From Candidatus Acidiferrales bacterium (GTDB lineage Bacteria; Chloroflexota; Dormibacteria; Dormibacterales; Dormibacteraceae), in assembly GCA_035300005.1 (NCBI GenBank), contig DATGVT010000070.1:1-24861 (forward strand): a stretch of DNA of 24,861 bases. The letters are read 5' to 3'. Numbering within the stretch: the first letter of the stretch is position 1; each line of letters begins with the position of its first letter. Of the stretch, positions 1 through 24,861 are shown one piece after another. The position numbers and the translations under genes are program-made. The notes below the pieces were generated by a model. The model was not told where the DNA came from and made no database searches. It worked only from the letters and a program-made list of their open reading frames with translations.

Positions 1-714
1 CAGCTCCGGGCGGATGCTGGACGGCGGCGGTGGATCGTTGTGCACGTGGGCGTACAGGATCTCCATCACCCCGTCGCCCTGGAAAGGCAGCCGGCCGCAG
101 AGGAGCTCGTAGGCGATGGTGGCCAGCGCGTAGTGGTCGGCCGGCGGGCCGACGGCGCTGCCCGTCACCTGCTCGGGTGCCATGTAGGCGGGCGTCCCGG
201 TGGTCACCCCGCTGACGGTCTTCACGGAGGCCGACTGCAGGAGCTTGGCCAGCCCGAAGTCGGCCAGCACAGGCGAGTCGTCCCGGGCCAGAAGGACGTT
301 GCCGGGCTTGACGTCCCGGTGGATGACGCCCTGGGAGTGGGCGTAGTCGAGGCCCTCCGCGATCCCCCGCAGCAGCTTGATCGCCTGCCCGGCCTCCGGC
401 GCGCCCTGGCGCCTGACGCGCTCGGCCAGGGACCCGCCGGGGACGTACTCGACCACCATGTACGGCGTCCCTTCGAACTCCCCGAAGTCGAACACGTTGA
501 GGATGTTCGGATGCCGCATGCGCGCGATCGCCTGTGCCTCGCGCCGGAAGCGGGCGACCGCGTCGGGATCGGGGGCGAGCGACTGCAGAACCTTGACCGC
601 GGCCGTGCGGGCGAGCTGCTCGTGGTAAGCGCGGTAGACGACGCCCATGGCGCCCCGGCCTATGAAGTCCTGGACCTCGTAGGCGCCCAGCTTGACTCCC
701 GGCTGGATGGGCAT
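1..714 (-). CDS. Hanks-type Ser/Thr protein kinase (3' end runs off the window)
   Basis: Not in the ORF track because no stop lies in the window. Manual translation from ATG 714: MPIQPGVKLGAYEVQDFIGRGAMGVVY..AAVKVL..HRDVKPGNVLL..DFGLAK..GTPAYMAPEQ. The Gly-rich loop, VAIK lysine, catalytic loop, DFG and APE motifs are all present. Confidence 0.95.
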   Translation of the reverse strand, partial: MPIQPGVKLGAYEVQDFIGRGAMGVVYRAYHEQLARTAAVKVLQSLAPDPDAVARFRREAQAIARMRHPNILNVFDFGEFEGTPYMVVEYVPGGSLAERVRRQGAPEAGQAIKLLRGIAEGLDYAHSQGVIHRDVKPGNVLLARDDSPVLADFGLAKLLQSASVKTVSGVTTGTPAYMAPEQVTGSAVGPPADHYALATIAYELLCGRLPFQGDGVMEILYAHVHNDPPPPSSIRPEL

Positions 715-757
715 GCGGCCCCTGATTATGCGGGCGGGCCGGCGGCTTCCAATCTCC

Positions 758-1513
758 CTATCGAGGCGTGTCCATCCAACCCGCGCCGCCGCCCCGGCGG
801 GCCGCGACCAGCCCGGCCAAGATGGAGAGCGCGATCTCATTCGGCGTGCTGGCGGCCAGGTCGATTCCGACCGGGCTGCGCACGTGGGCGACGGCCTCGG
901 CGGGCAGGCCGCGCCTCTCCAGCGCCTCCAGGTGATGGCCGGTATGGCGGCGGCTGCCCATCAGGCCCAGGAAGCGGGGGCGGCGGCGCAGGACGGCCTC
1001 CAGGAACGAGGCCACGTCGGGGGCGTCGTGGTCGGTGTGCACGGCGTAGAGGTCGTCGCCCAGGGCTGCCTCCAGCTGGTCGAGCCCCCCAGCCACTGTG
1101 GCGGCCGGCCAGTCGGCGTCCCGCAGCTTCTCCGCGCGGGACTCGAAGAGCACGGTCCGGAAGCCCAGCTCGGGCGCCCAGCGGAGCAGGGCGGCGGCGA
1201 CCGGCGTCGCGGCCCCCACCACCAGCGTCGGGGCGGCCGGGTAGGGCTCCAGGTAGACCTCGATCGAGCCCAGGTCGTGTCCGTAGGTGTGCAGGGTGGG
1301 CCGCCCGCCGTCGAGGACAGGTGAGGCGTCGGCCTGGCCGGCGGCGTCGAACTCGGAGCAGCCCAGGCTGCCGGCCAGGAGGCTGGCGCGGGAGAACAGG
1401 GCCTTGGCGCCTGCCCTCGACGGTGGCCTGCCGTCCAGCCGGATCACGGTGGCCAGCATCACCTCGTCCCCCCGCCCCAGGCGCCGCGCCAGCTCGGGCT
1501 CGACCTCAGGCAT
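758..1513 (-). CDS. xdhC: XdhC/CoxI-family molybdoenzyme maturation factor
   Basis: N-terminal ATVIRLDGRPPSRAGAK..GSLG and EVYLEP; C-terminal Rossmann-like part with HDAPD..LEAVL..FLGLMGSRRH..SPVGIDLAASTPNEIALSILA. ATG overlaps the stop of the upstream desulfurase. Confidence 0.9.
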   Translation of the reverse strand: MPEVEPELARRLGRGDEVMLATVIRLDGRPPSRAGAKALFSRASLLAGSLGCSEFDAAGQADASPVLDGGRPTLHTYGHDLGSIEVYLEPYPAAPTLVVGAATPVAAALLRWAPELGFRTVLFESRAEKLRDADWPAATVAGGLDQLEAALGDDLYAVHTDHDAPDVASFLEAVLRRRPRFLGLMGSRRHTGHHLEALERRGLPAEAVAHVRSPVGIDLAASTPNEIALSILAGLVAARRGGGAGWMDTPR

Positions 1514-2609
1514 GCGCGTGGAGCCGGTCCAGGACGCCTTCGATGACCTCGGCCGCCGACTCCACGTCGTCGTCGGTGGTGTCGTAGCCGACCGTCAGGC
1601 GGAGGCTGCCCAGCGCCTCCTCCAGCGAGAGGCCCATGGCCAGCAGCACATGCGACGGATCCAGCGAGCCGCTGGCGCAGGCGGAGCCACTGGAGGCGGC
1701 GACCCCGGCCAGGTCGAGCGCCAGGAGGACGTCTTCGCCCCTGGCGTGGCCGCAGGCGGCGCTGGCATAGTTCGGCAGCCGGGGATCGCGCCCGGTAAGG
1801 CGCCAGCCGGCTTTGTTACACGTGTAACCAAGCTTCTCGGCGAGCGGCCGGGCGGCTGCGGCCCGGGGCCCGCGCTCGCGGGCTATTACCTCCAGGGCGA
1901 CCGCGACGGCGGTCGCCGCGGCCACGTCCTCGCGACCGGCGCGGCGGCCCCACTCCTGGGGCCCGCCGAACTGCAGGGGCTGCAGGCGGAGCCCTCCCCG
2001 GACCCGGAGCAGACCCCCGCGCCCAGCTCCCAGCTTGTGGCCGCTGAAGGAGGTCAGGTCGGCCGGCGGGACCTCCATCCAGCGCGGCCCCTGGCAGGCG
2101 TCCAGGTGGAGCAGCGCGCCTTGCTCGCGGGCCCGAGCCGCCACCTCCGCCACCGGCTGCAGGCTGCCCACCTCGTTGTTGGCGAGCCCGATCGAGATCA
2201 GGCCGGCGTCGGCGGGGATCCCGTCCGGGTCAGCCCGGGCGCCGGCGTCGACCGGCAGGATGGTCACCGCCCGGCCCTCGGCCTCCAGCTGGCGGGCAGC
2301 CGCCAGCACCGACTGGTGCTCGGCGGCCCAGGTCACGACCCGGGCGGACGCGGGCAGGCGGCGCCCGGCGCCCAGCAGCGCCAGGTTGACCGCCTCGGTG
2401 CCCGAGCTGAGAAAGACCAGCTCGGAGGCCTGCGCGCCCAGCGCCGCCGCGGCCCGGTCGCGGGCACGATCCAGCGCCGCCCGGGCCGCGCGCCCTTCGG
2501 CGTGGGGGCTTGAGGGATTGCCCTCGGGCAGCTCCTTCAGGGCCGAGCCGACCTGGAGCAGCACGGGCGCGCCCCCGGCGTCGTCCAGGTAGATGCGGCG
2601 GACAGTGAT
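1506..2609 (-). CDS. Cysteine desulfurase (IscS/NifS, class V PLP aminotransferase); start codon unresolved
   Basis: IYLD, VFLSSGTEAVNLA, EH-S, NNEVG, HLDACQ, SGHK (PLP lysine) and SSGSACASG (catalytic Cys). The ORF-track ATG at 2726 lies inside the upstream gene and adds a low-complexity tail. 2609 is an in-frame ATC just before IYLD. Confidence 0.88.
   Translation of the reverse strand: MTVRRIYLDDAGGAPVLLQVGSALKELPEGNPSSPHAEGRAARAALDRARDRAAAALGAQASELVFLSSGTEAVNLALLGAGRRLPASARVVTWAAEHQSVLAAARQLEAEGRAVTILPVDAGARADPDGIPADAGLISIGLANNEVGSLQPVAEVAARAREQGALLHLDACQGPRWMEVPPADLTSFSGHKLGAGRGGLLRVRGGLRLQPLQFGGPQEWGRRAGREDVAAATAVAVALEVIARERGPRAAAARPLAEKLGYTCNKAGWRLTGRDPRLPNYASAACGHARGEDVLLALDLAGVAASSGSACASGSLDPSHVLLAMGLSLEEALGSLRLTVGYDTTDDDVESAAEVIEGVLDRLHAHA
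1814..1829. promoter_or_regulatory. parS: parS-like ParB-binding site (copy 1, inside the desulfurase gene)
   Basis: TGTTACACGTGTAACC has a perfect 14-bp palindromic core and fits the chromosomal parS consensus tGTTnCACGTGnAACa. It is an AT-rich island in GC-rich coding DNA. Confidence 0.8.
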
Positions 2610-2640
2610 CGCGCGCCGTGGCGGCGGGCCGCCGCCGCCG

Positions 2641-2979
2641 TCAGCGGCTGGGATCGGGCTGCTGCAGGAGCTCGACCAGCGAGCCCTGGAAGTCCTTGAG
2701 CAGCAGGTGGACGTCGAGGACCTCATCGGTATCGATCGGTCCCGGCCCGGCCGCCACCTCCGCCGCCTCCAGCGCCTCCTGTTCGATCGCCTCCGGCACC
2801 GGGCCCTGGATGGCGAGGATGACGATGAAGGTGACGTGGCAGGCGGCGCAGGTCACCTGGACCGTGTACCGCTCCTCGACGTGAGAGAGCATCCGGATCT
2901 CGCAGCCCTTCAGGCTCCTGCCACAGACCGGGCAGTTGTAGTAGCGGGCGCGATCGCGGATGAACTCGAGCATGCTCAT
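2641..2979 (-). CDS. Hypothetical Zn-ribbon protein (two CxxC pairs) with acidic C-terminal PIDTDEVLDVH..DFQG motif
   Basis: ORF 112 aa with CPVC...CAAC and normal amino-acid composition. Recalled similarity to an uncharacterised Chloroflexota family is not verified. Confidence 0.8.
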   Translation of the reverse strand: MSMLEFIRDRARYYNCPVCGRSLKGCEIRMLSHVEERYTVQVTCAACHVTFIVILAIQGPVPEAIEQEALEAAEVAAGPGPIDTDEVLDVHLLLKDFQGSLVELLQQPDPSR

Positions 2980-2991
2980 CCCGCGGCCATA

Positions 2992-3294
2992 CTACGCCAT
3001 TCCCGATCTGCCGGACCCCGGCTGGCGGTGGCCTTCGATGCAGGTCACTCCGCCGGGTCCGACCACCGCCGAATGCTCGGTTCCGGGGGGCAGCAGGAGG
3101 CGGTCCCCGGGCTCCATCTGGACGCGCTTCCCCTCCTCCTCGAGCACGAAGGTGATCGAGCCGCGGACGCAGTAGAGGACCTTTTCGTAGGCGTGGCTGT
3201 GGGCCGCGTAGCGGTCTCCGGGGCCGTTCGACCAGCTGTAGGCGCCGTCCGCCTCCGCCTGGAGCCGCCGCATCAGCTCGTCGGGCTCGGTCAC
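2992..3294 (-). CDS. Cupin-domain protein
   Basis: Cupin motif 1 HSHAYEKVLYCVRGSITF and motif 2 PGDRLLLPPGTEH. Confidence 0.88.
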   Translation of the reverse strand: MTEPDELMRRLQAEADGAYSWSNGPGDRYAAHSHAYEKVLYCVRGSITFVLEEEGKRVQMEPGDRLLLPPGTEHSAVVGPGGVTCIEGHRQPGSGRSGMA

Positions 3295-3301
3295 GGGCCC
3301 G

Positions 3302-3311
3302 ATCTTAGAAT
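3302..3311. promoter_or_regulatory. Overlapping divergent -10 boxes (bidirectional, leaderless-type promoter)
   Basis: ATCTTAGAAT: TAGAAT (+, 3306-3311) is 6 nt before ATG 3318; TAAGAT (-, 3307-3302) is 7 nt before GTG 3294. The intergenic gap is only 23 nt. Confidence 0.7.
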
Positions 3312-3317
3312 CCGGCC

Positions 3318-3782
3318 ATGGGGCTCCGCTTCCTGGCCGACTCGAACGTGGGCCGGCTGGCGCGCTGGCTGCGGGCGCTGGGGTACGACGCCCGCTTCGA
3401 GCCGGCCCTTTCGGACCCCGAGCTGGTCAGGCTGGCGCTGGCCGAGGAGCGGGTGCTGCTGACGCGGGACCGGGACCTGCTGCAGAGGAGGGTCTTCACC
3501 CGCGGGACGGCGCGGTCGGTCCTCCTTCGCCACGACGGCGTCCTCGACCAGCTGCGCCAGGTCGTCCAGGAGCTGTCGCTGACGCCGGACGCGGCGCTCA
3601 CCCGCTGCCTGGAGTGCAACCGGGAGCTGGAGCCGCGAGACCTGGACCAGGTGGCGGAGCGGGTGCCGCCCTACGTCCGGGCGACGCAGAGCCGGTACGC
3701 CGAGTGCCCGGGCTGCGGTCGCGTTTACTGGGCGGGCACGCACTGGGCACGCATGCGCGGGGTCCTGGCCGGCCTGTGCTGA
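3318..3782 (+). CDS. Mut7-C RNase (PIN-like, DUF82) protein with C-terminal Zn ribbon
   Basis: RFLADSNVGRLARWLRALGYD, LLTRDRDL, RCLECN, CPGCGRVYW-GTHW. Confidence 0.92.
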   Translation: MGLRFLADSNVGRLARWLRALGYDARFEPALSDPELVRLALAEERVLLTRDRDLLQRRVFTRGTARSVLLRHDGVLDQLRQVVQELSLTPDAALTRCLECNRELEPRDLDQVAERVPPYVRATQSRYAECPGCGRVYWAGTHWARMRGVLAGLC

Positions 3783-4168
3783 GCGAGCTCAAGGTCACGA
3801 CCCATCGCCGCGAGGAGGTGGTCGACGTGACCGCTGAGGTGCGGGCGGCGGTCCGCAAGTCCGGCGTCGGGGAGGGGACCTGCCTGGTCTTCTCCCCCCA
3901 CACCACCTGCGGCGTGGCGGTGAACGAGAACGCCGACCCCGCGGTCGGACAGGACCTGCAGCAGCACCTGGCCGAGGTGGTGCCGCGCCTGCGCACCTGG
4001 CAGCACCAAGAAGGCAACTCCGACGCCCACATCAAGGCGGTGCTGGTCGGCCCCAGCGTCACCCTGCCGGTGCTGGGAACGGACCTGAAGCTGGGTCGCT
4101 GGCAGGGGGTCTTCCTCTGCGAGTTCGACGGCCCGCGCGAGCGGAACCTCTGGGTGGTGGTGGGTTGA
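3776..4168 (+). CDS. yjbQ: YjbQ/UPF0047 family protein
   Basis: HTTCGVAVNENADP, GNSDAHIK, LGRWQGVFLCEFDGPRER. Start placed at GTG 3776, overlapping the Mut7-C stop. Confidence 0.92.
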   Translation: MLSELKVTTHRREEVVDVTAEVRAAVRKSGVGEGTCLVFSPHTTCGVAVNENADPAVGQDLQQHLAEVVPRLRTWQHQEGNSDAHIKAVLVGPSVTLPVLGTDLKLGRWQGVFLCEFDGPRERNLWVVVG

Positions 4169-4992
4169 GAGAGGTTCTGCGCCGCTTCCGCGCCGGCGAG
4201 CTGAACGAGGCCGAGGCCGAGGCCGAGCTGCGCCGCGCCCAGCTGCTGGAGCTGGGGGGCCGGGCCCGGCTCGACCTGGGACGGCACGCGCGGCGCAGCC
4301 TGCCGGAGGTGGTGCTGGCGGAGGGCAAGAGCCCGGCCGACGTCGCCCAGCTGGTGCTGGCGCTGGTCCGGGAGCAGGGACAGGGGCTGGCCAGCCGGCT
4401 GGGGCTGGAGCACTGGCCGGCCCTGGAGCAGGCCGCCGCCGGGCACCGGCTGCTCCGCTACGCGGGCGCTGCCCGGGTGGTCCGCCGCGGCTTCCGCCCG
4501 CCTCGGCGCCGGGGGCGGGTCGGGATCCTGACCGCCGGCACCAGCGACCTGCCGGCGGCCGAGGAAGCCCGGATGCTGGTGGAGGCGGCCGGCCTTCGGG
4601 CCCGGCTGGTCGCGGACCTGGGCGTCGCCGGCCTGCATCGCTTCCTGGCGCCGCTGGCCGAGCTGCTGGACTGGGGCGCCGACGTCCTGGTGGTGGCGGC
4701 CGGCATGGACGGCGTCCTGCCCGGGCTGGTGGCCGGCCTGGTCGACCGGCCGGTGGTCGGCCTGCCGGTCTCCAGCGGTTACGGCGCCGGTGGGAGCGGC
4801 GAGGCGGCGCTGCTGACGATGCTGCAGTCGTGCTCGACCGGGCTGACCGTGGTCAACATCGACAACGGGGTCGGAGCCGGCTGCGCGGCGGTGCTCATCG
4901 CCTCCGCCGCCCGCCGAAGAGCACGACGCCCAGCGCGGCCAGCACCAGGAGCGCGACCAGCGCCAGCGGGAGCAGTCCCAGCCAGCGGCTGA
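4165..4992 (+). CDS. larB: Nickel-pincer cofactor biosynthesis protein LarB (PurE/AIR-carboxylase-like)
   Basis: RLD..R..R..PEVVLAEGKS, TAGTSD.PAAEEA, D.GVAGLHR, AGMDG.LP, PVSSGYG, SC..G..VVNIDNG.GA. TTG start overlaps the yjbQ stop. Confidence 0.92.
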   Translation: MREVLRRFRAGELNEAEAEAELRRAQLLELGGRARLDLGRHARRSLPEVVLAEGKSPADVAQLVLALVREQGQGLASRLGLEHWPALEQAAAGHRLLRYAGAARVVRRGFRPPRRRGRVGILTAGTSDLPAAEEARMLVEAAGLRARLVADLGVAGLHRFLAPLAELLDWGADVLVVAAGMDGVLPGLVAGLVDRPVVGLPVSSGYGAGGSGEAALLTMLQSCSTGLTVVNIDNGVGAGCAAVLIASAARRRARRPARPAPGARPAPAGAVPASG

Positions 4993-5131
4993 GGTCGGCC
5001 GCCCCGGGCAGCGCGAAGGACAGCGCCAGCAGGACCAGCACGGCCAGGAGGCCGGCCAGGAGCGCGGGAAATCCGCGCCGGCGCCGCCCGTAGAAGAAGA
5101 GCCAGAGGCGGCCAGGCCGCTGGCGGCTCAC
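4895..5131 (-). CDS. Small two-TM membrane protein
   Basis: 78 aa with two hydrophobic segments flanked by Arg clusters. GTGA coupling to the upstream HAD stop. Confidence 0.6.
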
Positions 5132-5844
5132 AGCAAATGCTCGACTTCGGCCAGTCCGGCCACGACCGGCAAGCCGTCCGGCAGGGGCTCCCGGGCCAGG
5201 GCCCTGCAGAGGACCGCCTGCATCCCCAGCCGGCGCGGCCCCTCGTAGTCCTCGCGGACCCGATCGCCGACGTGGAGAGCGCGCGCGGGCGCGACGTCCA
5301 GCTGCCGAAGGACGGCGTGGAAGATCTCGGGCGCCGGCTTGCGGCGGCCGACCTCGGAGGAGAAGACGACCCCGTCCGCGAGCGGGCCGATCCCGTTCTC
5401 GGCGACCTGCCTCCGCATCAGGGCCGGCGGGAAGGGGGCGTTCGAGCAGACGCCGCTGCGCACGCCCAGCTCGCGCAGCCGCCCCAGTACCGCCAGCGCG
5501 CCGGGGGCCAGCTCCACCGAGCGGTCCCAGCAGCGCTGCTCGCGGTCGAGCAGCTCCCAGACCAGTCCGGGCGGCAGCTCCAGGCCGGCCCGCCGCCAGG
5601 CGGCTGCGTAGACCTCCAGGTAGTCCACCTCGTCCTCGCTCCGGCCGCCCAGCGAATCCTCCAGCGGCAGCAGCACCCGCGCCAGCATCTCTTCCGGGCT
5701 GGGCGCCTGGCGGCCCAGCGCCTCCGCCAGCCGCGGCCGCATGCCCTCCAGCATCCGCAGCAGCGCCGCGCGGGGAAAGCTGAAGCTGACCAGGGTCAGC
5801 CCGTAGTCGAACACGACGGCCAGCGTGCTGCTCCCGGAGGGCAC
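5128..5844 (-). CDS. HAD-superfamily hydrolase (subfamily IA)
   Basis: [35 protein letters not shown]. Start reassigned to GTG 5844, 8 nt after a TAAGGT box. Confidence 0.88.
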
Positions 5845-5852
5845 GGTCAGCA

Positions 5853-5862
5853 ACCTTATGCT
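5853..5862. promoter_or_regulatory. Overlapping divergent -10 boxes (second bidirectional promoter)
   Basis: ACCTTATGCT: TATGCT (+, 5857-5862) is 6 nt before the moaC GTG 5869; TAAGGT (-, 5858-5853) is 8 nt before the HAD GTG 5844. Confidence 0.65.
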
Positions 5863-5868
5863 GTCGCG

Positions 5869-6354
5869 GTGCCGCAGGCGAAGGGCCGCCGGCTGACGCA
5901 CGTGGACGCGGCCGGGGCCGCTCGCATGGTGGACGTGGGCGCCAAGGCGGTGACGCGCCGCGAGGCGGTGGCCGAGTGCCGGGTGCGGATGGCGCCGGAG
6001 ACGCTGGCCGCTCTGCGCGCGGCGAGCCTGGACAAGGGCGACGCGCTGGGGGTCGCCCGGGTGGCGGGGATCATGGCCGCCAAGCGCACCCCCGAGCTGA
6101 TCCCCCTCTGCCACCCGTTGGCGCTGGACAGCGTGGAGGTCGACTTCGAGCTGGAGGCGGGGGCGGTCCGTGTCCTGACCCGCGTCCAGGTCAGCGGGCG
6201 CACCGGGGTCGAGATGGAGGCACTGACGGCGGCCGCGGTGGCCGGGCTGACCCTGATCGACATGGTCAAGGGCCTGGAGCGCGGCGTCCACCTGGAGGGC
6301 GTGCGCCTGCTCCTGAAGGCGGGCGGCAAGAGCGGCACGTGGCGGCGGAGCTGA
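5869..6354 (+). CDS. moaC: Cyclic pyranopterin monophosphate synthase MoaC
   Basis: [64 protein letters not shown]. Confidence 0.96.
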
Positions 6355-6833
6355 AGGCTCGGGCGCTGGTGGTGACGGTCAGCGACCGCAGCTCCGCCGG
6401 GCGGATGGAGGATCGCAGCGGACCCGCCCTGATGGAAGCCCTGGCCCAGGCCGGCTTCGAGCTGGGCCCCAAGCAGGTGGTGCCCGACGACAGGCAGAGG
6501 ATCGTCGAGGTCCTGCGGGCGGCGGTGGCCCAGGGCTATGACCTGGTGGTGACCACCGGCGGGACGGGGCTCGGCCCCCGCGACGTCACCCCGCAGGCGG
6601 CCGCCAGCCTGCTCGACTACGAGGTGCCCGGGCTGGCCGAGGAGATGCGCCGGCGCGGGGCGCAGAAGACGCCCAACGCCCTCCTCAGCCGCTCGCTGGC
6701 CGGCGTGAGCGAGCACACCCTGCTGCTGAGCCTGCCCGGCAGCCGGAGCGGCGCCCTGGAGTCGCTGGAGGCGGTGCTGCCCGTCCTCGGCCATGCGCTG
6801 CAGCTCCTGCGCGGGCAGACCGAGCACCCGTGA
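6339..6833 (+). CDS. moaB: MoaB/MogA molybdopterin adenylyltransferase
   Basis: [41 protein letters not shown]. Confidence 0.92.
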
Positions 6834-7507
6834 ACCTGAACTCGGACCTGGGCGAGGCGGCCGGCCCGGAGGCGGAGATCCTGCCTCTGATCGACAGCGC
6901 CAACGTCTGCTGCGGCGTCCACGCCGGCTCCGTCACTGCCAGCCTGGAGACCGTGCGCCGCTGCCACCAGCTTGGAATCGAGGTGGGCGCGCATCCCGGC
7001 TACGACGACCGCGCCAACTTCGGCCGGGTCGAGGTGCCGCTGAGGCCGGAGGAGATCGAGCAGCTGGTGCGGTTCCAGGTCGGCGCCCTGGCGGCGGTCG
7101 CCAGCCTGGGCTACATCAAGGTCCACGGCGCGCTCTACCACCGCTGCCAGGCCGACCCCGCCGCGGCCGACGCCCTGGCGCGGGTGGCGCGCGACTTCGG
7201 GGTGGGGCTCCTGGGCCAGCCCGGGTTCGAGATCCTGGTCGCTGCCCGCCGGGCGGGCGTGCCCGGCCACCGCGAGGGCTACGCCGACCGCGCCTACCTG
7301 CCCGACGGCCGGCTGCGACCCCGCACCGAGAAGGGAGCCGTGCTCAGCCCCGAGGAGGCAGCTGAGCAGGCGCTGCGCCTGCTGCGCTCGGGCGACTACG
7401 ACACGGTCTGCGTCCACGGCGATTCACCGGGCTCGGCGCAGGTGGTCCACACCGTCCGGGAGGGCCTGCGCCAGGCGGGCGTCAGAACCGGTCCGCTCAA
7501 GCGCTGA
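6830..7507 (+). CDS. pxpA: 5-oxoprolinase subunit A (LamB/YcsF family)
   Basis: LNSDLGE, SANVCCGVHAG, GAHPGYDDRANFGR, YIKVHGALY, EGYADRAY, TVCVHGDS. Confidence 0.92.
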   Translation: MNLNSDLGEAAGPEAEILPLIDSANVCCGVHAGSVTASLETVRRCHQLGIEVGAHPGYDDRANFGRVEVPLRPEEIEQLVRFQVGALAAVASLGYIKVHGALYHRCQADPAAADALARVARDFGVGLLGQPGFEILVAARRAGVPGHREGYADRAYLPDGRLRPRTEKGAVLSPEEAAEQALRLLRSGDYDTVCVHGDSPGSAQVVHTVREGLRQAGVRTGPLKR

Positions 7508-7532
7508 GCGCGAGCAACTACACTTTTTTCGC

Positions 7533-8039
7533 ATGCTGGAGGTTGGGGAGAAGGCGCCGGACTTCGAGCTGCCCGGCACCGGTGGCAGCGAGGTCAGGCT
7601 CTCGGAGATCCTGCCCCGGCACGGGGCGACCATCATCGCCTTCTACGTCCTCGACTTCACCCCCGGTTGAAAGACCGAGCTGACCGAGTTTCGGTCCCGG
7701 CACGAACAGATCGAGCGGTCCCGGCTGGGGCTGTACGCGATCAGCGTGGACTCCGTCTTCAGCCACCGGGCCTTCGCGGAGGAGCTCGGCGGGCTGCCCT
7801 TCGAGCTGCTCGCCGACTTCGAGCGGAAGGTCGTGGGCGAGTGGGGCGTGCGCCGGGACGACGTCAAGAACTACTCGGGGATGCCGATGCGCACGGTCTT
7901 CATCCTCGACCCCGAGGGGGTGGTTCGCTGGCGCTGGGTCCGCTCGCAGGAGCAGCCGCTGCCTGACTTCGACCTCGTGATCGCCGAGGCCCAGAAGGTG
8001 GCTCGCCGGCCGCAACGCAAGGCCGCTCGCAAGAGCTAG
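7533..8039 (+). CDS. Selenocysteine-containing peroxiredoxin (AhpC/TSA family), 168 aa, Sec at codon 46
   Basis: The frame reads MLEVGEKAPDFELP..FYVLDFTPG-TGA(7668-7670)-KTELTEFR..AISVDS..H.AF..LPFELLADF..RTVFILDPEG. The UGA occupies the peroxidatic Cys position (FTPxC), and homology continues seamlessly on both sides. Confidence 0.85.
7671..7704 (+). promoter_or_regulatory. Candidate bacterial SECIS element
   Basis: After UGA there is an 11-nt spacer (AAGACCGAGCT), then the hairpin GACCGA-GTT-TCGGTC (7682-7696) with a loop starting GU. A weaker lower stem is possible (7679-7681/7699-7701). The spacing matches that of the E. coli fdhF SECIS. Confidence 0.65.
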
Positions 8040-8054
8040 CCTGCTAGCAGCCCG

Positions 8055-8999
8055 CTAACTCCGCAGCGTCTCCAGGCCGGCGCGCAGCCGGCGCCAGCGC
8101 TGGTGGGCCTCCTCGACGCCGCACTTCTCGAAACGCAGCTCGTCGCCGGGCAGGAGCTGCGCGGCCAGCGGAAGGTCGGCCCGGGCCACGCCGGCCACCA
8201 CCGGATATCCGCCGGCGGTCTGGTGGTCGGCCATGAGCAGGATCGGCTGCCCGGAGGCGGGGACCTGCAGGCAGCCGCCGGCGAGGCCGAAGGACAGCAG
8301 TTCCGGGCCGGTGATCTCCAGCGGCGGACCTTCGAGCCGGAAGCCCATCCGGTCGGCGTCCCGGCTGACCCGAAACGACTCCCGGAAGAGCGCGCGCCGG
8401 GAGGCCGGGCTGAGCCTCGACAGGTGGGGACCGGGCACCGCCGCCAGCCGGGCGGGGCTGGCGTAGGCGGGGCGGCCCGCCGGAGGCAGGAAGCGGCCCG
8501 CCACCGCCGGCCGCACACCGGGGCCGGCGCGGCCCAGCTCGTCCCCGGCCTTCAACGGTCGGCCCTCGACCCCGCCGCGCCGCACCAGCAGGTAAGTCGC
8601 GACCGAGCCCAGCCAGCGGTCGCCGGCCAGGCCTCCGTCCACGCCGACGTAGCAGCGGGCCCCCTGGCGGCGGCCGCTGAAGGTCAGCTGGTCGCCGGGC
8701 GCCAGGAAGTGGCTGGTCCAGCCCGCCACCGGCTGGCCGTTGACGCTGGGCGCGAAGTCGGCGCCGGTGATCGCCACCAGGCAGGGGCGCAGCGCCACCA
8801 GGTCCGGCCCCCCGAGGGCGCACTCGAGGGCGCCGGCGCCCTCCGGGTTGCCCACCAGCAGGTTGGCCGCCACCAGGGCGAAGCGGTCCATGGCGCCGCC
8901 CTCGGGGACGCCGCCCAGCCGGTGGCCGGGGCGGCCCAGGTCCTGAACCAGGCTGAAGGGACCCGGCTTCAAAACCCGAAGGGCCGCCTCGGCGCTCAT
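8055..8999 (-). CDS. pxpC: 5-oxoprolinase subunit C (KipA/AHS2)
   Basis: VQDLGRPG..GVP.GGAMD, GALE..LGGP, GARCY, DRMGFRL, GCLQVP.SGQPILLMADHQTAGGYP. Confidence 0.93.
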   Translation of the reverse strand: MSAEAALRVLKPGPFSLVQDLGRPGHRLGGVPEGGAMDRFALVAANLLVGNPEGAGALECALGGPDLVALRPCLVAITGADFAPSVNGQPVAGWTSHFLAPGDQLTFSGRRQGARCYVGVDGGLAGDRWLGSVATYLLVRRGGVEGRPLKAGDELGRAGPGVRPAVAGRFLPPAGRPAYASPARLAAVPGPHLSRLSPASRRALFRESFRVSRDADRMGFRLEGPPLEITGPELLSFGLAGGCLQVPASGQPILLMADHQTAGGYPVVAGVARADLPLAAQLLPGDELRFEKCGVEEAHQRWRRLRAGLETLRS

Positions 9000-9646
9000 C
9001 CGGCGCTGGCGAAGAAGCGCACGCGGTCGCCGGGCCGCAGGAGGGACGGCGGGTCGCTCTGGGGCAGGAACATGGGCACGCTGGTGGTGCCGATCAGGTG
9101 CCAGCCGCCCGGGGTCGGCAGCGGGTAGACGCCGGTCTGGAGGCCGGCGATGGCGACCGATCCCGCCGGCACCGAGGTCCGCGGCACCCGGCGCCGCGGC
9201 AGCTCCAGGCGCGGGTCCAGCGGGCCCAGGTAGGCCCAGCCGGGCACGAAGCCGACCATGAAGACCCGGTAGTAGGGCGCGGTGTGCAGCCGCACCAGCT
9301 CCCTGACCTCGAGCTTGAGCGCGTCCGCGGTCGCCTCCAGGTCGGGTCCGTCGTAGGCGACCGGGATGCGGTGCAGGCGCCCGACCGGCGCCGCCCTGGC
9401 CCGCAGGCCGGCCAGCCTCCTGACCGCCGCCGACAGCCCTCGGAAGGAGATCTGCTCGGGGTCGTAGTGCACGACCACGCTGGCGTAGCCGGCGATCGCC
9501 TCCCTGACCGCGTGGTGCTTGCGAAGCGCCGCCGCCAGGTGGAGGCAGCGCGTGTTGAGGGCGGTGTCCAGGCGGCGGCCCAAGTCGACCAGGGCCGCCG
9601 CGTCACCCAGCGGGTGGATCCTCGGCGACGAGCGCGGCGGTGGCAT
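8996..9646 (-). CDS. pxpB: 5-oxoprolinase subunit B (KipI/AHS1)
   Basis: PLGDAA, IPVAYDGPDL, GFVPGWAYLG, PRTSVPAGSVAIAG.QTGVYP..TPGGWHLIG, PGDRVRF. Start chosen at ATG 9646; the ORF track gives 9658. Confidence 0.93.
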   Translation of the reverse strand: MPPPRSSPRIHPLGDAAALVDLGRRLDTALNTRCLHLAAALRKHHAVREAIAGYASVVVHYDPEQISFRGLSAAVRRLAGLRARAAPVGRLHRIPVAYDGPDLEATADALKLEVRELVRLHTAPYYRVFMVGFVPGWAYLGPLDPRLELPRRRVPRTSVPAGSVAIAGLQTGVYPLPTPGGWHLIGTTSVPMFLPQSDPPSLLRPGDRVRFFASAG

Positions 9647-10271
9647 GAGCGGAGACAAGGATGGCGTAGAAGACGCCGGGCAGGACGCCGGCGCCGCAGA
9701 GGGCGGAGCCGGCCAGCCCCAGTGCCCAGCCAGTCACGATCCCGGCCGCGACCAGGTTCCAGGTCTGGAAGCGGCGGCGCAGGAGCCGGAAGCCGGCGGC
9801 GAGGTCGAGGAAGTCGCGGACCCCGCCTTGCGCGAGGCGAGCTGTGGCGGGGGGCATCACCGCCAGCAGGAGCAGGCCCCAGGGCAGGGCGAGCGGGGAG
9901 CCGGCCAGGGTGAGCGCGTAGAGGCGGTCCAGGAAGGGGTCGCGCTGGGGCCAGAGCTGCAGCGCCAGCACGCCCGAGGCGGCCGGCCACCAGAGGGCGG
10001 CGAAGGGCGCGGTCAAGAGGGCCACCGCCAGCGCCACCAGGGCGCCGTCGGCGAGCTGCCGGGGGGCCAGGCGCCAGGGCGGCGGCGGCGCCGCCGGGTC
10101 GGCCGCCGACGCGCGCACCGCCTCCACCGAGTAGCCGAGCAGGGGAACGGCGCCCAGCGGCAGGAGCAGGACGCAGAGCGGTCCGGCCACCCAGCTCCAG
10201 CGGAAGCCGCCCTGAAACGGATACCCGAAGGCGCGCACCAGGCGGCTCGACGGCGCGCTGCCGGCGCTCAA
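9603..10271 (-). CDS. Multi-pass membrane protein, DUF4013-like
   Basis: AFGYPF..W, PLLGY..E..R..PPPW..LADG pattern with 4-5 hydrophobic segments. TTG 10271 follows GGAGG, but the start is uncertain. Confidence 0.7.
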   Translation of the reverse strand: MSAGSAPSSRLVRAFGYPFQGGFRWSWVAGPLCVLLLPLGAVPLLGYSVEAVRASAADPAAPPPPWRLAPRQLADGALVALAVALLTAPFAALWWPAASGVLALQLWPQRDPFLDRLYALTLAGSPLALPWGLLLLAVMPPATARLAQGGVRDFLDLAAGFRLLRRRFQTWNLVAAGIVTGWALGLAGSALCGAGVLPGVFYAILVSAHATAALVAEDPPAG

Positions 10272-10295
10272 AGGCCTCCCCGTAAGATGGGCCGG

Positions 10296-11129
10296 TTGGA
10301 CACCGAGCAGATCATGGCGGTCGCCCTCGAGCAGGCCGGTCTGAGCGAGGTGCCGGCCGACTCCGCAATCTACATCCCGGGGTCGGGGCTCCGGCGGGCG
10401 CTGTTCGGGATCGACGTCGAGGTCGGCGAGCTGCTCTTCGCGCGCGATGCGGGGTTCGACGTGGTGGTCGCCCACCATCCGATCGGCGGCAACCCGGTGG
10501 CCCGCTTCGCGCAGGTGATGTGGGGCATGGTCGACCAGATGGCCGAGGCCGGGGTCGCGGAGCCGATCGCGCGCGCCGCGGTGGCGGCGCGGATCCGCAA
10601 GCGCGGGCGGCGGCGGCATGTCTCCAACTACAACCGCGTACTGGACACGGCGCGTCTGATCGGGCTCCCGCTGCTGAACATCCACCTGCCGCCGGACATC
10701 GTGTCCCGCGCCTTCGTCCAGCGCTGGTTGACGCAGCGCGTCAGCGAGGACTCCCAGGTCGGTGACCTGCTGCAGGCTCTGGCTGAGATCCCGGAGGTGC
10801 GCGGCTCGCTCTTCCAGCCGGAGGCGTGGATCGGCGAGCCCGAGAACCCGGTCGGGCGTTACGTGGTGGCGATGGCAGGCGGCACCAACGGCGGGTTCTC
10901 GGTCTTCAAGACCTACTTCGACGCCGGCGTGAGCACCATCATCGCCATGCACATCGACGAGGACGACCTGCGCCAGCTGCAGCAGGCGGCTCCGGCCGGC
11001 GCCAACCTGGTCATCGCCGGCCACATGGCGATGGACTCGATCGGCCTCAACCGGCTGATCGACGGCCTGCAGGAGCGCGGGCTCGAGGTCCGGCGGACGA
11101 GCGGCATCATCGCGCCCGACGGTCGCTAG
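10296..11129 (+). CDS. NIF3/YbgI (DUF34)-like dinuclear metal-binding protein
   Basis: GIDV, VVAHHP, LLNIH.PPD, IAMH, AGHMAMDS.GLN metal-ligand pattern. Start is TTG 10296 (7 nt after TAAGAT) or in-frame ATG 10287. Confidence 0.8.
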   Translation: MDTEQIMAVALEQAGLSEVPADSAIYIPGSGLRRALFGIDVEVGELLFARDAGFDVVVAHHPIGGNPVARFAQVMWGMVDQMAEAGVAEPIARAAVAARIRKRGRRRHVSNYNRVLDTARLIGLPLLNIHLPPDIVSRAFVQRWLTQRVSEDSQVGDLLQALAEIPEVRGSLFQPEAWIGEPENPVGRYVVAMAGGTNGGFSVFKTYFDAGVSTIIAMHIDEDDLRQLQQAAPAGANLVIAGHMAMDSIGLNRLIDGLQERGLEVRRTSGIIAPDGR

Positions 11130-11907
11130 TCCGACGGTCGTCGGATTCGACGGGGACGACACCCTTTGGCATTCGGAGTCGCTCTTCAACCTCACCCAGG
11201 AACGGCTGCGCGAGCTGCTGCGTCCCTACGCCCCGGGCGAGGAGCTGGACCGGCGCCTGGCCGCCACCGAGCGCCGCAACCTGGAGCTCTTCGGATACGG
11301 CATCAAAGGCTTCACGCTCTCCATGGTCGAGACCGCGATCGAGGTCAGCGGGGGGAGGGTGACGGGAGCCGAGATCGAGGCCATCCTGGAGGCCGGCAAG
11401 GCGATGCTCCGGCAGCCGGTCCAGGTGCTGGACGGAGTGGCCGATGTCCTGGACCAGCTGGGCCGAGGGCACCGGCTGGCGCTGGTGACCAAGGGCGACC
11501 TCTTCGACCAGGAGAGCAAGCTGGCGCGCTCGGGCCTGGCCGGCCGCTTCTGGCGGATCGAGATCCTCTCCGAGAAGGACCCGGCCGCCTACCGGCGGCT
11601 GCTGAGAAGGTGGCGCGTGCGGGCGGACGCCTTCCTCATGGTGGGGAACTCGCTGCGCTCGGACGTGATCCCGGTCCTGGCCGTGGGCGGGCGGGCGGTG
11701 CACATCCCCTACCACGTGACCTGGGCGCACGAGCTGGCCGAAGCGCCCGCGGGTGCCTACTTCACGCTGCAGTCGATCCGGGATCTGCCGGCTCTGCTGG
11801 CCAGGCTCGCAGCTCGCCCACCAGGTAGAGCGAGCCGCAGACGAGCACCGTCCCCTCGTCTCCCGCCAGCCGGCGGGCGTTCGCCAGGGCGGCCGCGGAG
11901 GGCGTGA
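11119..11907 (+). CDS. HAD-superfamily hydrolase; start codon unresolved
   Basis: The frame upstream of the listed ATG 11323 encodes motif I VVGFDGDDTLWHSE and YGIKGFTLSM; downstream are TKGDLFDQESK, EILSEK and MVGNSLRSDV. No ATG/GTG/TTG lies between the in-frame TGA at 11056 and motif I; 11119 is an in-frame ACG. Confidence 0.82.
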   Translation, partial: TVASPTVVGFDGDDTLWHSESLFNLTQERLRELLRPYAPGEELDRRLAATERRNLELFGYGIKGFTLSMVETAIEVSGGRVTGAEIEAILEAGKAMLRQPVQVLDGVADVLDQLGRGHRLALVTKGDLFDQESKLARSGLAGRFWRIEILSEKDPAAYRRLLRRWRVRADAFLMVGNSLRSDVIPVLAVGGRAVHIPYHVTWAHELAEAPAGAYFTLQSIRDLPALLARLAARPPGRASRRRAPSPRLPPAGGRSPGRPRRA

Positions 11908-13060
11908 CCGGCTCGCCCCCGGCTCCGTAGAGGCTGGCCAGCAGGGCGGGGTCCGCGGCCCGGGTCCCAGCGCTGGCGGCGGCCGTGAAGAAGACCTTCG
12001 CCGGCTCCATGGCGTGCAGGCGCTCGAGGAGGGCGGGCAGGTCCTTGTCGGCCATGGACCCGAAGACGACCACCAGCCGGGCGGCGCCGATCAGGCGCCG
12101 CAGGTCGGCGAGCAGGCGGTCGAGCCCGTCCGGGTTGTGGCCGCCGTCCAGGAGCAGCCGCGGCCGCTCGGCGACCACCTCCAGACGGCCGGGCCAGCGG
12201 GTGCCGGCCAGCCCCCGGCGGACCTCGGTTACACGTGTAACATCGCCCAGCGCCCGGGCGGCGGCGACGGCCAGCGCCGCGTTCTCGGCCTGGTGCATGC
12301 CCAGCAGCGGAACCGGCAGCCGCCGGTATTCGAACCCAGGCCCCCGGAGGTCGATCTCGGAACCCTCCCAGCCCCGCCAGCGGGCTTCCAGCTGGAGCTC
12401 GCGGCCCAGCCGCCAGAGGCTGGCGCCGGCCGCGGCGGCGGCTGCCTCCACGACCGCCAGCTCCGGGCCTCGGCAGCCGGTGACGGCCAGGTTGCCGGGC
12501 TTGATGATGGCGGCCTTCTCGGCCGCGATCGCCGCCACCGTCGGGCCCAGGTGCTGGACGTGGTCGAGGCTCACGTTGGTGATCACCGCCACCCCCAGGT
12601 CGAGCACGTTGGTGGCGTCCAGGCGCCCGCCCATGCCGACCTCGCAGACCAGCCTGTCCGCCCGCGGGGCCAGGTAGCTGAGGGCCAGCGCGGTCAGGAT
12701 CTCGAACTCGGTCGGGGGTCCGAGGTCGCCGGCGACCGCCTCCAGGTGGGGCAGGAGCGCCTCCAGCGCAGATGCGAAGTCCGCCTCCGAGATCGGCCGC
12801 GAGCCGAGCTGGACGCGCTCCCGGTAGCTGCTCAAGTGCGGCTTGGGCATCAGGCCCACCCGCAGCCCGGCCGCGCCCAGGATCGAGGCCAGAAACGCGC
12901 AGGTCGACCCCTTGCCGTTGGTGCCCGCCACCAGCGCCCCGCGGAGGCCGCGCTCGGGGTGGCCGAGGTGGTCCAGGATGGCCCGGATCCGCTGCAGTCC
13001 GAGCTTGACGCCGAACCGCCCCTGCGAGGTCACGTACTCGAGCGCCTGCTCGAAGGTCAG
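11762..13060 (-). CDS. folC: Folylpolyglutamate synthase / dihydrofolate synthase
   Basis: AGTNGKGS, PHL..YRER, TEFE, EVGMGGRLDATNV, DH..HLG, EKAAIIK, WPGRLE, LDGGHN, CGSLYL. The N-terminus TFEQALEYV lies upstream of the listed GTG 13033, implying a CTG start at 13060. Confidence 0.95.
   Translation of the reverse strand: MTFEQALEYVTSQGRFGVKLGLQRIRAILDHLGHPERGLRGALVAGTNGKGSTCAFLASILGAAGLRVGLMPKPHLSSYRERVQLGSRPISEADFASALEALLPHLEAVAGDLGPPTEFEILTALALSYLAPRADRLVCEVGMGGRLDATNVLDLGVAVITNVSLDHVQHLGPTVAAIAAEKAAIIKPGNLAVTGCRGPELAVVEAAAAAAGASLWRLGRELQLEARWRGWEGSEIDLRGPGFEYRRLPVPLLGMHQAENAALAVAAARALGDVTRVTEVRRGLAGTRWPGRLEVVAERPRLLLDGGHNPDGLDRLLADLRRLIGAARLVVVFGSMADKDLPALLERLHAMEPAKVFFTAAASAGTRAADPALLASLYGAGGEPVTPSAAALANARRLAGDEGTVLVCGSLYLVGELRAWPAEPADPGSTAA
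12227..12242. promoter_or_regulatory. parS: parS-like site (copy 2, inside folC)
   Basis: GGTTACACGTGTAACA is the exact reverse complement of the 16-mer at 1814-1829. Confidence 0.8.
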
Positions 13061-13905
13061 GGGCGGCGCCGCTCCTCGGCCAGCAGCGTGTTGCGGACCA
13101 GCATGGCGCGCGTCAGGGGACCCACCCCGCCGGGCGAAGGCGAAAGGAAGGCGGCTTTCTCCGCCACCTCCGGGTGCACGTCGCCCACCTGCTCGCCGGC
13201 GATCCAGTTGACACCGACGTCGACCACGGCCGCGCCCGGCTTGACCATGGCGGCCCGGATCGCGTGCGGGCGACCGATGGCGACGACCAGGATGTCCGCC
13301 TCCCGGCAGGCGGCGGCCAGGTCCGCGGTCTTGGAGTGGCAGACGGTGACGGTCGCGTCCCGGCGGAGGAGCATGACCGCCACCGGCTTGCCCACGATGT
13401 TGCTGCGGCCGACCACCGTCGCCCGCCGGCCCCCGATCGCGACTGCGTAGTGGTCGAGCAGCCCGATGATCCCGGCCGGCGTGCTGGGCTCCAGGCCGGG
13501 TTCCCCGAGCAGGAGCCGGCCGGCGTTGAAGGGATGCAGCCCGTCCACGTCCTTGGCCGGGTCAACCGCTTCCAGCACCTGCGCGGTGTCCACCTGCCGG
13601 GGGAGCGGCAGCTGCACGAGGACGCCGCTGACGCGCTGGTCGCGGCTCAGCTCCGAGACCAGCTGGATCACGTCCTGCGTGTGGCTCTGGGCGGGCAGGT
13701 GATGGTCGGAAGAGGCGATCCCGACCCGCTCGCAGTCGCGGCGCTTCATGCGCACGTAGGTCGCCGAGCCGGGGTCGTCGCCCACCAGGACGGCCGCCAG
13801 GTAGGGCTGCGAGCGGCCCTCCTCCAGGCGCCGGCGCACGCCCGCGGCCACCTCGTCGAGCACCGAGGCCGCCAGCCCGCGGCCCTCCATCAGGACGGCG
13901 CTCAC
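13057..13905 (-). CDS. folD: Bifunctional methylene-THF dehydrogenase/cyclohydrolase
   Basis: LAAVLVGDDPGS..YV.MK, GVLVQLPLP, KDVDGLHP.N.G, STP.GI, VGRSNIVGKP, VIDVG-like VVDVG, PGGVGPLT. Confidence 0.97.
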   Translation of the reverse strand: MSAVLMEGRGLAASVLDEVAAGVRRRLEEGRSQPYLAAVLVGDDPGSATYVRMKRRDCERVGIASSDHHLPAQSHTQDVIQLVSELSRDQRVSGVLVQLPLPRQVDTAQVLEAVDPAKDVDGLHPFNAGRLLLGEPGLEPSTPAGIIGLLDHYAVAIGGRRATVVGRSNIVGKPVAVMLLRRDATVTVCHSKTADLAAACREADILVVAIGRPHAIRAAMVKPGAAVVDVGVNWIAGEQVGDVHPEVAEKAAFLSPSPGGVGPLTRAMLVRNTLLAEERRRP

Positions 13906-15059
13906 GGCAGGCCCAGCTGCCGGCGGGCCGCCTCCGCGACCAGGCGCTGCACCCGCGTCAGGTCCTGGCCCGAGGCGGCGGCCAGGCGGCGGACGTCTTC
14001 GAACTCGGGAGCCACGTCCACCGCCGCTCCCCCCACCTCCTTGACCTTGACCCGCGCCCGCCCCAGCGGCGTCTCCACCTCCAGCAGCCGGCGGCCGGCC
14101 AGCACCCGGGCCGCCCGCGTGACGCGGACGCCGAGGGTGGTGCTGGACTCCAGGACGCGCCGGGCCAGCTCCGGCGCCCGCTCGGGTTCGCAGAGGACGG
14201 AGAGCAGGTGTCCGAGCCGGCCTTTCTTCATCAGGAGCGGGGTGACGCTGACGTCCAGGGCGCCCGCCGCCAGCAGGTCCTCGACCAGGGCCGCCAGCAG
14301 GTTGGGGGCCATGTCGTCCAGGTTGGTCTCGATCACGGAGACGCCGCCCGCCGGCTCGGCGGGCTCGCCCAGCCAGACGGCCAGCCCGTTGCCGGGGCGG
14401 TCGCGGGTGCCGATCCCGTAGCCGACCCGCGCCAGGGTCAGCGTCGGCCGCTCGAAGCGGGCGGCCACGGCCAGGAAGGCGGCGCCGGTGGGGGTGACCA
14501 GCTCCTCGCGCCTGGGGTCCGGCTCCAGCACCGCGCCGGCGCCCGCCAGCAGGCGCAGGGCGGCGGGAGCGTTGTGGGGTAGGCCGTCTCCGCCCAACCC
14601 ACTGGGGGCCGGCAGCGGGGAGGCGTAGGCCTGGCTCACCCCCAGCCCGTCGAGCAGCCAGAAAGCGCCCACCAGGTCGACCAGCGTGTCGGCGCCGCCC
14701 AGCTCGTGCAGGTGCACCTCGGCCGCCGGACGGCCGTGCAGCGCCGCCTCGGCCTCACCCAGCCGGCGCAGCGCCTCCAGCGCCCGCTCGCGGACGCCGG
14801 CGGGGAGGTCGGCGCCGGCCACGGCGGCTTCCAGCTCCGGGAGGCGGCGAGCGCGCCCCTCGCGAACGGAGACCACGACCTGCGTCCCGCCCAGGTGGCC
14901 GCGTTCCGCCCGCCGCACCTCCAGGCCGACCTCGCCGGCCAGGCCCAGCGTCTCCACCGCCGCCTCCAGCAGCGAGCGCGGCGCCCCGGCGTCCAGCAGG
15001 GCGCCCAGCGTCATGTCGCCGGAGATGCCCGAGAAGCAGTCGAAGTAGGCGATCGTCAC
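13902..15059 (-). CDS. larC: Nickel-pincer cofactor nickel insertase LarC
   Basis: IAYFDCFSGISGDM.LGALLDAG, EA..HG, VHLHELG, VTPTGAA, ETNLDD, MKKGR, TTLGVR, PEFED. GTG start at 15059 overlaps the folB stop. Confidence 0.92.
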   Translation of the reverse strand: MTIAYFDCFSGISGDMTLGALLDAGAPRSLLEAAVETLGLAGEVGLEVRRAERGHLGGTQVVVSVREGRARRLPELEAAVAGADLPAGVRERALEALRRLGEAEAALHGRPAAEVHLHELGGADTLVDLVGAFWLLDGLGVSQAYASPLPAPSGLGGDGLPHNAPAALRLLAGAGAVLEPDPRREELVTPTGAAFLAVAARFERPTLTLARVGYGIGTRDRPGNGLAVWLGEPAEPAGGVSVIETNLDDMAPNLLAALVEDLLAAGALDVSVTPLLMKKGRLGHLLSVLCEPERAPELARRVLESSTTLGVRVTRAARVLAGRRLLEVETPLGRARVKVKEVGGAAVDVAPEFEDVRRLAAASGQDLTRVQRLVAEAARRQLGLP

Positions 15060-15421
15060 CGGGCCGCCACCCTCGAGCGGCGGATCTCGACCCCGAAGGA
15101 ACGGAACTCGCCGTCCAGCGGCGGCCGCTTGTGCACGCGCACGGTGGCCGCCTCCACCCGCGGCAGCTCCAGCAGGCGGTCGGCGATCCGTTCCGCCACC
15201 GCTTCCAGGAGGTGGCACGGCTCTCCCTCTACGACCTCCCGGACCGCCTGGTAGGCCTCGGCGTAGTTGATGGTGCGGTCGAGGCGGTCGCTGCGGGCGG
15301 CCTCGCCGAGGTCGCCTTCCAGCTCGACGTCCACCGTGAAGCGGGCGCCCAGCTCACGCTCGGCCGGAAAGACGCCGTGGCGGCCGAAGAAGGCCATCCC
15401 CTCCATGAGGATGCGGTCCAC
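15056..15421 (-). CDS. folB: Dihydroneopterin aldolase
   Basis: DRI..EG..F.G.HGV...ER..G.RF.VD, SD.L..TINY, LLEAVAERIA, VRVHK.P. Confidence 0.95.
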   Translation of the reverse strand: MDRILMEGMAFFGRHGVFPAERELGARFTVDVELEGDLGEAARSDRLDRTINYAEAYQAVREVVEGEPCHLLEAVAERIADRLLELPRVEAATVRVHKRPPLDGEFRSFGVEIRRSRVAAR

Positions 15422-15453
15422 GTCTCGATTATCCCGGCTATGCTCCCAGCGCC

Positions 15454-15936
15454 ATCGGGACGCTGCAGGTCTTCGGGCTGGAGATCGCGACGAGCCTTCT
15501 GCTCTTCGGGCTGCTGGCCTGGTGGTACGCCTGGCCGCGCCTCCGCGATCGGCCGCCGGCCGGAGCTCTGGTGCCGCTTCTGTTCGTGCACTGCTTCCGT
15601 ACCGTCGGCCTGAGCCTGCTGGCCCCTCAGATCGGAACCAACATGCCGGCCCAGGCCGCGGCCGAGATCGGCTACGGGGACCTGGTGGCCGCCGCCCTCG
15701 CCCTGCTGGCGATCCTCTCGCTGCGCTACCGCTGGGGGCCGGCCACGCTGCTGGTCTGGGTCTTCAGCATCTGGGGCATGGCCGACCTCGCCAACGCGAT
15801 GTACGTCGGCATCAGCTCCAACCTCACCAGCTACCAGCTCGGGCCGGGCTGGTACATCGTCACCTACTACGTACCCCTGCTCTGGGTCACGCACGTCCTG
15901 ATCGTCCTGCTGCTCGTCCGGCGGCGCCCGGCCTAG
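15454..15936 (+). CDS. Multi-pass membrane protein (unknown function); start unresolved
   Basis: The listed ORF 15571-15936 extends upstream in frame with a further TM segment (GTLQVFGLEIATSLLLFGLLAWWYAWP). No canonical start follows the in-frame TGA at 15406; ATC 15454 lies 9 nt after a TATGCT box. Confidence 0.75.
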   Translation: MGTLQVFGLEIATSLLLFGLLAWWYAWPRLRDRPPAGALVPLLFVHCFRTVGLSLLAPQIGTNMPAQAAAEIGYGDLVAAALALLAILSLRYRWGPATLLVWVFSIWGMADLANAMYVGISSNLTSYQLGPGWYIVTYYVPLLWVTHVLIVLLLVRRRPA

Positions 15937-16148
15937 TGGCCCGTACCGACCGTATCTGGAGCATCCGGCGCCCCAGCCGGCCGGGCGCCCTACGGGCGCT
16001 GATGCCGGTGTTGCAGGACCCGGCGCCCGTCGTCACTCACCGGCGGGTGGGCTCCTCCATGCGCCACCCGCGCCTTGGCACCGGCCGCCTGGAACGCCGG
16101 TCTCCGAGCCTTCGGCCTGCTCCAGCTCCGGTCGTTACAGTCCACTAG
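15933..16148. mobile_element. MITE-like non-autonomous element (208 bp between flanking CTAG copies)
   Basis: CTAG (15933-36) + TGGCCCGTACCGACCGTATCTGGAGC ... reverse complement of the right end TGGACTGTAACGACCGGAGCTGGAGC + CTAG (16145-48). The terminal inverted repeats match at 21/26 nt. No coding capacity is evident, and there is extensive internal base-pairing. Confidence 0.65.
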
Positions 16149-16330
16149 AAGCGCTCCCGGCTGCCGGCCAGCAGGTCGCGGGCGAAGCTGCCGATCACGC
16201 CGCAGAAGATGCCCAGCCCGATCCCGATCACGACGTAGCCGCCGCCGCCCAGGACCTCGTGGAGCAGCATCCACCAGCCGGCCAGGGCGAGGACGACCGC
16301 GGCCAGCGTCCAGGCCAGCCGGGAGTCCAG
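16145..16330 (-). CDS. Small two-TM membrane protein, 61 aa (absent from the ORF track), probable CTG start
   Basis: GGAGG-ctagc-CTG then DSRLAWTLAAVVLALAGWWMLLHEVLGGGGYVVIGIGLGIFCGVIGSFARDLLAGSRERF-TAG. GC3-rich codons; it fills the gap after the DUF5666-like gene. Confidence 0.7.
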   Translation of the reverse strand: MDSRLAWTLAAVVLALAGWWMLLHEVLGGGGYVVIGIGLGIFCGVIGSFARDLLAGSRERF

Positions 16331-16331
16331 G

Positions 16332-16826
16332 CTAGCCTCCGGGAGGCGGAGTGCCCGGCCGGCCGCCCGGCTGCCCGCCCACCGCCCCGATGGTGATCGA
16401 GCTGGCCAGGATGCTGCCGTCCGCCTGGGGCCGGCCGGCCACGGTGACGGTCTGGTTCTGCTGCAGGTCCGCAGTCGAACCGGTGACCGTCTTGCGCACG
16501 GCCACGTTGCTGGCGAAGGTGACCTTCACGTCGGTGTTGCACTGCGCGTTGTGCACCGTCATCGAGCTGGCGGTCAGGCTGGTGACGGTCCCGGCGGCGA
16601 CCCCGCTCAGGGTGCCACCCCGCCCGCCGGAGGGAGTCGCGCCCGGGGTCGGGCAGGCTCCCCCCCGGCCGATCGCCGTCCCGCCGGCGCCGGTGGTGGT
16701 CCTGTCCGCCCCGGTGCCGGCGGCGGCCACCGGCTTGGCCTGAGCGAACTTGTAGCCGGCGTAGAAGCCGCCCAGGATGGCGACCACGACCACGAGGACG
16801 ACGGCGAACGACTTCATGTTGGTCAC
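16332..16826 (-). CDS. Membrane-anchored/secreted protein with Gly/Thr-rich linker and DUF5666-like OB domain
   Basis: N-terminal hydrophobic helix; GTVTSLT..SMTV..VKVT..VRKTV.G...DL...QTVTV.G....G.ILA..ITI beta pattern typical of proteins beside MacAB-like exporters. Confidence 0.75.
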   Translation of the reverse strand: MTNMKSFAVVLVVVVAILGGFYAGYKFAQAKPVAAAGTGADRTTTGAGGTAIGRGGACPTPGATPSGGRGGTLSGVAAGTVTSLTASSMTVHNAQCNTDVKVTFASNVAVRKTVTGSTADLQQNQTVTVAGRPQADGSILASSITIGAVGGQPGGRPGTPPPGG

Positions 16827-16830
16827 TTCA

Positions 16831-18072
16831 TCACTCCCAGCGCAGGGCTTCGATCGGGCGCAGCCGGGCCGCGCGGTTGGCGGGGTAGATGCCGAAGAAG
16901 AGGCCGATCCCGACCGACACCCCGAAGGCCAGCAGGATCGACGGCACGGAGACGACCGGGGGCGGGAAGTTGGCGCTGGCCGGGATCAGGTTGGGCGCCT
17001 CGGCGCTCAGCGCGGCGCCCACCGCGATGCCCAGGAGGCCGCCCAGCCCGGAGAGCACCATCGACTCGATCAGGAACTGCAGCAGGATGTCCCGCCAGCG
17101 GGCGCCGATCGCCTTGCGGATCCCGATCTCGCGGGTCCGCTCGGTGACCGTCACCAGCATGATGTTCATGATCCCGATCCCCCCCACCACCAGGGAGATG
17201 CCGGCGATGGCGGCCAGCACCAGCGTCAGCACCCCGGTGATCTGGTTGAAGGTGTTCAGGATGTCCTGCTGGCTGACGGTCTGGAAGTCGGGGTTGCTGG
17301 GGTCCGCGTGGTGCTGCGTGACCAGGATGTTGGTGATCTCGTCCTTGGCCGCGTTGACGCTGTCCGAGCCGGTCGCCTCGACCACGATCTGCGAGATGTT
17401 CTTGTTGCGGCCTCCGGTCAGGTAAGCCCAGGCCGCCGTGATGGGCACGACCGCGATGTTGTCCTGGCTGCCGGCGAATGACGCGCCCTTGGCGTCGAAG
17501 ACGCCGATGACGCGGAAGGTCTGCCGGTTGATCTTGATGGACTGGCCGACCGGGTCCTGGCCGCCGAAGAGGTTGTCGACCACGGTCTGGCCGATCACCA
17601 CCACCTTGTGCTGCGAGCGCACGTCGTCAGCCGTGAAGAAGGTCCCGCTCTTGACGGTGTAGTTGCGGACCTGGGGGAAGTCCTCGGTGGTGCCGGTGGT
17701 GGAGGCGAACCAGTTCTGGCTGCCGAAGGTCATGTTGCCGGGGGCGTTGGTGACCGGGATGGCGGAGACGATGTCGGGGGCCTGGCCGCGGTTCTTGAGG
17801 GCGTCGACGTCGGCCATGCTCAGGGTGCTGCCGCTGCCGAATCCCTGCGACACGCCGCTCTTATCCCGGACGCTGGCCGGGTAGACGTAGATGATGTTCG
17901 AGCCCAGCGCCTGCACCTGCTGCTGGACCTGGACCGAGGCCCCGTTGCCGACCGCCACCAGCAGGATCACGGCGGCGACCCCGATCAGGATGCCCAGCAT
18001 GGTCAGCGCCGAGCGCAGCCGGTTGGCGATCAAGCCCGAGAAGGCGATGCGGACGGCCTCGACGACGTTCAT
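16831..18072 (-). CDS. MacB/FtsX-like ABC transporter permease
   Basis: [17 protein letters not shown], large extracellular domain, [51 protein letters not shown]. Confidence 0.95.
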
Positions 18073-18755
18073 CGGGCGCTCACCGCGGCGCGCGCCTCAT
18101 CGCTGACGACCAGGCCGTCCTTGAGCCGAACCACCCGCCGCGCGAAAACCGCGATCTCGGCCTCGTGGGTGATCAGCACGATGGTCCGGCCCGCCCGGTT
18201 GAGGTCCGCCAGGAGCCGCATGATCTCCTGGCTGGAGTCGGTGTCCAGGTTGCCGGTGGGCTCGTCGGCGAGCAGGATCGTGGGGTCGGTGACCAGCGCG
18301 CGGGCGATGGCCACCCGCTGCTGCTGGCCGCCCGAGAGCTCGGTCGGCAGGTGGCTGGCCCGGTCGGACAGGCCCACCGCCTCCAGCGCGCTCCGGGCCC
18401 GGCGCCGGCGGTCGTGCGCCCCGGCGTAGATCAGCGGCGTCTCCACGTTGTGGAGCGCGCTCGAGCGCGGGATCAGGTTGAAGGACTGGAAGACGAAGCC
18501 GATCTTGCGGTTGCGGATGGCGGCCAGCTGGTTGTCGTTGAGCTGGGAGACGTCGACCCCGTCCAGCAGGTAGCGGCCGCTGGTGGGCAGGTCCAGGCAG
18601 CCGACGATGTTCATCAGCGTGCTCTTGCCGGAGCCGGAGGCACCCATGATGGCGATGAACTCGCCCTCCTCGACGCGCAGGCTCACCCCCCGCAGGGCGG
18701 GCACGTCGACCCGGCCCATCCGGTAGGTCTTGGTGACCTCTTCGAGCTGGATCAC
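18069..18755 (-). CDS. ABC transporter ATPase (MacB/LolD type)
   Basis: Walker [35 protein letters not shown], Walker [14 protein letters not shown]-loop LITHE. Confidence 0.97.
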
Positions 18756-20386
18756 CCGATGCGCACCGCTCCCGGCTGGCCGCCTCGGATGGTGGTGCCG
18801 CTGGGGGTGCGCGGGGTGGGCAGAACGACCCGGTCGACGTCGTTGAGCCCGGCGGTCACCTCGGTGTACTGGTCACCGACAACCCCGGTCTCGATCGGCG
18901 TCCGGACCTGCTGGCCGCCGCTGTAGACCATGACCGTGGCCTGGCCGCCGATCCGGGTGATGGCCAGGTTGGGCACCAGCAGGGCGTTGGCCGCCTGCGC
19001 CACGGTGACGCTGGCGTTGGCGGTCATCCCCGGCTTGAGGCGCGGGTCCGACCGCCCGAAGGAGACGGTCGCGTAGTAGTTGACGACGTTGGAGACCACC
19101 GTCGCCGAGGCGTTGACCGCGACCAGCTTGCCGGAGGCGCTGACGCCTTGCAGGGCGTCGAAGGTGACGGTGGCCTCCTGGTTGGCGGCCAATCGGGCGA
19201 CGTCGGGCTCGGCGAAGAGAACCACGGCCTGCAGCGCCTTGTCGTTGCTGATGACCATGAAGGAGCCGGCGCCGCTGCTGCTGCTGCCGGTGGTGGGAAG
19301 GGGCGCCGTCGAGCCGGGCGCGGTGGCGGTGACGCCGGTGCCGGCGCTGACGTTCTCGCCCACCGTCCCGGTGAGGCTGTTGACGACCCCGTCCATGGGC
19401 GCTGTCAGCACCGTGTAGTTGAGGTTCTGCTGGGCCGTGTTGACCGCCACCTGGGCCGACAGCAAGGAGGCCTGGGCGGACGCGATCTGGTTCGGCTTCT
19501 GGGTGGTCTGGATGGTCAGGTTGTCCTGGGCGGAGGTCACGGCCTGAGCGGCCTGGTTGACGCTGCGCTGGCCGCTGAGGGCGTCGTTGTTCTGCTTGGA
19601 CTGGTCGGCGGAGAGCTTGCTCTGGTCGGCCTTCAGCGGGGCTTCGTCGGTGTTGACCTTGCTCTGGTCGGTGTTGACCGTGGTCTGGTCGCTGGACACC
19701 GTGGAGAAGTCGGCGGCGCAGGCGGCCGGCGCCGGCGGGCTGGTGTAGGGATAGCTGTAGGCGGCGCAGCCGTCGGCGCTGAACTTGTTCTGGTCCGTCT
19801 GCAGCTGGCTCCTGGCGTTCTGCAGGTTGAGCTTGTCCTGCTGGTAGGTGGCGCTGTTGTTGAGCGCCGTCTGGTCGGCGGTGACCGCGGCCTGGTCGGC
19901 CGCCACCGCGCTGGCGTCCTGGGTGTTGGTGTTGTTCACCTGGCTGACGGTGTCGCTGTAGCTCTGCTGCGCGTTGGCCAGGGCGTGCTGCAGCTGGGCG
20001 ATCTGGTCGCCGGTCAGGGGGCTGAGCGCCGACTGCAGGTTGGCCTGGGCCGAAGCCAGGTTGGCCCGGGCCTGGTCGAGTGCGTTCTGGTAGTTGGTGG
20101 GGTCGAGCTTGGCGACCACCTGGCCCTGGCTGACGCGGTCGCCGGCGCGGACGTCGACCTCGGCCAGCGTCCCCGCCACCTTGAAGGAGAGGTTGACCTG
20201 GGCCACGGGCACCACGGTGCCGGTGGCGGTAACCGTGCTGCGCACGGTGCCGCGGGTGACGGTGGCCAGGCGCAGGGCGGCGGCGGTGGTGCTGGGCGGC
20301 AGGAAGACGTCGCGGCCGATCAGCGCCAGCAGAGCCAGGGCGACCAGGGACAGGCCGGCGACGGCGATTCGGGGGGTGGTCAGCAA
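18752..20386 (-). CDS. RND/MacA-type membrane fusion (adaptor) protein with greatly extended coiled-coil hairpin
   Basis: N-terminal TM; lipoyl halves (V.V..GD.V..GQ..A.LD ... L.APMDGVV); beta-barrel with E.DV; L.PGMTA; LLVPN.AI. TTG start 8 nt after GGAGG. Confidence 0.9.
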
Positions 20387-20414
20387 TTCAGCTTCCTCCG
20401 CGGGGTGATTCCGG

Positions 20415-21119
20415 TCACCACCTCAGCTCCTCCAGCGACCAGCCGCGGGTGGAGCCGAAGCGGGAGACGATGGCCAGGCCGAGGCCGGCCAGGACGAAGA
20501 GGGCGAGCAGGAAGGTGCCCGCCAGGGGCAGCAGTCCGAGGTCGAAGATCACGAGCACGCCGGCCAGGCCCAGCGCCAGCGGCGCGCCCTCGCCCAGCGG
20601 GCGCCGCAGCAGCCGGCCCACCGCCAGGCTCACCGCCGCGGTCCCGAAGGCCGCGGCCAGGGCGCCGGTCACCCAGAGCACCGGCAGCAGGGCCGGGAAG
20701 ATGACCGAGAAGCGGAGCAGGAAGCTGCCGCCGAGGATGATCAGCAGGGTGGCGAAGCCGGCCGCGAAGGCGACGGCGGGGCCCAGCGGCGCCTCCAGCC
20801 GCTCGACCGCCAGCCGGATCCGGCTCGGGAAGAGGGCCAGCATGCCCAGGGCCAGGAGCATGAAGACGAGGCCGTTGCTGGCCAGCACCCAGAAGCCGAA
20901 GAGCTGGCTGCCGGGGATGAATTGAAAGGTTGGGTTCCGGAGGCCGGGCTCGAGCGGGGCCGGGCCTCTGAAGGCCGCCCAGCGCGCCCGGGGCCCGATC
21001 CCCAGCCCGAGGTCGAAGGGTAGCGAGGGCCGGAACCAGGTGGCGTCGAGCCAGGCCAGCCCCAGGCCGATCAGGAGCAGGCCGGCCAGCAGGGCCGGCC
21101 ACCGCCAGCGCGCCGCCAT
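20415..21119 (-). CDS. Multi-pass membrane protein of unknown function
   Basis: C-terminal 234 aa of listed ORF 20415-21794, starting MAARWRWPALL at ATG 21119 (TGATG coupling to the anti-sigma gene); about 6-7 hydrophobic segments. Confidence 0.8.
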   Translation of the reverse strand: MAARWRWPALLAGLLLIGLGLAWLDATWFRPSLPFDLGLGIGPRARWAAFRGPAPLEPGLRNPTFQFIPGSQLFGFWVLASNGLVFMLLALGMLALFPSRIRLAVERLEAPLGPAVAFAAGFATLLIILGGSFLLRFSVIFPALLPVLWVTGALAAAFGTAAVSLAVGRLLRRPLGEGAPLALGLAGVLVIFDLGLLPLAGTFLLALFVLAGLGLAIVSRFGSTRGWSLEELRW

Positions 21120-21613
21120 CAGGCCCGGCGCCGGCCGCCGGGAGCGGCGAAGCCGCGGGTGAAGAGAGCCAGCTGCAGCGCCGCCAGGGCCACCAGCGCC
21201 AGGAAGCAGAGGACCAGGAAGAGGTCGACCGCGGGCGGCTGGGGCAGGGAGCTGAAGCCGGTGGTCCAGGCCGAGGAGACGTCGCCCCAGGTGCTGCCGG
21301 CCAGGTTGGCGATGCCCGCGAAGGAAAGGTACCAGGCGATCAGCAGGGCGAGCAGGATCTCGGGCGCCAGCAGGCCCCAGGCCAGCAGCGGGGGCCGGCG
21401 GCCGACCGCGCGCAGGACCCCGGTCACCAGGCCGGCGGGCGGCGCCGGTGAGCGCAGGGCCTGCAGGCGGCCGGGCAGGGAGACGGCCAGCCGGTAGTCG
21501 GCCGTGCAAGAGGGACAGCTGAGCAGGTGGGCGCGCAGCTCCCGGGCCCGTCCGGGGTCGAGCTCGCCGTCGGCCAGCGCCTCCAGGTGCGGCCGGACCT
21601 GCGAGCAGGTCAC
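21119..21613 (-). CDS. Zinc-binding anti-sigma factor (ZAS, zf-HC2) with two TM helices
   Basis: C..V...L....DGEL........HLLSCPSC (HxxxCxxC) followed by hydrophobic segments. Confidence 0.9.
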   Translation of the reverse strand: MTCSQVRPHLEALADGELDPGRARELRAHLLSCPSCTADYRLAVSLPGRLQALRSPAPPAGLVTGVLRAVGRRPPLLAWGLLAPEILLALLIAWYLSFAGIANLAGSTWGDVSSAWTTGFSSLPQPPAVDLFLVLCFLALVALAALQLALFTRGFAAPGGRRRA

Positions 21614-22179
21614 GCCTCCTCCTCCAGGGCGCGCCGCAGCATCGCCCGGCCGCGGTGCATGCGCGACTTGAGCGCCGCCAGGCTGAGGCCGAGCCCGGCC
21701 GCCACCTCCAGCAGCGGGAGGTCGGCGTAGTAGTGAAGGAGCAGCGGCAGCCGGTGCTCCGGGTCGAGGGCGGCCAGCGCGGCCCGCAGGGCACGGTCGG
21801 GCTCGGCGGCGGGCGCCGCGGCCAGGTCCGGGCCTTCCTCGGGGACCGCCACCCGGCGGCGGCGGTAGTTCAGCGCGACGTTGGCCGCCAGCTTCCAGAA
21901 CCAGGGTTCGAAGGGTCGGGCGGCGTCGAAGCGGCCCAGGTTGCGGTAGAGGCGGACGAAGACCTCCTGGGCCAGGTCCTGGGCCTCGTCGGCGTCGCCC
22001 AGGTGCTGGTAGGCGAACCCGTAGACGCGCCTCTGCAGGCGCCGGACCAGCTCCTCGAAGGCGTCCAGGTCGCCGCCGGTGGCCTGCCGGGCCAGCTCGG
22101 CGGGCCCCGCAGCGGCGAACCCGCCGGCCGGGCCGGACAGGCGAAGCGCCACAGCCGCTACCTGGCCGCTCACCGTCAT
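21610..22179 (-). CDS. ECF RNA polymerase sigma factor
   Basis: Region 2 GD.DAFEELV..DAEDL-like AQDLAQEVF..F.PW; region 4 LLHYY.DL...EVA..LG....LKSR.HRGR. Confidence 0.95.
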   Translation of the reverse strand: MTVSGQVAAVALRLSGPAGGFAAAGPAELARQATGGDLDAFEELVRRLQRRVYGFAYQHLGDADEAQDLAQEVFVRLYRNLGRFDAARPFEPWFWKLAANVALNYRRRRVAVPEEGPDLAAAPAAEPDRALRAALAALDPEHRLPLLLHYYADLPLLEVAAGLGLSLAALKSRMHRGRAMLRRALEEEA

Positions 22180-22183
22180 GCTC

Positions 22184-22210
22184 TACACGCCCCCGGCTGG
22201 CTTGGTTTCG
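22184..22210 (-). promoter_or_regulatory. Candidate autoregulatory ECF promoter
   Basis: The minus strand reads cGAAAC-N15-CGTGTA-gagc-ATG, resembling the ECF AAC/-35 and CGT/-10 pattern. The spacer is about 1 nt shorter than the typical 16-17. Confidence 0.4.
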
Positions 22211-22292
22211 GCAACGGCCGCGAGCATAGGGCTCTCAAGGTGAACCTCGGATGACGGGGAAGAACACCGGCGGCCTCCGGGTTGGAGGTTAG

Positions 22293-23909
22293 GTGACCGG
22301 GCTGCAGAAGAACCCCTGGGTGGTGCTGGTCGTGCTCTGCACGGGCTTCTTCATGATCCTGCTCGACCTGACGATCGTTAACATCGCGATCCCCAGCATC
22401 CTGAAGGGGCTCCACGCCACCCTGGACCAGATCCTCTGGGTGCTGAACGGCTACATCCTCTCCTACGCCGTCCTCTTGATCACGGCCGGCCGCCTGGGCG
22501 ATCTCTACGGCCAGAAGCGGCTCTTCCAGGCCGGGATGCTGCTCTTCACCCTGGCCTCGGGGCTCTGCGGCTTCGCCCAGGACTCCAACCAGCTGATCGC
22601 GGCCCGGGTGCTGCAGGGGGTCGGCGGCGCCGTGATGACCCCGCAGACGCTGGCCATCCTGGTAACCATCTTTCCGCCCGAGCGGCGGGGCGCCGCCTTC
22701 GGCGTCTGGGGCGGGGTGGCCGGCATCGCCTCGGTGACGGGTCCCACGCTCGGCGGCTTCATCGTCACCTACGCCGACTGGCGCTGGATCTTCTACGTCA
22801 ACCTGCCCATCGGTGCTCTGGCGCTGCTGGCGGGCTGGTTCATCATCCCCGACCTGCGGCCGGGCCGCCGGCACGGCCTCGACCTGGCCGGCGTGGTGCT
22901 GGCCTCGGCCGGGCTCTTCGCGGTGGTCTTCGGCCTGATCGAGGGCCAGCGCTACGACTGGGGCGCGGTCTGGGGACCGCTCAGCATCGCCGAGATCATC
23001 GGCGCCGGGGTGGCGCTGATCGCCATCTTCGTCTGGTGGGAGAGCCGGCAGCGAGAGCCGCTGATGCCGCTCTCGCTCTTCCGGGAGCGCAACTTCTCCC
23101 TCATGAACTGGACCAGCGCGGCCCTGAACTTCGGGATGCTGGGGATCTTCCTGCCCTTCATCATCTACCTGCAGTCGGTGCTCGGCATGACGCCCCTGCA
23201 GGCCGGGCTGACCATGATGCCGATGTCGCTGCTCTCGATGCCATTGGCGCCCATCGCCGGCCGGCTGTCGGACCGCATCGGAGGCAAGTACATCCTTCTG
23301 GTCGGGCTGACGCTCTTCGCCGCCAGCACCGTCTACCTGGCCGGGGCCGCCCGCACCGACTCGACCTGGCTGACCTTCCTGCCCGGCGTGCTGCTGGCCG
23401 GCGCCGGGATGGGCTGCACCTTCGCGCCCATGGTCACGGTCGCCATGCGCAACATCCAGCCGCAGATGGCGGGTGCCGCCTCCGGAGTGATGAACACGGT
23501 CCGCCAGCTGGGTGGGGCGCTGGGCGGCGCCATCGTGGGCGCGGTGCTGCAGAACCGGCTGGCGAGCACCCTCCACGACGAAGCCTCGAGCCGCGCCTCC
23601 GCGCTGCCGCCCCAGTTCCAGCGGCCATTCGTGAACGCCTTCGACAACGTGGCTCGGAGCGGGTTCGAGCTGGGCCGCGGGCAGAGCGGCGCCGCCCTGC
23701 CGAGCGGCATCCCGCCCTCGCTGCAGGCCCAGCTGCAGCAGCTCTTTCACGACGTCTTCGTGAACGCCTACGTGAGCGCCATGCGGCCGACGATGGCCGC
23801 CTCCGCCGCTGTGCTGCTGCTGGCGGCGCTGTCCTGCCTCGCCATCCGCCGCCGCCGCCGGCCGGCCGCGGAGGTGCGCCTCCGGGAGGCACCGGCCCCG
23901 GCGGCATAA
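22293..23909 (+). CDS. DHA2 (EmrB/QacA) family MFS efflux transporter
   Basis: LDLTIVNIAIPSI, WV.NGY.L, motif A GRLGDLYGQK, ARVLQGVGGA, GP.LGG, WRWIFYVNLP.G, GRLSDRIG. About 14 hydrophobic segments. Confidence 0.96.
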   Translation: MTGLQKNPWVVLVVLCTGFFMILLDLTIVNIAIPSILKGLHATLDQILWVLNGYILSYAVLLITAGRLGDLYGQKRLFQAGMLLFTLASGLCGFAQDSNQLIAARVLQGVGGAVMTPQTLAILVTIFPPERRGAAFGVWGGVAGIASVTGPTLGGFIVTYADWRWIFYVNLPIGALALLAGWFIIPDLRPGRRHGLDLAGVVLASAGLFAVVFGLIEGQRYDWGAVWGPLSIAEIIGAGVALIAIFVWWESRQREPLMPLSLFRERNFSLMNWTSAALNFGMLGIFLPFIIYLQSVLGMTPLQAGLTMMPMSLLSMPLAPIAGRLSDRIGGKYILLVGLTLFAASTVYLAGAARTDSTWLTFLPGVLLAGAGMGCTFAPMVTVAMRNIQPQMAGAASGVMNTVRQLGGALGGAIVGAVLQNRLASTLHDEASSRASALPPQFQRPFVNAFDNVARSGFELGRGQSGAALPSGIPPSLQAQLQQLFHDVFVNAYVSAMRPTMAASAAVLLLAALSCLAIRRRRRPAAEVRLREAPAPAA

Positions 23910-23917
23910 TCTCGGCC

Positions 23918-24751
23918 ATGCGGGAGGACTGGCTGGAGCGCGACAGCGTCCGCCTGCACTACCTGGAGTGGCCGGCGGCGGAGGCGCAGGAGCCGGCGGT
24001 CCTGCTGCTGCACGGGCTCTCCTCGAACGCGCACTACTGGGAGCGGGTGGCAGCGCGCCTGCCTGGGCGCCGGCTGGTGGCCCTCGACCAGCGCAGCCAT
24101 GGCCTCTCCGACCGCCCGGCCGGAGCCAACGGCATGGGCGAGCTGGTGGCGGACGCCGCCCACGCGATCACCGACCTGGGCCTGGGCCGCCCGGTGGTGG
24201 CGGGCCACTCCTGGGGGGCCGCGGTGGCGCTCGACCTGGCCGCCACCCGGTCCGAGCTGGCCGGCGGCCTGGTCTTCATCGACGGCCCGGGATCGCCGCT
24301 GAGCGAGCTTCTGACCTGGGACCAGGCCGCGCAGATGATGCAGCCTCCGCTGCCCCGCTACGCGAGCCTGAAAGAGGCGGCCGCGGAGGCGCGGCGCGAC
24401 CTGGCCGAAGCCTGGGGCGCCGACCTGATGGAGTTCGTGCGGGCGAAGCTCACGCCCGACGGCGACGCGCTCGTCCTGACGCTGGGCGAGGCCGTTCGGC
24501 TGGAGATGCTGAAGGGCATCTACGCGTTCCAGCCAGGGCTGCTCTGGCCGCAGGTCGCTGGGCCCGTAACCGCGATCTGGGCCCGCAGCGCGCCGGCCCC
24601 CATCCTCAGCTGGAAGGAGGCGGCGGCCGAGCTGCTGCGGTCGCTCGTCCCCGACGCGGCCATCCGCTGGTACGAGTCGCCTCACGACGTCCCGCTGCAC
24701 CGGCCCGCCGAGGTGGCGGCCGACATCGAGGGGCTATGCGAGCGAGCGTGA
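23918..24751 (+). CDS. Alpha/beta-fold hydrolase
   Basis: LLLHGLSSN, LDQRSHG, nucleophile elbow GHSWG, C-terminal His (PHDVP). ATG 23918 lies 7 nt after CATAAT. Confidence 0.9.
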   Translation: MREDWLERDSVRLHYLEWPAAEAQEPAVLLLHGLSSNAHYWERVAARLPGRRLVALDQRSHGLSDRPAGANGMGELVADAAHAITDLGLGRPVVAGHSWGAAVALDLAATRSELAGGLVFIDGPGSPLSELLTWDQAAQMMQPPLPRYASLKEAAAEARRDLAEAWGADLMEFVRAKLTPDGDALVLTLGEAVRLEMLKGIYAFQPGLLWPQVAGPVTAIWARSAPAPILSWKEAAAELLRSLVPDAAIRWYESPHDVPLHRPAEVAADIEGLCERA

Positions 24752-24786
24752 GGGGTATCCTGCAGTTTCGGGAGCGCCCGCTGCAG

Positions 24787-24861
24787 ATGCCCAGACGCGT
24801 CACCGTCAGCCTGGCCCTGTTGGTGCTCGCGCTGGCGGCCTGTGGTGGGGGAGGCGGAACC
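24787..24861 (+). CDS. Lipoprotein (N-terminal fragment; runs off the window)
   Basis: MPRRVTVSLALLVLALAA-CGGGGGT: basic N-terminus, hydrophobic core, lipobox LAA-C. Confidence 0.7.
   Translation, partial: MPRRVTVSLALLVLALAACGGGGGT

What the first reader, a model, noticed from the sequence alone, without database searches (positions are those of the whole stretch)
7533..8039. Hidden selenoprotein: Cys-free peroxiredoxin with UGA at the peroxidatic site plus a SECIS-like hairpin
Seen: one continuous AhpC/TSA-like reading frame broken by a single TGA (7668) in the motif DFTPG-U, with an 11-nt spacer then a GACCGA/TCGGTC stem with a GUU loop. The protein has no Cys at all, so there is no resolving Cys. 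The catalytic Arg (RTVF) is retained, but the usual PxxxTxxC proline is replaced by Val (VLDFTPGU). Known: Sec-peroxiredoxins exist, and bacterial SECIS elements sit just 3' of the UGA. Inference: this is a 1-Sec peroxiredoxin that pipelines will split or call a pseudogene, and the organism has the selA/selB/selC/selD trait.
Basis: partly seen in the sequence, partly recalled or inferred. Interest (0 to 1): 0.78.

Follow-up and report, generated by a model that had tools for sequence, protein, structure and literature searches.

The report
Selenocysteine peroxiredoxin gene of Dormibacterota
This is one intact gene for a peroxide-destroying enzyme whose catalytic residue is written as a UGA "stop" that is almost certainly read as selenocysteine; the enzyme kind is already known, but this soil-bacterial branch is cut short or mistranslated in the public gene catalogues I looked at.

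Summary
Window 7533-8039 (+) is one AhpC/TSA reading frame with a single TGA (7668-7670) at the peroxidatic-Cys position. An 11-nt spacer and a GACCGA/GUU/UCGGUC hairpin (7682-7696) follow it. The product has no Cys, keeps the catalytic Thr and Arg, and has Val where the PxxxTxxC proline normally sits.

- The same TGA is kept in 18 other genera of the family and in 79 of 79 informative Dormibacterota loci; none has a Cys codon.
- Both sides of the TGA are under similar purifying selection.
- The hairpin shows compensatory changes and frozen synonymous sites. More distant Sec-form relatives carry different hairpins at about the same spacing.
- The genome holds selA, selB, selD (itself with a TGA), tRNA-Sec and two further UxxC selenoprotein candidates.
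- Independent soil assemblies show no variant at the TGA.

By sequence and predicted fold it is a BCP/PrxQ-type peroxiredoxin without a resolving Cys. Sec-peroxiredoxins (TxxU, PF00578/COG1225) are a long-known bacterial selenoprotein family, so this is a new member of a known kind. Most public protein records listed are 90-140-residue fragments, and three JGI records read Trp at the TGA. This scan has already reached the same verdict on other Dormibacterota genomes.

The parts
7533..8039 (+). Complete coding sequence of the Sec-peroxiredoxin (168 codons plus TAG stop), BCP/PrxQ type
   Evidence: frame; PF00578, E 2e-33; full-length alignment to A. pernix BCP 2cx3, E 3.8e-30; AF2 pLDDT 94.8; best fold match S. 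solfataricus Bcp4, TM 0.85/0.90
7668..7670 (+). UGA codon 46, read as selenocysteine at the peroxidatic position
   Evidence: Aligned with the Cys of the ...SPVC motif of 2cx3. TGA at this codon in 18 other same-family genera and 5 genomes of another family, and in 79/79 informative Dormibacterota loci. No variant in four soil assemblies
7682..7696 (+). SECIS-like hairpin: 5' arm 7682-7687, loop GUU 7688-7690, 3' arm 7691-7696, 11 nt after the UGA
   Evidence: Compensatory G-C to U-A and A-U to U-A changes at the two outer pairs. Stem third-codon positions and loop G invariant in 82 distinct sequences. Different hairpins 10-13 nt after the UGA in distant Sec forms
7647..7649 (+). Val39 codon, at the position of the Pro of the PxxxTxxC motif
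   Evidence: invariant Val in alignment A3 and in all Sec forms seen
7659..7661 (+). Thr43 codon, the active-site Thr of TxxU
   Evidence: Thr or Ser in all; only synonymous variants at 7661 in soil assemblies
7683..7685 (+). Thr51 codon, at the position of the resolving Cys (Cp+5) of 2-Cys BCPs; lies inside the hairpin stem
   Evidence: aligned with the second Cys of the CTKELC motif of 2cx3
7890..7892 (+). Arg120 codon, the catalytic Arg
   Evidence: aligned with the Arg of 2cx3; invariant in A3
6830..7507 (+). Upstream neighbour pxpA (LamB/YcsF, 5-oxoprolinase subunit A); ends in TGA used as an ordinary stop
   Evidence: PF03746, E 2e-60
8055..9658 (-). Convergent downstream neighbours pxpC (8055-8999) and pxpB (8996-9658)
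   Evidence: PF02626, E 2e-81; PF02682, E 3e-67; order conserved in 52-53 of 55 loci with full flanks

Best explanation
The gene encodes a 168-residue peroxiredoxin of the BCP/PrxQ subfamily in a Dormibacterota soil bacterium.

Inferred decoding: codon 46 (UGA) is read as selenocysteine. The small hairpin that starts 11 nt after the UGA is taken to act as the bacterial SECIS. It would recruit SelB-GTP-Sec-tRNA(Sec) while the UGA is in the ribosomal A site.

Inferred chemistry: the selenolate of U46, positioned by Thr43 and Arg120, attacks the peroxide and becomes a selenenic acid. The protein has no Cys. The resolving-Cys position of 2-Cys BCPs is Thr51. No internal selenenylsulfide can therefore form, so an external dithiol or thiol must reduce the enzyme through a mixed Se-S intermediate. 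Thioredoxin is the most likely reductant. This would be a 1-Cys-Prx / GPx-like cycle.

Shown here: the frame, the family, the conserved UGA, selection on both sides of it, RNA-level constraint on the hairpin, and the Sec machinery. Inferred: Sec insertion itself, peroxidase activity and the reductant.
For: Family and fold
- PF00578 at E 2.2e-33.
- Full-length match to A. pernix BCP/PrxQ 2cx3 at E 3.8e-30. U46 lies on the peroxidatic Cys, R120 on the catalytic Arg, and T51 on the resolving Cys.
- AF2 model pLDDT 94.8. Best fold matches are Bcp4, TM 0.85/0.90, and ApPrxQ.

Conserved UGA
- TGA at the same codon in 18 other genera of the family at 58-75% identity, and in 5 genomes of another family at 42-46%.
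- TGA in 79/79 informative Dormibacterota loci. No Cys codon was seen, and 78/79 products are Cys-free.
- Further Sec forms at 36-43% identity occur in other families of the phylum.

Coding on both sides
- pN/pS is 0.35 upstream and 0.37 downstream of the TGA in 95 sequences.

RNA constraint
- Synonymous divergence drops to 0.34 in the ten codons after the UGA, against about 0.50-0.53 elsewhere.
- The third-codon positions inside the stem (Thr ACC, Arg CGG) and the loop G of GAG are invariant in 82 distinct sequences. A Thr codon just upstream varies freely.
- The two outer pairs switch G-C to U-A and A-U to U-A together.
- Distant Sec forms have unrelated stems (UCACCUC, GUCUCG, GUCUC, CCUCC) starting 10-13 nt after the UGA.

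Sec machinery in the genome
- selD at 349 bits, with its own in-frame TGA.
- selB N-terminal half at a contig end, next to selA.
- tRNA-Sec at 69.8 bits against a threshold of 47.
- Two further UxxC redoxin frames with in-frame TGA.

TGA is otherwise a stop
- pxpA ends in TGA.
- 11 of the 25 orthologues terminate in TGA.

Not an assembly error
- No difference at 7668-7670 in contigs of four soil runs from three studies.

Possible reductant
- A thioredoxin (115 bits, over the cut-off) and a thioredoxin-reductase-like gene (340 bits, just under its cut-off of 343) are present.
Against: - Nothing here shows selenium in the protein, and no RNA run was available.
- The hairpin is short: 5 constant pairs plus a sixth that pairs in only 76% of distinct sequences. 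A similar hairpin follows 1.5% of random TGAs in this genome.
- Compensatory changes are seen in few lineages: 7 of 82 distinct sequences, probably two or three events.
- The canonical Pro of the Prx active-site motif is missing, so activity cannot be taken for granted.
- selB is seen only in pieces because the assembly is fragmented (493 contigs, 82% complete).
- The thioredoxin-reductase match is marginally below its curated cut-off.
Confidence: 0.92

Rival explanations
1. The UGA is translated, but not as selenocysteine. Examples are near-cognate read-through as Trp or Cys, or a lineage-specific recoding by another tRNA. The protein would then be a Cys or Trp variant.
For: Conservation of the TGA and of both flanks shows read-through, not the identity of the residue. 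JGI records translate it as W.
Against: A complete Sec system with a Sec-type SelD is present. A hairpin with the position and loop G expected of a bacterial SECIS is under RNA-level constraint. TGA works as an ordinary stop in neighbouring genes and at the end of many orthologues, so no code change applies. Trp at the catalytic position would kill a peroxiredoxin. The JGI W calls are most simply an alternative-code artefact on short contigs.
Confidence: 0.04
2. The TGA terminates translation. The locus is then a pseudogene, or yields a 45-residue peptide plus a separately started C-terminal fragment, as public annotation implies.
For: Most of the 120 listed public records are fragments of about 90-140 residues that begin after the TGA. 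A GTG-started ORF exists at 7746-8039.
Against: The same single TGA is kept across about 100 sequences down to 36% identity, without other stops or frameshifts in the compared core. The 42 codons upstream are under the same purifying selection as the downstream part. The C-terminal fragment would lack the catalytic residue and half of the fold.
Confidence: 0.02
3. The TGA is a sequencing or assembly error for TGC/TGT.
For: None found.
Against: Contigs of four soil runs from three studies show no difference at 7668-7670, while they do show synonymous variants at 7661. The TGA recurs in independent genomes.
Confidence: 0.01

Closest known systems
Sec-containing peroxiredoxin family of prokaryotic selenoproteome surveys ('Peroxiredoxin (Prx)', PF00578 / COG1225, TxxU motif; PMC1088965, PMC1794560, PMC13188914)
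   Same: Same Pfam family, and Sec at the peroxidatic position in a T-x-x-U motif. A SECIS hairpin with a G in a small apical loop lies just 3' of the UGA. Cys-form homologues are widespread (papers read).
   Different: The 2026 review describes a conserved PxxxTxxU motif; here, and in every Sec form I saw, the Pro is Val. The lineage is Dormibacterota. No paper in the searched library holds both the lineage name and selenocysteine/selenoprotein. I could not fetch the published reference sequences to compare them directly.
PrxU of Eubacterium acidaminophilum (Sohling et al. 2001, cited in PMC13188914; NCBIfam NF040737)
   Same: The experimentally established Sec-peroxiredoxin, with Sec replacing the peroxidatic Cys.
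   Different: Not the same subfamily. The window's protein scores 62 bits against a cut-off of 270 for NF040737, and that model is about 233 positions long. By sequence and fold the window's protein is BCP/PrxQ-like.
Aeropyrum pernix BCP/PrxQ (PDB 2cx3, 4gqc, 4gqf) and Sulfolobus solfataricus Bcp4 (3hjp)
   Same: Closest solved relatives, with full-length alignment at 36-39% identity in the structural alignment. The fold, the length (about 160 residues), and the positions of Thr, peroxidatic residue and Arg are the same.
   Different: They use Cys. ApBCP has a resolving Cys five residues after the peroxidatic one, where the window's protein has Thr. They have Pro where this protein has Val.
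Glutathione peroxidase and 1-Cys peroxiredoxins (mechanistic analogues)
   Same: A single chalcogen redox centre is oxidised to a selenenic or sulfenic acid, then recycled by external thiols without an internal resolving Cys. This is inferred from the Cys-free sequence.
   Different: GPx is a different family (PF00255, UxxT). No homology is claimed beyond the shared thioredoxin fold.

Membership tests
Peroxiredoxin (AhpC/TSA, PF00578) | Profile match over the curated threshold | tested here: met
   115.3 bits against a cut-off of 26, residues 4-133
Peroxiredoxin (AhpC/TSA, PF00578) | Active-site Thr/Ser three residues before the peroxidatic Cys/Sec | tested here: met
   T43-P-G-U46; Thr or Ser in all 24 aligned sequences
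Peroxiredoxin (AhpC/TSA, PF00578) | Conserved Pro seven residues before the peroxidatic residue (PxxxTxxC) | tested here: not met
   Val39, invariant in the clade. 97 of the 118 representative homologues in which a TxxC motif was found have Pro; 9 have Val
Peroxiredoxin (AhpC/TSA, PF00578) | Catalytic Arg | tested here: met
   R120 aligned with the Arg of 2cx3; invariant in A3
Peroxiredoxin (AhpC/TSA, PF00578) | Thioredoxin-type Prx fold | tested here: met
   AF2 pLDDT 94.8, pTM 0.90. Foldseek top hits are all peroxiredoxins; best is 3hjp at TM 0.85/0.90
Peroxiredoxin (AhpC/TSA, PF00578) | Peroxidase activity | not testable with these tools
   Needs enzyme assay
Atypical 2-Cys BCP/PrxQ | Resolving Cys five residues after the peroxidatic residue | tested here: not met
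   Thr51 at that position and no Cys anywhere. The protein is therefore of the 1-Cys (here 1-Sec) type
Bacterial selenoprotein | In-frame UGA aligned with Cys in homologues | tested here: met
Bacterial selenoprotein | UGA conserved in orthologues, with coding conservation on both sides | tested here: met
   79/79; pN/pS 0.35 upstream, 0.37 downstream
Bacterial selenoprotein | SECIS stem-loop just 3' of the UGA, with G in a small apical loop | tested here: met
   Hairpin 11 nt after the UGA with loop GUU, covariation and frozen synonymous sites. Other hairpins start 10-13 nt after the UGA in distant Sec forms. No Rfam model applies
Bacterial selenoprotein | selA, selB, selD and tRNA-Sec in the genome | tested here: met
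   selB is seen as an N-terminal half at a contig end, plus a weak C-terminal match on another contig
Bacterial selenoprotein | Selenium actually incorporated | not testable with these tools
   Needs 75Se labelling or mass spectrometry
PrxU (NCBIfam NF040737) | Equivalog score over the cut-off | tested here: not met
   62.1 bits against 270
Prx-SUH (NCBIfam NF045827) | Score over the cut-off; CxxU motif | tested here: not met
   30.4 bits against 298; the motif here is TxxU without Cys

The most novel reading that the evidence does not exclude
The Dormibacterota enzyme and its Sec-form relatives in the same phylum may form a distinct mechanistic variant of peroxiredoxin. Its features would be a VxxxTxxU active site without the otherwise near-universal Pro, no Cys at all, and a GPx-like one-centre selenium cycle. 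It would be kept as a nearly universal core antioxidant in a lineage of soil bacteria. If so, loss of the Pro and of the resolving Cys would be functionally tied to the use of Sec, for example through relaxed geometry or resistance to over-oxidation.
Probability: 0.3. Interest if true: 0.5.

Novelty: new member of a known kind. Interest (0 to 1): 0.3.

Why it matters
The practical value lies in annotation. Most public records listed for it are fragments of about 90-140 residues, and three translate the codon as Trp. Antioxidant capacity and selenium use are therefore under-counted in Dormibacterota, a widespread uncultured soil lineage.

No NCBIfam model reaches its cut-off on this protein. 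That may be why the NCBI records listed are truncated.

It also shows that this lineage carries the Sec trait and spends it on thiol-type redox proteins: the Prx, two UxxC redoxins and SelD. I found no paper in the searched library that holds both the lineage name and selenocysteine or selenoprotein.

The Cys-free, Pro-less active site is a natural test case for what Sec buys a peroxiredoxin.

Tried and rejected
- Rfam scan of 7450-8100 at a permissive threshold gave only one chance-level hit (cow-rumen-3, 14 bits against 87). No SECIS family applies.
- The promoter and terminator consensus scan of 7350-8200 found nothing.
- The single-sequence fold of 7668-7720 was not better than shuffles (z -1.07), so the single-sequence fold energy gives no support either way.
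- An alternative longer pairing uses the upstream GACCGAG copy (7673-7679) and is favoured by MFE in many orthologues. I rejected it. Those positions vary freely and do not follow the 3' arm in the sequences with compensatory changes.
- A genetic-code change (TGA = Trp or Gly) was rejected, because TGA ends pxpA and many orthologues.
- No RNA holder was listed among public runs, so expression could not be examined.
- The runs laid are Logan contigs, not raw reads. Two of them may be the source of the assembly.
- Literature searches pairing Dormibacter or Dormiibacter with selenocysteine or selenoprotein found nothing.
- I did not run complex prediction with thioredoxin. Enzyme-reductant pairs are poorly resolved by that test.
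- G012 (locus L026) is unpublished. It was seen, but it is excluded from alignments A1-A3 and from the counts given.

Full report
**Observation**

The window reads exactly as described.
- ATG is at 7533 and a single in-frame TGA at 7668-7670. The stop TAG is at 8037-8039.
- Reading TGA as U gives a 168-residue product with the motif FYVLDFTPGU and no cysteine.
- After the TGA come 11 nt, then GACCGA (7682-7687), GTT (7688-7690) and TCGGTC (7691-7696).
- Table-11 ORF listing splits the frame into 7533-7670 (45 aa) and later-starting pieces such as 7746-8039.
- Pfam AhpC-TSA covers residues 4-133 across the TGA (E 2.2e-33).
- No NCBIfam model reaches its cut-off. PrxU scores 62 bits against 270.

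**Is the hairpin more than chance?**

Taken alone, barely.
- The local fold is not better than shuffles (z -1.07).
- 1.5% of all 49,532 TGA triplets in this 73% G+C genome are followed by a comparable 6-bp hairpin.
- The evidence that counts is therefore comparative.

**Sec machinery**

The window is contig C70 of a 2.56-Mb, 493-contig, 82%-complete genome. That genome holds the following.
- selD at 349 bits, with its own in-frame TGA in the GAGU-ACK motif.
- selA, and directly beside it the N-terminal half of selB running off a contig end.
- A tRNA-Sec at 69.8 bits against a gathering score of 47, also called by ARAGORN with anticodon TCA.
- Two other redoxin-type frames with an in-frame TGA in a UxxC motif, on C249 and C385.

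**Conservation of the UGA**
- Among 40 relatives, 18 other genera of the same family have an orthologue at 58-75% identity with a TGA at this codon. A 19th, G012, is unpublished and is not counted.
- Five genomes of a second family have one at 42-46% identity.
- Where one search lists a second TGA for a relative, it is the gene's own stop codon.
- In alignment A3 (24 sequences) the invariant residues lie on both sides of U46. They include F37, Y38, V39, D41, F42, G45, U46, E49, L50, R54, S71-V72-D73 and R120.
The 80 best are almost all titled Candidatus Dormiibacterota or Dormibacteraceae, or an older 'Chloroflexi bacterium' label.
- 79 of 79 informative loci have TGA and none has a Cys codon. 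78 of 79 products are Cys-free.
- Some of these loci may be the same species genomes as those; 98 sequences give 82 distinct 45-mers.
- A wider sample of the same taxonomic phylum found more Sec forms at 36-43% identity in four further families, and Cys forms at a similar distance.
- In 1.84 billion 50%-identity representatives, the only hits above about 45% identity are fragments. The nearest full-length Cys forms are about 35-43% identical.

**Both halves are coding**

Over 400 random pairs of 95 sequences, pN/pS is 0.35 for the 42 codons before the UGA and 0.37 for the 100 codons after it. This excludes a pseudogene, and also a gene that begins after the TGA.

**RNA-level constraint**
- Synonymous divergence falls to 0.34 in the ten codons after the UGA, against 0.50-0.53 elsewhere.
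- In 82 distinct sequences, the third-codon positions inside the stem (Thr ACC, Arg CGG) and the first loop base (G of GAG) never change. The third position of a Thr codon eight bases upstream varies among all four bases.
- The two outer pairs change together: G-C to U-A in 7 sequences and A-U to U-A in 7. In one search, 0 of 500 shuffles reached the observed covariation score.
- The innermost A-U pair is dispensable; it pairs in 76% of distinct sequences.
- More distant Sec forms have unrelated stems starting 10-13 nt after the UGA, 11 nt in three of the five types. They are UCACCUC/GAGGUGA, GUCUCG/CGAGAC, GUCUC/GAGAC and CCUCC/GGAGG, with small loops that contain G and U.
- From my own knowledge: the minimal E. 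coli fdhF SECIS is an upper stem-loop that must lie 11 nt from the UGA, and bacterial SECIS searches require a G in a small apical loop. The latter is stated in PMC1088965.
- An alternative pairing with the upstream GACCGAG repeat is not supported by the variation.

**Not an error, not a code change**
- Contigs from four soil runs of three studies cover the site without any difference at 7668-7670. They do show synonymous variants at 7661. Two of these runs may be the source sample.
- TGA ends the neighbouring pxpA and 11 of the 25 orthologues. TGA is thus an ordinary stop in this lineage.

**What kind of peroxiredoxin**
- The closest solved sequence is Aeropyrum pernix BCP/PrxQ (2cx3, E 3.8e-30), aligned over the full length. 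U46 lies on its peroxidatic Cys and R120 on its Arg. T51 lies on its resolving Cys, five residues on.
- The AF2 model is confident (pLDDT 94.8). It best matches Sulfolobus Bcp4 (TM 0.85/0.90) and ApPrxQ.
- It is therefore a BCP/PrxQ-type enzyme that has lost the resolving Cys.
- The Pro of PxxxTxxC is Val in all Sec forms seen.
- In the representative search a TxxC motif was found in 118 of the 150 listed homologues. Of these, 97 have Pro, 9 have Val and 3 have Leu; one Cys form reads FYVLDFTGGC.
- Val is thus a clade trait strongly associated with Sec forms, but not exclusive to them.

**Mechanism**
- Shown: the architecture and the constraints above.
- Inferred: SelB-dependent Sec insertion at codon 46, followed by peroxide reduction by the selenolate, assisted by T43 and R120.
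- Inferred: with no Cys in the protein, the selenenic acid must be recycled by an external thiol partner through a mixed Se-S bond, as in 1-Cys Prx or GPx.
- A thioredoxin (115 bits) and a thioredoxin-reductase-like gene (340 bits, cut-off 343) are in the genome.

**Context**

The gene sits between pxpA (+) and the convergent pxpC-pxpB (-). moaC and a MoaB/Mog-type gene lie further upstream. This order is kept in 50-55 of 55 loci with full flanks. I read it as inherited synteny, not as a functional link.

**Comparison with what is known**
- Sec-peroxiredoxin (PF00578, TxxU) is listed among verified prokaryotic selenoproteins, with PrxU of Eubacterium acidaminophilum as the experimental case (PMC13188914).
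[quoted passage not shown] It was found in 12 genomes in the 2006 survey (PMC1794560).
- The window's gene is a member of that kind. It is not PrxU itself.
- The differences are the lineage, the Val for Pro, and the state of public annotation.
- On annotation, most of the 120 listed records are fragments of about 90-140 residues, named 'redoxin domain-containing protein' or 'peroxiredoxin'. The three full-length JGI records read W at the site.
- No paper in the searched library mentions both Dormibacter(ota) or Dormiibacter(ota) and selenocysteine or selenoprotein.

**Earlier notes of this scan**

After I had reached this reading, searches showed that the scan has already followed up the same family in at least eight other Dormibacterota genomes. 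The verdict was the same each time: a Sec-Prx, a known kind, split by gene callers. My results agree and were obtained independently on this window.

**Verdict**

It is a new member of a known kind. Its interest is moderate to low, resting mainly on annotation and on the Pro-less, Cys-free active site.

Noticed in passing
G000:C221:3914-4816 (-), locus L001: selD of this genome itself carries an in-frame TGA in the N-terminal GAGU-ACK motif, so it is a Sec-type SelD. A GC-rich hairpin with G in the loop starts about 13 nt downstream.
   Followed up: partly
G000:C249:5688-6086 (-) (L045) and G000:C385:2020-2436 (+) (L046): Two more candidate selenoproteins of the redoxin/Prx-like type have TGA in a UxxC motif (FYRGDWUPYC and FYEHAGUAPC). 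The second follows a hydrophobic N-terminal stretch. TGA-containing relatives of the first appear in several related genomes.
   Followed up: partly
window 5137-9658 and loci L049-L127: The gene order moaC, moaB/mog-like, pxpA, Sec-prx, then convergent pxpC-pxpB is kept in 50-55 of 55 Dormibacterota loci with full flanks. No functional link is evident.
   Followed up: partly
proteins P0002, P0003, P0004: Three JGI metagenome records of this family are full length only because the TGA was translated as Trp. This is presumably an alternative genetic code applied to short contigs.
   Followed up: no
loci L058, L070, L078, L083, L095, L101, L110, L115, L118, L121: Orthologues at 57-69% identity sit in MAGs titled Bacillota, Micrarchaeaceae archaeon, Vicinamibacterales, Acidoferrum, Eisenbacteria, Verrucomicrobiia, Sulfotelmatobacter, Nitrosotalea or Baltobacterales. 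L070 has the Dormibacterota gene order around it; L058 showed only moaC and moaB nearby. These titles probably reflect mis-binned contigs or wrong labels rather than transfer.
   Followed up: no
window 7508-7532: Only 25 nt separate the pxpA stop from the prx start. They hold a T-run and a TACACT hexamer 9 nt before the ATG, with no Shine-Dalgarno-like sequence. This might mean a leaderless or co-transcribed message. The consensus promoter scan found nothing.
   Followed up: no
G000:C372: tRNA-Sec (11944-12038) and the best thioredoxin match (5310-5603) lie about 6 kb apart on the same contig.
   Followed up: no
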